In this document: piece after piece, positions 1 to 10,411 of the stretch
Position numbering within the stretch: position 1 is the first letter of the stretch
Layout of the letters: each line of letters begins with the position of its first letter
Source of the DNA: a virus
Lineage: Duplodnaviria; Heunggongvirae; Uroviricota; Caudoviricetes
Virus record (IMG/VR): IMGVR_UViG_2531839473_000009
Length of the DNA: 10,411 nt
Strand: one strand, 5' to 3'
Program-made: the position numbers and the translations under genes
The notes under the pieces: generated by a model
Databases searched by the model: none
Told to the model about the DNA's origin: nothing
The model's input: the letters and a program-made list of their open reading frames with translations, nothing else

Positions 1-1242
1 ATGGCGAGAAAAACACCCCCATTAACCACAGTGCAGATCAAAGCAGCCAGACCAGCGCAAAAGGAGTACACCCTACAGGACGGCGGTGGGCTTTTTCTCC
101 TGGTAAAACCGTCCGGATCAAAACTCTGGCGATTTTCCTACTACCGACCATCGGACAAAAAAAGAATATTGCTGAGTTTTGGATCGCTTGAAGATGTTTC
201 CCTGGCTGATGCCAGAAAACGCCGTAGCGAGTACAGGACGTTAATCAGTGCCGGAACTGACCCGCAGGACCATGAGAAGAAAAAACGAGAGGCAGAGGCC
301 CGAAGACAAGGGAACACGTTCGAAAATGTGGCGGCGGCATGGTACCAGGTGAAAATCAGCCAGAATCTGGCCCCCAACACGATTAAAGACATCTGGCGTT
401 CGCTGGATAAATATGTATTCCCGTTCATCGGCAACACGCCAATAGATACCCTCACTGCCCGAAGGTTCGTTGAGGTGCTTACACCCATCAAGGAGCGCGG
501 CAACCTGGAAACACTCAAGCGGGTTTTACAGCGCGTTAATGAGGTAATGGATTACGCCGCCAACAGTGGGCTGATTGATGCCAATCCGGCTATGAATGTG
601 CGTAAGGCGTTCCCCTCCCCTGTAAAAAAACATATGCCAACAATCCGCCCCGAACAGTTGCCGGAGCTTATGCAGGCTTTATCCGTATCAGCAACAGAAC
701 GGCAGACCAGATTACTGATTGAATGGCAGCTACTGACTGTAACCCGTCCGGTTGAAGCATCGTCAGCACGCTGGGAAGAAATCGACATGGACGCGCAACA
801 ATGGACGATCCCCGCCGGACGCATGAAGATGCGGCGTGATCACGTTATCCCGCTTTGTAGTCAGGCTATGGCGGTACTGGAGGCCATGAAGCCAATCAGC
901 CACCACCGCGAGCACGTTTTCCCTAGCCTGAAAGACCCACGGCAGCCTATGAACAGCCAGACCGCCAACGCAGCATTGCGGCGAATGGGATTCGCTGGCG
1001 TGCTGGTGTCTCATGGATTACGCGCCATATTCAGCACAGCAGCGAACGAGGAAGGATTCGAGCCGGACGTAATCGAGGCCGCACTCGCACACGTGGACAC
1101 GAACGAGGTAAGGCGAGCATATAACCGAAGTAACTACCTGGAAAAGCGCGTGGTGCTTATGCGCTGGTGGGGGGAATTTGTAGAGGCCGCAGCAACCGGA
1201 GTGACCATAGCCAGTGGTAAAAGGGGTATCCGTGCCGTGTAA
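1..1242 (+). CDS. int: Tyrosine-type site-specific integrase, P4/CP4-57 family (413 aa, apparently complete)
   Basis: N-terminus MARKTPPLTTVQIKAARP..YTLQDGGGLFLLVKPSGSKLWRFSY matches the arm-binding domain of P4-type integrases. C-terminus HGLRAIFSTAA...ALAHVDTNEVRRAYNRSNYLEKRVVLMRWW carries the H-x-x-R box and the conserved RAY..(catalytic Tyr)..LMxWW tail. ATG at window position 1, so the attachment site and any tRNA target lie upstream, outside the window. Confidence 0.92.
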   Translation: MARKTPPLTTVQIKAARPAQKEYTLQDGGGLFLLVKPSGSKLWRFSYYRPSDKKRILLSFGSLEDVSLADARKRRSEYRTLISAGTDPQDHEKKKREAEARRQGNTFENVAAAWYQVKISQNLAPNTIKDIWRSLDKYVFPFIGNTPIDTLTARRFVEVLTPIKERGNLETLKRVLQRVNEVMDYAANSGLIDANPAMNVRKAFPSPVKKHMPTIRPEQLPELMQALSVSATERQTRLLIEWQLLTVTRPVEASSARWEEIDMDAQQWTIPAGRMKMRRDHVIPLCSQAMAVLEAMKPISHHREHVFPSLKDPRQPMNSQTANAALRRMGFAGVLVSHGLRAIFSTAANEEGFEPDVIEAALAHVDTNEVRRAYNRSNYLEKRVVLMRWWGEFVEAAATGVTIASGKRGIRAV

Positions 1243-1343
1243 CTGTACAAAAAACCAGTAAAAGCGATGCAAACCATGCTAAACCATCGTATAATCACCA
1301 TATACAGAGAGACCCGACTCTTGAAATTCAAGGAGTTATCCGA

Positions 1344-1586
1344 GTGTTTTTCAATGAAAAGGTATCCCCTGCCTATGGTGAAGGCCTTCAACTGGCCTTA
1401 ATGGCAAATCGTGAATTCTGGTCAACGTACGATCCGGAAGACAAATCAACTGCCCCCACAAAACACGAGGTAGTCAGTTTTTTGCGCTCGCGTGGCGCAT
1501 CGAAAAATCTGGCTGAAAGTATCGACAAGGTGCTGAGGCCCACCAGCCTTAAATGCGGTGGGCGACCTAAGAAGTGGAAACGGTAA
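1344..1586 (+). CDS. Hypothetical small protein (80 aa), GTG start
   Basis: Open frame with a strong Shine-Dalgarno (CAAGGAG, 1329-1335) 8 nt upstream of GTG at 1344, followed by an intrinsic terminator. Basic C-terminus (GGRPKKWKR). No family recognised. Confidence 0.5.
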   Translation: MFFNEKVSPAYGEGLQLALMANREFWSTYDPEDKSTAPTKHEVVSFLRSRGASKNLAESIDKVLRPTSLKCGGRPKKWKR

Positions 1587-1592
1587 TCACAA

Positions 1593-1621
1593 TAGCGGCC
1601 CCTTGCGGTCGCTATTTTTTT
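1593..1621 (+). terminator. Rho-independent terminator after the 80-aa gene
   Basis: Stem TAGCGGCC / GGTCGCTA (8 bp with one G-U pair), 6-nt loop CCTTGC, then T7 run (1615-1621). Confidence 0.5.
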
Positions 1622-1665
1622 GCAGAAAGAAAAGCGTAATCAATAAGATAAAAAACAGTGGGTAC

Positions 1666-1702
1666 CGTTTTAAAACGGTGGGTACTGTTTTTCCCGCCCT
1701 GC
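1666..1702. promoter_or_regulatory. Direct repeat plus perfect 16-bp palindrome upstream of alpA (candidate operator)
   Basis: GTGGGTACCGTTTT and GTGGGTACTGTTTT direct repeats flank the perfect palindrome ACCGTTTTAAAACGGT (about 1674-1689), roughly 70 bp upstream of the alpA start. Confidence 0.35.
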
Positions 1703-1756
1703 CCTGTTTTACCGTATTTATCACCGGAATACGCCGGATTAACGAGGTAAAACATA

Positions 1757-1963
1757 GTGGAAACAATCAGAAAAATTCTTACCCGTCAGGAAGTAAAAAA
1801 TATTCTGCGCATCAAGGCAGACAGTTCGCTACAGGACATGATCAACGCCGGAAAATTCCCGAAAGGCTTCAAAATCGGTCTGCGCCGTGTTGGCTGGTAT
1901 GAAGATGAAGTGCTGGCCTGGCTGAAAGAGCGCGAGGAAGAAGCGCGCGGAACGGCTGCGTAA
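1757..1963 (+). CDS. alpA: AlpA-family phage transcriptional regulator / excisionase-like DNA-binding protein (68 aa, GTG start)
   Basis: Sequence ..LTRQEVKNILRIKADSSLQDMINAGKFPKGFKIGLRRVGWYEDEVLAWLKER has the AlpA/Vis/TorI signature (G-FPK ... R-VGW-E-EV-AWL). SD GAGGT sits 7 nt upstream of GTG. Position right after int is typical. Confidence 0.85.
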   Translation: METIRKILTRQEVKNILRIKADSSLQDMINAGKFPKGFKIGLRRVGWYEDEVLAWLKEREEEARGTAA

Positions 1964-2111
1964 TGGTGTGAGGCGTAACGCGATGAACATAACAAAAAGC
2001 GCCCCGTTGCCGGAGCGCCCTTGCGAACAATTAACCTGCTGCGAAAAAAATGGATCAGTGCAGTGGAATTATATCAACCGTGTGACGAAGCGCCACAATT
2101 GCCGGATAACA

Positions 2112-2142
2112 GGCAAAACAAAGGCCACCCGCTACGGTGGCC
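2112..2142 (-). terminator. Possible terminator for the leftward small regulator gene
   Basis: Hairpin GGCCACC-CGCTAC-GGTGGCC (2123-2142). On the - strand it is followed by the T-rich run TTTGTTTTG. Lies between the convergent alpA and minus-strand gene. Confidence 0.35.
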
Positions 2143-2245
2143 CCTCGACACAAGCTACACGTTATCCCCAACGCATGAGCATAGCCAACAATGCCACATT
2201 TGCGGCTGGTGGGCAAAGCGTAACCGGAAAAAAATTCCGGTGGAG

Positions 2246-2425
2246 CTACTCCTGCTCTTTGGCCTTGCGGCGCTGGCGGCGTTTGATCTCGCCGCGCATG
2301 GCTGCACTTATAAACTGCCCTGTACTTTCGCCTTCTTCTTTCACGTTTTCCATGCCTTCAATAATTTCATGGGCAATACGTGCAGTTACAGATTGTGATT
2401 TTGCATTCTTTGGACCTGTTGCCAT
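2246..2425 (-). CDS. Small DNA-binding protein (59 aa), candidate ribbon-helix-helix repressor
   Basis: Start chosen at the internal ATG (MATGPKNAKSQSVTARIAHEIIEGMENVKEEGESTGQFISAAMRGEIKRRQRRKAKEQE) because a consensus SD (AAGGAG) lies 6 nt upstream; the longer track ORF (to 2464) lacks one. Pattern of a short beta-strand (SQSVTARI), two helices and a basic tail resembles Arc/CopG/MetJ-type proteins. Transcribed divergently from an operator-rich promoter region. Confidence 0.6.
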   Translation of the reverse strand: MATGPKNAKSQSVTARIAHEIIEGMENVKEEGESTGQFISAAMRGEIKRRQRRKAKEQE

Positions 2426-2445
2426 GTCTAACTCCTTATGTTTTT

Positions 2446-2527
2446 GGTGTAAGACAATATACACGAAAAAAAATTATTTTGAAGGGTTGACGTGTAAGAC
2501 ACTATTATTTTATATTGTGTCTTACAC
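2446..2527. promoter_or_regulatory. Divergent promoter pair with three copies of a GTGTAAGACA(C) operator motif
   Basis: Rightward promoter: TTGACG (2487-2492), 18-bp spacer, TATATT (2511-2516). Leftward promoter on the - strand: TTCAAA, 16-bp spacer, TATATT (+ coordinates 2456-2483). Operator copies: GTGTAAGACA 2447-2456, GTGTAAGACAC 2492-2502 and its perfect inverse GTGTCTTACAC 2517-2527. The copies overlap the -35 and transcription-start regions of both promoters. Confidence 0.6.
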
Positions 2528-2624
2528 CTTGTTGATACAAGGTGCAGAAACGACGAAACCCGGCAGTGCGCTAACACTAACCGGGCTTCTAACCACCAAC
2601 GATAACGAGAGTATCGAGGTAGCT

Positions 2625-3239
2625 ATGTTAAATCATACCATACACCCGCAAGGGCGGGACTCGCACAACCTGAATAAATATATCTGGCGTTTTATCGCCC
2701 TGAGCACAGCACAACCGCGCGTGATTACCATTGAGGCCACCAGCGAACAGGAAGCACGCCAGAAAAACCAGTTGATCGCCATTGCCAGCCAGGGCTATGA
2801 TTTATCCGCACCAGCAAAATCTGGTGCCGGGATTGGCGTCCTGGTATTTAACGAAGCGCACAACACGCGCCCTGCGTGTTTTTTTGTGCCGGATAGTCAC
2901 ACCTTATCAATGGTGGGCTGTATGGGGGCGGAGCAATCCGCGCCGGGTTCTTCGTTAACCGGTTACGCCAACCCTGTACAGTCCACCGCCAGCGAAATTG
3001 GCGTTTCCTGCGGTGGGTTTATTAAACCTAACGAAGAGGCTGCCAACATGGCTACTATCCCTGCCCTCGTACATTCTCAAACTGCCTTTATCTGGCGCTT
3101 TATCATCTTTGGCGCGTCAGAATCCCAAATCATCCACGTAACCGCCTGGACGGAACGCGAAGCGCGTAGTCGTTGCCCGTCCGGTTGTGTTGCTGTATTC
3201 GCCGCCCGTATTCGTCAGGAGGTGCGCCATGTGCAATAA
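2625..3239 (+). CDS. Icd-like (host cell division inhibitor-like) protein, long form with two tandem Icd-like modules (205 aa)
   Basis: First ATG downstream of the rightward promoter, in the only long open frame. N-terminal module MLNHTIHPQGRDSHNLNKYIWRFIALSTAQPRVITIEATSEQEAR carries the HPQGR...IWRF...SE-EAR pattern I associate with Icd-like small proteins of P4-like islands. No stop codon separates it from the second module. The 1968..2624 part of the track ORF is rejected. Confidence 0.35.
   Translation: MLNHTIHPQGRDSHNLNKYIWRFIALSTAQPRVITIEATSEQEARQKNQLIAIASQGYDLSAPAKSGAGIGVLVFNEAHNTRPACFFVPDSHTLSMVGCMGAEQSAPGSSLTGYANPVQSTASEIGVSCGGFIKPNEEAANMATIPALVHSQTAFIWRFIIFGASESQIIHVTAWTEREARSRCPSGCVAVFAARIRQEVRHVQ
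3048..3239 (+). CDS. Icd-like small protein (63 aa), internal in-frame start of the same frame
   Basis: ATG at 3048 preceded by GAAGAGG 8 nt upstream. Product MATIPALVHSQTAFIWRFIIFGASESQIIHVTAWTEREARSRCPSGCVAVFAARIRQEVRHVQ is the more canonical Icd-like module (FIWRF ... EREAR ... FAxR) and has the size typical of that family. Its stop overlaps the next gene start. Confidence 0.45.
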   Translation: MATIPALVHSQTAFIWRFIIFGASESQIIHVTAWTEREARSRCPSGCVAVFAARIRQEVRHVQ

Positions 3240-3459
3240 AAACACGCCGGACGCAGCAGGCGAAGCATTGAAAGTACTGATACATGCGCTTGTGGATATA
3301 AATTGCATGGTAGAGATCATGGAGAGGAAATCACAGTCGGAGTACGACAAAAGAAAATTTAAAACAATAAAAATAATTATCAAAAACTCACTGACAAAAG
3401 CTACAGACATCCTCAATGAGGACACTAAAAGAATCAGGGAGAAACTGTGTGATGCATAA
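3229..3459 (+). CDS. Hypothetical protein (76 aa), AT-rich accessory gene
   Basis: ATG at 3229 with consensus SD AGGAGG (3216-3221). Overlaps the upstream stop by 11 nt. Local GC is about 30-37% (hand count of 60-nt blocks) versus about 55% in the flanks. Predicted lysine-rich product, no family recognised. Confidence 0.5.
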   Translation: MCNKNTPDAAGEALKVLIHALVDINCMVEIMERKSQSEYDKRKFKTIKIIIKNSLTKATDILNEDTKRIREKLCDA

Positions 3460-3679
3460 AATACCCTTTAATGTTCTTATTCATTCTGAGAATGCATTAA
3501 TCCGCGCAAAGGAAATGGAGGCATTATTACTTAAGTTAATGGAAGTGCCGGAAAATGGCGATGAATCATATCCCATGATGTTTTCTGCCGTGCACACATT
3601 ATTAACGCCAGTAATTAACGAATTAAATACAGTGATGGCAATTCACGAGAATAATAAAGCGCATCACACCGGAGAATAA
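3452..3679 (+). CDS. Hypothetical protein (75 aa), AT-rich accessory gene
   Basis: ATG at 3452 (MHKIPFNVLIHSENALIRAKEMEALLLKLMEV...) with SD-like AGGGAGA about 9 nt upstream. Overlaps the previous stop by 8 nt. Same low-GC block. The track ORF start at 3416 is rejected because it has no SD. Confidence 0.5.
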   Translation: MHKIPFNVLIHSENALIRAKEMEALLLKLMEVPENGDESYPMMFSAVHTLLTPVINELNTVMAIHENNKAHHTGE

Positions 3680-3684
3680 AAACC

Positions 3685-3984
3685 ATGAAACAGAAAAATT
3701 CTGGCTTTACTGCCAGTGGCCTCGCTCGGCCTGAAATCCGCCCCGGCGATATTTTCCGGGATAACTACGGCGGCACGGTAACGATTAAAAGCGTGGCGGG
3801 ACGGTGCGTAACTTACCGCCGTGAAGGTTACGAATATGATTGCGTGATGCCTGTTTATCAGTTCCGGCGTGATTTTTCTCTGGTACAGACCGCGCCGCAT
3901 AACGTGCCCACCAGCAACGCCAGGGCACGGGCAAACATCCAGAAGCTGAAAACCATGATTAACGGATTCAGGGGTAAAAAATGA
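3685..3984 (+). CDS. Hypothetical protein (99 aa) immediately upstream of and coupled to the primase gene
   Basis: ATG at 3685 with GGAGA 9 nt upstream. Its stop overlaps the primase start (ATGA, 3981-3984). Occupies the position held by small helper-interaction genes (epsilon-like) in P4-type left operons, but no sequence similarity can be asserted. Confidence 0.6.
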   Translation: MKQKNSGFTASGLARPEIRPGDIFRDNYGGTVTIKSVAGRCVTYRREGYEYDCVMPVYQFRRDFSLVQTAPHNVPTSNARARANIQKLKTMINGFRGKK

Positions 3985-5735
3985 AACTGGCACCGAACGT
4001 AAAACAGCAGTCACGCGGCATAAAACACAAAGAAACAGAAGTCATTATTTTTGCGGGTAGTGATGCCTGGTCACACGCAAAACAATGGCAGGAACATGAC
4101 GCGCGTCTGGCCGGAGATAATGAGCCTCCTGTGTGGCTTGGGGAGCAGCAGTTATCAGAACTGGATAAGCTGCAAATTGTGCCGGAAGGCAGAAAATCCG
4201 TGCGCATATTCAGGGCCGGATATCTTGCGCCAGTAATGATAAAGGCGATTGGCCAGAAGCTGGCGGCGGCAGGCGTACAGGATGCAAATTTTTATCCTGA
4301 GGGTATGCACGGCCAAGAGGTGCAGAACTGGCGCGAATATCTGGCCCGTGAGCGACAGAATCTTTCTGATGGTCTGGTCATTGAGCTTCCGGTAAAGCAA
4401 AAGGCGCAACTTTCGCAGATGGCGGACAGTGAGCGCGCGCAGCTGCTTGCCGATCGCTTTGATGGCGTTTGCGTACATCCTGAAAGTGAAATCGTTTACG
4501 TATGGCGCGGCGGGGTATGGTGTCCGGTCAGCACAATGGAACTTAGCCGCGAAATGGTGGCGATCTATTCAGAGCACAGGGCCACTTTCAGCAAGCGCGT
4601 AATCAATAACGCCGTGGAAGCGTTAAAAGTTATTGCCGAACCAATGGGCGAGCCGTCCGGCGATTTGCTGCCGTTCGCCAATGGTGCGCTTGACCTGAAA
4701 ACGGGGGAATTTTCCCCGCACACGCCGGAGAACTGGATCACCACGCACAACGGTATTGAGTACACGCCACCAGCACCAGGGGAGAATATCCGCGACAACG
4801 CGCCAAACTTTCATAAATGGCTTGAGCACGTAGCCGGAAAAGACCCGCGCAAGATGATGCGTATATGTGCCGCGCTGTACATGATTATGGCGAACCGGTA
4901 CGACTGGCAGATGTTTATTGAGGCCACCGGAGACGGCGGGAGCGGTAAAAGTACATTCACGCACATAGCCAGCCTTCTGGCAGGGAAACAGAACACGGTG
5001 AGCGCGGAGATGACATCGCTTGATGATGCTGGTGGACGTGCGCAGGTTGTCGGGAGTCGTCTTATCGTCCTGGCTGACCAGCCGAAATATACAGGCGAAG
5101 GAACGGGCATCAAGAAAATCACGGGCGGCGACCCCGTGGAAATTAACCCGAAATATGAAAAGCGTTTTACGGCGGTAATCAGGGCGGTGGTGCTGGCTAC
5201 CAACAATAACCCGATGATATTCACCGAACGGGCCGGAGGTGTGTCACGTCGTCGCATAATTTTCCGTTTCGACAATATCGTCAGTGAGGCCGAAAAAGAC
5301 AGGGAGCTACCGGAAAAGATTGCGGCTGAAATCCCTGTCATTATCCGCCGATTGCTGGCGAACTTTACCGACCCTGAGAAGGCACGGGCTTTACTACTGG
5401 AACAGCGTGACGGTGATGAAGCACTGGCAATAAAGCAACAGACGGATCCGGTTATTGAGTTTTGCCAGTTCCTGAATTTTCTGGAGGAAGCGCGCGGCCT
5501 GATGATGGGTGGCGGTGGTGATTCAGTGAAGTACACGACCAGGAACAGCCTTTATCGCGTCTATCTGGCGTTTATGGCGTACGCAGGCAGGAGCAAACCG
5601 CTAAACGTAAATGACTTTGGCAAGGCTATGAAGCCAGCCGCGAAAGTTTACGGACATAAATATATTACGCGGAAAGTTAAGGGAGTAACGCAGACTAACG
5701 CAATAACAACAGACGAGTGCGACGCGTTTTTATAA
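3981..5735 (+). CDS. Replication initiator: primase / SF3-type helicase (P4 alpha-like / D5 family, 584 aa)
   Basis: Walker A motif ATGDGGSGKST (nt about 4922-4954) and a Walker B-like RLIVLAD a short distance downstream. Large size, position after alpA and directly upstream of an iteron cluster match the pri-rep genes of PICI/P4-like satellites. Confidence 0.88.
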   Translation: MKLAPNVKQQSRGIKHKETEVIIFAGSDAWSHAKQWQEHDARLAGDNEPPVWLGEQQLSELDKLQIVPEGRKSVRIFRAGYLAPVMIKAIGQKLAAAGVQDANFYPEGMHGQEVQNWREYLARERQNLSDGLVIELPVKQKAQLSQMADSERAQLLADRFDGVCVHPESEIVYVWRGGVWCPVSTMELSREMVAIYSEHRATFSKRVINNAVEALKVIAEPMGEPSGDLLPFANGALDLKTGEFSPHTPENWITTHNGIEYTPPAPGENIRDNAPNFHKWLEHVAGKDPRKMMRICAALYMIMANRYDWQMFIEATGDGGSGKSTFTHIASLLAGKQNTVSAEMTSLDDAGGRAQVVGSRLIVLADQPKYTGEGTGIKKITGGDPVEINPKYEKRFTAVIRAVVLATNNNPMIFTERAGGVSRRRIIFRFDNIVSEAEKDRELPEKIAAEIPVIIRRLLANFTDPEKARALLLEQRDGDEALAIKQQTDPVIEFCQFLNFLEEARGLMMGGGGDSVKYTTRNSLYRVYLAFMAYAGRSKPLNVNDFGKAMKPAAKVYGHKYITRKVKGVTQTNAITTDECDAFL

Positions 5736-5749
5736 TTTTTTGTAATTGC

Positions 5750-5975
5750 TGTCTACCCTGTCTACCTGAGTAAAGAAAAATACATTTAATTCAGTGCATT
5801 AAGTTATGTAGATAGCCTTTTTTTACTATCTACCCACTATCTACCCTCTCTACCTGATTTTACCTGAATCAGACAGGGAGGTAGACACGGGGTAGATAGT
5901 GGATAAAAGCACTCTACCCCGCTGAAAGCCGCGCCATTACTGGCATGAGGGCCACTAAGGTAGATAAGGTAGACA
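5750..5975. repeat. Iteron cluster, candidate origin of replication
   Basis: At least five direct copies of core TCTACC (5752, 5761, 5829, 5840, 5849, plus CTCTACCCC at about 5913) and four inverted copies GGTAGA (5880, 5891, 5959, 5969). Many are spaced 9-11 bp apart in a non-coding gap directly downstream of the primase/helicase gene. Confidence 0.6.
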
Positions 5976-6023
5976 AGGGGAGGCACAACTCAAAACTTTT
6001 TAAACGAGGGGGTAAAAATAAAT

Positions 6024-6302
6024 ATGCACACTTCAGGGAAATTTAATAAATCACTCAAAAAACGCAGAGACAGAACAGAACCGAAATATCGCGCGTTAGA
6101 CATGACAGAGCACGCTTTAAAGGTGGCAATCAGAACGATAGACCGCCACGCGGGGGAAGGATACGCGAAAGCACATCCCGACCTGATAAGCGCATTCATG
6201 ACCACGACGGCGGCAAATTTTGCCACGCTGACAGAGCGGGAGATTGCCGAAGCGGAACAGGTAACAACAATCAACGTTAAAACCGGAGAGGTGGAATCAT
6301 GA
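6024..6302 (+). CDS. Hypothetical protein (92 aa) upstream of and coupled to ssb
   Basis: ATG at 6024 with G-rich SD (GAGGGGG) 11 nt upstream. Stop overlaps the ssb start (ATGA). No family recognised. Confidence 0.5.
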   Translation: MHTSGKFNKSLKKRRDRTEPKYRALDMTEHALKVAIRTIDRHAGEGYAKAHPDLISAFMTTTAANFATLTEREIAEAEQVTTINVKTGEVES

Positions 6303-6721
6303 CAGCACAGATAGCCGCTTACGGGCGGCTGGTGGACGACCCGCAGGTAAAACAGACCAGCAAGGGCACACCGATGACGCTGGCGCGTATGGCGGTCCCC
6401 CTTCCGTGCAGCCAGGCAGATGACGGAACGGCGACGATGTGGTTATCCGTCCTGGCATTTGGCAGACAGGCCGAAGCACTGGAAAGGCACCGCAAGGGTG
6501 AACTCCTGAGCGTGGCGGGTAACATGCAGATCAGCCAGTGGACTGGGCAGAACGGAGAAACGCGGCAGGGCTGGCAGGTTATCGCAGACAGTGTAATCAG
6601 TGCGCGAACGGCGCGACTGGGCGGCAAAAAAGGTCAACAGGGCCAGGCTACTGACGCGCTGAACAGGGCAAAACAACAGGCGGGGAATGATGATCCGTAC
6701 GGGGATAACATACCGTTTTAA
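6299..6721 (+). CDS. ssb: Single-stranded DNA-binding protein (SSB-like, 140 aa)
   Basis: OB-fold region aligns by eye with E. coli SSB (GRLVDDPQVK versus GNLGQDPEVR; WLSVLAFGRQAEALERHRKGELLSVAGNMQISQWTGQNGETRQGW versus [43 protein letters not shown]). Gly/Gln-rich linker and acidic C-terminal tail ending DDPYGDNIPF (canonical SSB tip is DDDIPF). Confidence 0.8.
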   Translation: MTAQIAAYGRLVDDPQVKQTSKGTPMTLARMAVPLPCSQADDGTATMWLSVLAFGRQAEALERHRKGELLSVAGNMQISQWTGQNGETRQGWQVIADSVISARTARLGGKKGQQGQATDALNRAKQQAGNDDPYGDNIPF

Positions 6722-6736
6722 GCGACGAGTGACAGA

Positions 6737-6760
6737 AGCCGGAGCAATCCGGCTTTTTTA
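6737..6760 (+). terminator. Rho-independent terminator after ssb
   Basis: Perfect 7-bp stem AGCCGGA / TCCGGCT with GCAA loop, followed by T6. Part of a roughly 65-bp element repeated at 9171-9245. Confidence 0.7.
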
Positions 6761-6939
6761 CGGGTCCTCCTGGCGGGGTGGGCCTGAACACGGGGCGGGA
6801 GGCGCGGAAAAAAGCGCATTTTTGTGATTTTATCGTCATCATCATCATGAGCGTAATTTATTGTTTTTAATTGTTTTGATGCAAAAAAGATGATGGTTGT
6901 GGTTAATTTTTGTTCGACATCTTTGCAGGCAGATAAAAA

Positions 6940-6976
6940 AGCCCGATAAGGTCAGAGGTGGCTTATCGGGCTTTTG
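6940..6976. terminator. Second, bidirectional-looking intrinsic terminator
   Basis: Perfect 11-bp stem AGCCCGATAAG / CTTATCGGGCT with 11-nt loop, A6 run upstream and T4 downstream. Confidence 0.55.
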
Positions 6977-7052
6977 CATATGAGGCTTTTTGGTGCACTG
7001 ACACACATGATCGGGATCATCATTTCATAATTTGCAACACAACTCAACATCA

Positions 7053-7080
7053 TTGCATAAAATGCAATCATGATTATAAT
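7053..7080 (+). promoter_or_regulatory. Sigma70-type promoter upstream of the capsid module
   Basis: TTGCAT (7053-7058), 16-bp spacer, consensus TATAAT (7075-7080). The -35 element lies inside the palindrome TTGCAT-AAA-ATGCAA (7053-7067); further TTGCA half-sites are upstream (about 7031-7037). Confidence 0.45.
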
Positions 7081-7113
7081 CAGAACTGGATGAACATCCA
7101 GTTCTGATTTTTT
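7081..7113 (+). promoter_or_regulatory. Perfect 12-bp-arm hairpin plus T-tract directly downstream of the promoter -10 (candidate leader terminator/attenuator or operator)
   Basis: CAGAACTGGATG-AA-CATCCAGTTCTG (7081-7106) followed by A then T6 (7108-7113), about 25 nt upstream of the first capsid-module start codon. Confidence 0.45.
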
Positions 7114-7136
7114 AAGTCAAAGAGGAATTTCTTACT

Positions 7137-7343
7137 ATGGCTGAAGAGAAAAAAGGCGGTGTTTCGGTGTACATAAGCCCCGAAATCGTGGAGGTGCTCA
7201 AGCAGCGCCACAAAAAAAACTATGAGGCTGGCGTGGCGGCTGGACTGGATCCGCTGATGACGCCGGAGCCGTCGATAGGTTCACTTGTACGCTCTTATTT
7301 ACTTGCGGCGCTTGGGATGCATAAAAATTATGGGGGTGAATAA
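7137..7343 (+). CDS. Hypothetical protein (68 aa), first gene of the capsid module
   Basis: ATG at 7137 with AGAGGA upstream. Stop TAA overlaps the capsid gene ATG (TAATG at 7341-7345). No family recognised. Confidence 0.5.
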   Translation: MAEEKKGGVSVYISPEIVEVLKQRHKKNYEAGVAAGLDPLMTPEPSIGSLVRSYLLAALGMHKNYGGE

Positions 7344-8398
7344 TGGCAGGCAAAGCAACGGCACTTAACACTAACCAGCTTTTCATGTACCTGAATCGCG
7401 GGGATATTGCGGAATTTAAATTCAGTCCGCTGTTTACCACGCTGTTTTTCCCGAACGTGGCGACATTCAACACCCAAAACATCATGCTGGACACCCTGGA
7501 CATTGAAGAGGTTACGATGTCGGCGTTTTGTTCGCCTATGGTGGGTAGTCAGGTCCAGCGCGATAAAGGGTACGAAACCAGCACGATTAAACCTGGATAC
7601 ATGAAGCCGAAGCACGAAATCGATCCAACGAAAACCATCATACGTATGGCTGGAGAAGATCCGGCACAGCTTAATGACCCAACCTATCGCCGTATGCGCC
7701 TGATTACTGGCAACATGCGCCGCCAGATAAACGCGATTAAAGCGCGCGTGGAATGGCTGGCGGTGAATGCGATAACGACCGGAAAAAACATCATTGAGGG
7801 CGAAGGCATAGAACGCTATGAAATCGACTGGAAGATACCGGAAAAAAACATCATAGAGCAGGCCAAAGGCCGTAAATGGTCCGAGCAGGACAAAGAAACC
7901 CACGATCCAATCTATGATATCGAGCTTTATGCGGATCAAGCATGTTGCCCCGCCAACGTCATGATCATGGGCGCTGAGGTATGGCGAACGTTACGCAGCT
8001 TTAAAAAATTCCGCGAACTGTACGATCTTTCCCGTGGTTCAGAGTCCTCCGCAGAGCTGGCCTGTAAAAACCTGGGCGAAGTGGTGAGCTTTAAAGGATA
8101 TCTGGGCGATATTGCCCTTATCGTCTATTCCGGCAAATACACTGACAGCGACGGCACCGAAAAATATTTCCTTGAGCCTGATTTGCTGGTCCTGGGCAAC
8201 ACCAACAATAAAGGGCTGGTGGCCTATGGTGCGATTATGGATCAGGAAGCGGTCAGAACGGGCGCAACGCAAAACATGTTTTACCCGAAAAACTGGATTG
8301 AGGACGGCGATCCGGCGATTGAGTACGTGCAGACGCACAGCGCACCGCAGCCGGTTCCGGCAGATATTCGCAAATTTGTTACCGTCAAAATTGGTTAA
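7343..8398 (+). CDS. Major capsid protein, lambda gpE family (351 aa)
   Basis: Collinear similarity to recalled lambda E along the whole length: FKFSPLFTTLFF versus FKFDPLFLRLFF; PGYMKPKHEIDP versus PGYVKPKHEVNP; DPTYRRMRLI versus DPAYRRRRII; IVYSGKY...LVLGNTNNKGLVAYGAI versus VVYSGQY...MVLGNTQARGLRTYGCI; YPKNWIEDGDPAIEY versus YPKNWVTTGDPAREF; C-terminus FVTVKIG versus FVSVQLA. SD GGGGTG 6 nt upstream. Confidence 0.9.
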   Translation: MAGKATALNTNQLFMYLNRGDIAEFKFSPLFTTLFFPNVATFNTQNIMLDTLDIEEVTMSAFCSPMVGSQVQRDKGYETSTIKPGYMKPKHEIDPTKTIIRMAGEDPAQLNDPTYRRMRLITGNMRRQINAIKARVEWLAVNAITTGKNIIEGEGIERYEIDWKIPEKNIIEQAKGRKWSEQDKETHDPIYDIELYADQACCPANVMIMGAEVWRTLRSFKKFRELYDLSRGSESSAELACKNLGEVVSFKGYLGDIALIVYSGKYTDSDGTEKYFLEPDLLVLGNTNNKGLVAYGAIMDQEAVRTGATQNMFYPKNWIEDGDPAIEYVQTHSAPQPVPADIRKFVTVKIG

Positions 8399-8409
8399 CG
8401 GGGGATTCT

Positions 8410-8745
8410 ATGGACACTCCATACATTGAGTTATTTGCAGGCAGTCAGCAGGTTGCCACGACGCTGGTACATTTTGCCGCTGATGCTGGCGTTATTCAGG
8501 AATTTACCCCGCTGATGCTGGCGGACAATGGCGAATTTAAGCCGTGGGATGGTCAGGAATCTGGCAAGGCTGTTTATCTGACGGCGTATCCCGTGGACAC
8601 GTCAACGCAGAAATCAGCACAGTGTTACAAGACGGGGATATTCAATATTGCCGCCGTTAACTGGCCTGAGAGCGTCGACACCGACGCGAAAAAATGTGCC
8701 GCCTTTGCGGGTTCTGGTGTATCTGTTCAGCCGCTGGCGCGATAA
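8410..8745 (+). CDS. Head decoration protein, lambda gpD family (111 aa)
   Basis: TPLMLADNGEFKPWDG versus lambda D TPLMLDTSSRKLVAWDG; YKTGIFNIAAVNWPESVDTDAKKCAAFAGSGVSV versus [34 protein letters not shown]. Same length class as gpD; SD GGGGGA upstream. Lies downstream of the E-like gene, the opposite order to lambda. Confidence 0.85.
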   Translation: MDTPYIELFAGSQQVATTLVHFAADAGVIQEFTPLMLADNGEFKPWDGQESGKAVYLTAYPVDTSTQKSAQCYKTGIFNIAAVNWPESVDTDAKKCAAFAGSGVSVQPLAR

Positions 8746-8758
8746 GCAGGGGGGAACG

Positions 8759-9172
8759 ATGGCAACGAATGAAAGTATCATGGCGCTACCGCTGGCGAGT
8801 AAATTTAAAGCTGAAGCGCGGGCAATGGCTGACAGATGTCTATCAACCTACGAAGCTATATATCAACTTAACAAACTGGAAGAACAGGACAAGCCGCGCG
8901 CTGATGCGATTATGTCGCTTCATGAATCTGACGACTATCAGCCGCTGTTACGTGCAATGGCAAACGTGCCTTGTATTGATGTTGATACGGCTAAAAACAT
9001 CCTGAACATGACCATAGAACAGGAACGCCAGAAGGTTGCACCAGAGCTTACCGCAGCCTTTGAAAACTTTATGGACATGCACAGCCCACAAGCCGTATCA
9101 GCTGGCATGGCATACGATGGCAGAAACCCGGGCGATGACGGCGACATTGATCGCATACTGAAAACCATCTGA
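8759..9172 (+). CDS. Hypothetical protein (137 aa), last gene of the capsid module
   Basis: ATG at 8759 with G-rich SD (AGGGGGG) 6-8 nt upstream; the longer track ORF start (8648) overlaps the decoration gene and lacks an SD. Acidic C-terminus. Followed by an intrinsic terminator. No family recognised. Confidence 0.55.
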   Translation: MATNESIMALPLASKFKAEARAMADRCLSTYEAIYQLNKLEEQDKPRADAIMSLHESDDYQPLLRAMANVPCIDVDTAKNILNMTIEQERQKVAPELTAAFENFMDMHSPQAVSAGMAYDGRNPGDDGDIDRILKTI

Positions 9173-9177
9173 GACAA

Positions 9178-9200
9178 GGCCGGAGAAATCCGGCTTTTTT
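9178..9200 (+). terminator. Rho-independent terminator after the capsid module (copy of the ssb terminator element)
   Basis: Stem GGCCGGA / TCCGGC with GAAA loop, then T6. The surrounding 9171-9245 is about 75% identical by eye to 6731-6800. Confidence 0.7.
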
Positions 9201-9333
9201 GCGGGTCCTTTCCGGCATATGGACCTGTTACGGGGCGGCGACCTCGCGCGTTTTCACTATTTATGACGTTTTTCCGAGAAGGTGCCACCACCACCACTTG
9301 ATTAATATTTAACCATGCAGTTGAGGTAACATT

Positions 9334-9768
9334 ATGATTGATAAAGCTTGTTTTGTAAGCCAGCAGGAAATAGCTGAACATTTCCAGGTAAACAGAACCA
9401 CTATTCGCGCATGGACCAAACAGGGGATGCCCTATCTTAATGCGGATCGCGGAAAGTCTGGCGGTTATCACATCGGGCATACATTGCTTTGGTCTTCAGG
9501 TAAAAGCCATTTTGAGACCATCGGATATCACGTAGAAACCAGTGCGCTGGAAAAAATTATGGTTGCCAGGCTGCTTTCATCTGAGCGTGACGAGTACTCC
9601 AGTGAAGAAACAGAACATCGATTTGATGAAGGTTTGCAGATTTACGGCTATGCACCGGAAGATGTGAGCAAGGCACGAAATAAAATGGCTGGCTTTCTGG
9701 CTGGGTGGCGTCATGCAGTAAGCGTTCGCCGTGCCAGCATGGAGCAATCAGCCGATACAGAACAGTAA
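9334..9768 (+). CDS. Nu1-like small terminase subunit / winged-HTH DNA-binding protein (144 aa)
   Basis: N-terminus VSQQEIAEHFQVNRTTIRAWTKQGMPYLNADRGKSGG resembles lambda Nu1 KKQLADIFGASIRTIQNWQEQGMPVLRGGGKGNE (the TI..W...GMP.L....GK motif of its winged helix). About 35 aa shorter than Nu1 with an unrelated C-terminal half. SD GAGGT 5 nt upstream. A MerR-like regulator cannot be excluded. Confidence 0.55.
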   Translation: MIDKACFVSQQEIAEHFQVNRTTIRAWTKQGMPYLNADRGKSGGYHIGHTLLWSSGKSHFETIGYHVETSALEKIMVARLLSSERDEYSSEETEHRFDEGLQIYGYAPEDVSKARNKMAGFLAGWRHAVSVRRASMEQSADTEQ

Positions 9769-9926
9769 AGCCGATAACTTGTTAATCACTCGCAGCAATG
9801 CATGTGATTTGTGCACACTTTCGGTTAACTGGTTCGATGTCCGGTTTTAGTGTCTGTTTTTTGCGCATGTCCGGTTCATGGAAAGCATGTTTTTATATTT
9901 TTCATATGGTTAACTTACAGAGAAAC

Positions 9927-10411
9927 TGGATTTGCCCCTATATTTCCAGACATCTGTTATCACTTAACCCATTACAAGCCCGCTGCCGCAGATATTCCCG
10001 TGGCGAGCGATAACCCAGCGCACTATGCGGATGCCATTCGTTATAATGCTCGAACGCCTCTGCAAGGTTCTTTGCTGCCGTTAACCCGTCTGGTTTGGGC
10101 ATGATACTGATGTAGTCACGCTTTATCGTTTTCACGAAGCTCTCTGCTATTCCGTTACTCTCCGGACTCCGCACCGCCGTGTTCTTCGGTTCAAGTCCCA
10201 ACATCCGGGCGAACTGGCGTGTTTCATTAGCCCGGTAGCATGAACCATTATCCGTCAGCCACTCCACTGGAGACGACGGAAGATCGTTGCCGAAGCGGCG
10301 TTCCACCGCTCCCAGCATGACGTCCTGTACTGTTTCACTGTTGAAGCCGCCAGTAGTCACCGCCCAGTGCAGTGCCTCACGATCACAGCAGTCCAGCGCG
10401 AACGTGACACG
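9927..10411 (-). mobile_element. IS2 (IS3 family), right end and 3' part, truncated by the window edge
   Basis: Terminal sequence TGGATTTGCCCCTATATTTCCAGACATCTGTTATCACTTAACC matches the remembered IS2 end adjacent to the orfB stop, including the conserved TTTCCAGACA...TATCACTTAA inverted-repeat core. Element boundary placed at about 9927. Target-site duplication cannot be checked because the other end is outside the window. Confidence 0.8.
9938..10411 (-). CDS. insD: IS2 transposase OrfB (InsD), C-terminal part; 5' end outside the window
   Basis: The reverse frame is open to the window edge (..[40 protein letters not shown]...[19 protein letters not shown]...[24 protein letters not shown]). 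It matches the IS2 InsD C-terminus from memory and has the DDE-domain tail typical of IS3-family OrfB. Confidence 0.9.

Follow-up and report, generated by a model that had tools for sequence, protein, structure and literature searches.

The window, that is, the entire 10,411-nt stretch of DNA analyzed here, carries the genes and sites collected in Table 1. The genes that an earlier note had listed for this DNA from its letters alone are real and correctly placed, as judged by Pfam and PHROG profile matches. This holds for the satellite backbone of int, alpA, pri with its origin, and ssb, supported by domain matches and the iterons 3' of the primase, as well as for the intact gpE- and gpD-family genes.

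Table 1. Features of the window, with their positions, strands and main basis
Feature	Position	Strand	Basis
P4-type tyrosine integrase, tRNA-Pro (yejM-yejO) att site	1–1242	+	Pfam Phage_integrase, Phage_int_M, Arm-DNA-bind_3
Small conserved ORF, 80 aa	1344–1586	+	73–99% kept in sister islands
AlpA, predicted activator of island genes	1757–1963	+	Pfam Phage_AlpA 4.5e-08
Ash/Eta-like ORF, P4-type immunity ('Bro') zone	1968–3239	+	Phage_ASH and PHROG families
YlcI/YnfO-family small ORF	2246–2464	-	phrog_949 9e-19
isrK-type RNA, relative of P4 seqA (target site)	2808–2884	+	Rfam RF01394
C4/CI-type immunity antisense RNA	2906–2993	+	Rfam RF01695
Two small overlapping ORFs	3187–3679 (3187–3459, 3416–3679)	+	phrog_5146 2.3e-09, phrog_2196 1.3e-08
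DUF4222 protein, conserved partner 5' of replication gene	3685–3984	+	Pfam DUF4222 1.2e-24
Pri-Rep primase/helicase	3981–5735	+	D5_N, DUF5906, Pox_D5, TIGR01613 P4-family primase
Replication origin, iterons in inverted blocks	5743–5980	.	Repeat search
Conserved ORF, 92 aa	6024–6302	+	phrog_1231 1.7e-51
Single-stranded DNA-binding protein (SSB)	6299–6721	+	Pfam SSB 4.9e-15
Terminator hairpin, cosQ-like motif and degenerate cosN-like remnant	6738–6806	+	Left copy of direct repeat
Conserved control region 5' of capsid module	7018–7116	+	Repeats D5 and I7
68-aa ORF; end overlaps capsid gene start	7137–7343	+	phrog_3255 8.5e-46
gpE-family major capsid protein, c1499 homologue	7343–8398	+	Pfam Phage_cap_E 1.6e-50
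gpD-family head decoration protein, c1500 homologue	8410–8745	+	Pfam HDPD 2.1e-18
Nu3-like (scaffold C-terminal domain) protein, c1501 homologue, 136 aa	8762–9172	+	phrog_1999 7e-62
Terminator-like hairpin closing capsid module (right repeat copy)	9179–9200	+	Sequence inspection
cos site: cosQ (GGGTCCT), exact lambda cosN (9233–9244), divergent cosB	9203–9275	+	Sequence comparison
Rpp (RppA-type), redirects phage packaging	9334–9768	+	PDB 6HLK RppC, E = 6.5e-31
IS2 (partial), inserted between rpp and the island's last ORF; not satellite DNA	9927–10411	-

In the left arm, the integrase matches Phage_integrase (9.9e-28) and Arm-DNA-bind_3 (4.8e-23) and shares 96–100% identity with its counterparts in the Nissle/ATCC 25922 and MFDS1022581 islands beside tRNA-Pro. 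The 80-aa ORF gave no family match in the protein-family profile searches. The AlpA of EcCICFT073 acts as an activator (PMC6092414). The Ash/Eta-like ORF starts 5 nt past alpA, as does P4 eta (PMC10111431), and matches Phage_ASH at residues 278–370 (8.3e-16) together with PHROG transcriptional-regulator families; its real start may lie further downstream than position 1968. The counterpart of the minus-strand ORF within it is annotated as YlcI/YnfO family in the sister islands. Both RNAs score well above the Rfam gathering thresholds (RF01394, 80 bits versus 50, E = 2.7e-16; RF01695, 75.3 bits versus 45, E = 1.1e-13), and a C4/CI-type antisense RNA has previously been reported in phage-inducible chromosomal islands (PICIs) of Gram-negative bacteria (GN-PICIs) (PMC10111431).

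In related E. coli and Salmonella islands, too, a DUF4222 gene immediately precedes the replication gene, but not in the related Serratia island. Directly 3' of the primase, between 5749 and 5976, the origin contains seven exact copies of YTRTCTACC, four on the plus strand followed by three on the minus strand, against a chance expectation of 0.13; its repeat families are D1/D2 and I1–I3. This placement of the origin, immediately after pri, is one of the features that define PICIs (PMC6092414).

The capsid cassette

The capsid, decoration and Nu3-like genes form a cassette of their own, a 'late zone' bounded by terminators. A 31-nt direct repeat flanks it: the left copy (in 6738–6806, with an alignment that extends through ACGGGGCGG) is 94% identical to 9179–9209, and the hairpin GCCGGA-GAAA-TCCGGC followed by TTTTTT closes the module. 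The control region at its 5' side, kept in E. coli and Salmonella islands, comprises repeated TTGCA palindromes, a TATAAT and a perfect 15-bp inverted repeat followed by a T-run, with a terminator-like hairpin at 7078–7109. The 68-aa ORF had no match in a tblastn search of 50,697 phage records and is apparently satellite-specific.

The capsid protein is 96% identical to c1499 of EcCICFT073 and aligns with lambda gpE over 328 aa at 43% identity, the best phage match in the collection being 46% identical. The decoration protein is 97% identical to c1500; with lambda gpD it shares 38% identity across 76 aa. The following ORF, 92% identical to c1501, shows that the absence of a scaffold stated in the earlier note is not quite right: it belongs to phrog_1999, a family that the C-terminal 84 residues of lambda Nu3 (117–200) match with E = 2.7e-26. 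It also matches the C-terminal end of the phrog_53 protease profile (2.8e-08), and the protein P0042 forms a bridge linking the two families.

The genes of the module are under purifying selection, with dN/dS of about 0.1–0.2. The value is 0.09–0.18 for the capsid gene over dS up to 0.32, so that this gene is not the pseudogenized remnant considered in the earlier note, and 0.15–0.18 for the Nu3-like gene in comparisons involving the window; for pri it is 0.07–0.10. Of 5,426 complete E. coli genomes, 590 carry the module at full length. Capsid homologues of 55–70% identity from Salmonella, Serratia and E. coli are all encoded in PICI-type islands and linked to a decoration gene, and the pair stays together in these three genera despite different replication modules. 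The capsid phylogeny suggested in the earlier note, here a small neighbour-joining tree without support values for nine satellite and five phage sequences, puts the PICI capsid proteins in a clade of their own; none exceeds 48% identity to the phage proteins in the comparison, and the divergence of the decoration proteins parallels that of the capsid proteins. That GN-PICIs carry capsid genes is not new, 21 of 29 reference islands having them (PMC10111431); what is added here is the purifying selection, the satellite-specific capsid clade and the Nu3-like scaffold homologue alongside. One related island (L010) is inserted within its helper's gene E (also PMC10111431).

Packaging site, right end and identity of the island

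The exact lambda cosN, GGGCGGCGACCT, lies directly 5' of rpp, with flanks that match those of lambda and of CFT073 helper phage 4 as far as the start of cosB. EcCICFT073 has a plus-strand cosN at the same position upstream of rppA, and the published description likewise gives an exact cosN and cosQ upstream of rpp with a diverging cosB (PMC6092414). Rpp, which the earlier note listed as a 'Nu1-like' DNA-binding protein without recognizing it, shows 95% identity to the RppA of EcCICFT073 (c1503 position) along its full 144 aa. RppA (c1503) retargets the helper small terminase to the island cos site, and Rpp and cos together give packaging specificity through this Rpp-TerS retargeting (PMC6739421).

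The terminal repeat of IS2, TGGATTTGCCCC, begins at 9927, and the end coordinate of 9926 given previously is therefore correct; homology to CFT073 ends at about 9930, and the ORF at 9938–10360 is a transposase fragment. The window thus holds about 10 kb of an approximately 11-kb island, interrupted near its right end. Complete sister islands, bordered by tRNA-Pro and yejO or by roxA and phoQ, stop at chromosomal genes about 1 kb beyond the insertion point. With IS2 in place, the island is longer and the position of the second cos site is cut off from rpp and cos1, and the window copy may therefore be poorer at transfer.

On the basis of sequence comparison, the element is not new: it belongs to the already described EcCICFT073 family of classical Gram-negative PICIs, satellites of E. 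coli phages. Its Pri is 98% identical to that of EcCICFT073, and the capsid, decoration, c1501-homologue and RppA proteins are 92–97% identical to theirs. The integrase and flanks agree with published EcCIATCC25922-type islands, and the att site, yejM/tRNA-Pro–yejO, matches that of EcCIATCC25922 and EcCIED1a.1. The allele is a mosaic, with a left arm of MFDS1022581 type and an rpp end of CFT073 type, and the whole island was found in no complete genome of the collection searched. To the question of whether it corresponds to a described capsid-forming PICI (cf-PICI) family, the answer is no, because the complete sister islands, like the window itself, lack portal, protease and large terminase; it is one of the older, classical Rpp-type GN-PICIs with Rpp/cos packaging.

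Role of the capsid cassette

The very probable overall explanation is an EcCICFT073-family PICI that uses Rpp and cos, with the capsid block as a separate conserved cassette. The P4-type integrase would place the island beside tRNA-Pro; a lambdoid helper would activate it, with AlpA switching the island genes on and Pri-Rep replicating it from the iteron origin. Rpp would then bind the helper small terminase (gpNu1-type), and the complex would ignore the phage cos and recognize the island's cosB adjoining the lambda-type cosQ/cosN, so that the helper terminase would package island concatemers into full-size heads of helper protein with helper tails. These steps are shown for the prototype EcCICFT073; for the window island we infer them from the 92–98% protein identity.

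In EcCICFT073, all packaged DNA is phage-sized, and deletion of c1499 or c1500 leaves both lambda interference and transfer unchanged (PMC6092414). Marked islands with tetA inserted in c1501 or cat replacing c1499 transfer at up to 10^6 per ml, the c1499::cat islands at 10^5–10^6 per ml (PMC6092414). In the laboratory, neither transfer nor lambda interference requires the cassette of the prototype, the published knockouts covering three helpers, namely CFT073 phage 4, lambda and phi80. Most likely, we infer, the cassette would make, or co-assemble into, normal helper-size heads on the helper portal; it would be redundant when the helper head genes work and useful when those are limiting, interrupted or mismatched. 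Such redundant full-size heads are favoured because they fit both the purifying selection on the trio and the findings that the knockouts have no effect and that small DNA is absent. The related island inserted in gene E of its helper points the same way.

We have also considered an interference function, in which the capsid, scaffold or decoration protein of the satellite would poison head assembly, or cause misassembly, in competing lambdoid phages other than its helpers. Satellites commonly interfere through capsid assembly, Ccm of SaPIbov5 being a capsid-protein homologue, and the module is under selection yet has no transfer role found. Moreover, among the islands that share this att site are others with a different capsid-family gene adjoining a terS gene, which suggests repeated benefit from having a capsid homologue. 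However, lambda interference survives both deletions, only c1503 (rpp) among the singly cloned EcCICFT073 genes 3' of ori blocked lambda and phi80 (PMC6739421), and a poison would need no co-evolving decoration protein. Interference with heads is therefore regarded as unlikely.

The proposal of the earlier note, namely that a satellite with coat and decoration proteins of its own uses them for a different-sized shell, with the portal taken from the helper, as a size-redirection strategy distinct from Sid and CpmAB, fares worse. In the form considered here, the shell would probably be smaller, the Nu3-like scaffold would contribute to it, and the strategy would differ from Ccm too. The intact trio under selection, the separate capsid clade and the parallel divergence of the decoration protein would all suit it, and the experiments cover only three helpers. 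Lambda gpD binds only assembled, expanded shells, and by extension the gpD-type protein of the island would point to a shell as its partner. Nevertheless, the prototype, whose capsid protein is nearly identical, packages only phage-sized DNA and transfers unaltered in the mutants, which argues against a small shell of its own, and the cf-PICI paper places the EcCICFT073-type family in large capsids. We consider this proposal very unlikely.

That the cassette came from helper late genes through recombination and is now carried passively, with no present function, is hardly probable. Capture from helpers has been proposed for PICI late genes (PMC10111431), the knockouts have no phenotype, and the terminator-cosQ direct repeat gives the module a cassette-like outline; the MFDS1022581 capsid gene carries a frameshift, and loss of this gene is therefore tolerated in some strains. 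Against this stand the low dN/dS of the capsid gene, the number of genomes with a full-length module and the persistence of the capsid-decoration pair across three genera, while the limit of 46% identity to any phage in the collection means that the capture was not recent.

Finally, the lambda-like family assignments taken alone would allow 7137–9768 to be part of an ordinary lambdoid prophage abutting an unrelated integrase island, a reading with a negligible chance of being correct, since the order capsid-decoration-Nu3-like-cos-rpp differs from that of phages (lambda, Gifsy-1) and the Nissle 1917, MFDS1022581 and CFT073 islands run from the integrase to the last small ORF and then directly into yejO or phoQ.

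Identity of the island and its att site

The element is a classical Gram-negative PICI (GN-PICI) of the EcCICFT073 type and as such is already known; the element itself, its att site, its capsid and decoration genes, the Rpp/cos hijack and the P4-type immunity RNAs have all been published. Its satellite nature, put forward in an earlier note on this DNA, is borne out by the int-alpA-pri-ori backbone and by complete islands that end at yejO. The integrase, AlpA, primase, iterons, SSB, gpE- and gpD-family proteins and HTH protein listed in that note are all found in place by the ORF map and profile searches, NCBIfam included (see the table). With the GN-PICI layout defined as int, alpA and pri-rep co-directional at the left of an island of ~8-12 kb, the three genes lie as expected. 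The iteron origin, directly 3' of the replication gene pri as in classical GN-PICIs, holds seven exact copies of YTRTCTACC, where chance alone would give 0.13; the first four are on one strand and the remaining three on the opposite one. The capsid protein scores 172.5 bits against Phage_cap_E (cut-off 22.9; positions 16-328 of 329) and the decoration protein 67 bits against HDPD (cut-off 29.1), above both Pfam thresholds, and the two are full-length members of the lambda gpE and gpD families. Genes for portal, protease, large terminase, lysis and tails were found neither in the window (ORF list and family scans) nor in the annotated complete sister islands, so that the reported lack of the first three holds in both. 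No tRNA gene was found within the window, because it starts at the integrase start codon.

Features of the island, with the identity of gene products to their EcCICFT073 counterparts
Feature	Coordinates	Strand	Basis	Identity to EcCICFT073
P4-type integrase	1-1242	+	ORF map, profile searches	25%
AlpA	1757-1963	+	ORF map, profile searches	
Ash/Eta-like ORF	1968-3239			
isrK RNA	2808-2884		Rfam	
C4/CI RNA	2906-2993		Rfam	
Primase, D5_N/DUF5906/P4-family (TIGR01613), Pri	3981-5735	+	profile searches	98%
cosN-like match within pri	5123-5134		11/12 match to lambda cosN	
Iterons	5749-5976		seven exact YTRTCTACC	
SSB	6299-6721	+	profile searches	
Terminator hairpin and cosQ repeat, left copy	6738-6806			
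Control region	7018-7116			
15-bp inverted repeat	7078-7109			
Palindrome compared with LexA box	7086-7101			
68-aa ORF	7137-7343			
gpE-family major capsid protein (c1499)	7343-8398	+	Phage_cap_E 1.6e-50	96%
gpD-family decoration protein (c1500)	8410-8745	+	HDPD 2.1e-18	97%
136-aa Nu3-like ORF (c1501, 137 aa in CFT073)	8762-9172		phrog_1999 7e-62	92%
Terminator hairpin and cosQ repeat, right copy	9179-9250			
cosQ-cosN	9203-9244			
cosN	9233-9244		exact lambda sequence	
144-aa HTH protein (Rpp)	9334-9768	+	ORF map, profile searches	95%, whole length
IS2	9927-10411			

In a megablast comparison with 5,426 complete genomes of E. coli, the island maps beside tRNA-Pro in the interval from yejM to yejO. 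In Nissle 1917/ATCC 25922 the intact island runs from the integrase through one small ORF past the packaging gene straight into yejO. The same locus is listed as EcCIATCC25922 (CP009072.1 106749-118031, 11.3 kb, att yejM-luxR), with EcCIED1a.1 and others at the same att site, in Table S1 of Fillol-Salom et al. 2018 (PMC6092414), and our match to CP009072.1 starts at 106836, within that span. The sister islands measure 11.3-11.4 kb. The att core falls outside the window; judged from the homologous islands, the att site is predicted to be chromosomally bounded (tRNA-Pro to yejO) and not shared with prophages. An abutting lambdoid prophage is ruled out, as the complete islands of Nissle 1917, MFDS1022581 and CFT073 end at chromosomal genes, with no canonical head-tail gene set beyond them.

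The prototype EcCICFT073 (NC_004431.1 1377749-1389210) and its kin share with the window the gene order and content, the lambda-type cosN upstream of rpp, the iteron ori 3' of pri and a size of ~11 kb. The window copy differs from EcCICFT073 in being a mosaic of a yejM-site-type integrase/alpA arm and an RppA-type packaging end; its integrase is accordingly distant, perC is absent, and an IS2 follows rpp. EcCIATCC25922 has the same att site and integrase, whereas in the Nissle/ATCC 25922 islands the place of rpp is occupied by a 180-aa Nu1-family gene. The closest complete-genome relative is the MFDS1022581 island, with 98% nucleotide identity over 1-9279. Helper-driven induction, replication and high-frequency transfer come from experiments on EcCICFT073 and a few relatives only (PMC6092414).

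Between alpA and the replication genes lies a P4-type immunity arrangement, as already described for GN-PICIs (PMC10111431). Its Ash/Eta-like ORF, which begins 5 nt past alpA, includes the isrK and C4/CI RNAs, each with a score exceeding its Rfam gathering threshold. Rfam matches to symR and mir-135 fell below thresholds and were dismissed. None of the small ORFs was recognized as a defence gene by PADLOC, the sole hit being a weak, HTH-only match of Rpp to mad1.

Packaging end and cos sites

The HTH protein matches the RppC structure (PDB 6HLK) with E=6.5e-31 and the N-terminal domains of lambda-type Nu1 far more weakly, with E about 0.1. RppA is the 144-residue product of c1503 (PMC6739421), and the 144-aa protein best fits RppC/RppA as the c1503 counterpart. 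What had been described as a Nu1-like DNA-binding protein is therefore Rpp; the gene stands where it was reported, with a different identity.

Upstream of rpp lies an exact lambda cosN, GGGCGGCGACCT, with a cosQ (GGGTCCT) 24 nt upstream of it. Past cosN, ~35 nt are still lambda-like, followed by divergence where cosB is expected, helper phage 4 having also been compared. The published EcCICFT073 cos sites (PMC6092414) fit this layout of cosQ, cosN and divergent cosB. A helper-type cos site and Rpp stand side by side, as expected for packaging hijack.

In the proposed mechanism AlpA would switch on the island, Pri and ori would replicate it, and Rpp would bind the helper TerS. The Rpp-TerS heterocomplex would no longer recognize the phage cos site and would recognize that of the PICI, so that the phage would be blocked and packaging of the island promoted. 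All these steps have been shown in the prototype EcCICFT073 and are inferred for the window allele. The DNA packaged has the size of phage DNA, as would be expected of concatemers filling helper capsids of full size. By arithmetic, four 11.3-kb units amount to ~45 kb, near the roughly 45-kb capsid capacity in PMC6092414, while the paper on capsid-forming cf-PICIs (10.1101/2022.09.08.507074) suggests three units per capsid.

In EcCICFT073 and Nissle, a second, inverted and exact cosN lies downstream of the packaging gene. The IS2 noted earlier at the right end is confirmed, beginning at 9927. Because the homology of the window to CFT073 stops at ~9930, the second cosN would lie ~42 bp past the IS2 insertion point. 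The insertion is 159 bp after rpp and, by comparison with EcCICFT073, ~118 bp before the last small ORF; it breaks no ORF and enlarges the island by ~1.3 kb. It parts the two cos sites, and cos-to-cos packaging may be affected. Only ~0.95 kb of island sequence is missing from the window, too little for head or terminase genes; it is predicted to hold the inverted second cosN, a single ORF of 282 nt and attR, with yejO beyond.

Two further observations concern packaging signals and genes. Within the primase gene, the stretch GGGCGGCGACCC agrees with lambda cosN at 11/12 positions; the islands of CFT073 and Nissle have it in the same place, so the likeness probably arose by chance in coding sequence and has been inherited with the gene. 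In many sister islands the position of rpp is taken by a gene for a 180-185-aa small terminase of the Phage_Nu1 family (L001 17610-18152; L006 11678-12235; L009 11948-12490), and it appears that the packaging cassette that follows cos can be either Rpp or a full-length Nu1 homologue.

Composition and conservation of the capsid module

The 136-aa ORF, third member of the module, is a relative of Nu3, the scaffold protein of lambda, as judged from a shared PHROG profile: it matches phrog_1999 as listed in the table, and residues 117-200 of Nu3 match the same profile with 2.7e-26. A 195-aa Nu3-like protein (P0042) bridges the two, direct BLASTP against Nu3 gives only E=0.022, and BLASTP against lambda FI gives no match. 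With this kinship the island has homologues of capsid, decoration and scaffold-domain proteins, and the previous statement that it lacks a scaffold needs qualifying. An exhaustive HMMER search with the ORF returned only 8 representatives, too few for a deep alignment, and a single-sequence AlphaFold model (mean pLDDT 46.9, unreliable) hints only at an all-helical protein. The RefSeq name "phage head-tail connector protein", borne by this ORF in some records, has no NCBIfam model behind it and is in our view unsupported. Neither this ORF nor the 68-aa ORF has a tblastn match in 50,697 phage records, and the latter, preceding the capsid trio, is apparently satellite-specific.

Discrete as a unit, the module is bracketed by a direct repeat of terminator hairpin and cosQ (31 nt, 94% identical, copies 2,441 nt apart); just after the left copy comes a degenerate relic resembling cosN, ACGGGGCGGGAGGCGCGG. 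The arrangement suggests that the capsid block is a cassette that arose at the cos region by insertion or duplication. The control region, which precedes the 68-aa ORF and capsid gene, combines a pair of TTGCA-type palindromes with a TATAAT and with a 15-bp inverted repeat that is perfect (with CTGG-N8-CCAG) and followed by a T-run. Save for a few substitutions in the outer repeat arms, it is kept in islands of E. coli and also in one from Salmonella, although the capsid protein of the latter is only 68% identical. The region could serve as an operator, as a weak LexA-like box, or as a terminator that an antiterminator of the helper overrides; taken as a LexA-like box, the palindrome keeps the CTG-N10-CAG spacing and agrees, in a manual comparison, with the consensus at only 13/20 positions.

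In pairwise comparisons the capsid gene has dN/dS values of 0.09-0.18 and pri of 0.07-0.10, while the Nu3-like gene, in those pairs to which the window belongs, has 0.15-0.18. Purifying selection acts on the E. coli module, its scaffold-like gene included, and the reading of the capsid genes as pseudogenes is rejected on these values. The full-length module is present in 590 of the 5,426 complete E. coli genomes (~11%).

Among the 50,697 phage records no protein exceeds 46% identity to the window capsid protein. Capsid proteins 55-70% identical are encoded by islands of Salmonella and Serratia and by further ones of E. coli; every one of these islands is of int-alpA-rep-capsid-decoration type with the pair linked, even where the replication module differs. 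These relatives came from a protein homology search and the encoding contigs; a capsid-protein scan of genome contigs gave no confirmed locus. Neighbour-joining on a small sample groups the capsid proteins of satellites in a single clade of their own, the outcome asked of such a phylogeny in the earlier note, with identity of at least 52% within the clade and at most 48% to phage proteins. The divergence of the decoration protein parallels that of the capsid protein.

Two variants of the late zone were also seen. In more distant capsid-decoration islands, the third module gene encodes a 114-117-aa AlpA-family protein in place of the Nu3-like ORF (L009 11402-11746; L011 11403-11756). In MFDS1022581 the capsid gene is annotated as frameshifted and rpp is reduced to a fragment (L002 15028-16081, 17094-17303), so the late zone decays in some strains.

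Role of the module and relation to other satellites

The presence of capsid genes in GN-PICIs is already published: of 29 reference elements, 21 have one for a major capsid protein (PMC10111431). The original authors found no phenotype for the capsid and decoration genes: deletion of c1499 or c1500 left both lambda interference and transfer unchanged, islands with cat replacing c1499 transferred at 10^5-10^6 per ml, the standard tetA marker is located inside c1501, and no small-sized DNA was packaged (PMC6092414). These data speak against the idea that the island redirects capsid size by building its own, differently sized shell, the packaged DNA being phage-sized and c1499/c1500 dispensable. 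The overall interpretation stands in part only, because the element is a satellite but its own shell is not used for size redirection.

Three explanations of the module fit poorly. Were it a relic, neither the purifying selection on its genes nor their old, satellite-specific clade would be expected. If the module served as a poison, there would be no need for a co-evolving decoration protein, and when the post-ori genes were cloned singly only rpp blocked lambda (PMC6739421). Small shells conflict with the size of the packaged DNA.

These mismatches favour normal-size heads, redundant with those of the helper in laboratory pairs, a reading that we hold with modest confidence. On the portal of the helper, the PICI head proteins could build the shell by themselves or jointly with those of the helper. 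Normal-size heads fit the helper-embedded relatives that interrupt the helper E gene yet carry their own copy (L010; PMC10111431). A bolder version, in which capsid, decoration and Nu3-like proteins are a working "shell kit" for satellite-specific heads on the helper portal, either full-size and redundant or differently sized with other natural helpers, strikes us as rather unlikely. If true, it would put the Rpp-type PICI family midway between pure hijackers and cf-PICIs, and would explain why an old gpE/gpD satellite clade is kept by purifying selection with no laboratory phenotype. The discovery value is small, what is left being the narrow, acknowledged puzzle of a selected capsid cassette; the role of its proteins would refine the satellite-helper division of labour and could matter for engineered PICI delivery vehicles.

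Compared with the cf-PICI EcCIEDL933 (Alqurainy et al. 2023), the island has a related int/alpA/rep backbone and likewise encodes a capsid protein. A cf-PICI, however, has genes for portal, protease, head-tail connectors, HNH, TerS and TerL and forms small capsids of its own, so that the helper contributes nothing but tails, while the EcCICFT073 family is packaged in large helper capsids (10.1101/2022.09.08.507074). The window island has none of these genes, portal, protease, connectors, HNH and TerL being absent from the complete homologous islands too, and it is not a cf-PICI.

SaPIbov5 is likewise a cos-packaged satellite with a homologue of the helper major capsid protein, Ccm. However, Ccm causes the helper's capsids to be assembled as small heads and thereby stands in the way of the phage, whereas the EcCICFT073 homologue had neither effect, and the window island additionally has decoration and scaffold homologues.

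With P4 the island shares the integrase type, AlpA, the P4-family primase domain, cos packaging and an Ash/Eta-like gene holding C4/CI and isrK/seqA-type immunity RNAs. Integrase, alpA, primase and CI RNA are common to P4 and GN-PICIs and therefore do not separate the two. P4 forms small T=4 heads via the external scaffold Sid. The window cos is instead lambda-type, with lambdoid helpers; the P2/P4 cohesive-end sequence has no match in the window at up to 3 mismatches, and no ORF scanned against Pfam or PHROGs matched Sid, Psu or Delta, in accord with the earlier reading.

The helper-embedded PICIs (11capE; Williams lab 2023, PMC10111431) have the same four-zone organization, but insert in helper late genes such as E, unlike the window island at its chromosomal tRNA-Pro site. 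One such locus, L010, has a capsid-decoration pair in the same satellite clade (55% identity); there the related island sits inside the gpE-family capsid gene of a lambda-like prophage (2511-2786, 13309-14073) with its own pair aboard.

At the att site of the window, EcCI11368.1 and EcCI11128 (L017 7865-9439; L018 8684-10258) have the same integrase type and a wholly different late zone, with terS and a 307-aa "phage major capsid protein", no decoration gene, and a RepA-type helicase replacing Pri. It seems that a capsid homologue of one family or another recurs in satellites at the yejM/tRNA-Pro site.

Follow-up and report, generated by a model that had tools for sequence, protein, structure and literature searches.

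Gram-negative PICIs and capsid-forming PICIs are common, and both move virulence and defence genes. The locus described here raises the question of what keeps the replication genes of such an island silent. A global repressor in Gram-negative PICIs was called 'unclear' by the founding paper, which found AlpA to be an activator; the published induction route of these islands is helper-dependent transcription of this activator, the expression of island-gene reporters in EcCICFT073 requires alpA, and overexpression of AlpA alone leads to excision and uncontrolled replication of that island (PMC6092414). The window, by which is meant the whole stretch of 10,411 nucleotides that was analysed, holds an island whose int, alpA, primase and capsid genes are of the type found in EcCICFT073. 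A small gene encoding a protein of 59 residues is directed opposite to int and is divergent from an operon that runs from an Icd-like gene to the primase gene, which is the gene layout of a PICI master repressor (Table 1). The literature searched contained no description of the small gene in PICIs.

The initial annotation took the small gene for an autoregulated repressor of the replication operon. The sites, their positions on promoter-like elements, an RHH-type model of the protein, the covariation of protein and sites and its independence from the neighbouring genes were computed directly and are described below. The best reading, with a probability of roughly 0.75, is that the protein acts as an autoregulated RHH repressor of the rightward replication operon and as an immunity determinant. 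The half of the PICI switch that has been missing would be filled by a conserved RHH repressor whose operators co-vary with it.

Table 1 Features around the small gene; positions are those of the window
Feature	Position	Strand	Details
alpA	1757..1963	+	Convergent with the small gene; Pfam Phage_AlpA, E 4.5e-8
Second terminator-like hairpin and T-run	1995-2022	-
Terminator-like hairpin and T-run	2120..2145	-	Downstream of the small gene
Small gene	2246..2425	-	YlcI/YnfO-family protein, predicted ribbon-helix-helix fold
Shine-Dalgarno AAGGAG of the small gene	2432..2437	-	Direct reading of the sequence
Operator site 1, GTGTAAGACAA	2447..2457	+	Imperfect copy over leftward -10 and start region; proposed autoregulation site
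Leftward promoter-like site	2456..2483	-	-35 TTCAAA 2483-2478, 16-bp spacer, -10 TATATT 2461-2456; 9/12
Rightward promoter-like site	2487..2516	+	-35 TTGACG 2487-2492, 18-bp spacer, -10 TATATT 2511-2516; 10/12
Operator site 2, GTGTAAGACAC	2492..2502	+	In the rightward promoter spacer, abuts the -35
Operator site 3, GTGTCTTACAC on plus, GTGTAAGACAC on minus	2517..2527	-	After the -10, over the expected start
Inverted repeat CACCTTG-N6-CAAGGTG	2525..2544	+	Expected 5' end of the rightward transcript; direct reading
Structured leader of the rightward transcript	2555..2619	+	Conserved; alignment of 31 loci
First rightward ORF, 204 aa	2625..3239	+	NCBIfam phage_ICD_like, E 3e-10
c4-a1b1-like target	2795-2847	+	Overlaps the isrK-like element; 42.9 bits, just under gathering 46.7
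isrK-like element	2808-2884	+	80 bits; terminator-like hairpin and T-run 2862-2880
C4 antisense RNA homologue	2906..2993	+	75.3 bits versus gathering 45; related to the immunity RNAs P1 c4 and P4 CI

The small gene and its predicted fold

The small gene is read from an ATG that lies 6 nucleotides behind its Shine-Dalgarno motif. A 72-residue open reading frame starting at a GTG is a mechanical extension; the homologues all begin with MATG. The product matches the NCBIfam family NF041551 (YlcI/YnfO family) over residues 9-50 (66.8 bits versus a cutoff of 30, E 1.2e-18), and the RefSeq annotation of the homologues is likewise YlcI/YnfO family. YlcI (DLP12) and YnfO (Qin) of E. coli K-12, which belong to the same family, are small proteins with a predicted RHH fold; they are uncharacterised and resemble the window protein only weakly in sequence. 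Like the window gene, ylcI is divergent from its neighbour, but in DLP12 this neighbour is the Nu1-like nohD, and ylcI is located beside cos and not in a replication-control region. If the repressor reading is true, it provides the first function for the YlcI/YnfO family.

The signature of RHH proteins is a G-x-S/T/N turn between two helices, together with a strand in which polar and hydrophobic residues alternate. The homologue alignment of the 59-residue protein displays both: within the G-E-S-T turn at residues 32-35, E33 and S34 are invariant and G32 and T35 nearly invariant, and in the strand V13, A15 and I17 are hydrophobic while S12, T14 and R16 are polar. The AF2 monomer model (mean pLDDT 88.6) has the beta-alpha-alpha layout of about 45 residues that defines the fold, in which an N-terminal arm (residues 1-9) is followed by an extended segment corresponding to the strand (10-17) and by two helices (19-28 and 35-58), the second of which carries an invariant basic GEIKRRQR segment. 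A DSSP strand is absent from the monomer model, as is expected for RHH proteins. The RHH-like pattern that had been noticed in the protein is thus in agreement with structure prediction.

A Pfam search of the protein returned zero matches, and Pfam searches of 46 family members gave sub-threshold matches only, to RHH_1 and RHH_5 (one member each), CB_ParB_C and DUF7557. Foldseek found nothing significant for the model in the PDB, and a profile (HMM) search of PDB sequences likewise found nothing significant, yielding a chance TPR match only. Membership of the RHH superfamily is predicted from the fold and not from sequence.

Of 5426 complete E. coli genomes, 814 have a detectable homologue of the small gene. 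Searches of deposited phage genomes with blastn and tblastn gave zero matches, so that close relatives are not in sequenced phages. EcCICFT073, the prototype island, has the same protein-operator module, which makes the induction mechanism directly testable there. In CFT073 the gene has the locus tag C_RS30120, whose number is far removed from those of the adjacent genes (C_RS069xx). This suggests an addition during later re-annotation, which would explain why the gene was overlooked.

Proposed operator sites and the divergent promoters

The sequence GTGTAAGACA is present in exactly three copies in the 10.4-kb window, at 2447-2456 and 2492-2501 on the plus strand and at 2518-2527 on the minus strand, versus 0.35 expected by chance, and three copies were reached in 1 of 200 shuffles. 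No extra copies with up to two mismatches were found in the window, and matches with three mismatches are at chance level (24 versus 19.6 expected). Extended by one base, the second and third copies form a perfect inverted pair, 25 bp centre to centre. Each 11-mer is a near-palindrome itself, GTGT-nnn-ACAC, which means that the 'inverted pair' consists of two copies of one pseudo-symmetric site.

Promoter-like matches number five in the 1-kb region versus 1.0 expected, and all three sites are placed on core elements of the two divergent promoter-like sites, as the initial annotation had proposed for a three-site operator. Its details need adjustment. The leftward -10 was said to abut one site; site 1 is indeed located there, and in fact overlaps the -10 by one or two bases. 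The inverted pair was said to cover the rightward -35 and the start region. The pair is perfect and the start is covered, as site 3 begins one base past the -10, but the -35 is only abutted by site 2, which begins on its last base and then fills the spacer.

The architecture was compared across about 55 related loci from many enterobacterial genera, in which the three sites hold their positions. Details were taken from 31 distinct site triplets and from 53 stacked distinct sequences. Site 1 is located 22 nucleotides upstream of the ATG in 29 of the 31 triplets, and the distance between sites 1 and 2 is 45 bp (44-46) in all of them. The equivalent of the leftward -10 (AGTATAC on the plus strand) and the TTGA beside site 2 are conserved in at least 80% of the 53 sequences, and the same holds for the flanking TATAC, the A-tract and the GTG/CAC ends of the sites, while the cores vary. 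Sites 2 and 3 are spaced by either 22-26 or 35-36 bp, and this range of 22-36 bp does not keep a constant helical phase, so that cooperative binding cannot be assumed. The inverted layout of these two sites, although perfect in the window, is not conserved: the third site is direct in 18 of the 31 triplets and inverted in 13.

The last of these observations bears on the notion that the repeats are a chance or structural feature, the inverted pair forming a DNA or RNA hairpin. The pair is a perfect inverted repeat and gave a microRNA-precursor match, which was below threshold and was judged meaningless. Three copies are many more than chance provides, site 2 is located upstream of the expected transcription start, and a hairpin is impossible in the triplets with a direct third site. 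The hairpin or cruciform was rejected, and its probability is close to nil.

Judged by its sequence, site 1 is a systematically weaker copy than sites 2 and 3. It differs from site 2 in 30 of the 31 triplets, and it ends in C in only 2 of 31, compared with 28 of 31 for sites 2 and 3. A protein with two opposing effects such as P22 Mnt or AmrZ could make different use of this arrangement by repressing rightward transcription and activating its own weak promoter from site 2, which lies about 48 bp upstream of the leftward start, while site 1 limits the level of the protein. The fixed site distance is explicable by shared promoter geometry alone, and a dual regulator of this kind is unlikely.

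Covariation of protein and sites, and the proposed switch

The loci fall into at least 14 classes of the protein. Each class has a core of its own, present at all three sites, and across the approximately 55 loci the variation of the core follows that of residues 12 and 14 in the predicted beta-strand, although some covariation is expected from linkage alone because the gene and its sites are adjacent. In a mutual information analysis, uncorrected for phylogeny, protein columns 14 and 12 hold the most information on the site sequence. The same residue pair in unrelated backgrounds goes with similar cores: Q/N is found with GTGC[GT]AT[TG]CAC, M or L with T is found with GTGT[AG]TTTCAC, and GGA(A/G) is common to three of four K/Q cases. 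The pair K12/S14 occurs with two different cores, GTGTCCACCAC and GTGGGTGCCAG, so that the code must involve more than residues 12 and 14. The covariation between the core and residues 12 and 14 lends indirect support to the contact that an RHH dimer would make with DNA via its paired strands.

The neighbouring genes do not follow the operator class. AlpA is 100% identical in three loci (L014, L042 and L043) with three different operator classes, whose DNA is 90-100% identical on both flanks and 22-60% identical only across the operators and the first approximately 37 codons; conversely, 39 locus pairs share an operator class while their AlpA proteins are only 25-50% identical. As for the first rightward ORF, two loci of the same class (L003 and L024) have different ORFs, and the first of these has the N-terminus of the ORF in common with the window while its operator class is different. 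These comparisons support the conclusion that the sites co-vary with the predicted DNA-reading strand of the small protein, and not with AlpA or the first rightward gene.

Both neighbours had to be considered as the protein that binds to the sites. AlpA is a DNA-binding regulator whose gene is adjacent to the module in almost all loci, with a homologue at the same relative position in 46 of them, and it is required for island gene expression in EcCICFT073 (PMC6092414). AlpA could in principle bind to the three sites and the small protein be unrelated to them. However, site class is uncoupled from AlpA identity, the sites are located in the spacer and over the start, which are positions for repression and not activation, and the region upstream of alpA, on which AlpA acts to activate its own gene, lacks the motif. 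AlpA was rejected as the site-binding protein, and this explanation is highly improbable. The Icd-like product was rejected likewise, the first rightward ORF being uncoupled from operator class.

The predicted fold also invites comparison with antitoxin-like or centromere-binding RHH proteins of the ParG/omega type. The omega repressor of inc18 plasmids and the CopG family (PDB 1irq, 2bnw, 6iya) have the same fold as predicted here, are autoregulated and accept short repeats over promoter elements in direct or inverted orientation, as is proposed for the window family. Omega binds to long arrays of 7-bp heptads and controls copy number and partition genes, whereas the window has three 11-bp pseudo-palindromes at fixed promoter positions. 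On such a reading the repeats would serve partition or copy control, or the small protein would neutralise the Icd-like division inhibitor by protein-protein contact. Against it, the small gene and the Icd-like gene are divergent and not co-transcribed, a ParA-type partner is not seen in annotated islands, the sites are three only and all on promoter elements, and the Icd-like gene varies independently of protein class. An antitoxin or centromere-binding role is very hard to credit.

Under autoregulated repression, the preferred reading, the two-stranded beta-ribbon of the dimer (residues ~10-17) would enter the major groove of the 11-bp pseudo-palindrome GTG-N5-CAC, where the conserved GTG/CAC flanks would be read by the invariant R16 (with K9/S10) and the class-specific core by the variable residues 12 and 14. 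We infer that the 59-residue protein binds to the sites, represses, regulates itself and has a role in immunity. Occupancy of the full-strength sites 2 and 3, in the spacer and over the start, would exclude RNA polymerase from the rightward promoter and keep the Icd-like gene, small ORFs, DUF4222 and the primase-helicase silent in the chromosomal island. With a weaker third site on the leftward -10 and start, the repressor would stop its own synthesis only at higher concentration.

Since protein and sites have diversified together into many classes, the module would have a second role in immunity. Two islands in one cell would be regulated independently if their classes differ, and a resident island would repress a newcomer of its own class; the repressor reading thus predicts satellite-satellite immunity classes. 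Among co-resident islands, 0 of 16 pairs are of the same class versus 2.4 expected (P = 0.067), a suggestive result that goes in the right direction for heteroimmunity but is not significant. If true, the reading explains the hypervariable 'gene downstream of alpA' between otherwise identical islands, and the module offers a compact set of orthogonal pairs of repressor (59 aa) and operator (11 bp) whose specificity code is readable.

The initial annotation expected the repressor to be the target of helper-encoded derepression, a suggestion that found no support here; the induction published for these islands runs through AlpA (PMC6092414). The most economical proposal for derepression is that helper-induced, AlpA-autoactivated transcription of alpA proceeds through the convergent small gene into the rightward operon. 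Such read-through would hinder production of the repressor and, like transcription from the late promoter PLL in P4, would make the repressed promoter dispensable. The terminator-like sites found between alpA and the rightward promoter are all on the minus strand. The chances are about even for the wider proposition that Gram-negative PICIs, EcCICFT073 and the capsid-forming PICIs among them, have a YlcI/YnfO-type RHH protein as their repressor and immunity determinant, with at least 14 heteroimmune classes set by a simple code at residues 12 and 14, and that induction by AlpA overrides it by convergent read-through or antirepression.

A parallel in organisation is the Arc/Mnt type, in which a small RHH repressor gene is likewise divergent from the promoter that it silences, the operator overlaps that promoter, the repressor's own promoter is also controlled, and expression of the controlled operon during quiescence would do harm. 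A sequence relationship is not detectable, and Pfam gave no Arc/Mnt match. Arc/Mnt-type repressors bind to one operator as a tetramer and control an antirepressor, whereas the window protein has three separate 11-bp sites and would control replication (Icd-like gene to primase) in a phage satellite with many classes. Stl proteins are larger helix-turn-helix repressors and not RHH proteins. The proposed analogy to SaPI Stl is apt for functional logic: Stl and Rpr of Gram-positive PICIs occupy the same place, with a repressor gene divergent from the excision and replication operon (PMC6092414), and both they and the window gene adjoin the integration module and are expected to silence the island until helper phage growth. 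It does not extend to the fold, which is predicted to be RHH in the window, or to gene order, as the window gene points away from int and the Stl gene is oriented with int. Stl is lifted by the direct binding of a helper protein, while for EcCICFT073-type islands only helper-dependent alpA transcription is documented (PMC6092414). As in lambdoid CI/Cro systems, repressor and operators diversify together, here into putatively heteroimmune types, and the cassette is exchanged between near-identical elements, but the lambdoid repressors are SOS-cleaved helix-turn-helix proteins and there is no sign of this here.

The rightward transcript and its RNA module

The CACCTTG-N6-CAAGGTG repeat overlaps the right edge of site 3, and similar CACCTTGA...TCAAGG repeats are found in many related loci, not all. 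The leader behind it consists of hairpin A (2555-2589), a single-stranded TCTAACCAC, hairpin B (2600-2616) and a Shine-Dalgarno GAGG (2616-2619) ahead of the ATG at 2625. The default RNAalifold consensus was weak; the structure was named by hand and then tested, and it held. Over 31 loci its 18 pairs are 87.6% paired and 14 of them have changed on both sides, whereas 0 of 500 shuffles were as high and slid controls were 30-43% paired. An Rfam search of the leader gave no family at gathering score, and a symR-like match on its minus strand (33 bits versus gathering 61) was judged to reflect the leader hairpins and not a SymR homologue.

The first rightward ORF has an RNA module inserted in it, with an Icd-like N-terminus on one side and, joined to it in frame, a second complete Icd-like unit on the other; in related records (L001) the stretch carries the annotation of an 'ash family protein' pseudogene. 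As in P4/P1-type RNA immunity, a C4/CI-type antisense RNA and its target sites, upstream and downstream of it, are located on the same transcript, and by these RNA family matches a P1/P4-type control layer is also present in the window. The earlier sequence-only reading missed both this module and the structured leader past the promoter. To our knowledge, P4 has no divergent repressor gene. P4 CI and P1 c4 RNA immunity (Rfam C4, isrK, c4-a1b1), the comparison system here (PMC10111431), controls the same kind of operon, Icd-like gene to primase, in a related satellite lineage; it acts between RNAs and after initiation, whereas the control proposed for the window module is exerted by a protein at initiation. 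The rightward promoter faces the operon that it was said to drive, from the Icd-like gene to the primase, but the isrK-like element with its terminator, the c4-a1b1-like target and the C4 RNA intervene. With this control downstream, the protein may not be the sole or 'master' control. The RNA module is outside the protein-operator module: 20 other loci carry the repressor module without it, and in one island, whose repressor gene is 100% identical, the annotation shows only a short Icd-like gene of 207 bp.

The 59-aa protein and its candidate operators

The 59-aa product of the small gene is read as a putative RHH repressor with operators over divergent promoters, as had been proposed in the initial annotation, and this reading is well supported by structure prediction together with an unusually clear covariation between protein and operator. 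The first description of the gene holds; its 59 codons start at an ATG that is preceded by the ribosome-binding site AAGGAG. Pfam gives no match for the protein, NCBIfam places it in the YlcI/YnfO family (66.8 bits against a cutoff of 30) and in PHROGs it falls in two families of unassigned function. A search of 5.8 billion proteins returned 113 clusters, all from Enterobacterales and all of about 60 aa, and of 1.84 billion representatives searched exhaustively with a profile only 92 reached E <=0.001, so the subfamily is narrow. The AlphaFold model, which was built from an alignment of 46 sequences and is confident (mean pLDDT 88.6), predicts an extended segment (residues 10-17) followed by two helices, one at 19-28 and a long one at 35-58, with a tight turn between them. 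Homologues share an invariant G-E-S-T turn, and the residues of the strand alternate between hydrophobic (13, 15, 17) and polar (12, 14, 16); both features agree with the RHH signature. Model, turn and alternation thus support the RHH assignment at the level of the fold rather than of a sequence family. Also invariant are R16, K9, S10 and the basic C-terminal segment GEIKRRQR, which, speculatively, may read the GTG/CAC flanks of the sites, touch the backbone or bind a class-independent partner. The namesake of the family, ylcI of prophage DLP12 in E. coli K-12 MG1655 (locus L060, 6252-6834), is divergent from the Nu1-like nohD with the cos region inside the 388-bp gap between them, and its product is also RHH-like in appearance (…RNIRFPNQMIEQINIALEQKGSGNFSAWVIEACRRRL…).

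The sequence GTGTAAGACA occurs three times in 10.4 kb where 0.35 copies are expected by chance, which bears out the three sites first noticed, and the window holds no further copies at up to two mismatches. Sites 2 and 3 had been called an inverted pair; the spacing of 25 bp centre to centre stands, but each 11-mer is nearly palindromic by itself (GTGT-nnn-ACAC), so that it is more apt to speak of one pseudo-symmetric site present in two copies. Site 1 overlaps the leftward -10. Site 2 starts on the final base of the rightward -35 and takes up the spacer; site 3 starts one base past the rightward -10. From where they lie, sites 2 and 3 speak for promoter occlusion as the way in which the rightward operon would be repressed. 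Site 1, lying over the protein's own -10 and start, would confer negative autoregulation at higher occupancy, a classic design, and protein and operators together would form the same familiar kind of device as P22 Mnt, CopG and omega.

Features of the island, with the strand where assigned
Feature	Position	Strand	Remarks
P4-type integrase	1-1242		
alpA	1757-1963		Pfam Phage_AlpA
Small gene	2425-2246	-	59-aa candidate repressor
Site 1, GTGTAAGACA copy	2447-2456		
Leftward promoter-like site	TTCAAA 2483-2478 / TATATT 2461-2456	-	consensus scan
Rightward promoter-like site	TTGACG 2487-2492 / TATATT 2511-2516	+	consensus scan, 10/12
Site 2, GTGTAAGACA copy	2492-2501		
Site 3, GTGTAAGACA copy	2518-2527		inverted
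Leader hairpin A	2555-2589	+	
Leader hairpin B	2600-2616	+	adjoins Shine-Dalgarno sequence
First rightward ORF	2625-3239	+	204 aa; Icd-like gene split by inserted RNA module
c4-a1b1-like target and isrK-like element with terminator	2795-2884	+	42.9 bits (just below gathering score); isrK-like 80 bits
C4 antisense RNA	2906-2993	+	75 bits
Second complete Icd-like unit	about 3050-3239	+	after C4 antisense RNA
DUF4222	3685-3984		rightward side
P4-family primase-helicase	3981-5735		rightward side
IS3-family (IS2-like) transposase fragment	9938-10360	-	rve-type C-terminus; right end of window

Covariation of protein and sites

The core of the case for a repressor and its operator is comparative. The comparison covered 56 loci from one-genome-per-species collections, three E. 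coli loci and EcCICFT073, from genera including Escherichia, Citrobacter, Kluyvera, Raoultella, Serratia, Yersinia, Pectobacterium, Dickeya, Hafnia, Xenorhabdus, Proteus and Morganella. Essentially all loci have three copies of an 11-mer upstream of the small gene. The equivalent of site 1 lies 22 nt upstream of the ATG beside a conserved AGTATAC, the leftward -10; that of site 2 follows 45 bp beyond it (44-46 in all 31 distinct triplets), straight after a conserved TTGA(C/A); and that of site 3 comes 22-26 or 35-36 bp further on, direct in 18 distinct cases and inverted in 13. Site 1 differs from site 2 in 30 of the 31 triplets and ends in C in only two, against 28 of 31 for the other sites, and is a systematically degraded copy. 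When 53 distinct sequences are stacked, the flanks GTG and CA(C), the TATAC, the A-tract and the TTGA are kept in at least 80%, and the cores of 5-7 bp vary. From locus to locus the cores vary jointly at the three positions, in concert with protein residues 11-15.

Examples of protein variants and the cores or sites found with them
Protein segment	Core or site
SQSVTAR	GTGTAAGACAC
SKKLEAR	GTGGCTGACAC
SQMTTVR	GTGTATTTCAC
SQQLNAR	GTGCGATTCAC
SKRFDVR	GTGTCCGACAC
SLQVSVR	GTGGTGTTCAC
SQKMSAR	(G/C)TGGGTGCCAG
SQSLKSR, SQALKAR (EcCICFT073)	GTGGGCCACAC

By a statistic that ignores phylogeny, the protein columns most informative on site sequence are 14 and 12, the two positions that an RHH ribbon would be expected to turn towards the DNA. 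The pair Q/N at 12 and 14 goes with a similar core, GTGC[GT]AT[TG]CAC, in differing backgrounds, as does M or L at 12 with T at 14 with GTGT[AG]TTTCAC, and GGA(A/G) is common to three of the four K/Q cores; the exception is the pair K/S, whose cores are not alike.

Site sequence does not track AlpA, homologues of which occupy an equivalent place in 46 loci. Three islands from Pectobacterium and Samsonia (L014, L042 and L043) carry three different operator classes and encode AlpA proteins that are 100% identical, and 39 pairs of loci share a class with AlpA merely 25-50% identical. The first rightward ORF is likewise uncoupled from operator class. The DNA of the same three islands is 90-100% identical through alpA and, on the other side, through the leader and operon, and falls to 22-60% only over the operators plus the small gene's first ~37 codons (about 2870-3110 in these loci). 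Such a pattern is that of an immunity cassette, and is evidence that cassettes have been exchanged or that the specificity module has been under diversifying selection. In genomes with several islands no pair out of 16 is of the same class, with 2.4 expected (P = 0.067), and the absence of same-class co-residents is only suggestive.

AlpA and relief of the proposed repression

Among phage satellites the window is of the Gram-negative PICI type. To the right of the primase-helicase come an SSB-like ORF and the genes for major capsid (351 aa) and decoration (111 aa). The late genes agree in size, order and annotation with EcCICFT073, which is the prototype PICI of E. coli. The closest complete relatives are inserted at a tRNA-Pro gene beside yejM. 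The late region of the island is probably interrupted, given the transposase fragment at its right end; an ORF of 144 aa at 9334-9768 has no assigned function.

EcCICFT073 (L062, 10473-10852) also carries the small gene and three sites (GTGGGGGACAG, GTGGGCCACAC and GTGGGCCACAC). Its locus tag, C_RS30120, is numbered far from those of its neighbours, which suggests that the gene was absent from the original annotation and added later. C4 and isrK RNA matches have been reported in Gram-negative PICIs with no mention of the 59-aa protein (Tommasini et al., PMC10111431), and the literature searched gave no description of the small gene in PICIs. The protein would be the apparent missing repressor of these islands and a first functional lead for the YlcI/YnfO family.

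AlpA activates the genes of EcCICFT073 and its own promoter, alpA transcription is induced by helper phages, and overexpression of AlpA alone leads to excision and uncontrolled replication (Fillol-Salom et al., PMC6092414). A scan between alpA and the rightward promoter found no plus-strand terminator-like sites, only minus-strand ones, and AlpA-driven transcription could therefore read through, convergent with the small gene, into the rightward operon and so overcome the proposed repression. P4 would be a parallel: there, transcription from the late promoter continues through vis and reaches the immunity region (PMC10111431). Alternatively, AlpA or a helper protein may act as an antirepressor. 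The idea, put forward in the initial annotation, that the repressor is the target of helper-encoded derepression drew no support from any of the results.

Six related islands (L006, L008, L038, L048, L051 and L055) have Rfam's int-alpA RNA motif (RF02996) in the interval from int to alpA (~5450-6125, minus strand in locus orientation), and the motif has no match in the window at the gathering score.

The structured leader and the RNA module

The rightward operon had been drawn as running from an Icd-like gene to the primase; the Icd-like ORF, DUF4222 and primase-helicase are present, and a structured leader and an RNA module had been missed. The 100 nt from site 3 to the ATG at 2625 hold a conserved structured leader (2555-2619). 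Comparison of 31 loci reveals strong compensatory covariation, in 14 of its 18 pairs, and none of 500 shuffles scored as high. No Rfam family matches the leader, and in many loci the Shine-Dalgarno sequence lies in the loop of hairpin B; it is possibly an undescribed cis-regulatory RNA. A sub-threshold SymR-like covariance-model match antisense to it (2552-2624, minus strand; 33 bits, gathering score 61, E 3e-4) is probably due to the leader hairpins; less probably, it marks an antisense RNA over the ribosome-binding site of the Icd-like gene. Where the rightward transcript is expected to begin, a short inverted repeat, CACCTTG-N6-CAAGGTG (2525-2544), overlaps the edge of site 3; similar repeats recur in many related loci, and its role may be that of a stem-loop at the mRNA 5' end or of an additional protein site.

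The RNA module (2795-2993) is, by its covariance-model matches, an RNA immunity module of P1/P4 type. Another 20 loci have the protein module and lack the RNA one, and an island with a 100% identical repressor gene has only a short Icd-like gene annotated at its position. The protein-operator module is thus the more general control, and the RNA module an optional add-on in the island of the window.

Follow-up and report, generated by a model that had tools for sequence, protein, structure and literature searches.

Organisation of the island and its early operon

The window (the whole stretch of 10,411 nucleotides analysed here) carries two overlapping small ORFs, ORF1 and ORF2, between an Icd-like gene and a replication module (Table 1). 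At the left end lie a tyrosine integrase with Arm-DNA-bind_3, Phage_int_M and Phage_integrase domains and then AlpA (PF05930, 4.5e-8). The remaining genes, mostly unidirectional in the ORF map, comprise C4/isrK RNAs, the Icd-like ORF, DUF4222, a D5-type primase, an ori, an SSB, capsid E and decoration homologs (Phage_cap_E and HDPD matches) and RppA, the product of 9334-9768 being 95% identical to the 144-aa packaging-redirection protein (Rpp) RppA of EcCICFT073. No tail or lysis genes were found among the ORFs of the window, and an IS fragment cuts the right end of the island. By gene content the whole island is an EcCICFT073-type Gram-negative PICI, a member of a well-known family of E. coli phage satellites.

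The candidate early promoter is the top promoter-like site within 2200-4200, and sits in an AT-rich divergent region between ylcI/ynfO, on the minus strand, and the Icd-like/RNA module. The module itself contains an isrK-type element, with an intrinsic terminator at 2862-2880, and a C4-type RNA, two segments of which are complementary not only to the second target set of Table 1 but also to 2833-2839 and 2848-2856. In the second set, the TAACGAAGA target overlaps the GAAGAGG Shine-Dalgarno of the icd-like gene, which is the first translated gene past the RNA module. The sequence features of P1 immI-type control are present: a C4 RNA, duplicated a/b targets, one set of which covers the ribosome-binding site of icd, and coupling of an icd-like ORF to the genes downstream. 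Neither a promoter nor a terminator was found on the + strand inside the ORF1-ORF2 block.

Beyond the primase, ori-like iterons occupy 5749-5980, as two opposed sets (CTRTCTACC at 5749-5857 and inverted GGTAGAYA at 5879-5980) that flank an AT-rich core, and the same organisation of replicase followed by origin has been described for such PICIs (PMC6092414). ORF1 and ORF2 were described in the first-pass annotation as lying between the regulators and the replication gene, and this zone of Gram-negative PICIs is indeed published as dynamic (PMC10111431); across related loci the slot holds 1 to 4 small ORFs.

Table 1 Features of the early operon (positions in the window)
Feature	Position	Strand	Evidence and remarks
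Candidate sigma-70 promoter of early operon	2487-2516	+	TTGACG-18-TATATT, 10/12 matches; consensus match only
a1b1-like C4 target	2795-2847		c4-a1b1 42.9 bits, slightly below gathering score 46.7; overlaps isrK-type element
isrK-type (P4 seqA-like) RNA element	2808-2884	+	Rfam RF01394, 80 bits (gathering score 50)
C4/CI-type antisense immunity RNA	2906-2993	+	Rfam RF01695, 75.3 bits (gathering score 45)
Second C4 target set	2998-3037	+	TTGGCGT 2998-3004; TAACGAAGA 3029-3037; complementarity search
Icd-like ORF, 63 aa	3048-3239	+	NCBIfam NF033153, 2.3e-16; stop overlaps ORF1 start
AGGAGG Shine-Dalgarno of ORF1	3217-3222	+	6 nt before ATG; within junction motif GTATTCGYCAGGRGGTG (3208-3224)
ORF1, 'a' family, 76 aa, pI 8.8	3229-3459	+	ATG to TAA; phrog_5146, 1.3e-9, full length
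ORF2, 'b' family, 75 aa, pI 5.6	3452-3679	+	ATG to TAA; phrog_2196, 7.7e-9, full length (residues 1-71)
DUF4222 protein, 99 aa	3685-3984	+	Pfam PF13973, 1.2e-24; stop overlaps primase start
P4-alpha/D5-type primase-helicase	3981-5735	+	Pfam D5_N, DUF5906, Pox_D5; final gene of coupled chain

Coding potential and base composition of ORF1 and ORF2

The two small ORFs and the consensus Shine-Dalgarno before the first had been read correctly from the sequence. ORF1 starts 11 nt ahead of the Icd-like stop (3229-3239), ORF2 starts 8 nt ahead of the ORF1 stop (3452-3459), and the last codons of ORF2 (HTGE) contain the GGAG Shine-Dalgarno of DUF4222. The dN/dS values are 0.40 for ORF1 and 0.20 for ORF2 (DUF4222, 0.37), and the variable sites of ORF2 show a third-position excess (29, 24 and 48 at codon positions 1, 2 and 3). 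RefSeq, moreover, has CDSs of equal length annotated in alleles with 98%, 88% and 81% nucleotide identity. These substitution patterns show ORF1 and ORF2 to be real genes under purifying selection. ORF1 has the traits of the a family (73-86 aa, an N-terminal M-x-N-x-x-x-P-D-A-A...L-x-x-A-L-[IV]-D and a start overlapping the upstream stop), and ORF2 those of the b family (~75-77 aa, 68-84 in outliers, with H-[SA]-E-N-x-L and [TS]-L-L-x-x-V-I-x-E-L), to whose broad HMM it matches at 3.8e-45. An antisense ORF at 3117-3425 (102 aa, hydrophobic), although open in all alleles, is an artefact explained by the amino acids of the sense strand (P = 0.49-0.88).

The ORF1-ORF2 block is the lowest-GC coding stretch of the window (ORF1 38.1%, ORF2 36.8%, compared with 53.7% for the Icd/Ash ORF, 52.0% for DUF4222 and 52.6% for the primase), and the lowest-GC 440-nt segment of the entire 10.4 kb begins at 3263 (35.7%, against a mean of 49.9% and sd of 4.4%). 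The other low-GC stretches are all non-coding, namely the divergent promoter region (2300-2600), the ori (5600-6000) and 6800-7100. Hand counts of about 30-37% GC over 3301-3540 are borne out by a computed 33.8%, and GC across the region is not uniform; the contrast with the primase is likewise real, the figure of about 55% given earlier for that gene comparing with a computed 52.6%. The causes of the low GC differ between the two genes when expected GC3 is derived from the codon usage of the island itself and the amino acids of each ORF. The amino acids of ORF1 predict 42% GC, and its GC3 of 45% does not differ significantly from the expected 51% (z = -1.1), so that the amino acids it encodes account for most of its low GC. 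ORF2, on the other hand, has a GC3 of 36.5% where 56.7% is expected (z = -3.8, P = 0.0002). This depression extends to all alleles and subfamilies of b examined, which have 36-41% GC and a GC3 of 30-37% even where protein identity is <40%, while most a alleles have 49-53% GC, ORF1 being an AT-rich allele.

It is conceivable that the ~450-bp AT-rich tract itself acts as an intragenic silencer, by H-NS binding or transcription polarity, keeping DUF4222 and the primase off until induction, with the encoded proteins secondary. The low GC3 of b has persisted despite a dS of ~0.67 within one subfamily, and far greater between subfamilies, and its depression beyond amino-acid need suggests a persistent nucleotide-level force; the tract, furthermore, always directly precedes the replication module. 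However, the strong purifying selection on b acts at the protein level and its helix motifs HSENAL and TLLxPVIxEL are conserved, which argues that the protein matters. In addition, no repeats, structure or Rfam element were found in the block, and its slightly positive GC skew means that the tract lacks the C-richness of a Rho utilisation site. We consider it unlikely that silencing is the principal role of this DNA. That b so consistently uses AT-rich codons is nevertheless a small signal left over by the explanation that we prefer below.

Distribution and reassortment of the a and b cassettes

Of 72 related loci, 67 (EcCICFT073 among them) have an intact b that ends 5 nt before the DUF4222 start, as it does in the window (3679 to 3685); b is disrupted in 3 loci and absent in 2. 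The a gene is present in 50 of the 72, always together with b or with what is left of it, though such co-occurrence counts are biased, since a or b was the query with which most of these loci were retrieved. A third gene, m, separates a and b in 18 loci, and b neighbours three replicase types (D5_N, DUF927 and AAA_25/RepA). In complete E. coli genomes DUF4222 occurs at 2024 places, of which at least 1188 have b by blastn and 48 an ORF1-type a; ORF1 is carried by 43-44 of these genomes and ORF2 by 140-200, and more than half of the islands have ORF2 without ORF1. A profile search of genome contigs with the DUF4222 alignment yielded 2 loci only, its search patterns being too narrow. An apparent link between ORF2 and SSB in H78/H79 was set aside as an uninformative, IS-ridden deletion remnant. 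Gene order across these loci shows b to be a near-core gene, fixed directly upstream of DUF4222 and the replicase gene, and a to be an optional cassette that occurs only where b does.

All cassettes share a junction motif, which holds the Shine-Dalgarno and the overlapping stop and start, and the presence or absence of ORF1 maps to recombination at this motif. Two loci (L033 and L042) retain a hybrid junction in which the 3' end of Icd is fused to the 3' end of ORF1. The alleles are also discordant, with 55 haplotype pairs in which ORF1 is at least 95% identical yet ORF2 is <90% identical, and b alleles reassort freely with respect to DUF4222 subtypes and replicase types. As judged from these alignments, the cassettes are shown to be gained, lost and reassorted through recombination at the conserved junction, a concrete mechanism for module shuffling in a satellite early operon.

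These patterns bear on the proposal of the first-pass annotation that the two-gene insert was acquired separately by horizontal transfer. Spelled out in full, the block would be recent cargo from an AT-rich donor, with a role in anti-defence or in interference with the helper. The dip in GC is genuine, the synonymous codon usage of ORF2 deviates significantly, the zone and its slot content vary as described above, and the products are small and helical, with a hypervariable hairpin loop in the ORF2 alignment, like many phage inhibitor proteins. The two genes do not form one unit, however: ORF1 is separable and ORF2 stands alone in more than half of the islands. ORF2 is moreover a resident before DUF4222 whose homologs at the same position have low GC family-wide, and the GC of ORF1 is largely set by its amino acids. 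No repeats, insertion scars or mobility genes were found flanking the block. Nor did tblastn of both ORFs against 50,697 GenBank phage records, or a PADLOC scan, return a match, and the family, with 14 representatives in a set of 1.84 billion proteins, is tiny and restricted to Enterobacterales. In EcCICFT073, lambda plates again once rppA alone is deleted (PMC6739421), which is evidence against any strong interference with lambda on the part of that island's a and b homologs. Joint acquisition is thus not borne out, and such recent cargo is, in our judgement, quite unlikely.

Predicted products, expression and possible function

AlphaFold2 predicts ORF1 to be a two-helix hairpin (pLDDT 88.6, helices 9-34 and 38-75), and a similar hairpin is predicted for ORF2 (pLDDT 84.7, helices 6-30 and 39-73). 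The earlier remark that neither product resembles a known family agrees with scans of both ORFs against Pfam, NCBIfam and PADLOC, which gave nothing above noise. A profile search of PDB sequences returned noise only, at E >= 0.03 (FlgL, encapsulin). Foldseek found no match at E <= 0.001 in the PDB (both models) or BFVD (ORF2), and its top matches are two-helix hairpins of a generic kind, encapsulated ferritin and EncB among them. A ferritin-like reading was rejected, since no conserved ExxH motif is seen by inspection of the ORF2 alignment. By hhalign, ORF1 and ORF2 are not paralogs (probability 0.3%), and no functional studies of these small ORFs were found in the literature on DUF4222, EcCICFT073, Icd-like genes or C4.

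The genes overlap, their products have opposite charge in this allele, and ORF1-type genes never occur without ORF2-type genes while ORF2 can occur alone, all of which would suit a toxin-antitoxin-like or addiction pair of a basic toxin (ORF1) and an acidic antidote (ORF2). Yet no toxin or antitoxin family of Pfam, NCBIfam or PADLOC matches either product, and the predicted ORF1 is a soluble helical hairpin without a toxin-like fold. For both products Foldseek finds generic helical hairpins only (E > 0.1). The pair has no + strand promoter of its own and lies within the same long coupled operon in 72/72 loci, m often intervenes between the two genes, and the alleles reassort freely, unlike those of cognate pairs. 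Other members of the a family look acidic rather than basic by sequence inspection, so charge complementarity is apparently not a family trait. An addiction pair is therefore very improbable. Positive support for anti-defence, helper-interference or toxin-antitoxin roles, all suggested from position, was not found, and we regard a toxin-antitoxin pair and recently acquired cargo alike as unlikely.

The reading that best accommodates these observations, to which we assign a probability of roughly 55%, is that ORF1 and ORF2 are small-protein genes resident in the EcCICFT073-type PICI early operon and independent of each other, lying in a coupled chain under C4 control and encoding products of a binding type. 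By analogy with P1 immI and P4, both are probably expressed by translational coupling behind the C4-RNA-controlled icd-like gene. Transcription would start from the promoter near 2500, translation would pass from icd-like through a, b and DUF4222 to the primase, and the C4-type antisense RNA, by covering the icd-like ribosome-binding site, would shut the chain off. The C4 RNA is kept in seven of the loci (L003-L007, L009 and L033), but the C4/isrK module is missing from some islands with both a and b (L001, L002 and EcCICFT073), so C4 control is not universal. Since each product is a predicted two-helix hairpin of 8.5 kDa that lacks any catalytic motif, a stoichiometric action is most probable, with the product binding some other protein in the course of the induced cycle.

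What that partner might be is more conjectural. Our leading guess, a tentative one, is that b may work together with DUF4222 to modulate the replication or induction of the satellite, in a dispensable role like that of Cnr in P4, and that a may be an accessory partner. A specific and essential partnership in replication is unlikely, since DUF4222 and the replicase persist in the 5 loci that have no intact b, and the alleles reassort. A second guess, which we hold to be doubtful, is that the products manipulate the helper or the host in the manner of P4 epsilon or P1 Ant. As a finding, uncharacterised small genes in a PICI zone already published as dynamic are ordinary. For the map of these satellites, at least 59% of ~2,000 PICI copies in complete E. 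coli genomes have b as the companion of DUF4222 and the replicase, and its presence in the laboratory model EcCICFT073 makes its function directly testable in an existing system.

The closest known system is EcCICFT073 itself, which shares the order Icd-like, small ORFs, DUF4222, D5-type primase, SSB, capsid E, decoration and RppA. Its a gene is C_RS06965 (WP_001372127.1), which matches the a-family profile at 2.4e-39, and its b gene C_RS06975 (WP_001204962.1), which matches the b-family profile at 1.2e-29 and has 40% GC. ORF1 is ~40% identical to the first and ORF2 ~39% to proteins of the second type; the EcCICFT073 a gene has 52% GC, compared with 38% in ORF1. EcCICFT073 has four small ORFs before DUF4222 (z-a-m-b) where the window has just a and b, and lacks the C4/isrK module that the window contains. 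Functional tests in EcCICFT073 have covered only the genes after ori (PMC6739421).

Among PHROG families, ORF1 also matches the N-terminus of phrog_2512, whose 154 positions correspond to a-m read-through fusions such as those of L056 and L057. A profile search found 338 clusters of the a family, which is thus a large resident family with ORF1 as one of its alleles. None of phrog_5146, phrog_2512 and phrog_2196 carries a functional annotation, and since tblastn found no member in the GenBank phage records, these families probably derive from satellites called as prophages.

The likeness to P4 lies in an AlpA/Vis homolog, a CI/C4 RNA inside an Icd-like ORF, small overlapping ORFs and a primase-helicase. 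The left operon of P4 runs vis, CI RNA/icd-like ORF, epsilon, orf151, orf106 (DUF5375, which we take to be cnr) and alpha, with 8-nt stop/start overlaps, and ORF1 and ORF2 occupy the slot of epsilon, orf151 and cnr. The junction from icd to the next gene is visibly similar in the two (GGAGGTGTCCCGTGCGTAATAAAAA in P4, GGAGGTGCGCCATGTGCAATAAAAA in the window). At the protein level, however, ORF1 and ORF2 show no relationship to epsilon, orf151 or orf106 (hmmsearch E > 0.1, hhalign probability <1%, with 0.2% and 0.5% for the two ORFs against epsilon), and Vis was negative too. P4 epsilon, the helper derepression protein, matches PF25738 at 2.9e-50, whereas neither ORF does. The helpers also differ, being lambdoid phages for PICIs of the window type and P2 for P4, and we know of no Gram-negative PICI that derepresses its helper.

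The C4 control proposed here would follow the mechanism of the P1 immI operon (c4 antisense RNA, icd, ant1/2). The window resembles it in a C4 RNA with two antisense segments, each having two target copies, in the position of the second target set over the icd ribosome-binding site, and in downstream genes that appear translationally coupled to icd. It differs in that C4 is absent from some islands having a and b, and in that neither ORF1 nor ORF2 matches ANT, AntA or Bro in Pfam, so that they are not Ant-family antirepressors. A bolder scenario, in our view a long shot, is that a and b are new, Enterobacterales-restricted satellite early proteins which, upon opening of the C4/Icd switch, would bind some regulator of the helper or the host (for example a repressor, or a factor for replication or division), with the AT-richness of b doubling as a silencer of the replication module. 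If so, a and b would serve PICIs with lambdoid helpers as epsilon and Ant serve P4 and P1, in reprogramming the cell.

Island organisation and coding status of ORF1 and ORF2

The window is an EcCICFT073-type phage satellite and belongs to the Gram-negative PICIs; its features are collected in the table below. Of 5,426 complete E. coli genomes, 1,955 contain flanking sequences of this type of island. The window's RppA, by which the helper TerS is retargeted, is so close to that of EcCICFT073 that, from sequence similarity, the helper would be a lambda- or phi80-type cos phage. The truncated transposase suggests that the right part of the island has been interrupted or eroded. Ori-like iterons lie in a low-GC gap (5743-5980), with CTRTCTACC direct repeats at 5749-5857 and inverted GGTAGAYA at 5879-5980, an arrangement that agrees with the published PICI ori layout (PMC6092414).

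Features of the satellite island
Feature	Position	Strand	Remarks
P4-type tyrosine integrase	1-1242		
AlpA	1757-1963		
YlcI/YnfO	2246-2464	minus	
"Ash/Icd-like" region	2625-3239		holds isrK-type RNA and C4/CI-type antisense RNA
isrK-type (seqA-like) RNA with terminator	2808-2884		
C4/CI-type antisense RNA	2906-2993		
icd-like ORF	3048-3239		intact
ORF1	3229-3459		
ORF2	3452-3679		
DUF4222 gene	3685-3984		
D5/P4-alpha-type primase	3981-5735		
iteron-bearing ori	5749-5980		3' of primase gene
phrog_1231 protein, then SSB			after ori
lambda-E-type capsid protein, decoration protein, scaffold-like protein			after SSB
RppA	9334-9768		144 aa; 95% identity to EcCICFT073 RppA (c1503)
truncated IS3-family transposase	9938-10360	minus	rve and rve_3 domains only; right end of window

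ORF1 and ORF2 are genuine genes. The first-pass annotation had described two small overlapping ORFs, and their lengths, both overlaps and an AGGAGG 6 nt before the ORF1 ATG were all recovered. Their reading frames, as had been proposed for a check, are kept in related islands: RefSeq CDSs of identical length and with identical overlaps are annotated in copies 98%, 88% and 81% identical at the nucleotide level, located at tRNA-Pro, rcnR and tqsA, three distinct places in the chromosome, and dN/dS is 0.40 for ORF1 (12 unique alleles) and 0.20 for ORF2 (31 unique alleles), with 0.37 for the adjoining DUF4222 gene. ORF2 alleles also show the excess of third-position changes expected for coding sequence. 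A hydrophobic antisense ORF of 102 aa opposite ORF1 (3117-3425, minus strand) is open in all alleles, yet we reject it as a by-product of composition, its openness being expected from the K/E/N/I-rich sense amino acids (synonymous-shuffle controls, P = 0.5-0.9).

Distribution and base composition of the two families

ORF1 and ORF2 belong to the a and b families, respectively, two of the small-gene families (z, a, m and b) found in the slot between the Icd-like gene and DUF4222. The block had been read as a single low-GC insert, its composition break taken as an argument for separate horizontal acquisition. The dip itself is real: ORF1 has 38.1% and ORF2 36.8% GC versus 52-54% in the genes either side, and the lowest-GC 440-nt window of the entire sequence begins at 3263 (35.7%, ~3 sd under the window mean), the remaining low-GC stretches being intergenic (promoter region, ori and 6800-7100). 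Codon usage separates the two genes. Synonymous usage deviates in ORF2, with a GC3 of 36.5% against 56.7% expected under island codon usage (z = -3.8), while in ORF1, whose amino acids already predict 42% GC under that usage, GC3 shows no significant depression (z = -1.1).

Recent arrival as foreign cargo, which the dip had seemed to favour, is unlikely, because b is resident beside DUF4222 across loci and a is separable from it. In 67 of 72 related loci the spacing between the b stop and the DUF4222 start is exactly 5 nt; b is frameshifted or truncated in three and absent in two. The adjacency is kept whether the replicase is a D5_N primase, DUF927 or the AAA_25/RepA helicase, which are unrelated to one another. 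Fifty of the 72 have an a gene, immediately 5' of b in 29 and with m between them in 18; no locus carried a without b or a b remnant, in a set of which the majority was retrieved with a or b as query. Every b gene is AT-rich (37-41% GC, GC3 30-37%), including those of subfamilies with less than 40% protein identity to ORF2, so that low GC is an old and stable property of b and does not indicate that it reached this island recently. Synonymous divergence in b is substantial, with dS ~0.67 within one subfamily and apparent saturation between subfamilies. Most a genes, by contrast, have 49-53% GC, the ORF1 clade being the AT-rich exception.

An independent tally over complete E. coli genomes is in line with these loci: DUF4222 occurs at 2,024 places (1,554 genomes), EcCICFT073-type b at 969 (813 genomes), window-type b at 219 (200 genomes) and ORF1-type a at 48 (44 genomes); full-length ORF1 is found in 43 genomes and the entire ORF1-ORF2 block in 43. 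Clustered at 90% identity, the a family falls into 338 clusters, every one of them from Escherichia or Shigella. For the b family, only 14 representatives emerged when 1.84 billion representative proteins were searched exhaustively by HMM, those named coming from E. coli and Yersinia enterocolitica. In two related loci a and m are fused into a single ORF of ~155 aa (L056, 3326-3790; L057, 2951-3418), and the existence of such fusions explains why ORF1 matches phrog_2512 (154 positions) at its N-terminus only. At a further locus, L081 (NZ_CP097170.1, 4001-4119), the initial 119 nt of an ORF2 homologue abut an SSB gene; we reject a functional fusion here, the junction being a deletion product in an IS-ridden remnant island.

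Cassette junctions and the RNA module

All small-gene cassette boundaries share a junction, ...ATTCG(Y)CAGG(R)GG (ATTCGYCAGGRGG), ~6 nt and ATG-NNN-AATAA (3208-3231 and 3430-3459 in the window), so that the final codons of the upstream gene contain both the start of the next gene and its Shine-Dalgarno sequence. In two loci, L033 and L042, the junction is a hybrid that runs from the Icd-like 3' end into the ORF1 3' end at CAGGG, the footprint of ORF1 deletion via recombination at the motif. Alleles also reassort, as seen from 55 discordant ORF1/ORF2 allele pairs across haplotypes: one related locus (L024) has 99% identity to the window in ORF1 and 87% in ORF2, another (L026) 79% and 88%. ORF1 and ORF2 behave as modular cassettes embedded in an operon.

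Within the ORF1-ORF2 block no plus-strand promoter or terminator was found, the best promoter-like site upstream being at 2487-2516. Icd-like, ORF1, ORF2, DUF4222 and primase genes are joined by overlaps or 5-nt gaps, and would probably form one translationally coupled chain in that order. Inside the annotated 'Ash/Icd-like' ORF lies a P1-immI/P4-type RNA immunity module (2795-3047: a1b1-like target, isrK RNA with terminator, C4/CI RNA and second target set), so the long ORF (1968/2625-3239) is probably not a single protein. Two target sets show complementarity to two segments of the C4 RNA: one set lies inside the isrK-like element, the other at 2998-3037, its TAACGAAGA overlapping the icd-like ORF's Shine-Dalgarno sequence. 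Such paired target sets with overlap of the icd Shine-Dalgarno sequence correspond to the P1 immI/P4 immunity arrangement, and C4 could shut the coupled chain at its first link. This control is optional, since the module is missing from some islands with both a and b (L001, L002 and EcCICFT073). Related islands carry 0, 1 or 2 C4 copies, and C4 with isrK has already been reported in some Gram-negative PICIs (PMC10111431). In the divergent promoter region (2552-2624, minus strand), Rfam gives a weak match to SymR antitoxin RNA that is probably noise, at 33 bits against a gathering score of 61.

Predicted products and possible roles

AlphaFold2 predicts a two-helix hairpin for both products (pLDDT 88.6 for ORF1 and 84.7 for ORF2); in b the conserved residues, HSENAL and TLLxPVIxEL, lie on the helices, with a hypervariable tip to the hairpin. 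The first-pass annotation recognised no family for either product, and profile and fold searches likewise gave nothing named: there was no significant similarity in Pfam, NCBIfam or PADLOC, in the PDB (by sequence or fold) or BFVD, in 50,697 phage genomes, or to P4 epsilon, orf151 or Cnr. As the products are tiny and have no catalytic motifs, binding to a partner is their most likely mode of action. The suggestion of a toxin-antitoxin-like pair is unlikely given this lack of a family match, the lack of an own promoter, the constant genomic context, the frequent presence of m between a and b and the reassortment of their alleles; charge complementarity is apparently not a family-wide trait either.

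Two readings seem most plausible. The fixed position of b favours a role in which, together with DUF4222, it would modulate replication or induction, like P4 Cnr upstream of alpha, although b reassorts freely against replicase types and is sometimes lost. Alternatively, the site in the dynamic zone after Icd-like genes, the same slot as P4 epsilon and P1 Ant, favours helper or host manipulation, a reading weakened by the published observation that lambda plating on EcCICFT073 is restored once rppA alone is deleted (PMC6739421).

ORF1 and ORF2 are not an insert but small, uncharacterised genes resident in a satellite family that is already known, and the zone in which they lie has been described as dynamic before. 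Three features stand out: the codon usage of b, which is stably AT-rich, the close linkage of b and DUF4222, and the shuffling of cassettes through their junctions. In EcCICFT073 the slot reads z-a-m-b-DUF4222, b adjoining DUF4222 there too, and in satellite phage P4 (L082) the boundary between icd-like ORF and epsilon has a similar junction.

Follow-up and report, generated by a model that had tools for sequence, protein, structure and literature searches.

In phages P1 and P7, the immI operon is ordered c4 RNA - icd - ant, and the C4 RNA blocks the icd ribosome-binding site, which leads to Rho-dependent termination before ant. The immunity region of P4 (Forti et al. 1999, as presented in PMC10111431) is composed of PLL, followed by vis and the nested genes eta and kil, together with the CI RNA, seqA and seqB. 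The passages of that article dealing with P4 further report, from nonsense mutations and their suppression, that translation of eta prevents termination, that kil is the short form, and that eta is coupled to the alpA homologue. Matches to C4 and isrK have been found in Gram-negative phage-inducible chromosomal islands (PICIs; PMC10111431). AlpA is helper-induced and activates the downstream PICI genes, and an early comparison of PICIs with P4 found only three proteins with distant homology (PMC6092414). In Gifsy-1, a translated ORF lying over a C4-like RNA couples to the next gene (PMC4825925).

In this study we focus on a window of 10,411 nucleotides, the whole stretch of DNA that was analysed, which carries genes for int, alpA, primase, SSB, major head, head decoration and small terminase proteins. 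Judged from its gene content, it appears to have the layout of a Gram-negative PICI, with genes in one direction over about 10-15 kb and without a full phage gene set. The window is 100% identical to an 11,051-bp IMG/VR contig, and its relatives adjoin tRNA-Pro. Taken as a whole, positions 1964-3239 are probably best explained as the immunity and early-control region of a P4-like element or phage-inducible chromosomal island. The eta/kil layout is already known from P4; here it occurs in a PICI setting, with an extra, leftover Icd fragment in front. The coding features involved are as follows.

1926-3239, plus strand: stop-free eta-like frame, with starts at GTG 1968, ATG 1983, ATG 2625 and ATG 3048
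2625-2765, plus strand: Icd-like module 1, the start codon and first 46-47 codons of a second Icd allele
3048-3239, plus strand: complete Icd/Kil-like gene (module 2, 63 aa), the nested short product at the end of the long frame
3229-3459, plus strand: first downstream ORF (76 aa, phrog_5146), whose ATG overlaps the icd end by 11 nt

An earlier note on this DNA had described 2625-3239 as an uninterrupted frame with two Icd-like modules, the second with its own Shine-Dalgarno (SD) sequence and ATG, and this description is borne out. The frame contains no stop codon and is part of a stop-free span of 437 sense codons, which begins at 1926 and closes with the TAA at 3237-3239. Both modules score above the curated cut-off (25 bits) of NCBIfam NF033153, and GAGG at 3036-3039 lies 8 nt 5' of ATG 3048; ATG 2625 likewise has a GAGG, at 2616-2619. 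The gap between the modules is stop-free as claimed, but its size is 94 residues (residue 47 to residue 142) and not about 85. Module 2 contains the full domain (59.6 bits, profile positions 1-48 of 48), and P4 Kil, which scores 76.1 bits on the same model, is its homologue. Module 1 (2625-2780, 40.4 bits) covers profile positions 1-32 of 48, the C-terminal third with the conserved 'CPSGCVxVFAARIRQ' part being absent. The ORF at 3229-3459 opens a block of small ORFs, DUF4222 and primase.

The earlier note had offered a tandem duplication fused into one protein as one origin of this form. Against this, the two modules represent distinct alleles, which align with 35% identity over 34 residues (E 1e-8); module 1 is almost identical to the N-terminal part of the complete Icd (66 aa) of a relative, L002. 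The locus is a recombinant with its homology breakpoint at the end of module 1 (2762/2763), and in most relatives the module 1 core has been lost through in-frame deletions of 25 or 16 codons. Module 1 is, from these alignments, apparently the leftover 5' part of a second icd allele that came from a ylcI-operator-promoter module. An assembly error as the source of the two-module form is discounted by the independent contig L009, which carries the arrangement at 97% identity, and by the protein clusters named below.

A further view, quite unlikely, is that the two-module form arose by chance recombination or is in decay, module 1 being an inconsequential pseudogene remnant and the island working like its single-leader relatives. 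The rarity of the form agrees with such a view: full module 1 is found in 2 of 33 distinct cassette loci, positions 2400-3300 are covered by at least 80% in one place in only 5 of 5,426 complete E. coli genomes (parts of this segment being present in 1,889 of them), and relatives carry several distinct module 1 deletions. However, every one of these deletions keeps the frame, and the SD, the start and the first 18 codons of module 1 are almost invariant. The full form moreover occurs in protein clusters from three genera, E. coli, Citrobacter and Salmonella (P0002 with 65 member sequences, P0024, P0027 and P0028). Decay of module 1 is in any case compatible with an immunity and early-control region, and not opposed to it.

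The inter-module stretch is an RNA immunity cassette of the P4/P1 antisense type and no protein linker. It contains the following elements.

2772-2801, plus strand: internal promoter-like site (TTGATC, 18 nt, TATGAT)
2808-2884, plus strand: IsrK/seqA-like RNA (Rfam RF01394, 80 bits, GA 50, model positions 1-77 of 77)
2906-2993, plus strand: C4/CI-type antisense RNA (Rfam RF01695, 75.3 bits, GA 45)
2998-3039, plus strand: target set 2 (TTGGCGT at 2998-3004, TAACGAAGA at 3029-3037)

The two Rfam families and their targets in this spacer had been overlooked by the earlier note. The promoter-like site, presumably the analogue of P4 PLE, ends 7 nt 5' of IsrK model position 1 (2808); its -10 is conserved in the cassette alignment, and its -35 falls in the codons of the invariant Leu50 and the near-invariant Ile51. 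The IsrK/seqA-like RNA holds target set 1 (TTGGCGT at 2833-2839, TTAACGAAG at 2848-2856) and an intrinsic-terminator-like hairpin (stem 2862-2880, then a T-run). Its score, promoter and terminator assign it to the IsrK type, the promoter and terminator counting as consensus matches only. The c4-a1b1 model (RF03163) gives 42.9 bits at 2795-2847, below its GA of 46.7, in a region that overlaps the stronger isrK match; in the relative L038 it reaches 46.8 bits.

The C4 RNA carries two recognition elements, the loop TCTTCGTTAA (2949-2958) and the single-stranded ACGCCAA (2965-2971). The former is complementary to 2848-2856 and 3029-3037, the latter to 2833-2839 and 2998-3004, and exact complements of 7-9 nt to both elements are present on both flanks. 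Target set 2 overlaps the SD GAGG (3036-3039) of ATG 3048. A comparison of 16 homologues, which include P4, a P1-like phage and SfV, places the RNA in the C4 family, with none of its 27 pairs broken and 12 showing compensatory changes. Loops and targets covary: for 10 of 11 loop combinations from related loci, each of the two loops has a complement of 7 nt or more on one flank or both, and complements of this length on both flanks are found for the b loop in 10 and for the a loop in 8 of the 11. Upstream matches of 5 nt occur in L036 and L039; the exception is L038, in which one loop has a 5-nt complement upstream and none downstream.

This RNA content bears directly on whether the 204-aa ORF is a genuine two-domain protein (partial Icd, Ash, Icd) that arose by tandem duplication and in which all parts are active, an explanation that we regard as highly improbable. 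Each module passes the Icd-like cut-off, the Pfam model PF10554 'Ash protein family' matches residues 59-151 with 59.5 bits against 26, hundreds of database proteins are labelled as Ash/Icd fusions, and codon-usage scores are positive for module 1 (0.25) and for the cassette frame (0.21). The Ash match nevertheless coincides with the isrK, C4 and target RNAs, of which the matched residues are the translation, and variation in this region tracks pairing and loop-target covariation, not codon position; an excess of third-position variation was looked for in the cassette and none was found. An AlphaFold model of the 204-aa protein reaches pLDDT 63-78 in module 2 only, residues 1-149 remaining at 25-39 despite a 50-sequence alignment. 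The truncated profile match of module 1, the loss of its core in most relatives, and the meeting of two distinct alleles at a recombination breakpoint also stand against such a protein.

Upstream of module 1, four further features lie between the start of alpA and ATG 2625.

1757-1963, plus strand: alpA, AlpA/Vis-family regulator (Pfam Phage_AlpA, 33.3 bits)
2246-2464, minus strand: divergent small gene of the YlcI/YnfO family (NCBIfam NF041551, 66 bits)
2487-2527, plus strand: promoter-like site (TTGACG, 18 nt, TATATT at 2487-2516) and presumed operator
2552-2624, minus strand: candidate cis-antisense small RNA with two hairpins and a U-rich tail

The YlcI/YnfO-family gene is the one that the earlier note had called ribbon-helix-helix-like; it is followed on the minus strand by terminator-like hairpins at 2145-2120 and 2022-1995, and a literature search on YlcI/YnfO function gave nothing useful. 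The 2487 promoter-like site lies within a 14-nt inverted repeat (2492-2505 and 2514-2527). The YlcI-family protein is presumed to be the repressor of this palindromic operator, and the site is presumed to be an operator-controlled promoter for the transcript carrying ATG 2625.

The candidate antisense RNA (about 73 nt) is complementary to the leader and SD of the 2625 ORF and ends 1 nt before its ATG. The predicted fold of 2552-2624 is more stable on the minus strand (-36.5 kcal/mol, z -5.95) than on the plus strand (-20.5 kcal/mol, z -2.87). Among 19 variants, 8 of the 26 pairs show compensatory changes, and the invariant G-U pairs form on the minus strand only. A putative extended -10 for this RNA (TGgTATGAT) lies in the complement of 2632-2640. 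Identity with SymR was considered and dropped, the Rfam model RF01809 giving 33 bits against a gathering threshold of 61.

These upstream features are crossed by the same open frame as the cassette. As its other reading of the two modules, the earlier note had offered a nested arrangement that yields a long and a short isoform. Homology with P4 supports such an isoform pair, since eta and kil have the same architecture. The P4 frame is open from 8821 to 8168 with isrK-like and C4/CI matches inside; eta (197-199 codons) begins with MMM at an ATG that overlaps the vis stop, and Kil (65 aa) is the C-terminal part of the eta frame. In the window, the long ORF similarly adjoins alpA, whose stop is 5 nt before GTG 1968, the first in-frame start, and 20 nt before ATG 1983, with GAGG at 1970-1973. 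ATG 1983 and ATG 2625 both lie upstream of the 2772-2801 site, and isrK and C4 lie within the frame. The short gene is the in-frame tail of an RNA-spanning ORF that starts 5' of the immunity promoter.

The frame is indeed open back to 1968, as had been noted: over 1964-3236 it contains no stop, while the other two plus-strand frames have 15 and 25. Its composition upstream of 2625 is not that of a protein, with codon usage that is not coding-like and 4.6% Cys (range 4.6-5.1%). A hidden plus-strand gene was rejected, since Pfam found no domain other than Ash in the long frames (219-819 aa).

We used 80 loci from IMG/VR and compared 45 non-redundant clusters of related loci for continuity from alpA to icd. 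The stop between the modules that had been suggested as a check on homologues is lacking in 21 of 22 distinct cassettes, where the other two frames contain 2-10 and 0-7 stops, and the SD and ATG of module 2 are conserved. From the leader ATG to the icd stop, the frame is open in 31 of 33 distinct cassette loci, and five different upstream junction types that keep the 2625 leader are all in frame. From alpA to the icd stop, 15 of the 45 clusters have 0 stops over 835-2,419 nt (the longest frame having 805 codons), against 14-49 stops in the other frames; these clusters are not independent, because they share common segments. In total, about 3,380 distinct codon contexts hold 0 stops, compared with 215 and 184 in the other frames. 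In each of four different alpA-junction types, an ATG in this frame follows the alpA stop at a distance of 11-58 nt. The earlier reading of the stretch from 1968 as non-coding, its openness carrying no meaning, is thus likely wrong, given the 15 continuous loci and the fact that neither of the other two forward frames is stop-free in any of the 45.

The openness could also be a functionless by-product, with only the 63-aa Icd from ATG 3048 translated, an alternative that we consider unlikely. Its sources would be constrained RNA sequence, the stop-poor antisense phase of ylcI, and shared ancestry. None of the 38 ylcI homologues has a stop in the relevant antisense phase, regardless of whether that phase matches the icd frame, and the K-12 genes ylcI and ynfO, which lie in a different context, have none either. 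Part of the openness therefore has another cause; we rejected this stretch as evidence of selection and excluded it from our probability estimates. A by-product would further agree with the GC-rich cassette, in which a second frame (frame 2) is also almost stop-free, with just 0-2 stops in most variants. Continuity is lacking in 25 of the 45 clusters, where 6 or more stops separate alpA from icd and only the proximal 87-357 codons are open. It is also broken in L006, in which a 1-nt deletion shifts the cassette frame relative to icd, and in the frameshifted L023. The cassette of the Stx phage VT2-Sakai consists of short separate ORFs with no continuous frame, and in Gifsy-1 the C4-like RNA is similarly covered by an ORF of its own, orf45.

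Several observations nevertheless speak against a by-product. The frame crosses otherwise unconstrained AT-rich promoter and intergenic DNA, where the probability of openness at the stop rate of the other frames is about 0.0035 for 1968-2246, 0.04 for 2466-2624 and 0.0045 for 2781-3047. In K-12, the antisense frame closes 28-50 nt past ylcI and within 28 nt of ynfO. Since the VT2-Sakai cassette tolerates a broken frame, RNA constraint does not force continuity. The in-frame state of all five upstream junction types and the in-frame ATGs after alpA in four junction types point the same way, as does the P4 material in PMC10111431, which reports eta translation to be functionally required. The large indels checked between open loci (75, 255, 345 and 495) are multiples of 3; smaller gap runs in other pairs of open loci are not, the net length difference being always 0 mod 3, and all of this carries little weight because the comparison is conditional on open loci having been chosen. 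Frame openness, together with the non-protein-like composition, argues that translation itself, rather than its product, may be what is selected.

For the immunity and early-control region that we favour, we propose the following mechanism. Reasoning from P1, P4 and Gifsy-1, transcripts from the internal promoter would not be translated before ATG 3048. The C4 RNA, processed from these transcripts, would pair with the targets and block icd translation; termination before the replication genes would then keep the island silent. The long frame would correspond to P4 eta. Ribosomes could enter it at ATG 2625 on transcripts of the operator-controlled promoter (2487) or, alternatively, at GTG 1968 or ATG 1983 just past alpA when the helper has induced the alpA transcript. 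With transcription initiated upstream, they would traverse the targets, the terminator and C4 up to the icd stop, and this read-through translation may override immunity and shield the RNA from Rho. The resulting protein would be Icd with an N-terminal extension, its middle 'Ash' part being only a conceptual translation of RNA genes. Module 1 would have arrived with the ylcI-operator-promoter-leader module, recombined in frame onto the cassette. An obstacle for the alpA transcript is that it must cross the convergent ylcI transcription unit.

A bolder reading, with odds slightly below even, is that the whole 0.8-2.4 kb from alpA to the icd stop may form one stop-free 'ribosome track' whose amino-acid sequence is immaterial, running antisense through ylcI and other genes and across promoters, operators, a terminator and two RNA genes. 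Such a track would survive module swapping because each module is kept without stops and at a multiple of three nucleotides. The sole role of the track would be to keep the helper-induced alpA transcript fully translated and thereby out of reach of Rho and the RNA immunity. Control of the internal start at 2625 would fall to the SymR-like antisense RNA as a separate gate.

Our analysis replaces a puzzling 'two-domain protein' with a concrete regulatory layout and ties Gram-negative PICIs mechanistically to P4. Three predicted layers of control would lie over a presumably toxic Icd/Kil-like gene and the replication genes: a repressor with its operator, a candidate cis-antisense RNA, and C4/CI immunity. 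The comparative evidence suggests selection for translation as such over hundreds of codons, which would constitute a natural anti-termination device. There is also an annotation problem, as Pfam 'Ash' and many long 'Icd-like/Ash family' entries model translations of RNA genes. The 11 independently assorting loop combinations, 10 of them with matching targets, are a ready set of orthogonal RNA immunity specificities. If the ribosome track is true, the P4 eta principle would grow from a 199-codon curiosity to a regulatory design rule of satellites, and Ash and many 'Icd-like' database proteins would be translated RNA genes and antisense DNA.

Compared with symE/SymR, the candidate antisense RNA is of similar size (about 73 nt) and likewise covers the leader and SD, up to the start codon, of a small protein that may be toxic; 2552-2624 matches the SymR model weakly over its full length. 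The match nonetheless stays well under the gathering threshold, which leaves a likeness in position and shape, no SymE homologue is present, and candidate variants with other hairpin sequences give no model match. Gifsy-1 (isrK - orf45 - anrP) shares an IsrK RNA with its own promoter and leaky terminator, and a C4-like RNA (STnc1160) processed from read-through transcripts (PMC4825925). There, however, orf45 is a separate 45-codon ORF running from the IsrK terminator to the anrP start, and no single frame leads from a point 5' of the promoter into an Icd gene; the short-ORF pattern of VT2-Sakai resembles that of Gifsy-1. In the SfV orf37 'immunity region' and the antirepressor of Salmonella phage 118970_sal3, a single frame (279 or 400 sense codons) does extend from the end of the preceding gene through isrK and C4 into a downstream 'MATVP...' protein. 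Its C-terminal domain is an antirepressor or another protein, without Icd, and it is located in a phage cro operon, not after alpA.

P1/P7 share with the window a C4 RNA that has a pair of recognition elements, duplicated target sets flanking it, of which the downstream one lies over the icd ribosome-binding site, and an Icd-like gene directly downstream. In a P1-like phage, too, C4 lies within the open Icd frame, which has 138 sense codons there, but this frame opens just about 50 nt 5' of C4, unlinked to an upstream gene, and the gene downstream is an antirepressor, in contrast to the replication module of the window. From P4 there are several differences. The window frame has 424 codons against 199 in P4 and crosses a divergent ylcI-family gene in antisense and a second, palindrome-controlled promoter. 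The extra internal start at 2625, which brings part of a second Icd module with it and is covered by the candidate antisense RNA, is a further difference. Between isrK and C4 there are 21 nt in the window and about 107 nt in P4, and head genes are found in the window element and not in P4. In both, however, an alpA/vis homologue directly precedes a long frame that spans an isrK/seqA-like element and a C4/CI RNA and ends in a 63-65-aa Icd-like protein with its own SD and ATG ('MAT...'), followed by small ORFs and a primase.

The frame at 2625-3239 (204 aa) holds no stop codon and is part of a longer open track, which starts at 1926 and closes with the TAA at 3237-3239. Two Icd-like modules lie in it, and both pass the cut-off of NF033153, the 48-position NCBIfam profile 'host cell division inhibitor Icd-like protein'. 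The downstream module (module 2, 3048-3239) matches all 48 positions with 59.6 bits, while the upstream one (module 1, 2625-2780) matches positions 1-32 only, with 40.4 bits. The modules share 35% identity over 34 residues (E 1e-8), and a GAGG precedes each ATG (2616-2619 for ATG 2625, 3036-3039 for ATG 3048). The earlier note's description of two modules in one uninterrupted frame is thus borne out. Moreover, the same layout is found both in L009, an independent contig of 97% identity, and in protein clusters of E. coli, Citrobacter and Salmonella, which rules out an assembly error. The layout is rare, at least 80% of 2400-3300 being covered in one place in only 5 of 5,426 complete E. coli genomes, and parts of it in 1,889.

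The 94 codons that separate the modules are RNA genes, whose features are as follows.

RNA cassette between the two modules
2772-2801, plus strand: promoter-like site (TTGATC, 18 nt, TATGAT), ending 7 nt upstream of isrK model position 1
2795-2847, plus strand: match to the c4-a1b1 target model, 42.9 bits, slightly under the gathering score of 46.7
2808-2884, plus strand: isrK RNA (RF01394), 80 bits versus a gathering score of 50
2862-2880, plus strand: terminator-like hairpin and T-run at the end of the isrK match
2906-2993, plus strand: C4 antisense RNA (RF01695), 75.3 bits versus a gathering score of 45

The C4 fold was compared in 16 homologues from islands, P4, a P1-like phage, SfV, VT2-Sakai and a Salmonella phage; none of its 27 pairs is broken, and 12 carry compensatory changes. 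Both exposed C4 elements have exact complements on either flank: the loop TCTTCGTTAA (2949-2958) is complementary to 2848-2856 and 3029-3037, and the single-stranded element ACGCCAA (2965-2971) to 2833-2839 and 2998-3004. The downstream target of the loop extends into the GAGG of ATG 3048. In the related cassette loci (L001-L046) the two loops assort independently into 11 distinct combinations, and in 10 of these both loops have complementary targets of at least 7 nt. Such targets stand on both flanks in 10 of the 11 combinations for the b loop and in 8 of the 11 for the a loop, the upstream matches in L036 and L039 being 5 nt long; for one loop of L038 there is just a 5-nt complement upstream and none downstream. 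This pattern is the signature of P1 C4 / P4 CI immunity, and the 11 natural combinations, 10 with matching targets, would constitute a set of orthogonal immunity specificities. L038 also contains two C4 matches (2902-2989 and 3380-3467; 75.3 and 73.2 bits), and its cassette is apparently duplicated in tandem, since the second C4 comes with a separate a1b1/isrK-like element (3263-3354), past the first icd.

The Pfam family Phage_ASH (PF10554, 'Ash protein family') matches residues 59-151 of the 204-aa frame (2799-3077, plus strand), coinciding with the isrK, C4 and target RNAs. No third-codon-position excess of variation was seen among 24 distinct cassettes, and an AlphaFold model built on a 50-sequence alignment gave pLDDT values of 25-39 for residues 1-149 and of 63-78 in module 2 only; neither analysis gives a sign of selection on the cassette peptide as a protein. 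What PF10554 describes seems to be RNA genes in translated form. Many such frames are labelled by PGAP as 'ash family protein' or as a long 'Icd-like protein', often as pseudogenes.

The earlier note had offered two readings of the frame, a tandem duplication fused into one protein or a nested arrangement of long and short isoforms. The second is supported by homology, in the form of a nested pair of the eta/kil type with the P4 layout, whereas a local tandem duplication is rejected. Matches in E. coli split at 2762/2763, with 2447-2765 and 2763-3259 each occurring alone. In islands of one type (L002), the same minus-strand YlcI/YnfO-family gene (ylcI, 2246-2464 in the window), palindromic promoter and leader are followed by one complete 66-aa Icd without RNA cassette, and this Icd has 2 differences from module 1 in the first 46 residues; islands of another type (L003) have the cassette without ylcI. 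Furthermore, the leader-keeping junctions found upstream of the cassette in distinct loci are of five types, all in frame.

Leader-keeping junctions upstream of the cassette
Type 1: full module 1, in the window and L009 only
Type 2: "NLNK-AGM-KN..."
Type 3: "NLNK-PDV-KN..."
Type 4: "YIWRFLA-RKN..."
Type 5: a different truncated Icd N-terminus, "HTQTAFVWRFLALNIGE-KN..."

The split matches, the two island types and the five junctions show that module 1 is the remnant of a second icd allele acquired by recombination, which has been trimmed in most lineages with the frame kept.

When homologous cassettes were searched for a stop between the modules, this frame had none in 21 of 22 distinct sequences, and the other two frames had 2-10 and 0-7. 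Of 33 distinct cassette loci, 31 are uninterrupted from the leader ATG through to the end of icd. The exceptions are L023, which is frameshifted, and L006 (Escherichia albertii), where a 1-nt deletion between SD and ATG shifts the cassette out of phase with icd; there (3519-4178) the frame nevertheless stays open for 219 sense codons, through the cassette and then, in the +1 phase, through almost the whole of icd, ending 11 nt short of its stop.

The open track extends further upstream. The comparison covered 45 non-redundant clusters that contain both alpA and icd. Fifteen of them, which share segments and are not independent, lack any stop between the end of alpA and that of icd, a distance of 835-2,419 nt in which the other forward frames have 14-49. 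Five further clusters have 1-2 stops, 25 are open over the proximal 87-357 codons only, and none of the 45 is stop-free from alpA to icd in another frame. Some 3,380 distinct codon contexts, when pooled, contain 0 stops versus 215 and 184 in the other frames, and four different alpA junctions each have an in-frame ATG 11-58 nt past the alpA stop. In L013 an 805-codon ORF (1120-3537) begins 5 nt past alpA and crosses two copies of the ylcI-type/promoter/leader module as well as three minus-strand small genes, its sole Pfam match being Ash, in the C-terminal part. Antisense to ylcI/ynfO-family genes (window 2246-2464, L092 5252-5446 and L093 2757-2990 among them), one phase is stop-free in all 38 island homologues (down to 32% identity) and in K-12 ylcI and ynfO, and for this reason that stretch was left out of the probability estimate; the other two phases have 0-6 stops, both having zero only in L013 and L041. 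In K-12 the open phase closes 28-50 nt past the ylcI gene and, for ynfO, within 28 nt. The remaining segments of the window give P ~0.0035 x 0.04 x 0.0045. The translated upstream frame is not protein-like (Cys 4.6-5.1%, acidic residues depleted, codon-usage score near zero), and no domains were found in it upstream of the cassette. The openness upstream is more striking than that of the cassette.

Folding of the minus strand at 2624-2552 gives two hairpins with a U-rich tail (-36.5 kcal/mol, z -5.95), compared with -20.5 kcal/mol (z -2.87) for the plus strand. Comparison of 19 variants shows changes on both sides in 8 pairs of the 3' hairpin, and several invariant G-U pairs exist in the minus orientation only. 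An extended -10 candidate, TGgTATGAT (complement of 2632-2640), would place the RNA start near 2624. The RNA would be complementary to the leader and SD of ORF 2625, ending 1 nt before the ATG, and is a candidate cis-antisense regulator of this start. The element also occurs in islands without the C4 cassette (L002, L015). Its full-length match to SymR is weak (33 bits versus a gathering score of 61), and membership of that family was rejected. This candidate and the comparative evidence for the long track past alpA are worth experiment.

By its genes (int, alpA, DUF4222, primase, SSB, major head, head decoration and small terminase), the window is a Gram-negative phage-inducible chromosomal island (PICI). 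It is 100% identical over 1-10411 to IMG/VR contig UViG_2671180296_000007 (11,051 bp). In E. coli chromosomes its close relatives directly adjoin a tRNA-Pro gene (L001 47-123; L003 1-70), the likely integration site. An insertion sequence may lie at the right end of the island or close to it, since we read the translated minus-strand ORF at 9938-10360 as the C-terminal catalytic portion of a transposase of the IS3 family. At 5822-5903, between the primase gene and the ORF that follows it, both strands give weak matches to microRNA precursors (mir-135, mir-4716); these point to a long palindromic hairpin, which could be a terminator or origin element.

We propose that transcripts from the internal promoter would yield the IsrK-like RNA and, by read-through and processing, C4 RNA. 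C4 would pair with the second target set and block the icd ribosome-binding site, and the untranslated RNA would terminate, keeping the replication genes off. Upstream transcripts may arise at alpA after helper induction, or else at 2487, where the promoter is palindrome-controlled and the YlcI-family protein is the presumed repressor. They would bring ribosomes in the long frame through targets, terminator and C4, overriding immunity and Rho as reported for P4 eta, and the product would be an N-terminally extended Icd.

The locus is a nested pair of the P4 eta/kil type surrounding a C4/CI RNA immunity cassette. It belongs to a PICI and has, in addition, the vestigial N-terminus of a second Icd and a further promoter, predicted to be under repressor control. 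Its kind is already known; this arrangement is new. The window and P4 (NC_001609) share the same layout. In P4 a frame with its end at 8168 can be followed back without a stop to 8821. Its MMM start (8767) overlaps the stop codon of the alpA homologue, ORF88/vis; isrK (8615-8692) and C4 (8420-8507) lie within it, and its final 65 residues are Kil (76 bits on the Icd-like model). PMC10111431, in its account of Forti et al. (1999), describes Kil as the short product; only the upstream late promoter gives full-length Eta, which is coupled to the alpA homologue and whose translation prevents termination. C4 and isrK matches in Gram-negative PICIs are also noted there. In Gifsy-1 an ORF over a C4-like RNA is translated and coupled to the next gene (PMC4825925). 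SfV and the Salmonella phage carry the cassette within one frame each, of 279 and 400 sense codons, whereas in VT2-Sakai it sits in short separate ORFs, as likewise orf45 in Gifsy-1; given the VT2-Sakai arrangement, RNA constraint by itself does not force continuity of the frame.

Follow-up and report, generated by a model that had tools for sequence, protein, structure and literature searches.

The array of short repeats at positions 5750-5975 of the analysed window, a stretch of viral DNA 10,411 bp long, very probably serves as the origin of vegetative replication in an EcCICFT073-type Gram-negative phage-inducible chromosomal island (PICI), as judged by sequence comparison. This reading is supported by homology to the tested EcCICFT073 ori, by the domains of the adjacent initiator Pri-Rep, and by the left half of the array, which has the layout of the phage P4 ori. 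The origin type itself is already known, its iterons having been drawn and its function tested in 2018 on a near-identical element. A preliminary sequence-only reading recognised an origin correctly from the raw letters; its proposal of an iteron-type origin beside the initiator gene is borne out by the tested EcCICFT073 homologue, by domain matches to PDB entries 1KA8 and 7OLA, and by the P4-ori layout.

The hexamer TCTACC or its complement GGTAGA occurs in 11 exact copies on the two strands of the window, ten of which cluster within 5752-5973 in both orientations, as first estimated; the remaining copy is at 3309. Shuffling the full 10,411 bp with dinucleotides preserved (n = 200) gives 2.21 copies on average and 8 at most, and since none of the 200 reaches 11, a chance origin of the cluster is excluded; a simple calculation puts the expectation for 222 bp at about 0.05 copies. 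Exact cores lie at 5752, 5761, 5829, 5840, 5849 and 5913 on the plus strand and at 5880, 5891, 5959 and 5968 on the minus strand. An eleventh site of the array, at 5807-5812 on the minus strand, reads TGTAGA in the window, a single core mismatch; EcCICFT073, HM670 and a Shigella relative all have the exact GGTAGA there. With its flanks, the full site has the consensus T-R-TCTACC-Y and is longer than 6 bp. Five neighbouring pairs are spaced at 9 or 11 bp (5752 to 5761, 9; 5829 to 5840, 11; 5840 to 5849, 9; 5880 to 5891, 11; 5959 to 5968, 9), in agreement with the intervals of 9-11 bp noted earlier. With the pri-rep stop codon at 5735 and the start of the first iteron at 5750, the array lies immediately 3' of the gene in the same direction of transcription; the surrounding non-coding gap, initially put at 230 bp, measures 288 bp (5736-6023).

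Structurally, the array is organised into two units. The left unit (5750-5854) opens with the direct iterons 1 and 2, which form its outer pair (TGTCTACC at 5750-5757 and 5759-5766, plus strand, 9 bp apart), and continues through an AT-rich spacer of ~46 bp (5767-5806 on the site map), a candidate DNA-unwinding region, to the inverted iteron 3 at 5807-5814 (minus strand), which is degenerate here, the plus strand reading TGTAGATA. After a further ~21 bp, the direct iterons 4-6 form the inner trio at 5827-5854 (plus strand; TATCTACC, TATCTACC and TCTCTACC, with cores at 5829, 5840 and 5849). The right unit (5880-5975) is the left unit inverted, with its innermost site decayed and its spacer GC-rich and conserved. 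It comprises the inverted inner pair, iterons 7 and 8 (GGTAGACA at 5880-5887 and GGTAGATA at 5891-5898, minus strand), iteron 9, the mirror image of iteron 3 (ACTCTACC at 5911-5918, plus strand), and the inverted outer pair, iterons 10 and 11 (GGTAGATA at 5959-5966 and GGTAGACA at 5968-5975, minus strand, 9 bp apart).

Measured from centre to centre, the complete layout is +,+ (9) | 47 | - | 21 | +,+,+ (11, 9) | 32 | -,- (11) | 21 | + | 47 | -,- (9). The right half read backwards repeats the left half, and the two inverted repeats I1 (5808-5845/5880-5917) and I2 (5750-5771/5954-5975) share a centre at 5862.5, so the array consists of one unit duplicated in inverted orientation, with the three-site ends facing each other. 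The mirror position of iteron 6 (~5871-5876, AGACAG) is degenerate in the window and closer to an iteron in some relatives. The sequence-only reading had described two orientation blocks about 25 bp apart; the gap is indeed 25 bp (5855-5879), but the blocks are not clean, as a plus copy at 5913 stands among minus copies and the minus copy at 5807-5812 among plus copies.

The spacers of the two units differ in composition: the GC content of 40-bp windows over 5770-5829 is 0.225-0.30, against 0.50 for the whole window, and that of the right-unit spacer is 0.55-0.60. Inside this GC-rich spacer, a non-iteron block at 5921-5942 (CTGAAAGCCGCGCCATTACTG) is almost invariant in nine PICIs whose neighbouring spacers vary. 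A promoter scan of 5500-6300 places no promoter-like site in the block, and single-strand folding of 5910-5962 gives no notable fold on either strand; the conservation of the block is unexplained by iteron binding. Additionally, the 33 bp before the next ATG (5991-6023, plus strand), which include the ribosome-binding region GAGGGGG of the next gene, are iteron-free and almost invariant across the nine PICIs, and they lie inside the published 'ori' fragment.

Several other candidate features of the region were rejected. The stretch 5800-5925 folds well (z = -6.1), purely through pairing of the inverted iterons, and is not retained as a structured RNA or DNA element. Rfam matches to microRNA precursors at 5822-5903, from a search of the whole window with E up to 1, reach 25 and 23 bits where the gathering scores are 59 and 76, and are likewise rejected because they reflect the inverted iterons. 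An 8/9 match to a DnaA box at 5898-5906 (TTATCCACT) is one of 12 such matches in the window, where 8.6 are expected, and is not conserved in relatives. No terminator is found within 5500-6300.

By its gene content, the window as a whole is an E. coli phage satellite, namely an EcCICFT073-type Gram-negative PICI: an integrase, a regulator, capsid homologues and a λ cosN site are assembled within ~10 kb. Specifically, a tyrosine integrase gene occupies the left end (1-1242), and a helix-turn-helix ORF at 1757-1963 is the counterpart of the regulator annotated in locus L013, the closest complete genome, and would account for the AlpA-type regulator expected in such an island. An Ash-family region within ORF 1968-3239 and a DUF4222 protein gene (3685-3984) precede pri-rep itself (3981-5735, plus strand), whose 584-aa product combines D5_N, an SF3 helicase and a C-terminal winged-helix origin-binding domain. 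Beyond the array, the next ORF starts at 6024 and is followed by a satellite-encoded SSB gene (6299-6721, plus strand; Pfam SSB, TIGR00621), probably an accessory of the replicon. Homologues of the lambda-type major capsid protein E (7343-8398) and of the head-decoration protein D (8410-8745) are the counterparts of the c1499/c1500 pair, and an exact λ cosN 12-mer, GGGCGGCGACCT, lies at 9233-9244 on the plus strand within λ-like flanks (9229-9270). A copy of cosN with one mismatch is also present inside the pri-rep gene (5123-5134, plus strand).

Upstream of the replication module, two Rfam families match the plus strand above their gathering scores, isrK at 2808-2884 (80 bits) and the C4 antisense RNA at 2906-2993 (75 bits), together with a near-threshold match to C4 target a1/b1 at 2795-2847. 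By sequence, the segment 2795-2993 resembles an antisense-RNA control module of the P1/P7 type, situated upstream of Icd-like/Ash genes. Because this isrK/C4 module lies inside the 423-aa ORF 1968-3239, the 5' part of that ORF is probably non-coding.

The intergenic array sequence is matched in 507-564 of 5,426 complete E. coli genomes (~10%) and is chromosomal every time. The whole window is mosaic, being intact in 0 of the 5,426 genomes, and the best match covers 82% of it with 98.3% identity. The island of the closest complete genome adjoins tRNA-Pro between yejM and yejO; in CFT073 the pri-ori module lies between roxA and phoQ as part of EcCICFT073, the prototype Gram-negative PICI. The pri-ori module is thus found at at least two chromosomal sites (tRNA-Pro/yejM-yejO and roxA/phoQ), with differing integrases. 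At the right end of the window, ~1.1 kb (~9280-10411) extends beyond the best island match, and the only matches over it are annotated with features that include the autotransporter gene yejO; this end may be host flank.

Pri-Rep is 98% identical (572/584 residues) to EcCICFT073 Pri-Rep and has Pfam matches to D5_N, DUF5906 and Pox_D5. BLASTP aligns residues 141-579 with residues 324-762 of P4 α at 40% identity over 440 aa (E 2e-112). Within this region, the helicase core (residues 173-432) matches the SaPI5 PriRep structure 7OLA (E 5.6e-16), and residues 488-579 match the P4 origin-binding domain structure 1KA8 (E 6.9e-7). The N-terminal ~140 aa, encoded by 3981-4400, give no BLASTP alignment with the primase domain of α (residues 1-323), no Pfam match up to E 10, and an hhalign probability of 0.1% against the zinc-finger/TOPRIM primase of α. 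PHROG families labelled "DNA primase" do cover this region, the label being an annotation, and a single-sequence AlphaFold model of residues 1-145 is weak (mean pLDDT 55.6) with an alternating strand/helix pattern. The earlier designation of the protein as a primase/helicase therefore holds for its helicase half, through the 7OLA and P4 α matches, and finds no sequence support for its primase half, which has no detectable similarity to the α primase domain.

The closest functional evidence comes from EcCICFT073. Fillol-Salom et al. (2018, ISME J, PMC6092414) assigned the origin to the region immediately 3' of the initiator gene, where iterons flank an AT-rich region that they named as a possible melting site. 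A thermosensitive plasmid carrying the EcCICFT073 pri-ori module yields colonies at 44 °C and the Δpri-ori construct yields none; the pri-Δori construct gives significantly fewer colonies at 44 °C, a reduction rather than an abolition, and the Δpri-rep island shows ~100-fold less transfer (PMC6092414). The initiator-dependent replication assay that the sequence-only reading proposed had thus already been carried out on a near-identical module (PMC6092414). Primer mapping on CFT073 places the end of the Δori clone 4 nt past the pri-rep stop (L002:4000) and that of the pri-ori clone ~22 nt into the next ORF (~L002:4307), the latter approximate because the printed primer is one base off the genome. 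The deleted 'ori' segment, L002:4001 to ~4307, corresponds to ~5740-6046 of the window and contains all eleven sites. The published Δpri primer includes the first two iterons (supplement, PMC6092414).

The window shares with EcCICFT073 the gene order DUF4222, pri-rep, iteron array, small ORF, ssb, capsid E and decoration D, and every iteron site at an equal position. The array is ~95% identical and the intergenic gap 94.8% identical over 287 bp, with 14-15 base substitutions in the 288-bp gap, one of which makes the inverted site at 5807 weaker. Elsewhere the island is mosaic, and its chromosomal site differs (tRNA-Pro/yejM-yejO here versus roxA/phoQ in CFT073).

Comparison across relatives reveals that the sites are conserved as a set. 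In nine E. coli/Shigella PICIs, the window and eight others whose initiators are 80-98% identical (90% in L003), identity of the gap to the window falls to 73% while the 11-site layout is kept. Over the nine elements, pairwise identity is 0.91 in the iteron core columns versus 0.59 in the other array columns, and 0 of 20,000 random placements of eleven hexamers reach the observed core conservation. The core columns of iterons 1 and 2 do not vary among the nine. One iteron is flipped in a subgroup comprising the elements of E. coli RM12581, 2014C-4587, Br_112 and O157:H7 TX 313-1, so that two inverted and two direct sites stand in place of the window's one inverted and three direct. The site flanks in this subgroup are CC/CA/CT, not TG/TA, and two of its loci carry other capsid genes, either a terminase small subunit with an HK97-type capsid or a ClpP-capsid fusion.

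More distant initiators retain the arrangement with a different iteron. In Serratia aquatilis and Morganella morganii, whose initiators are 53% and 52% identical, the sites have the same order, orientation and spacing, and the iteron is TGTTCAC in the former and TGTTCAT in the latter. The C-terminal domains of these two initiators share residues with P4 α (for example GN..I.P...R.YLYHAY), where the TCTACC group has GGGGDSVKYTTRNSLYRVY. A switch of the iteron alongside changes in the origin-binding domain, with the layout kept, is as expected of initiator-binding sites; with three specificity classes, this covariation is suggestive rather than statistical, and it draws on few lineages since a scan of the genome collection with Pri-Rep gave three loci only. 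In Morganella morganii H1r (locus L005), the gene at 1478-3862 encodes a full-length α-like protein of 794 aa in which the zinc-finger/TOPRIM primase domain is present, and directly after it, at 3880-4110, lies a TGTTCAT array of 11-12 sites with a PICI-like contiguous layout. A contiguous origin thus also occurs with the primase domain retained, and does not go hand in hand with its loss.

The closest architectural parallel is provided by phage P4, here taken from the GenBank NC_001609 annotation, with the ori repeats at 9310-9413 and crr at 4291-4590. In the record, ori contains six type 1 repeats (TGTTCACC) and each of the 120-bp repeats of crr contains five; crr lies directly 3' of the α gene, the position that the iteron cluster occupies relative to pri-rep. 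Read along α, P4 ori has the layout +,+ (10) | 43 AT-rich | - | 22 | +,+,+ (11, 10). This reproduces the left unit in layout and orientations, with distances of 9, 47, 21, 11 and 9 here versus 10, 43, 22, 11 and 10. The initiators share the SF3 helicase and the C-terminal origin-binding winged helix, and α is known to bind the type 1 repeats through its C-terminal domain. The two systems differ in the iteron itself, the type 1 octamer and TGTCTACC being equal at 6 of 8 positions with two adjacent ones different; the P4 form, TGTTCAY, is the one used by the Serratia and Morganella relatives and not by the window. Moreover, P4 ori and crr are separated by ~4.7 kb, with crr being a 120-bp sequence duplicated in tandem, whereas the units here are head-to-head, the second starting 25 bp on. 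The N-terminal zinc-finger/TOPRIM primase of α (~320 aa, EGYATA motif) is absent from Pri-Rep, which carries an unrelated 140-aa domain in its place. Outside the older P4 literature, no paper making the point of a PICI/P4 ori layout likeness was found. At slightly less than even odds, the PICI origin may be an evolutionary and mechanistic derivative of the P4 replicon, built of two head-to-head P4-ori-type units and an α-like initiator that has lost the α primase; the layout match to P4 ori speaks against an arrangement peculiar to PICIs.

P4 replication requires crr in cis, and a division of labour can be envisaged for the array as well, in which the left unit (5750-5854) would be the origin proper and the right unit (5880-5975) a crr-like cis element. 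The right unit would then act as an additional platform for initiator binding, pairing or looping with the origin so as to stimulate or limit initiation, and not as a second helicase-loading site, so that this proposal refines the origin reading rather than opposing it. It accords with the two iteron clusters of P4, ori and crr, which are both built of type 1 repeats, with the place of crr next to α, and with the GC-rich, conserved right spacer as opposed to the AT-rich left one. Relative to the initiator gene, the right unit also shares the orientation and the ending of the P4 crr unit (- 14 + 18 + 43 -,- 9), namely one site followed after 43-47 bp by two inverted sites 9 bp apart. However, its spacing read backwards (9, 47, 21, 11) is closer to the ori type than to crr (14, 18, 43, 9), and the crr unit fits it less well than a mirrored ori-type unit does. 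The published deletion removed both units together and cannot separate them. A split function is possible, if on balance somewhat doubtful.

Readings in which the array is not an origin fit the evidence far less well. The array does precede the next gene, whose ATG has 33 conserved bp in front of it, and PICI island genes are all transcribed rightward (PMC6092414), an arrangement that would suit operators through which a transcription regulator controls the operon from 6024 onward. Yet the plus strand of 5500-6300 contains no σ70-like promoter and the minus strand a single one, which is at chance level. The same layout recurs in P4 ori, an annotated replication origin, the iteron sequence changes together with the origin-binding domain of the initiator, and deletion of the homologous region impairs plasmid maintenance (PMC6092414). 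An operator function in place of an origin is accordingly very unlikely. Short repeated motifs also occur in the binding sites of terminases and recombinases, but a packaging (cos/pac) role meets an exact λ cosN with λ-like flanks outside the array, and EcCICFT073 is reported to have two functional cos sites, located by functional mapping (PMC6092414). A recombination site is similarly at odds with the location of the integrase gene, at the window's left end, and of the island's insertion next to tRNA-Pro in the closest complete genome, both outside the array; either role is so improbable as to be nearly negligible.

The origin reading is also consistent with staphylococcal pathogenicity island (SaPI) replicons, whose Reps are self-loading SF3 helicases with winged-helix domains that bind 6-12 iterons located immediately downstream of rep around an AT-rich region or centre, with two or more iterons per side in opposite directions, and for which binding and melting need no ATP (PMC9371898). 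The present array agrees with these origins in its eleven sites immediately 3' of the initiator gene and in the opposite orientations across the AT-rich region, with plus sites 1-2 facing minus site 3. The SF3 helicase core is homologous (7OLA), and a C-terminal winged helix is the iteron reader in SaPIs. Detectable relatedness is confined to the helicase core; the two systems belong to different hosts and island lineages, and the SaPI iterons are described as penta- or hexanucleotides. The AT-rich region here also lies inside the left unit and not at the centre of the array: sites 1-2 are followed by the AT-rich 5767-5826 and then by sites 4-6 onward, so that iterons flank it.

Taken together with P4 α and the SaPI Reps, these features suggest how the origin would fire. 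Induction of the island by a helper phage would lead to production of Pri-Rep, whose C-terminal winged-helix domain would bind the eleven sites. The protein would then assemble as a self-loading, hexameric SF3 helicase, the AT-rich spacer at ~5767-5826 would be melted, and replication of the excised circle would start, with the multimeric DNA product predicted to be packaged from the λ-type cos at 9233-9244. Priming would be supplied by a host primase or by the N-terminal domain of Pri-Rep, and probably not by an α-type primase domain, since none is detectable in the protein.

Relative to the 2018 paper, the analysis adds an exact map of the eleven sites with a dyad centre at ~5862, the conservation of each site across initiator variants, including the iteron switch with the layout kept, and the layout match to P4 ori. 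On this basis, experiments on binding, melting and unit deletion can be designed directly for a widespread family of E. coli phage satellites. If the right unit plays the role of P4 crr, the array would offer a compact 230-bp model of the two-site (ori + crr) requirement of P4. Should derivation from the P4 replicon prove true, Pri-Rep would be an SF3 initiator dependent on priming from elsewhere, the replication of PICIs and of P4 would be closer than the literature states, and the island would provide a compact system for studying a two-unit origin.

Follow-up and report, generated by a model that had tools for sequence, protein, structure and literature searches.

A probable LexA operator at the predicted capsid operon promoter of an EcCICFT073-type phage-inducible chromosomal island

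The closest described counterpart of the locus analyzed here is the LexA-controlled operon I of the pathogenicity islands of Staphylococcus aureus (SaPIs) (Ubeda et al. 2007, as cited in PMC6092414). As far as the account given there goes, a satellite's capsid morphogenesis and packaging operon, located downstream of the replication module, is placed under the host SOS repressor. We describe the same operon position, and predict the same kind of repressor, in a Gram-negative phage-inducible chromosomal island (PICI); in both settings, an operon under the host SOS repressor would be expressed in coincidence with the SOS induction of helper prophages. The two systems differ in host lineage, in their operators (a Gram-positive Cheo box versus CTG-N10-CAG here), and in their genes (terS, cpm, and pti versus capsid genes of the lambda E and D types here). 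On this comparison, we regard the likeness as convergent or functional, not homologous, LexA control being a prediction in the PICI.

Host LexA also directly times genes of other mobile elements, namely, tum of coliphage 186, PrstA of CTXphi, and P1 of GIL01 (PMC4551915), although the genes controlled there are regulators of lysogeny and induction, whereas in the PICI they are predicted to be structural. Induction of Gram-negative PICIs proceeds through helper-dependent AlpA and is independent of SOS (PMC6092414). A Gram-negative PICI with its late operon under LexA is not mentioned in PMC6092414, PMC6739421, PMC11773190, PMC10460865, the preprint on capsid-forming PICIs (cf-PICIs), or the results of our full-text searches; the literature searched likewise contains no description of how capsid and decoration genes are controlled in these islands and no phenotype for c1499 or c1500.

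The window, by which we mean the whole 10,411-nucleotide stretch of IMG/VR record IMGVR_UViG_2531839473_000009, is a Gram-negative PICI of the EcCICFT073 type. It encodes a tyrosine integrase (int, 1 to 1242), AlpA (1757 to 1963), a D5-type primase (the primase/rep gene, 3981 to 5735), a single-stranded DNA-binding protein (SSB, 6299 to 6721), and an Rpp-like HTH protein (9334 to 9768); its genes are unidirectional, an exact lambda cosN site (GGGCGGCGACCT, 9233 to 9244) closely precedes the rpp-like gene, and tail and lysis genes are absent. Alignment with annotated PICIs, including that of CFT073, reveals synteny and 85 to 99% identity, and the gene order is that of the annotated islands adjoining phoQ in O157:H7, UPEC, and CFT073. 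The operon of interest (plus strand, 7137 to 9172) comprises orf68 (a 68-amino-acid ORF homologous to c1498, 7137 to 7343), a lambda-E-type major capsid protein gene (7343 to 8398), a gpD-type decoration protein gene (8410 to 8745), and a gene for a scaffold-like protein (8759 to 9172). These assignments come from Pfam and PHROG matches and from a gene order that is the same in annotated genomes, and the CFT073 counterparts are c1498 to c1501. The 501 bases around the palindrome that precedes this operon are present in 598 of 5426 complete Escherichia coli genomes (~11%) at 80 to 99% identity, and in those genomes the neighbors are always annotated as a hypothetical protein followed by a major capsid protein.

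Several other features of the island deserve mention. A copy of cosN with one mismatch occurs at 5123 to 5134, inside the primase gene, and this site and the one at 9233 to 9244 are probably cos1 and cos2 of EcCICFT073. Direct repeats upstream of alpA (GTGGGTACCGTTTT and GTGGGTACTGTTTT, 1658 to 1692) probably serve AlpA in regulating its own gene. The window closes on its right, immediately behind the rpp-like gene, with a fragment of an IS3-family transposase gene on the minus strand (9938 to 10411); because related islands carry a further small ORF at this place before the flanking chromosome, truncation or interruption of the island is probable.

A first-pass annotation of the window, made from its letters alone, had pointed to a near-consensus promoter ahead of the capsid genes, with a perfect palindrome and a T tract directly behind it. 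The parts are indeed there in that order on the plus strand: a putative −35 hexamer TTGCAT (7053 to 7058), a 16-bp spacer, a consensus −10 hexamer TATAAT (7075 to 7080), T6 (7108 to 7113), a Shine-Dalgarno sequence GAGGA (7122 to 7126), and the orf68 start codon ATG (7137 to 7139). The description of the promoter as near consensus holds for the −10 hexamer, which is perfect, but not for the −35 hexamer, which matches TTGACA at only three of six positions, so that our consensus scan did not list the promoter. Among relatives, the TTGC of the −35 hexamer is conserved (the variants are TTGCAC, TTGCTC, and TTGCGA), and the −10 hexamer is TATAAT in 69 of 70 related copies and in Salmonella as well. 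Transcription is predicted to start at about 7087 (7086 to 7089). The palindrome is a perfect inverted repeat, as claimed, but its arms, put at 12 bp in the first-pass annotation, extend to 15 nt each in our inverted-repeat search: AATCAGAACTGGATG (7078 to 7092) and CATCCAGTTCTGATT (7095 to 7109) enclose a 2-nt loop, and the palindrome together with T6 spans 7078 to 7113. The 5' arm shares the last three bases (AAT) of the −10 hexamer.

The core of this palindrome is the 16-mer CTGGATGAACATCCAG (7086 to 7101), a dyad of the form CTG-N10-CAG with an A/T-rich center, which is the form that the LexA dimer recognizes (PMC2994835). We scored it as the 20-mer AACTGGATGAACATCCAGTT (7084 to 7103), which covers the predicted start, against a symmetrized weight matrix of 28 proven E. 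coli LexA boxes; all scores are approximate. The 20-mer reaches 22.5 bits, the best score in the window; on the same matrix, the recA box scores 21.7 bits and the known sites as a whole 7.4 to 26.2 bits, all leave-one-out values. Its heterology index on our own matrix is 4.8, compared with 4.5 for recA. None of 200 shuffled versions of the window reached 22.5 bits (the maximum was 16.4), and in 377 kb of unrelated DNA there was no match of at least 16 bits and one of at least 14 bits. The half-sites, in the arrangement CTGGAT...ATCCAG, resemble the ruvA and cho boxes.

The E. coli SOS operators, such as those of recA, sulA, ruvA, cho, and the colicin operons, share with this site the CTG-N10-CAG dyad, the A/T-rich center, and the overlap with a promoter or start: the box begins 4 nt after the −10 hexamer of the promoter that we predict. 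The approximate predicted affinity of the PICI box falls within the range of proven sites (PMC2994835), and orthologous loci conserve the box, as described below. The PICI box differs from these operators in residing on a mobile satellite, in its predicted control of structural capsid genes, and in being embedded in a longer palindrome that is followed by a T run. Colicin operons, moreover, have two overlapping boxes, whereas the capsid promoter of the PICI has a single one.

A palindrome core that matches known operators, is statistically rare and conserved, and is placed as described with respect to a predicted promoter makes it probable that the palindrome is a host LexA operator of a sigma-70 promoter for the capsid morphogenesis operon. 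We infer from these features that LexA binds the site, that TATAAT serves as the active −10 hexamer, and that the operon is derepressed after SOS induction. In an undamaged cell, a LexA dimer on 7086 to 7101, right after the −10 hexamer and over the start, would block RNA polymerase; upon DNA damage, activated RecA would bring about the self-cleavage of LexA and hence derepression of the capsid operon, and the same SOS signal would induce lambdoid helper prophages. The palindromic shape would then mostly reflect the twofold symmetry that a LexA site has, and it would be no evidence of an RNA device. The first-pass annotation had offered a binding site for a dimeric repressor as its alternative reading, and that alternative fits well with a core that is a high-scoring and conserved LexA box. 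For the same reason, the switch is most likely coupled to host SOS and not, as had been suggested, to the late program of the helper.

Conservation was assessed in loci retrieved by anchoring on the upstream promoter repeats and not on the box itself. The 63 IMG/VR loci found in this way and 7 E. coli loci provide 70 copies that fall into 15 haplotypes. All 70 have the box at the same place, with scores of 17.9 to 24.0 bits and with CTG and CAG invariant. A metagenome scan yielded 20 further copies, all with the box, and added no new diversity; the box is thus kept in all of the ~90 related copies from E. coli, IMG/VR, and metagenomes, and in Salmonella besides. More diverged elements were found through orf68 proteins of 55 to 68% identity. 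Those in E. coli (L124 to L126) have the box AACTGGATGTTCATACAGTT, at 23.6 bits, and those in Salmonella (L127 and L128), in which the first gene is only ~55% identical and the flanks and 5' untranslated region differ, have the box GACTGGATGAAAATCCAGTA, at 19.5 bits, and keep TATAAT and both upstream repeats. Species-level scans confirmed no locus when made with the capsid protein and gave only chance matches, in AT-rich genomes, when made with a 19-nt promoter pattern.

The variation among these copies bears on whether the palindrome is a DNA site or an RNA stem. Across the 70 copies, conservation of the palindrome is lowest in its outer arms. The pair 7083/7104 is a G.A mismatch in 45 of them, T-A in 22, and G-C in 3, including the window, so that the perfect palindrome is untypical of the family; the pair 7085/7102 is T.T in 9 copies, and the pair 7081/7106 is C.A in 5 of 70, where the stem is detached from the T run. 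The change of CATCCAG to CATACAG places a G.A mismatch in the middle of the stem, yet the LexA score goes up to 23.6, and with the change of TTATGATT to TTATAATT the stem is no longer joined to the T tract, yet the LexA score stays the same. Covariation of the paired positions amounts to 0.070 versus 0.067 in shuffled alignments, 184 of 500 of which were as high, and thus provides no signal; one stem pair has the alternatives G-C and T-A, though 45 of 70 copies have G.A there. In Salmonella, the long dyad has lost its symmetry through an indel, but the LexA core has not. Not everything outside the core is lost, however. A hairpin survives in all variants, with folding energies of −9.4 to −19.4 kcal/mol, and Salmonella keeps the outer arms (AATCA./.TGATT, 5 to 6 bp) around an asymmetric internal loop as well as the T run, with only three T's after the stem. 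Outer arms and a T tract that lie outside the 20-mer and are kept all the same are not explained by LexA binding and count against the LexA reading, as do the weak −35 hexamer of the predicted promoter and the recombinant L006 (described below), in which this promoter occurs without a LexA box.

As a hairpin, the palindrome is striking in the window. RNA of 7070 to 7136 (67 nt) folds at −23.3 kcal/mol (z = −4.73), a stability equaled by none of 200 shuffled sequences, and the palindrome is the longest stem among the terminator-like sites of the plus strand, called by the scan as a 14-pair stem with a T run. Such sites are not enriched as a class (17 in the window versus 13.1 ± 3.9 expected). 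The T run is found on the plus strand only. It is an unlikely reading, but one that retains appreciable weight, that the palindrome and T6 form an intrinsic terminator for transcripts arriving from upstream, either those of the AlpA early operon or a leak from perC through the hairpin T1. The capsid operon would then be insulated and dependent on its own promoter, and LexA binding might coexist with this function. The stable stem of 14 to 15 bp directly before T6 in the window, the persistence of a hairpin in every variant, and the retention of arms and T run in Salmonella despite the indel all favor it. Against it, many relatives have a stem that is weaker or detached from the T tract, as the mismatch and detachment counts above attest, covariation gives no signal, Salmonella has three T's only, and LexA accounts for all conserved positions within the 20-mer. 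A secondary role as terminator is possible, because the outer arms and T run persist even in Salmonella and LexA leaves them unexplained.

A terminator, moreover, is already present 100 nt upstream. The hairpin T1 (6941 to 6975, plus strand) has the stem GCCCGATAAG (6941 to 6950) and CTTATCGGGC (6962 to 6971), preceded by A6 (6935 to 6940) and followed by TTTT (6972 to 6975). Its stem does not differ between 8 E. coli loci, in which the loop varies, and it is kept even where it directly follows a perC terminator; T1 marks the end of the ssb/perC unit and shields the capsid promoter from it. With A6-7 before the stem and only T4 after it, T1 is better suited to terminate transcripts of the minus strand, where there is no known gene. 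The sequence GATTATAATC at 7072 to 7081 is its own reverse complement, so that a consensus TATAAT exists on the minus strand too; the −35 hexamer belonging to it falls within the LexA box. From these motifs one can conceive of a divergent RNA of ~130 nt that is under SOS control and stops at T1. We consider it improbable that the palindrome has a dual use, as DNA serving a bidirectional promoter as its LexA operator and as RNA terminating what leaks from the AlpA operon through T1. Were this so, the capsid operon would not follow helper-induced AlpA and would respond to host SOS alone, and the minus-strand RNA of ~130 nt might be a second SOS output.

The first-pass annotation had preferred another arrangement, in which transcripts from TATAAT would stop at the hairpin within ~40 nt and would require a Q-like antiterminator of the helper, after the manner of lambda pR'-tR'. 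The PICI region shares with pR'-tR' a promoter, a hairpin, and a T run in the right order ahead of late (head) genes; helpers of this PICI family are lambdoid, a prophage neighboring the island in CFT073 has the Q-family gene quuD, and cf-PICI relatives do have a leader of ~170 nt that ends in a hairpin and T7-8 before the capsid ATG. In the window, however, the geometry does not allow this reading. Because the 5' arm shares bases with the −10 hexamer and itself contains the predicted start, RNA of the adjacent promoter would not include the complete hairpin, unlike the leader RNA of pR'-tR'. RNA from the predicted start could form only a 5-bp stem (GGAUG/CAUCC, −3.9 kcal/mol), 8 nt before the U tract. 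This weak stem is seen in nearly all of the 15 haplotypes, and the haplotype with the mid-stem change folds weaker still. Unlike pR'-tR', the PICI region has no TANNNT-type (−10-like) pause element within 7087 to 7113 and no similarity to phage late regions: a blastn search of 6930 to 7140 against 50,697 phage records produced no match, a result on which we also rejected mimicry of a helper late promoter. Q-binding elements are specific to the Q protein concerned. In CFT073, finally, c1498 to c1501 are expressed despite a perfect palindrome, and their mRNA levels shift 2- to 5-fold although no prophage is induced. We find a Q-dependent switch at this position hardly credible, and the LexA reading cautions against annotating this hairpin and T run as a terminator or attenuator.

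A LexA-like appearance might also arise by mere resemblance, the palindrome being the operator of some other dimeric regulator, encoded by the PICI (orf68, AlpA, or PerC) or by a helper. The full dyad of 32 bp exceeds a LexA site in length, orf68 is a small protein without an assigned function, and the conserved repeats at 7018 to 7067 point to one or more further proteins that bind DNA here. We nevertheless judge this very improbable. By our own estimate from the information content of the matrix, a half-site would match this well by chance in about 1 of 2000 palindromes, and it is the LexA core, not the long dyad with its poorly conserved outer arms, that survives in Salmonella. The candidates within the island fare no better. 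The repeats GTGGGTAC of AlpA's own promoter (1658 to 1692) are absent from the capsid promoter, for which reason we rejected AlpA as its regulator, and perC is missing from the window, yet the palindrome is kept. The AF2 model of orf68 (pLDDT 73) has an extended segment and two helices, a small strand-helix-helix-like shape, but Foldseek found nothing in the PDB below E = 2.5 and no match to DNA-binding folds, nor was there a Pfam match, and orf68 is at most a candidate RHH-type autoregulator. The palindrome is also neither a cos site nor a replication origin, since both are located elsewhere, cosN at 9233 to 9244 and the origin, as reported, directly 3' of pri (PMC6092414).

The region upstream of the probable LexA operator has a conserved organization of its own. 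A 20-nt direct repeat occurs as CATCATTtCATAAtTTGCAA (7018 to 7037) and CATCATTGCATAAAATGCAA (7048 to 7067), 30 bp apart, and our repeat search returned three matches versus 0.05 expected. On the plus strand, site 1 (CATCATTTCATAATTTGCAA, of the form TTtCAT-N3-tTGCAA) is centered at about −60 from the predicted start, and site 2 overlaps the −35 hexamer. The TTGCA half-sites noted in the first-pass annotation are real and conserved; TTGCAT-AAA-ATGCAA (7053 to 7067), listed there among them and itself palindromic, belongs to the second copy of this direct repeat. Repeats of the type TTKCAT-N3-WTGCAA are conserved from E. coli to Salmonella, and the motif TTGCAT-N3-ATGCAA occurs nowhere else in the window. 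Site 1 is a candidate for a protein-binding site or a UP-like A/T element. Among the consensus sequences compared with the promoter, namely, those of Fur, CRP, FNR, IHF, the CytR octamers, and the Ogr/Delta TGT-N12-ACA motif, none stands out.

Published expression data from CFT073 allow a comparison, since EcCICFT073 has a perfect palindrome (the T-A variant) and a LexA 20-mer identical to that of the window. Upon a shift from 23 to 37°C, c1498, c1499, c1500, and c1501 rise by 2.24, 2.05, 1.45, and 1.17 log2 fold, respectively, while ssb upstream (0.24 log2) and c1503 downstream (0.33 log2) are unchanged (PMC12890032 supplement). That c1498 to c1501 rise independently of their neighbors supports a separate transcription unit that starts between perC/ssb and c1498. 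The SOS genes sulA, dinI, umuD, and dinB are unchanged in the same shift (PMC12890032 supplement); a 2- to 5-fold rise at 37°C with unchanged SOS genes means that LexA is not the sole control and that repression is not absolute. These data point to thermoregulation of the capsid operon in CFT073, at 37 versus 23°C, and the upstream TTGCA repeats, which are conserved and A/T-rich, possibly mediate this further control at 37°C. A conserved LexA box of high predicted affinity on the capsid promoter, in ~11% of complete E. coli genomes, suggests for its part a second, host-sensed input into a Gram-negative PICI besides helper-dependent AlpA, and such an input could help to account for the timing with which the enigmatic capsid genes of PICIs are expressed.

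The capsid promoter is not the only place in the window with a strong LexA-type box, which also favors the LexA reading. A second one (AACTGTACAAAAAACCAGTA, 1241 to 1260, 20.5 bits) extends across the stop codon of int and is followed by TATAAT (1290 to 1295), a Shine-Dalgarno sequence and a GTG-initiated ORF of 80 amino acids (1344 to 1586) that has no family match, and a terminator (1591 to 1616). Related boxes are present in the int-alpA region of ~25 other PICI loci; in many loci, related boxes sit 5.4 to 6.5 kb upstream of the late promoter.

Two further observations concern RNA elements in these islands. An Rfam scan by E value found nothing at 6700 to 7200; its sole matches in the window, at 2795 to 2993, are to isrK (80 bits) and to the C4 antisense RNA (75 bits), the latter with its a1/b1 target, and this segment is a P1/P4-type immunity RNA cassette within a listed ORF of 423 amino acids (1968 to 3239). 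The other concerns cf-PICIs. One E. coli element, L006, is a recombinant (2400 to 2690) in which T1 and the promoter module of a PICI are joined, just after the −10 hexamer, to the leader and packaging module of a cf-PICI, the only case of this type among the 5426 genomes; it thus has the same promoter but a cf-PICI leader, and no LexA box. The cf-PICI leader of ~170 nt is found in 353 E. coli genomes and ends in an 11-bp hairpin and T7-8 that abut the ATG of an HK97-type capsid gene, with the Shine-Dalgarno sequence inside the 3' arm (2808 to 2848 in L006 and 1626 to 1665 in a second locus, L123). With a leader that ends in this way, cf-PICIs may have the layout of promoter, leader, and terminator that the first-pass annotation had proposed for the window, which does not have it, and the leader hairpin of the cf-PICIs may be an attenuator or a translational switch.

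Follow-up and report, generated by a model that had tools for sequence, protein, structure and literature searches.

Why should a compact set of capsid genes, in which a homologue of lambda gene E precedes one of gene D, stand between two direct copies of the same hairpin? This question is raised by the window, by which we mean the whole 10,411-nucleotide stretch of DNA analysed here. An earlier, sequence-only reading had proposed that the bracketed genes are a moron-like, recombinationally acquired unit, or that the repeat has a function beyond termination. We consider it highly probable, at roughly 85% for the explanation as a whole, that the window represents a Gram-negative phage-inducible chromosomal island (PICI) of the published EcCICFT073 family in Escherichia coli. 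Each copy of the repeat would be a composite, in which an operon-closing, GC-rich intrinsic-terminator hairpin and its T-run are fused to a lambdoid packaging signal consisting of cosQ and, 23–24 bp further on, cosN. The sequence identities, motif spacing, distribution among islands and selection behind this explanation were computed here and the function of cos1 and Rpp is taken from the literature, whereas we infer the roles of the terminators and the promoter, as well as whatever activity the upstream site and the capsid proteins may have. Most of this is known biology; what is new is a modest detail, the apparently undescribed extra cos copy from another phage group.

An island of the EcCICFT073 family

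The island reads integrase, alpA, primase, ssb, capsid-homologue module, cos and rppA. Its backbone and right-hand part comprise the following.

1–1242: integrase with Phage_integrase, Arm-DNA-bind_3 and Phage_int_M domains, at one end of the island and co-oriented with alpA
1757–1963: Phage_AlpA-family regulator (domain match)
3981–5735: D5-type primase with matches to the D5_N, DUF5906 and Pox_D5 domains, part of the island's own replication module
5749–5917: iteron-like repeats downstream of the primase, a putative origin
9798–9925, minus strand: what is left of the cosB side of an inverted EcCICFT073-family cos2, matching the published cos2 flank in reverse complement
9926–10411, minus strand: end of an IS2-like (IS3 family) element, with an ORF at 9938–10360 on the minus strand

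The marks of a PICI are present: a tyrosine integrase with AlpA, a replication module, Rpp, and lambda-like cosQ and cosN joined to a non-phage cosB. The domain search also detected an SSB domain, and neither it nor the ORFs revealed a portal, terL, tail or lysis gene within the 10.4 kb of the window. The window stops short of the right end of the island and of attR, which lie past the IS2 at 9926; in the near-identical islands of s300033 and Nissle, the stretch that begins with the integrase gene and ends at the flanking chromosomal genes measures about 11–12 kb. The terminal repeat at the junction of the insertion element is presumably that of IS2, and an IS2-family transposase is annotated under the match in H85. 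This insertion has parted the cos2 remnant from its cosN and cosQ, and an intact inverted cos occupies the cos2 position in the s300033, Nissle, CFT073 and O157 islands.

The closest known relative is EcCICFT073 of E. coli CFT073, the model Gram-negative cos-type PICI (Fillol-Salom et al. 2018 ISME J, PMC6092414; Fillol-Salom et al. 2019 Mol Cell, PMC6739421), in which the same order is found: int, alpA, pri, ssb, equivalents of c1498–c1501, cos1, rppA, inverted cos2 and a 93-aa ORF. Synteny with CFT073 c1498–c1503 holds, the cassette proteins being 92–97% identical, the cos1 region 94% and RppA 95%. The island of the window differs in its locus (tRNA-Pro/yejO side), in the absence of perC, in an added heterologous cos-like block of about 170 bp after ssb and in the disruption of cos2 by IS2. 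Helper-driven induction, replication, high-frequency transfer and interference have been shown for EcCICFT073 alone (PMC6092414, PMC6739421).

Two hairpin repeats that carry cos sequences

The two copies of the repeat, and the gene that follows the second, are laid out as follows.

6738–6759, plus strand: GC-rich hairpin GCCGGAGCAATCCGGC and T6, intrinsic-terminator-like, closing the replication/ssb module
6755–6924, plus strand: upstream cos-like block of about 170 bp, with cosQ GGGTCCT at 6762–6768, a 24-nt spacer, ACG/GGGCGGGAGGCG at 6790–6804 and about 120 nt of cosB side
9179–9200, plus strand: second copy of the GC hairpin, GCCGGAGAAATCCGGC, and T6, directly after the stop codon of orf137
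9203–9333, plus strand: PICI cos, the equivalent of EcCICFT073 cos1, with cosQ at 9203–9209, a 23-nt spacer and cosN ACG/GGGCGGCGACCT at 9230–9244
9334–9768, plus strand: rppA-type gene (redirecting phage packaging) with a winged-HTH domain like that of TerS, 95% identical to CFT073 c1503/RppA

The arrangement first described, four tightly packed genes with the E-like before the D-like gene between two direct copies of hairpin-T6-CGGGTCCT…ACGGGGCGG, was confirmed, and the two motifs proved to be lambda cosQ (CGGGTCCT) and the left half of cosN (ACGGGGCGG), spaced as in lambda. The near-identity of the flanks likewise held, as a 31-nt direct repeat at 94% identity (6738–6768 versus 9179–9209) and as 78% identity over 69 columns when the pairwise alignment was widened. 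The longest exact repeat alone (15 nt) is within chance expectation. The composite GGGTCCT-N18-28-ACGGGGCGG is beyond chance: it occurs exactly twice in the window, at 6762–6798 and 9203–9238, both on the plus strand, and in 0 of 200 dinucleotide-preserving shuffles. The cosQ heptamer GGGTCCT is present in both copies, followed by a spacer of 24 nt in the upstream and 23 nt in the downstream copy. The hairpins fold at −15.4 kcal/mol (6738–6759; z −3.7) and −14.1 kcal/mol (9179–9200), and a simple terminator scan called neither. Among related loci, the hairpin is found upstream of the cassette in 75 of 83, whether or not cos is present, and downstream in 77 of 78; in the loci examined it is confined to the cassette flanks. 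The suspicion that the repeat does more than terminate is borne out: it carries phage packaging signals, namely cosQ and a cosN or cosN-like site. This identity would explain both the position of the apparent duplicated terminators and the TerS-like gene after them.

The downstream cos agrees with the cos1 sequence printed in Fig. S1A of PMC6739421, and its region is 94.4% identical to the CFT073 cos1 region. Like lambda cos (cosQ-cosN-cosB, Nu1/A; right end …ACGGGTCCTTTCCGGTGATCCGACAGGTTACG, left end GGGCGGCGACCTCGCGGG…), it has cosQ GGGTCCT, the 23-bp spacer and the 12-nt cohesive-end sequence GGGCGGCGACCT, here at 9233–9244; an I2-like TTTTC(A/G)CTATTTATGA follows cosN and the site lies about 100 nt upstream of a gene of the TerS fold. 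The two differ in the hairpin before cosQ, which is strong and GC-rich in the island and weak and AT-rich in lambda, and in cosB. Alignment to lambda and PhiR5_1 fails about 40 nt past cosN, no R3-I1-R2-R1 series of the lambda cosB was found, and a PICI-specific cosB region extends to rpp. This absence of a lambda-type cosB agrees with published work on PICI cos sites, whose island-specific cosB is read by Rpp–TerS (PMC6739421, PMC9026076). The R3-PICI site proposed by Murialdo and Feiss (bp 48–65 from the nick) corresponds to about 9280–9297 in the window.

The gene that follows had been called Nu1-like, a description that stands for its fold but not for its identity, which is RppA. The product matches RppC in PDB 6hlk (E 6.5e-31) and retains the DNA-reading residues R21-T22 of Rpp (NRTTIRAW). 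The function of EcCICFT073 cos1, with packaging by an RppA–TerS complex, has been shown experimentally (PMC6092414, PMC6739421), and the cos1/Rpp mechanism is described in PMC6092414, PMC6739421 and PMC9026076. By homology with these experiments, the downstream copy would be the working cos of the island. RppA would bind the Nu1-type TerS of the helper, and the heterodimer would recognise cosB, the island-specific stretch that separates cosN from rppA. Nicking of cosN by the helper's TerL would follow, and concatemeric island DNA would be packaged rightwards into helper capsids, with the helper's own packaging blocked meanwhile.

Source and possible use of the upstream copy

The upstream copy is neither of the published cos sites, because cos2 sits inverted after rpp and is cut here by IS2. 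In place of the 12-mer GGGCGGCGACCT it has GGGCGGGAGGCG, which shares only 7 of 12 cosN positions with lambda. Aligned over 172 columns, the block shares 91% identity with the stretch between Rz and terS in the Stx2d phage Stx2_112808, and it also matches VT1-Sakai and mEp460. These belong with the Stx/VT1-Sakai (Sp15), Gifsy-2/cdtI and mEp460-type phages, which have a GpA-family TerL and a DUF1441 TerS devoid of BLAST similarity to Nu1 or Rpp; the match to their cos begins at the T-run ahead of cosQ and continues for about 130 nt beyond the cosN-like motif. In the island, unlike in the phages, the block precedes not a DUF1441 terS but a terminator hairpin and a lambda-type capsid cassette, and it lacks the last ~70 nt that precede the phage terS. 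With the Stx/Gifsy-2-type cos, of which the mEp460 record simply starts at terS, as the model, 6793–6804 is called a putative cosN by analogy only. The upstream copy is probably an extra, heterologous cos-like block with an exact cosQ and a variant cosN, derived from this lambdoid group. Within the EcCICFT073 family it is polymorphic, as a dispensable indel: EcCICFT073 itself lacks the block, which occurs in 22 of 83 related loci (~27%) and in 169 of 5,426 E. coli genomes, regardless of whether rpp or terS follows.

A similar bracket is found in the F11-type E. coli PICIs (cspD/clpS locus), which encode a ClpP-protease/major-capsid fusion and a DUF1441 TerS-like gene. They share with the window the same backbone and the succession of ssb, hairpin-T6-cosQ-cosN, a small ORF overlapping the capsid start, the capsid gene, hairpin-T6-cosQ-cosN and a terS-like gene, and their left hairpin-cos is 80% identical to that of the window. 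The layout of hairpin-cos, ClpP-MCP fusion, hairpin-cos and DUF1441 gene is that of the E. coli F11 island and is present in about 20 of 27 close relatives in IMG/VR. They differ in the capsid family (Phage_capsid_4 with Clp protease), in having no D-like or Nu3-like gene, and in that both cos copies are of the Gifsy-2/mEp460 type, with a downstream hairpin of another sequence.

We infer that the upstream copy either survives from an ancestral cos-capsid-cos arrangement or a module swap, or serves as a second 'key' with which that phage group can package the island independently of Rpp. The chance is only just short of even that it is a non-functional relic in the process of deletion, left by an ancestor with a capsid module between two hairpin-cos elements, or by a swap at shared cos homology in which a capsid-cos-terS module was exchanged between island subfamilies. 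Most islands retain an identical hairpin-T6-(G/A)CG that runs directly into a second hairpin, which is what loss of the 170-bp block would leave, and the same slot holds two different capsid modules in sister families. EcCICFT073 transfers well without the block, and transfer by lambda/phi80 does not need its own extra cos2 or is even slightly impeded by it, deletion of cos2 increasing lambda-mediated transfer (PMC6092414). A relic sits less easily with cosQ, spacing and the cosN left half being intact in 22 of 22 carriers, with variant 12-mers in only 2, or with a cos bracket being the majority state (~75%) of the F11-type subfamily; the copies are so nearly identical (148 records at ≥99%) that decay cannot be judged, which we also count against it.

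More tentatively, with the odds somewhat against it, the upstream copy may be a functional second packaging site, at which DUF1441-TerS helpers (Stx/Sp15, Gifsy-2, mEp460-like) attach directly to its phage-like cosB and cut at 6793. This would extend the preferred explanation rather than replace it, and would give the island two helper ranges, Rpp-dependent at cos1 and Rpp-independent at the upstream cos. The exact cosQ, the cosQ–cosN spacing of 24 nt (23 nt in lambda) and the retention of all segments conserved between the diverged mEp460 and Stx phages, for about 130 nt past the putative nick, are consistent with such a site, as is the gap of about 157–198 nt that separates cosN from the beginning of terS in those phages (190 nt in lambda). 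Sister islands that encode a DUF1441 protein have this cos type in the same position and, the DUF1441 TerS being unrelated to Nu1, Rpp could not redirect it. Weighing against function, 73% of related islands do without the block, among them EcCICFT073, whose mobility has been shown by experiment; most block-carrying genomes have no resident prophage of that cos type at the megablast level; a search of the block for clear R-type repeats returned none; and the PICI 12-mer differs from every phage 12-mer by at least 1 nt.

Two subfamilies share the cos-bracket layout while encoding capsid and TerS proteins of unrelated families. It is conceivable, although we think it unlikely, that enterobacterial PICIs deliberately bracket a capsid-homologue module with two co-oriented cos sites, and that in islands of the kind seen in the window these serve different terminase systems, cos1 the Nu1-type through Rpp and the upstream site the DUF1441-type without an intermediary. 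Such a design would provide a dual helper range or a second termination point tuning packaged length, and certain helpers might be required for the Nu3-like, E-like and D-like proteins to act.

The capsid cassette as a core module

The cassette and the elements in front of it are as follows.

6937–6975, plus strand: second strong hairpin and T-run (AAAAAAGCCCGATAAGG…CTTATCGGGCTTTT), the left-hand boundary of the block that is conserved in every island
7053–7109, plus strand: putative promoter TTGCAT-16-TATAAT (7053–7080) with palindrome TTGCATAAAATGCAA
7137–7343, plus strand: orf68, small conserved protein in the c1498 position of EcCICFT073 (phrog_3255, E 8.5e-46)
7343–8398, plus strand: homologue of the lambda gpE-family major capsid protein, c1499 equivalent (Pfam Phage_cap_E, 1.6e-50)
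8410–8745, plus strand: homologue of the lambda gpD-family head decoration protein, c1500 equivalent (Pfam HDPD, 2.1e-18), after an 11-nt gap
8759–9172, plus strand: orf137, homologue of the C-terminal scaffold region common to gpC and Nu3, after a 13-nt gap

Two more strong hairpin and T-run elements thus lie between the upstream repeat and the cassette, at 6937–6975 and 7078–7109. The former folds at −25.6 kcal/mol (z −4.0), is conserved in CFT073 and other islands and coincides with a megablast breakpoint at about 6935. The latter folds at −21.9 kcal/mol (z −6.9) and is followed by T6, and its 5′ arm is overlapped by the putative −10 hexamer; in a set of 55 sequence variants, TATAAT and the palindrome are conserved and one stem pair varies among G-C, T-A and C-G.

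The first gene, orf68, is mosaic between islands (dN/dS 0.15–0.39). Its AF2 model (pLDDT 74.5; helices 15–34 and 47–63) has a β-α-α topology that would be compatible with a ribbon-helix-helix, and fold comparison gave no significant match. The E-like gene starts in a TAATG overlap with orf68; its product is 45% identical to gpE of the CFT073 helper prophage and does not exceed 47% identity to any sequence in 50,697 phage records (dN/dS 0.07–0.13). The D-like protein is 45% identical to the helper prophage D (dN/dS 0.06–0.13). The initial impression that the cassette has no scaffold was mistaken, since orf137 is a homologue of the C-terminal scaffold domain of Nu3 and gpC, and a scaffold-like gene is therefore present. 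It matches phrog_1999 (2.3e-62), the C terminus of phrog_53 (head maturation protease; 2.6e-8) and residues 416–493 (of 501) of the helper prophage S49 protease (34% identity, E 7e-9), with a weak, colinear match to lambda Nu3 residues 125–199; the protease domain is absent from orf137, and dN/dS is 0.15–0.19.

A satellite-encoded homologue of the helper's HK97-fold major capsid protein is also known from SaPIbov5 (Ccm) and cf-PICIs. The latter have a full head set (MCP, portal, protease, connectors, TerS and TerL), whereas the window has only the MCP, decoration protein and scaffold C-domain homologue, plus Rpp.

The cassette was found in 87 of 87 related loci examined, with invariant E–D order, and in 598 of 5,426 E. 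coli genomes (11% of complete genomes); it is also present in the CFT073, O157, Nissle and ETEC1730 islands, and a capsid gene occurs in 21 of 29 reference Gram-negative PICIs (PMC10111431). We regard it as very improbable that the cassette is a moron-like recombinational add-on, bounded by repeats that serve as recombination sites or plain terminators. Its neighbours do vary, on the left (ssb, perC, or perC and two ORFs) and on the right (rpp or a Nu1-type terS), and the promoter-like site and flanking hairpins around it could, as promoter and terminators, make it an autonomous transcription unit. Yet it is not present in some and absent from others of otherwise similar elements, its genes are under purifying selection (dN/dS 0.06–0.19 for MCP, D and orf137), its cargo of capsid, decoration and scaffold homologues relates to virion morphogenesis and the life cycle rather than to host fitness, and cosQ and cosN lie within the repeats. 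Contrary to what that reading expects, the upstream repeat contains no junction of the conserved block (breakpoints at about 6935 and 9272). The moron reading is largely refuted by the present analysis.

The region is modular nevertheless, as the sequence-only reading had it: there are mosaic breakpoints at about 6935 and 9272–9276, the upstream cos block is a 170-bp indel, and a ClpP-MCP fusion capsid module fills the same slot in the sister island family. EcCICFT073 and O157 islands have the cassette and no upstream cosQ or cosN, although the hairpin is kept; for the repeat in its long version, this is an outcome that the sequence-only reading had itself named as refuting its proposal. The cassette (orf68, E-like, D-like and Nu3-like scaffold C-domain) is a conserved, satellite-specific core morphogenesis module under purifying selection.

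The capsid genes of EcCICFT073-type PICIs have been puzzling, because deletion of c1499 or c1500 gave no phenotype (PMC6092414); neither small capsids nor a capsid-gene deletion phenotype has been reported for EcCICFT073 (PMC6092414, PMC6893505). These genes form a satellite-specific clade, include a scaffold-domain homologue and are under strong purifying selection, three results that make a role with natural, non-lambda helpers worth considering. What had passed for duplicated terminators would be signals through which a well-studied class of phage satellites has its DNA packaged. Were the heterologous upstream cos active, a single island could be moved by either of two unrelated terminase systems, that of Stx-phage-type helpers among them, and such islands and their cargo would have more ways of spreading among pathogenic E. 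coli.

Identity of the repeat and of the island

The sequence-only reading had described a capsid cassette bracketed by two copies of one terminator element; the observation is confirmed and its interpretation partly supported. All of its coordinates, overlaps and gaps agreed with our ORF list, in which the 137-aa ORF starts at 8759. A repeat finder returned a 31-nt direct repeat (6738–6768 and 9179–9209; 94% identity), and pairwise alignment of the two flanks, the check that this reading had proposed, lengthened the match to about 69 columns (78% identity). Taken alone, the longest exact repeat (15 nt) falls within the range of shuffled sequences, so significance rests on the composite motif GGGTCCT-N18-28-ACGGGGCGG, which occurs twice in the window, both times on the + strand, and in 0 of 200 shuffles. 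A chance likeness between two ordinary terminators is ruled out by this count and by the match of both copies to phage cos regions. Both hairpins are predicted to be stable (−15.4 kcal/mol upstream and −14.1 kcal/mol downstream); these folding energies were used in place of a consensus terminator scan of the window, which called neither GC hairpin. The best-supported account of each repeated element is a putative terminator hairpin fused to a cos.

Megablast against complete Escherichia coli genomes and the RefSeq annotation of CFT073 show that the genes of the window are ordered as in EcCICFT073, which serves as the model phage-inducible chromosomal island (PICI) of Gram-negative bacteria (PMC6092414, PMC6739421).

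Features of the window
1–1242, co-oriented with the other genes: P4-type tyrosine integrase (ORF list and domain scan)
1757–1963, co-oriented: AlpA (ORF list and domain scan)
3981–5735, co-oriented: D5-type primase, followed by iteron-like repeats (domain scan and repeat search)
6299–6721, co-oriented: SSB, preceding the four-gene cassette (domain scan)
7137–7343: orf68
7343–8398: E-like major capsid protein (MCP)
8410–8745: D-like decoration protein
8759–9172: orf137
9334–9768, co-oriented: 144-aa helix-turn-helix protein (ORF list and domain scan)
from 9926: end of an IS2-like element

Directly 3′ of the primase gene, at 5749–5917, iteron-like direct repeats (CTRTCTACCC units) and a 38-nt inverted repeat probably form the island replication origin, as described for Gram-negative PICIs. 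A near-perfect 21+21-nt palindrome, AAAAACAGTGGGTACCGTTTT / AAAACGGTGGGTACTGTTTTT, lies just 5′ of alpA (1651–1692) and is a candidate operator for island regulation.

The gene after the cassette, previously called Nu1-like, is Rpp and not Nu1 itself: its 144-aa product is 95% identical to RppA (c1503 of CFT073) and matches the RppC crystal-structure sequence 6hlk at E 6.5e-31, compared with only E ~0.1 for true TerS N-domains. Rpp forms a heterodimer with the helper TerS and turns packaging towards the island (PMC6739421). In many islands that have this cassette, the place of rpp is taken by a genuine Nu1-family terS, as in those of Nissle 1917 (L006, 13610–14152) and O157:H7 (L010, 10444–10986); this gene encodes 180 aa, with 35% identity to lambda Nu1 and 41% to PhiR5_1 Nu1, and the swap point falls directly after cosN, at approximately window 9272–9276.

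The downstream copy is TTTTTTGCGGGTCCTTTCCGGCATATGGACCTGTTACG|GGGCGGCGACCTCGCGCGTTTTCACTATTTATGA, against …CACTTTACGGGTCCTTTCCGGTGATCCGACAGGTTACG at the right end of lambda and GGGCGGCGACCTCGCGGGTTTTCGCTATTTATGA… at its left end; it has cosQ GGGTCCT at 9203–9209, followed as in lambda by 23 nt of spacer and, at 9233–9244, by the 12-nt cohesive-end sequence of lambda. Positions 9173–9333 are 94.4% identical to the sequence 5′ of rppA in CFT073, which Fig. S1A of PMC6739421 shows under the name ‘EcCICFT073 cos1’. Experimentally, cos1 is required for lambda- and phi80-mediated transfer (PMC6092414, PMC6739421); its cosB is recognised by RppA–TerS (PMC6739421), the likely Rpp site being bp 48–65 from the nick, per Murialdo and Feiss (PMC9026076). 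For the downstream copy, the best-supported account is an Rpp-dependent packaging site; for the finding as a whole, it is the region for morphogenesis and packaging in a satellite of a known kind.

Our first assignment equated the two copies with cos1 and cos2 as published; we dropped it, as Fig. S1A puts cos2 inverted and downstream of rpp. The printed cos2 flank is the reverse complement of window 9798–9925, which locates cos2 downstream of rpp, in inverted orientation, here too. The IS2-like element (end TGGATTTGCCCC at 9926) interrupts the cosB side of this inverted site and splits the flank from its cosN and cosQ, which fall beyond the window; where relatives are intact, the inverted cos site is about 50–90 nt further on.

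Proteins and expression signals of the cassette

The capsid protein belongs to Phage_cap_E (E 1.6e-50) and is 45% identical to gpE of the CFT073 helper prophage; its identity to any phage capsid protein in a collection of 50,697 phage records is at most 47%, which assigns it to a satellite-specific clade. The decoration protein (HDPD) is 45% identical to helper D. For orf137, matches were obtained to the C-terminal 75 positions of the head-maturation-protease PHROG, to residues 416–493 of the 501 in the helper S49 protease (34% identity, E 7e-9) and, in a colinear, weak alignment, to residues 125–199 of lambda Nu3. These matches identify it as a homologue of the scaffold C-domain common to gpC and Nu3, without the protease, and contradict the earlier statement that the cassette has no scaffold. 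An NCBIfam search returned no family for any cassette protein. The RefSeq label of orf137 in strain GB089, ‘phage head-tail connector protein’, is unsupported here, and its single-sequence AlphaFold model, of low confidence (pLDDT 45.7), was left unused.

The island order E, D, Nu3-like reverses the phage order C/Nu3, D, E, and is invariant in all 87 related loci (80 IMG/VR contigs, six E. coli islands and the window), the divergent ETEC1730 island (MCP identity 64%) included. All four cassette genes are maintained by selection, with pairwise dN/dS against other islands of 0.07–0.13 for the MCP, 0.06–0.13 for D, 0.15–0.19 for orf137 and 0.15–0.39 for orf68; the proposal that the cassette is a moron-like acquisition is unsupported by this constancy and selection. 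In EcCICFT073, deletion of c1499 or c1500, which belong to the equivalent cassette, leaves lambda interference and transfer unaffected (PMC6092414), and the island is packaged in full-size capsids (PMC6092414, PMC6893505). Among the reference Gram-negative PICIs, 21 of 29 have a capsid gene (PMC10111431).

The orf68 product is predicted to have an extended N-terminus and two helices (AlphaFold, pLDDT 74.5), and comparison of the model with the PDB gave no significant fold match (best, the TraM DNA-binding domain, E 1.8); a ribbon-helix-helix fold, with which the prediction is compatible, is our guess. The gene is mosaic, being 99–100% identical to the s300033 and O157 versions and 68% identical to those of CFT073 and Nissle. 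Where orf68 drops to 68%, the adjoining capsid genes remain 90–97% identical, which implies recombination inside the left end of the cassette.

Folding places strong hairpin and T-run elements at 6937–6975 and 7078–7109, between the cassette and the block of about 170 bp that holds the upstream cos-like site. A conserved promoter-like sequence, TTGCAT-16-TATAAT (7053–7080), overlaps the palindrome TTGCATAAAATGCAA, and its −10 hexamer extends into the 5′ arm of the second hairpin (7078–7109; T6), just before the cassette RBS; one stem pair of this hairpin covaries among islands (G-C, T-A or C-G). From its layout, 7053–7109 may be a promoter lying within an insulating terminator: transcripts from the putative promoter would lack the full terminator stem, and read-through from upstream would be stopped.

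The upstream copy and its distribution

The upstream copy has an exact cosQ (6762–6768), a 24-nt spacer and ACG|GGGCGGGAGGCG (6790–6804), its cosN-like 12-mer having 7 of 12 positions in common with lambda cosN. A BLAST search of the 50,697 phage records matched 6755–6924 to DNA between Rz and terS in Stx2-converting phages, VT1-Sakai and mEp460-type phages, with 91% identity to Stx2_112808 over 172 columns; lambdoid genomes have their cos in this intergenic region. From the cosN-like motif to the terS start is about 157–198 nt in the matching phages and 190 nt in lambda; those phages have a DUF1441 small terminase, in which no similarity to Nu1 or Rpp could be detected. The termini of the mEp460 record, which starts at the terS ATG, were uninformative about the true Stx/mEp460-type cut site. 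EcCICFT073 lacks the block: there perC is followed by the same hairpin-T6-GCG, which runs directly into the hairpin that the window has at 6937–6975, so that the block is a clean indel of about 170 bp. Two INPHARED entries, ON470578 (vB_EcoS-606R10, 16 kb) and ON470596 (vB_EcoM-569R10, 20 kb), match the upstream block or the island-type capsid gene and may be packaged satellites deposited as phages.

Searches of genome contigs with Rpp and with the capsid alignment gave no confirmed loci, and the cross-species survey is therefore based on IMG/VR and E. coli genomes. Of 5,426 complete E. coli genomes, 598 carry the cassette at a DNA identity of roughly 90% or above, and 169 carry the upstream block in PICI context. 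The downstream hairpin with a lambda-like cos was found in 77 of 78 informative loci (70 with the exact lambda 12-mer), and the inverted cos2 in most loci. Upstream of the cassette, 75 of 83 loci have the same hairpin in one or more copies, and 22 of the 83 have the cos-like part, whose 12-mer is always non-lambda (GGGCGGGAGGCG in 20). In the islands, and in 49 kb of CFT073 sequence, the GC hairpin is confined to the cassette flanks. The upstream cos occurs irrespective of which gene comes after, rpp or a genuine Nu1-family terS. Thus, bracketing by the hairpin is characteristic of the family, and the long form of the upstream repeat, with its cos, is a polymorphism carried by a minority.

A sister family and the role of the upstream copy

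Weak matches to the hairpin-cos led to an island of E. coli F11 (L096, 7014–10282), with the order int, alpA, primase, ssb, hairpin-cos, small ORF, capsid fusion, hairpin-cos and terS-like gene.

Features of the F11 island
7014–7086, after ssb: left hairpin-T6-cosQ-cosN
overlapping the start of the capsid gene: small ORF
7627–9540: ClpP-protease/major-capsid fusion
9548–9620: right hairpin-T6-cosQ-cosN, with a different GC hairpin and mEp460-like cosB
after the right cos: DUF1441 TerS-like gene

The two F11 cos copies are co-oriented, of Gifsy-2/mEp460 type and 84% identical over 134 columns; of 27 close IMG/VR relatives, about 20 have both. The small ORF before the F11 capsid gene has no significant similarity to orf68 (E 0.056). 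The resemblance of the F11 upstream copy to the downstream copy and to phage cosB ends roughly 130 nt in, a loss that would fit a termination-only site. In more distant relatives, and almost always on satellite-sized IMG/VR contigs that encode ClpP–MCP fusions (L097–L175), a cosQ-cosN lies 35–63 nt past the capsid stop; its 12-mers vary widely (GGGCGGGAGCGG, GGGCGGCGCGCT, GGGCGGGCGGCG, AGGCGGCGGGCA and others), suggesting that cos specificity has diversified among satellites. The layout of hairpin-cos, capsid module, hairpin-cos and terS-like gene is thus recurrent across two PICI subfamilies whose capsid and TerS families are unrelated.

For the upstream copy we tentatively favour, at a little under even odds, a relic of an ancestral double-cos arrangement or of a module swap that is now being lost by deletion, given that islands without the block keep the hairpin-T6-GCG and that extra cos sites are dispensable in EcCICFT073. 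The intact cosQ, the conserved cosQ–cosN spacing, the retention of every phage-conserved cosB-side segment and the recurrence of the bracket point instead to a second site that would function with DUF1441-TerS helpers. To this we give about one chance in three: at megablast level most carrier genomes have no matching resident prophage, and a search of the block for R-type cosB repeats yielded nothing beyond weak, short ones.

Whether relic or working site, the upstream copy gives the window island an Stx/F11-type cos at the left, combined with a lambda-type module at the right. We found no mention of a third cos site like it in the PICI cos-site analyses cited here, and this heterologous cos, the Nu3-like scaffold homologue and the recurrent cos-capsid-cos layout are possibly undescribed. 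The window island is a fresh member of a known PICI family, to which these features add modest details.

Follow-up and report, generated by a model that had tools for sequence, protein, structure and literature searches.

Among the described systems, the Gram-negative PICI EcCICFT073 provides the main point of comparison for the locus analysed here. In this island, c1499 and c1500 are homologues of capsid and decoration genes (PMC6092414), and c1503, named rppA, encodes a protein of 144 residues that is ~44% identical to RppC (PMC6739421; Fillol-Salom et al. 2019). EcCICFT073 has been reported to be packaged in phage-sized capsids, and deletion of c1499 or c1500 shifted its transfer modestly (PMC6092414). 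Crystal structures are available for RppC alone (6HLK) and for RppC with residues 1-98 of lambda TerS (6HN7); Rpp dimers mimic the dimer interface of the TerS DNA-binding domain, with helix alpha6 packing on the extended helix alpha3 of TerS, and in the resulting heterocomplex recognition of phage cosB is lost and the cosB of cos1 is recognised (PMC6739421). The helper TerS is still needed, probably as the supplier of the TerL-binding domain (PMC9026076). As mutants of RppA have shown, cos1-directed packaging requires R21 and T22, TerS binding requires L51 and homodimerisation requires F121 (PMC6739421). On the DNA side, cosQ and cosN are conserved among PICIs (PMC9026076, PMC6739421), and bp 48-65 has been proposed by Murialdo and Feiss as an Rpp-binding 'R3-PICI' (PMC9026076). 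Furthermore, E. coli PICIs that encode TerS have already been noted (PMC6092414).

The window, that is, the whole stretch of 10,411 nucleotides that was analysed, matches a section of contig GL872041.1 (GCA_000190955.1) at 100% identity and, up to an IS2 element that runs off its end, IS2-free twins, AP025751 among them, at 99.97%. The island is flanked by yejM and yejO, and tRNA-Pro directly precedes the integrase gene in the related strains Nissle 1917 and FDAARGOS_943. The gene order is int, alpA, an Ash-family gene, a DUF4222 gene, primase, SSB, capsid, decoration, the gene for a 137-aa protein, cos1 and rpp (Table 1), followed on the 3' side of rpp by an inverted second cos (cos2), ORFs of 93 and 99 aa, and perC. 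Genes for int, alpA and pri-rep are present, terL, tail and lysis genes are absent, and from the DUF4222 gene on the backbone shares 92-94% identity with EcCICFT073. This gene content is that of a Gram-negative PICI, here integrated at tRNA-Pro/yejM-yejO.

Table 1. Features of the island in the window (position 1 is the first letter of the window; bp numbers are counted from the start of cosN)
Feature	Position	Strand	Basis or remark
Integrase, tyrosine recombinase, 413 aa, left PICI end	1-1242	+	Pfam Arm-DNA-bind_3 / Phage_integrase on the identical gene of GL872041.1
alpA-type activator	1757-1963	+	Pfam Phage_AlpA, E=4.5e-8
Primase/replicase (D5_N, DUF5906)	3981-5735	+	
Head-gene homologues	7343-9172	+	Match c1499, c1500 and c1501 of EcCICFT073 (PMC6092414)
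gpE-like capsid	7343-8398	+	
gpD-like decoration	8410-8745	+	
137-aa protein resembling the C-terminus of a head maturation protease, possibly scaffold-like	8759-9172	+	
Terminator-like GC-rich hairpin and T-run	9176-9200	+	Closes the head-gene cluster, directly 5' of cosQ
cosQ-like heptamer GGGTCCT	9203-9209	+	Cohesive end begins 30 bp from its first base; alignment with lambda ends
cosN cohesive end GGGCGGCGACCT	9233-9244	+	Identical to lambda; alignment with lambda and CFT073 cos1
cosB / proposed R3-PICI, AGGTGCCACCACCACCAC	9280-9297 (bp 48-65)	+	Candidate Rpp site
Shine-Dalgarno-like GAGG	9323-9326	+	7 nt 5' of the rpp ATG; direct sequence reading
rpp (RppA-type), 144 aa and stop	9334-9768	+	ORF list, ATG start
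Winged-HTH DNA-binding domain (Rpp residues 1-64)	9334-9525	+	
Helical dimerisation and TerS-contact domain (Rpp residues 65-144)	9526-9765	+	
GAAAC, 5-bp target duplication of IS2	9922-9926	.	GL872041.1 against the IS2-free twin AP025751
IS2, partial, runs off the window	9927-10411	-	NCBIfam match and end comparison

Two further observations concern the gene map itself. A 68-aa protein (phrog_3255) is also encoded in the head region, which then spans 7137-9172. The 423-aa ORF with a GTG start at 1968-3239 is probably not a single gene; within it, the identical contig calls a 59-aa minus-strand ORF (~2246-2425), at the homologous position of which a YlcI/YnfO-family protein is annotated in CFT073 and ZH063, and a 204-aa Ash-family protein (~2625-3239). 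This region is unlike EcCICFT073.

The product of 9334-9768 appears to be an RppA-type 'redirecting phage packaging' protein of the Gram-negative PICI, a reading to which we assign a probability of about 0.9. It shares 137 of its 144 residues (95%) with RppA (c1503) of EcCICFT073 in CFT073, and when complete E. coli genomes were searched at the DNA level, the gene proved to be 97.5% identical in that strain. The CFT073 counterpart is located at NC_004431 1387659-1388093, after the capsid, decoration and 137-aa genes; because gene order and size in CFT073 match this ORF alone, we equated it with c1503/rppA. When all PDB chains were searched with phmmer, one strong match was obtained, to RppC (6hlk_A of 6HLK/6HN7; E=6.5e-31), which extends over residues 2-125 and includes both domains. 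The identity across the alignment is 43%, being higher for the DNA-binding domain (49%) than for the C-terminal one (36%). Because the C-terminal half is homologous to alpha4-alpha6 of RppC, we assign it to the known dimerisation and TerS-clamping domain of Rpp proteins. The residues R21, T22, L51 and F121 are all kept in the translation. Given that the protein is an allele of one that has been characterised both experimentally and structurally, it is to be considered already known, even if public annotations still describe the gene product as a 'hypothetical protein' and NCBIfam has no Rpp model, returning only a sub-threshold BldC HTH match.

A word-indexed homologue search yielded 16 proteins, all without names, a set that does not allow an alignment of any depth. 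Fifteen homologues, drawn from Escherichia, Klebsiella, Phytobacter and Salmonella, were aligned; across them, the HTH and the wing (V8-K29 and A37-H49) are almost wholly invariant, R21, T22 and F121 are fully so, and the variable stretches are residues ~54-67 and the C-terminal tail. An AlphaFold2 model built from these 15 sequences was poor (mean pLDDT 56.7), with helices at residues 10-17, 21-29, 71-85, 91-103 and 108-143 and the wing absent; the helices of this low-confidence model are compatible with a winged HTH followed by an alpha4-alpha6 coiled-coil dimer fold. A Foldseek search of the same model against the PDB gave nothing at E<=1e-3, all matches having E>0.7, with MerR proteins nominally first. 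The identity of the protein is argued from its sequence match to RppC, the structure of which is solved, and not from the model.

The ORF itself is genuine and intact. Codon analysis against distant alleles gave a dN/dS of 0.08-0.19, indicative of purifying selection. An antisense ORF of 180 aa at 8938-9480, which overlaps rpp, was rejected because stop codons interrupt its CFT073 counterpart. A promoter scan found no sigma-70-like promoter for rpp between the upstream hairpin at 9176-9200 and the ATG. This hairpin was not listed by a simple terminator scan and was confirmed through folding (RNA fold of -18.6 kcal/mol, z=-3.55); it is kept in CFT073 and Nissle.

The sequence-only reading of this region had proposed that the 144-aa ORF carries the DNA-binding signature of the lambda small terminase Nu1 in its N-terminal part and that its C-terminal half does not resemble the part of Nu1 that contacts the large terminase. 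Both parts of this description proved correct. The PHROG family phrog_57 ('terminase small subunit') matched residues 7-46 with E=4.4e-8, the Pfam family Phage_Nu1 (PF07471) scored 14.7 bits over residues 8-37, under its cut-off of 30 bits, and the suggested alignment to lambda Nu1 gave, in BLASTP, 33% identity confined to residues 8-56 (~49 residues), with the N-terminal domains of lambda TerS in the PDB matched at E~0.1-0.2. Past residue ~56, neither Pfam Phage_Nu1 nor BLASTP aligned anything to Nu1, and this portion of the protein matches the Rpp domain instead. The likeness to Nu1, as judged from these alignments, is thus weak yet real and restricted to the N-terminus. With no full-length match to PF07471 and no adjoining large terminase, the protein falls outside the Nu1-type small terminases.

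The same reading had maintained that no large terminase precedes the downstream element, which it took for an IS2, and it stands on both counts. The ORF list of the window holds no terminase-sized ORF between the rpp stop at 9768 and the IS2, and a large terminase is likewise absent downstream in the IS2-free homologues AP025751, CFT073 and ZH063, up to the chromosomal flank. The element is identified by its transposase fragment at 9938-10360 on the minus strand (NCBIfam 'IS2 transposase TnpB', E=6.8e-97) and by its end, the IS2 terminal repeat TGGATTTGCCCC beginning at 9927. Its length in GL872041.1 is 1163 bp (within 10589-11761 of locus L012); canonical IS2 is longer, ~1.33 kb. The cosQ and cosN of cos2 lie beyond the end of the window. 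In another E. coli record, H75, an IS2 near a related island was considered as a counterpart and rejected, as it lies within yejO and represents a different insertion.

Seven substitutions separate the protein from RppA (window residue first: Q18K, H59R, F60L, T62A, G64R, V77F and A107S), and six of these (at 59, 60, 62, 64, 77 and 107) are located past residue 56, so that helper range or affinity could differ from that of RppA. In the C-terminal part, the two alleles differ by six non-synonymous changes and one synonymous change, giving a pairwise dN/dS of 1.66, with too few changes for positive selection to be read from it. Residues 59, 60, 62 and 64 (9508-9525) hold four of the seven differences; the DNA-binding domain ends here, and the family alignment varies more in this stretch than anywhere else. 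This cluster, at 59-64, may retune the choice of the helper TerS that is captured.

The DNA upstream of rpp has the organisation of the functional cos1 of EcCICFT073. The heptamer GGGTCCT is found in lambda at the same distance from the cohesive end, and the cosN copy listed in Table 1 is the sole exact match to GGGCGGCGACCT within the 10,411-nt window. Counting the start of cosN as bp 1, the ATG of rpp falls at bp 102, the position that has also been reported for PICI-C (PMC9026076). The similarity to lambdoid phage DNA is limited to ~9196-9280 and ends at ~bp 47, with bp 13-47 being 77% identical to lambda. The following segment, bp 48-65, is identical at 17 of 18 positions to the functional cos1 of EcCICFT073, the difference being at bp 53, and is unrelated to lambda R3. 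Within this segment, at 9286-9297, lies the 12-mer CACCACCACCAC, which is present in one copy per locus, at the same place ~54-65 bp past cosN, in every Rpp locus examined, these being the E. coli RppA and RppB loci and those of Klebsiella, Phytobacter and Salmonella (start positions in the compared loci: L013 2950, L015 2525, L017 2953, L019 2522 and L021 2953, with L015 and L019 from Salmonella). The motif is retained where the cosN sequence differs, for example in RppB-type islands, and it is still present in the Salmonella loci, which have an extra 141-aa ORF between cos and rpp. The conservation of CACCACCACCAC together with the invariant HTH supports the R3-PICI proposal, short of proving binding, and the cosB segment that bears the motif is likely to be the binding site of Rpp. 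The invariance of the motif across genera is modest new comparative information.

In the Salmonella loci (L015 and L019; 3001-6429), genes resembling the head-completion and tail genes FI, FII, Z and U of lambda follow directly 3' of the rpp homologue. This gene order suggests that the Salmonella rpp islands are embedded in the late operon of a lambdoid prophage, an arrangement that we liken to the helper-embedded PICIs described in PMC10111431.

Given the 95% identity to RppA and the conservation of both the tested residues and cos1, the mechanism established for RppA very probably applies to the present allele as well. The steps of this mechanism are assigned by homology to RppA and RppC; what the sequence itself provides is the identity of the gene, the presence of the tested residues, the layout of cos and the lack of a TerL gene. 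During growth of a lambda-like helper, a dimer of Rpp would capture monomers of the helper TerS/Nu1 through its N-terminal winged HTH, which would mimic the TerS DNA-binding domain, and through its C-terminal helical domain, yielding a TerS-Rpp2-TerS heterocomplex. This complex would be blind to phage cosB, such that phage packaging would be blocked, and would recognise the island cosB through the segment with CACCACCACCAC, 48-65 bp past cosN and ~100 bp 5' of rpp. The helper TerL, presumably recruited by the C-terminus that the captured TerS leaves free, would then nick the island cosN, and the island DNA would be packaged into helper-made particles. The suggestion of the sequence-only reading that a satellite uses a TerS-like protein without a cognate TerL to redirect the terminase of a helper agrees, by homology, with the published function of Rpp (PMC6739421). 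The published mechanism is more specific in that a heterocomplex with the helper TerS is formed instead of the helper TerS being replaced; because Rpp forms a TerS-Rpp2-TerS heterocomplex, the helper TerS stays required.

Several other interpretations have to be weighed against an Rpp function of this kind. The protein could be a small terminase in degenerate or minimal form, binding the island cos and recruiting the helper TerL directly, without the helper TerS, in the manner of SaPI TerS. Its N-terminal winged HTH is Nu1-like, the gene is placed 3' of cos at exactly the position of Nu1 in lambda, and sister islands hold a genuine full-length Nu1-family TerS in this slot. Nevertheless, we regard this possibility as very improbable, given that the protein has no similarity to the oligomerisation or TerL-binding regions of Nu1, that its C-terminal half is homologous to the alpha4-alpha6 domain of RppC, and that deletion of the helper terS abolishes the transfer of the RppA island, with TerS escape mutants losing transfer as well (PMC6092414, PMC6739421). 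The HTH could, alternatively, belong to a transcriptional regulator of island genes, of the MerR/BldC or excisionase type, with no role in packaging. The HTH matches on which such an assignment would draw are only ~20-30 residues long and far under the family cut-offs (MerR_1, 15.8 bits against 21.6; MerR, 13.2 against 28.2; BldC, 17.1 against 77), whereas the full-length match is to Rpp; moreover, the invariant DNA motif is part of cosB, where its spacing to cosN is constant, and not of a promoter, and the genetics of RppA link the protein to packaging (PMC6739421). A structure of the MerR type, unrelated to Nu1, had been named as evidence that would count against a packaging role; the solved winged HTH of RppC superposes on the DNA-binding domain of lambda TerS, with which RppC has been co-crystallised (PMC6739421). 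A regulatory role is, in our estimate, extremely improbable. An Xis/AlpA-like reading of the HTH was also considered and rejected.

It is conceivable, too, that a functional Rpp now serves mainly as an anti-phage interference factor in this island, the IS2 having impaired the mobility of the island. The insertion is located in the cosB-equivalent of the inverted cos2, at bp 57/58 of that site and 154 bp past the rpp stop. Against an effect of this kind, cos1, rpp, int, alpA and the primase gene are intact, the rest of the island and the right flank persist beyond the IS2 in GL872041.1, and transfer of EcCICFT073 proceeds with cos1 alone and rises when cos2 is deleted (PMC6092414). We therefore consider a predominant role in interference improbable.

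The comparison with sister islands indicates that the slot occupied by rpp has two alternative contents. The segment cosB-rpp-cosB' (window 9196-9926) is flanked by two inverted cosQ-cosN cores. Nissle 1917 and the lineage of the window are 95% identical until ~42 bp past the cosN of cos1 and again from ~bp 47 of cos2; the intervening segment comprises 662 bp of cosB-rpp-cosB' in AP025751 (9942-10603, locus L009) and 789 bp in Nissle 1917 (12507-13295, locus L005). The Nissle segment encodes a full-length Nu1-family TerS of 180 aa with an end-to-end identity of 35% to lambda Nu1. Cassettes of this terS type are found in the sister islands of Nissle 1917, O157:H7 and O145, and both cassette types were found at both integration sites. 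The terS cassette is present near full-length in 595 of 5426 complete E. coli genomes and an rppA/B-type gene in 97 of 5426, terS thus being ~6 times commoner. In the cosB of the Nissle type (12508-12530 in L005), the triplet repeat of CACCACCACCAC occurs inverted (GGTGGTGGTGG) at the equivalent position.

From these alignments, we tentatively propose, as one possible reading that we hold to be rather unlikely, that cosB1-rpp-cosB2 constitutes an exchangeable cassette of packaging specificity, for which the cos cores would supply the homology for swapping. The choice of cassette may then determine whether the helper TerS is hijacked by rpp or replaced by a full-length terS. No published description of the cassette boundaries was found in the literature searched. 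If true, the cassette reading would answer a published open question, namely, the reason for the presence of two cos sites in such islands.

Taken together, these results add nothing new on the mechanism as far as this copy of rpp is concerned, and the cassette-like occurrence of either rpp or terS between the inverted cos cores contributes modest new information on the evolution of packaging specificity in satellites. Rpp is a means by which pathogenicity-type islands of E. coli spread at the cost of a helper, which is suppressed, and recognition of rpp together with cos allows the present island to be annotated as a mobilisable cos PICI and not as a dead prophage remnant.

With respect to known systems, the locus is most readily compared with RppA of EcCICFT073, with which it shares the protein length of 144 aa, residues R21, T22, L51 and F121, the order cosQ-cosN-cosB(CACCACCACCAC)-rpp, a start codon at bp 102 and, as neighbours, the genes for the capsid, the decoration and the 137-aa proteins. 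It differs in the seven substitutions of the window allele and in one base of cosB (bp 53). The islands themselves differ in the integrase and its site (roxA-phoQ in CFT073 and tRNA-Pro/yejM-yejO in the window island), in the alpA-proximal accessory region, and in the IS2 that the window island has in cos2. RppC of EcCIEC2733.1 is homologous over residues 2-125 and has the same two-domain plan of a winged HTH and a helical dimerisation domain, but it is longer (153 aa), only 43% identical and poorly conserved in the residues of the dimer interface; RppA and RppC form no heterodimer, and TerS is bound more tightly by RppC (PMC6739421).

Lambda gpNu1 resembles the protein in its N-terminal winged HTH and in the position of its gene directly 3' of cosN/cosB. 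In contrast to gpNu1, Rpp lacks the central oligomerisation domain, the C-terminal TerL-binding domain and an adjoining terL, has a different recognition sequence, and works only jointly with TerS (PMC6739421). The TerS proteins of the sister PICIs (Nissle 1917 and O157:H7 TW14359) occupy the same slot between the same inverted cos cores, in islands that are otherwise 88-95% identical and that likewise have no TerL on the 3' side; unlike Rpp, to which they have no detectable similarity, they are Nu1-like across the C-terminal region as well and would presumably recruit TerL directly, by analogy with SaPI TerS. Finally, SaPI TerS together with Ppi in Staphylococcus aureus also redirects the packaging of the helper to the satellite and blocks the helper (PMC6739421). 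That system, however, employs two proteins, operates by headful (pac) packaging and has no homology to Rpp, which combines both jobs in one protein at a cos site.

Follow-up and report, generated by a model that had tools for sequence, protein, structure and literature searches.

Described cos sites of islands and helpers

The closest described relative of the locus analysed here is EcCICFT073, a phage-inducible chromosomal island (PICI) with two cos sites (PMC6092414). Its redirecting-phage-packaging protein, RppA, binds the TerS of the helper phage and redirects it to the first of these sites, cos1 (PMC6739421). As for the second, a cloned cos2 gives plasmid transduction, although weakly with lambda and phi80; deletion of cos2 from EcCICFT073 sends lambda-mediated transfer up rather than down, and deletion of both cos sites abolishes transfer (PMC6092414). 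Subsequent exchanges of cosB established that it is the cosB of cos1, and not the one in cos2, on which RppA-TerS acts, such that only plasmids with the cosB of cos1 were transferred with RppA, and that transfer of the island requires cos1 rather than cos2 (PMC6739421). Neither the 2018 nor the 2019 paper recognises a phage cosB in the island (PMC6092414, PMC6739421), and Murialdo and Feiss, in their 2022 review, deal with cos1 only (PMC9026076). The PICI papers leave open why an island would carry a second cos with a cosB that matches no phage, a point to which the phage match described below offers a concrete answer that can be tested.

In lambda, binding of TerS at the R boxes, in combination with an IHF bend, places TerL on cosN (PMC9026076). 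The cosB of N15 is a single R3 (PMC9026076). SaPIbov5 and P4 carry a copy of the helper cos, through which the helper terminase packages the satellite with no satellite-encoded specificity factor (PMC6092414).

The island and its packaging module

The window, by which is meant the whole stretch of 10,411 nucleotides that was analysed (IMG/VR record IMGVR_UViG_2531839473_000009), is a PICI of the EcCICFT073 family and of the Rpp type. Pfam matches on it comprise a tyrosine integrase (1-1242), a D5-type primase (D5_N), an SSB, a lambda E-type capsid protein and a D-type decoration protein, and its backbone has int, primase and replication genes and a cos1 upstream of rpp, without tail or lysis genes. 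Positions 9300-9930 are 97.8% identical to E. coli CFT073, where the gene order is that of the window. EcCICFT073 is flanked there by roxA and phoQ, whereas the window's island lies at another chromosomal site, beside autotransporter and narP genes. An exact match to the RppA protein led to scaffold GL872041.1 (assembly GCA_000190955.1; locus L006), which is 100% identical to window positions 3334-10411 (0 mismatches in the 7078 bp compared), and it is solely from this identical scaffold that the window's cosN2 and complete R3 box are known. The features of the packaging module are as follows.

9198-9213, plus strand: cosQ of cos1 (TTTGCGGGTCCTTTCC), matching the cosQ of EcCICFT073 cos1 in Fig S1A of PMC6739421
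9233-9244, plus strand: cosN of cos1 (GGGCGGCGACCT), the window's only exact match, with homology to the cos1 already published
9334-9768, plus strand: rppA (the 'Nu1-like' gene), 144 aa, redirecting-phage-packaging protein, TAA stop at 9766-9768
9769-9826, unstranded: PICI-specific linker from the rppA stop to cosB2, holding TGTGCACA and the first GCATGT copy
9837-9846, minus strand: R1 box of cos2 cosB, AACCGGACAT on the cos2 reading strand, offset 137 from cosN2
9867-9876, minus strand: R2 box of cos2 cosB, offset 107 from cosN2
9888-9915, minus strand: putative I1-like spacer, rich in A/T, in which 9900-9912 (TTTCATATGGTTA, offset 71) is IHF-like
9922-9926, unstranded: left copy of the target duplication GAAAC, its last 3 nt being a remnant of box R3
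9927-10411, minus strand: IS2, right inverted repeat at 9927 (TGGATTTGCCCCTATATTTCC..., TGGATTTGCCCCTATATTTCCAGACATC...), transposase genes on the minus strand, running off the window end
L006 6594-7757 (scaffold): IS2, with the left inverted repeat ...GGGGGCCAGTCTA at its far end
L006 7758-7769 (scaffold, beyond IS2): right GAAAC copy and complete R3 (GAAACCGGACAT)
L006 7807-7818 (scaffold; L001 11673-11684 in the CFT073 locus), minus strand: cosN2 (GGGCGGCGACCT), beyond IS2 and outside the window
Upstream of cosN2: cosQ2 (TCGGGTCCTT), likewise beyond IS2 and outside the window

The RppA of the window is identical to that of CFT073 at 137 of 144 residues, and the functionally tested residues R21-T22, L51 and F121 are kept. 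Its winged-helix domain is Nu1-like; the match to PHROG 57 (terminase small subunit) is confined to residues 7-46, and a PDB search with RppA returns a sole relative, RppC (6hlk/6hn7, E=6.5e-31). The site upstream of the gene, cos1, is intact and is the RppA-dependent packaging site of the island.

Two observations on cos1 may be recorded at this point. The sequence CCACCACCACCAC lies at window positions 9285-9297, bp 53-65 from the cohesive end, which is the position at which Murialdo and Feiss proposed an Rpp-binding 'R3-PICI' in cos1 (PMC9026076); the cos1 of a sister PICI in strain Nissle 1917 has GGTGGTGGTGG, the reverse complement of CCACCACCACCAC, at nearly the same offset (L010 1292-1302). 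Separately, a 65-bp inverted repeat (cosQ-cosN, 91% identical) is common to cos1 and cos2 and flanks rppA (window 9202-9266 and L001 11715-11651), an arrangement which could favour inversion of the rppA segment.

An inverted cos site downstream of rppA

An earlier note on this DNA had placed the right end of IS2 at 9927, about 160 bp after the stop of the Nu1-like gene, and the measured distance from the rppA stop to the IS2 right inverted repeat is indeed 158 bp. It had also described a 10-bp direct repeat, three GCATGT copies and a palindrome in this interval, and all of these are present: ATGTCCGGTT in exact copies at 9837-9846 and 9867-9876, GCATGT at 9800, 9865 and 9885, and the TGTGCACA palindrome at 9810-9817. 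Taken alone, the ATGTCCGGTT pair is weak evidence and is not significant; when the whole window was shuffled 200 times, 19 of the shuffles reached at least two matches at no more than one mismatch. What makes the repeats convincing is the combination of a third, inverted copy in the IS2-free relatives, the fixed offsets of the copies from cosN and the retention of the boxes in phages.

In this regard, the CFT073 locus is the informative one. The third ATGTCCGGTT lies there, inverted, exactly at the point of the window's IS2 insertion, and 40 bp past that point the minus strand carries a second exact cosN. Moreover, reverse-complementing window positions 9800-9926 gives the sequence labelled 'EcCICFT073 cos2' in Fig S1A of PMC6739421. 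These three observations identify the segment as the cosB side of cos2, read right to left. In other words, positions 9827-9926 on the minus strand are the distal part of the cosB of an inverted cos2, consisting of a putative I1-like spacer, R2 and R1, and the packaging module runs in the order cos1, rppA, cos2, with cos2 facing the other two. The element is the same as the EcCICFT073 cos2 of Fillol-Salom et al. (2018, PMC6092414; 2019, PMC6739421), inverted downstream of rppA and 97.8% identical, except that the EcCICFT073 site is whole whereas that of the window is split by IS2 between R3 and I1. Both cos2 and rppA have already been described and tested, and the cos2 of an Rpp-type PICI is a known element.

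In its IS2-free form, cos2 is a complete lambda-type cassette, cosQ-cosN-R3-I1-R2-R1, in which I1 is putative. It has a lambda-type cosN with an upstream cosQ at lambda-like spacing, followed by three R boxes, R3 standing ~50 bp from the cohesive end and R2 being inverted with respect to R3. The offsets, with the first base of the cohesive end as the reference point, compare as follows with those of phage 21 (annotated) and lambda (box core).

R3: cos2, 50; phage 21, 49; lambda, 52
I1/IHF-like: cos2, 71; phage 21, 71
R2 (inverted): cos2, 107; phage 21, 106; lambda, 113
R1: cos2, 137; phage 21, 149; lambda, 154

The likeness to the lambda-like cosB sites (lambda, phi80, 21 and Gifsy-1, all R3-I1-R2-R1) extends to three R boxes, an A/T-rich spacer with a putative IHF site and an inverted R2 at ~107 bp. 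The box itself differs, however: it is ATGTCCGGTT in cos2, CGTTTCC in lambda and (C)ATGTCGG in phage 21, and the orientation of R1 differs too, since in cos2 it is that of R2 and in lambda and phage 21 that of R3. The IHF-like TTTCATATGGTTA has an A/T tract upstream and agrees by inspection with 7 of the 9 specified positions of WATCAANNNNTTR, which is a weak match. No box is common to cos1 and cos2, and cos1 is without ATGTCCGGTT.

The site also differs from a phage cos in what stands next to it. It faces the 3' end of rppA and is not, in the island, directly upstream of a cognate small-terminase gene; the island therefore has the cos2 site but not its gene. The orientation of cos2, the orientation of R1 and the weak IHF match all count against the explanation that is favoured below.

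A phage counterpart of cos2

In a search of a phage collection, Escherichia phage PhiR12_1 and its relatives match the cos2 cassette at 93.3% identity over 179 bp. The match spans cosQ to R1, the cosB part being about 99% identical (1-2 differences), and the homology stops at or near R1, within about 10 bp past it. In PhiR12_1 the cassette lies directly upstream of a gene annotated as terminase subunit Nu1, which starts about 50 bp past R1. A literature search on the PhiR12 phages (PV3405xx records) gave nothing relevant, and both the match to the PhiR12_1-type cos and the box-level R3-I1-R2-R1 reading of cos2 are absent from the literature searched; we regard them as a modest new insight.

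The variation amongst these phages is instructive. From 78 IMG/VR contigs that encode a PhiR12-type Nu1 at 99% identity, 23 distinct cosN-to-Nu1 sequences were obtained, and in these the R boxes are found at their offsets in 23/23 cases for R3, 23/23 for R2 and 22/23 for R1 (offset 136/137), while the spacers between the boxes vary. Boxes that are kept amid variable spacers are the pattern expected of protein-binding sites. The PhiR12 Nu1, of the WP_000235436 type, is matched by the Pfam Phage_Nu1 profile at residues 49-150 only, and its N-terminal ~48 residues do not align to lambda or phage 21 Nu1, as would be expected if its cosB specificity were different. The likeliest ligand of the ATGTCCGGTT boxes is thus the N-terminal DNA-binding domain of a PhiR12-type Nu1, and not RppA, a proposal which draws on the conserved boxes and the distinct N-terminus. 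PhiR12-type prophages form a lambdoid lineage and are common: of 5426 complete E. coli genomes, 1141 (about 21%), O157:H7 strains included, carry this cos together with its Nu1.

Taken as a whole, we consider it probable, and hold the view with good confidence, that cos2 is a PhiR12_1-type cos cassette whose repeats are the R boxes for the Nu1 of that lineage, split in the window by a recent IS2.

Some further features of these sequences and of the segment deserve mention. The cos variant of IMGVR_UViG_2675903621_000013 has lost one R box and a spacer, as if by recombination between R2 and R1 as direct repeats. The R box of PhiR12 type (CATGTCCGG, L002 3130-3180) and that of phage 21 (CATGTCGG, L008 216-331) are one extra C apart, despite N-terminal Nu1 domains that are unrelated in sequence. 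Of the other motifs in the segment, GCATGT is not conserved across the phage cos variants, except for those bases that fall inside box R2, and the phage-homologous cassette does not include the TGTGCACA palindrome, so neither is supported as a functional motif. Iterons of a replication origin were also considered and set aside, as the 2018 paper places the ori of the island with pri (PMC6092414) and the boxes stand at cosB offsets in phages.

The IS2 insertion

Positions 9927-10411 have 100% matches in 4443 of 5426 complete E. coli genomes, to copies whose annotation reads 'IS3-like element IS2 family transposase', and the gene products of the element have rve and HTH_Tnp_1 domains. Both ends of IS2 are present in the scaffold, where it spans 1164 bp including 236 N (L006 7081-7316), as against 1331 bp for a full-length IS2; the window end (10411) is 2 nt before this 236-N gap. 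Past the gap, the scaffold continues with the IS2 left end, GAAAC, CGGACATGG..., cosN2, cosQ2, an ORF of 93 aa (PHROG 1561) and the remaining island. GAAAC on the two sides of IS2 is a 5-bp target-site duplication. The checks that the earlier note had suggested have thereby been answered, since both the duplication and the continuation of the island are found in the source scaffold and, in IS2-free homologues, the sequence runs uninterrupted into a cos site; its statement that IS2 sits in island sequence and interrupts a functional element is likewise correct, the element being cos2.

On removal in silico of IS2 and one GAAAC copy, the sequence is identical at 731/731 positions to two IS2-free loci (L003 and L005), and positions 3334-9926 have 0 mismatches to the island of L005; AP025751.1 holds the identical IS2-free island. 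From this exact restoration and the lack of mismatches it follows that the insertion is clean and recent. An IS2 insertion at cos2 is found in 0 of 5426 complete E. coli genomes, and an exact scan of genome contigs gave no match to the rppA-side IS2 junction. As a mutation, an IS2 hit in cos2 is trivial and belongs to ordinary genome noise.

The consequences for cos2 can be set out from its geometry. IS2 separates cosQ-cosN-R3 from I1-R2-R1, which are now about 1.3 kb apart, so that the R3-I1-R2 arrangement is removed and initiation at cos2 should be impaired; a weakened or lost initiation site is the expected outcome. Owing to the target duplication, however, a complete R3 (AACCGGACAT on the plus strand) still adjoins cosN2, and since R3 is the most critical box in lambda and the sole box in N15, cos2 may keep some activity. 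The post-insertion site, with R3 alone beside cosN2, in this sense resembles the minimal cosB of N15 (PMC9026076), the difference being that the single R3 is native to N15 whereas in the window it is an accident of insertion. The allele would thus amount to a natural mutant in which R3 is separated from I1-R2-R1.

Mobilisation through cos1 and RppA, on the other hand, should be unaffected by IS2. Indeed, the suggestion in the earlier note that the insertion marks a decaying or domesticated island finds no support: cos1, rppA and the other genes are unchanged with respect to the IS2-free twin, with which 3334-9926 is identical, and loss of cos2 from EcCICFT073 raises lambda transfer (PMC6092414). 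More speculatively, a polar effect of IS2 on the downstream 93-aa ORF is possible, and, each unit being 1.3 kb longer, a different multimer size may now fit a lambda head; island size is reported to affect transfer (PMC6092414). An open frame (L006 7623-8165) links the inside of the IS2 left end, by way of cos2, to the 93-aa ORF, and a gene caller gives for it a fused product of 162 aa; this product is probably an artefact, although read-out from IS2 into the 93-aa ORF is conceivable.

Alternative explanations

The repeats could in principle be the island's own cosB, bound by the adjacent RppA either alone or together with the TerS of a helper, and the earlier note had suggested as much, calling them plausible cosB-like sites for the neighbouring Nu1-like protein. 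They do adjoin rppA, and the Nu1-like winged-helix domain of RppA also speaks for this reading. The cosB-like character has held up but the partner has not, because the swap experiments tie RppA-dependent transfer to the cosB of cos1 only (PMC6739421), because ATGTCCGGTT is missing from cos1, and because the boxes are conserved in phages which have their own Nu1 and no rppA. Nor does the site lie downstream of the gene in order to serve its product, as that note had supposed; it is instead an inverted cos2, directed towards the gene's 3' end. We regard binding by RppA as very unlikely. Scarcely credible, too, is a regulatory role for the segment, whether as promoter or operator of the 93-aa ORF downstream or as the terminator of rppA. 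The segment is intergenic and a modest hairpin follows the rppA stop, in the linker (z -2.05, without a T-run), yet a scan of the plus strand finds no sigma-70-like promoter between rppA and the 93-aa ORF, contrary to the promoter region that the earlier note had entertained, and no terminator with a T-run in the segment; RNA folding of the repeat segment is unremarkable on both strands (z +0.6), and homology to a phage cosB accounts for the repeats. An RNA or terminator reading of the segment was dropped on account of these folding results.

A more serious proposition is that cos2 is a relic or decoy, left by recombination with a PhiR12-like phage, which has no helper-specific role or which offers just a second cosQ-cosN to a lambda-type terminase. 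The increase in lambda transfer on deletion of cos2 (PMC6092414) would accord with this, as would the tolerance of the IS2 hit in the window's strain, and the near-identity of cosB2 to one phage variant (about 99%) suggests a recent acquisition. Transfer by lambda and phi80 can do without cos2, or is even mildly harmed by it, and on that account the site could be a relic. Weighing against it, the whole unit from cosQ to R1 is kept with precise boundaries and correct spacing, cos2 occurs in two lineages of island whose overall identity is only about 93-94%, and the PICI of Nissle 1917 keeps an inverted cos2 with another type of cosB at the same place, which suggests that the position is maintained. 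A relic or decoy is accordingly improbable in our estimation, and a PhiR12_1-type cassette with R boxes for its Nu1 remains the preferred explanation.

Proposed division of labour and helper range

If the PhiR12_1-type cassette functions as its phage counterpart would be expected to, by analogy with lambda, a PhiR12-type TerS would occupy R3 and R2, with an IHF bend between them, and so position TerL on cosN2. A helper of PhiR12 type could then cut and package the island directly through cos2, with no need of RppA, while cos1 and the RppA-TerS heterodimer would serve helpers of the lambda, phi80 and 21 types. A split of labour of this kind fits the weak activity of cloned cos2, the lack of response of cosB2 to RppA and the rise in lambda transfer on cos2 deletion. 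The proposed use of cos2 is alike to that of the helper-cos copies in SaPIbov5 and P4 (PMC6092414), except that the window's island also has a second, Rpp-dependent cos of another specificity.

It is conceivable, and we put it forward tentatively as something a little short of an even prospect, that islands of the EcCICFT073 family are pirates of dual specificity, using cos1 with RppA for lambda, phi80 and 21 and cos2 for the PhiR12 lineage, the Nu1 of which would probably be immune to RppA. Other PICIs, that of Nissle 1917 among them, would on this view have cos2 cassettes with specificities of their own, and cos2 would act as an exchangeable module of helper range. Were this confirmed, the predicted helper range would be wider for islands that move virulence genes among E. 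coli, and a class of R-box and Nu1 specificity would be added to those named in the cited papers (lambda/phi80, 21, N15 and Gifsy-1).

Related islands and strains

The PICI of Nissle 1917 (NZ_CP022686.1) is about 93% identical to window positions 1-9274, with rppA replaced by a full small terminase of the Nu1 family, 180 aa in length (L010 1390-1932). Its inverted cos2, at the same place as that of the window (L010 1935-2170; cosN at 2112-2123, minus strand), has CATGTCGGTACTTCTCGAA at the R3 position, which is phage-21-like, and its best phage match is PhiR5_1 (83.6% over 151 bp). With such a different cosB in Nissle 1917, it follows that cos2 cassettes differ between islands.

In strain ZH063 (NZ_CP014522.1; positions 1246333 and 1285500), a prophage with the PhiR12-type cos and Nu1 lies ~39 kb from an island identical to EcCICFT073, a pair which fits a helper relation and is a single case among the matches listed.
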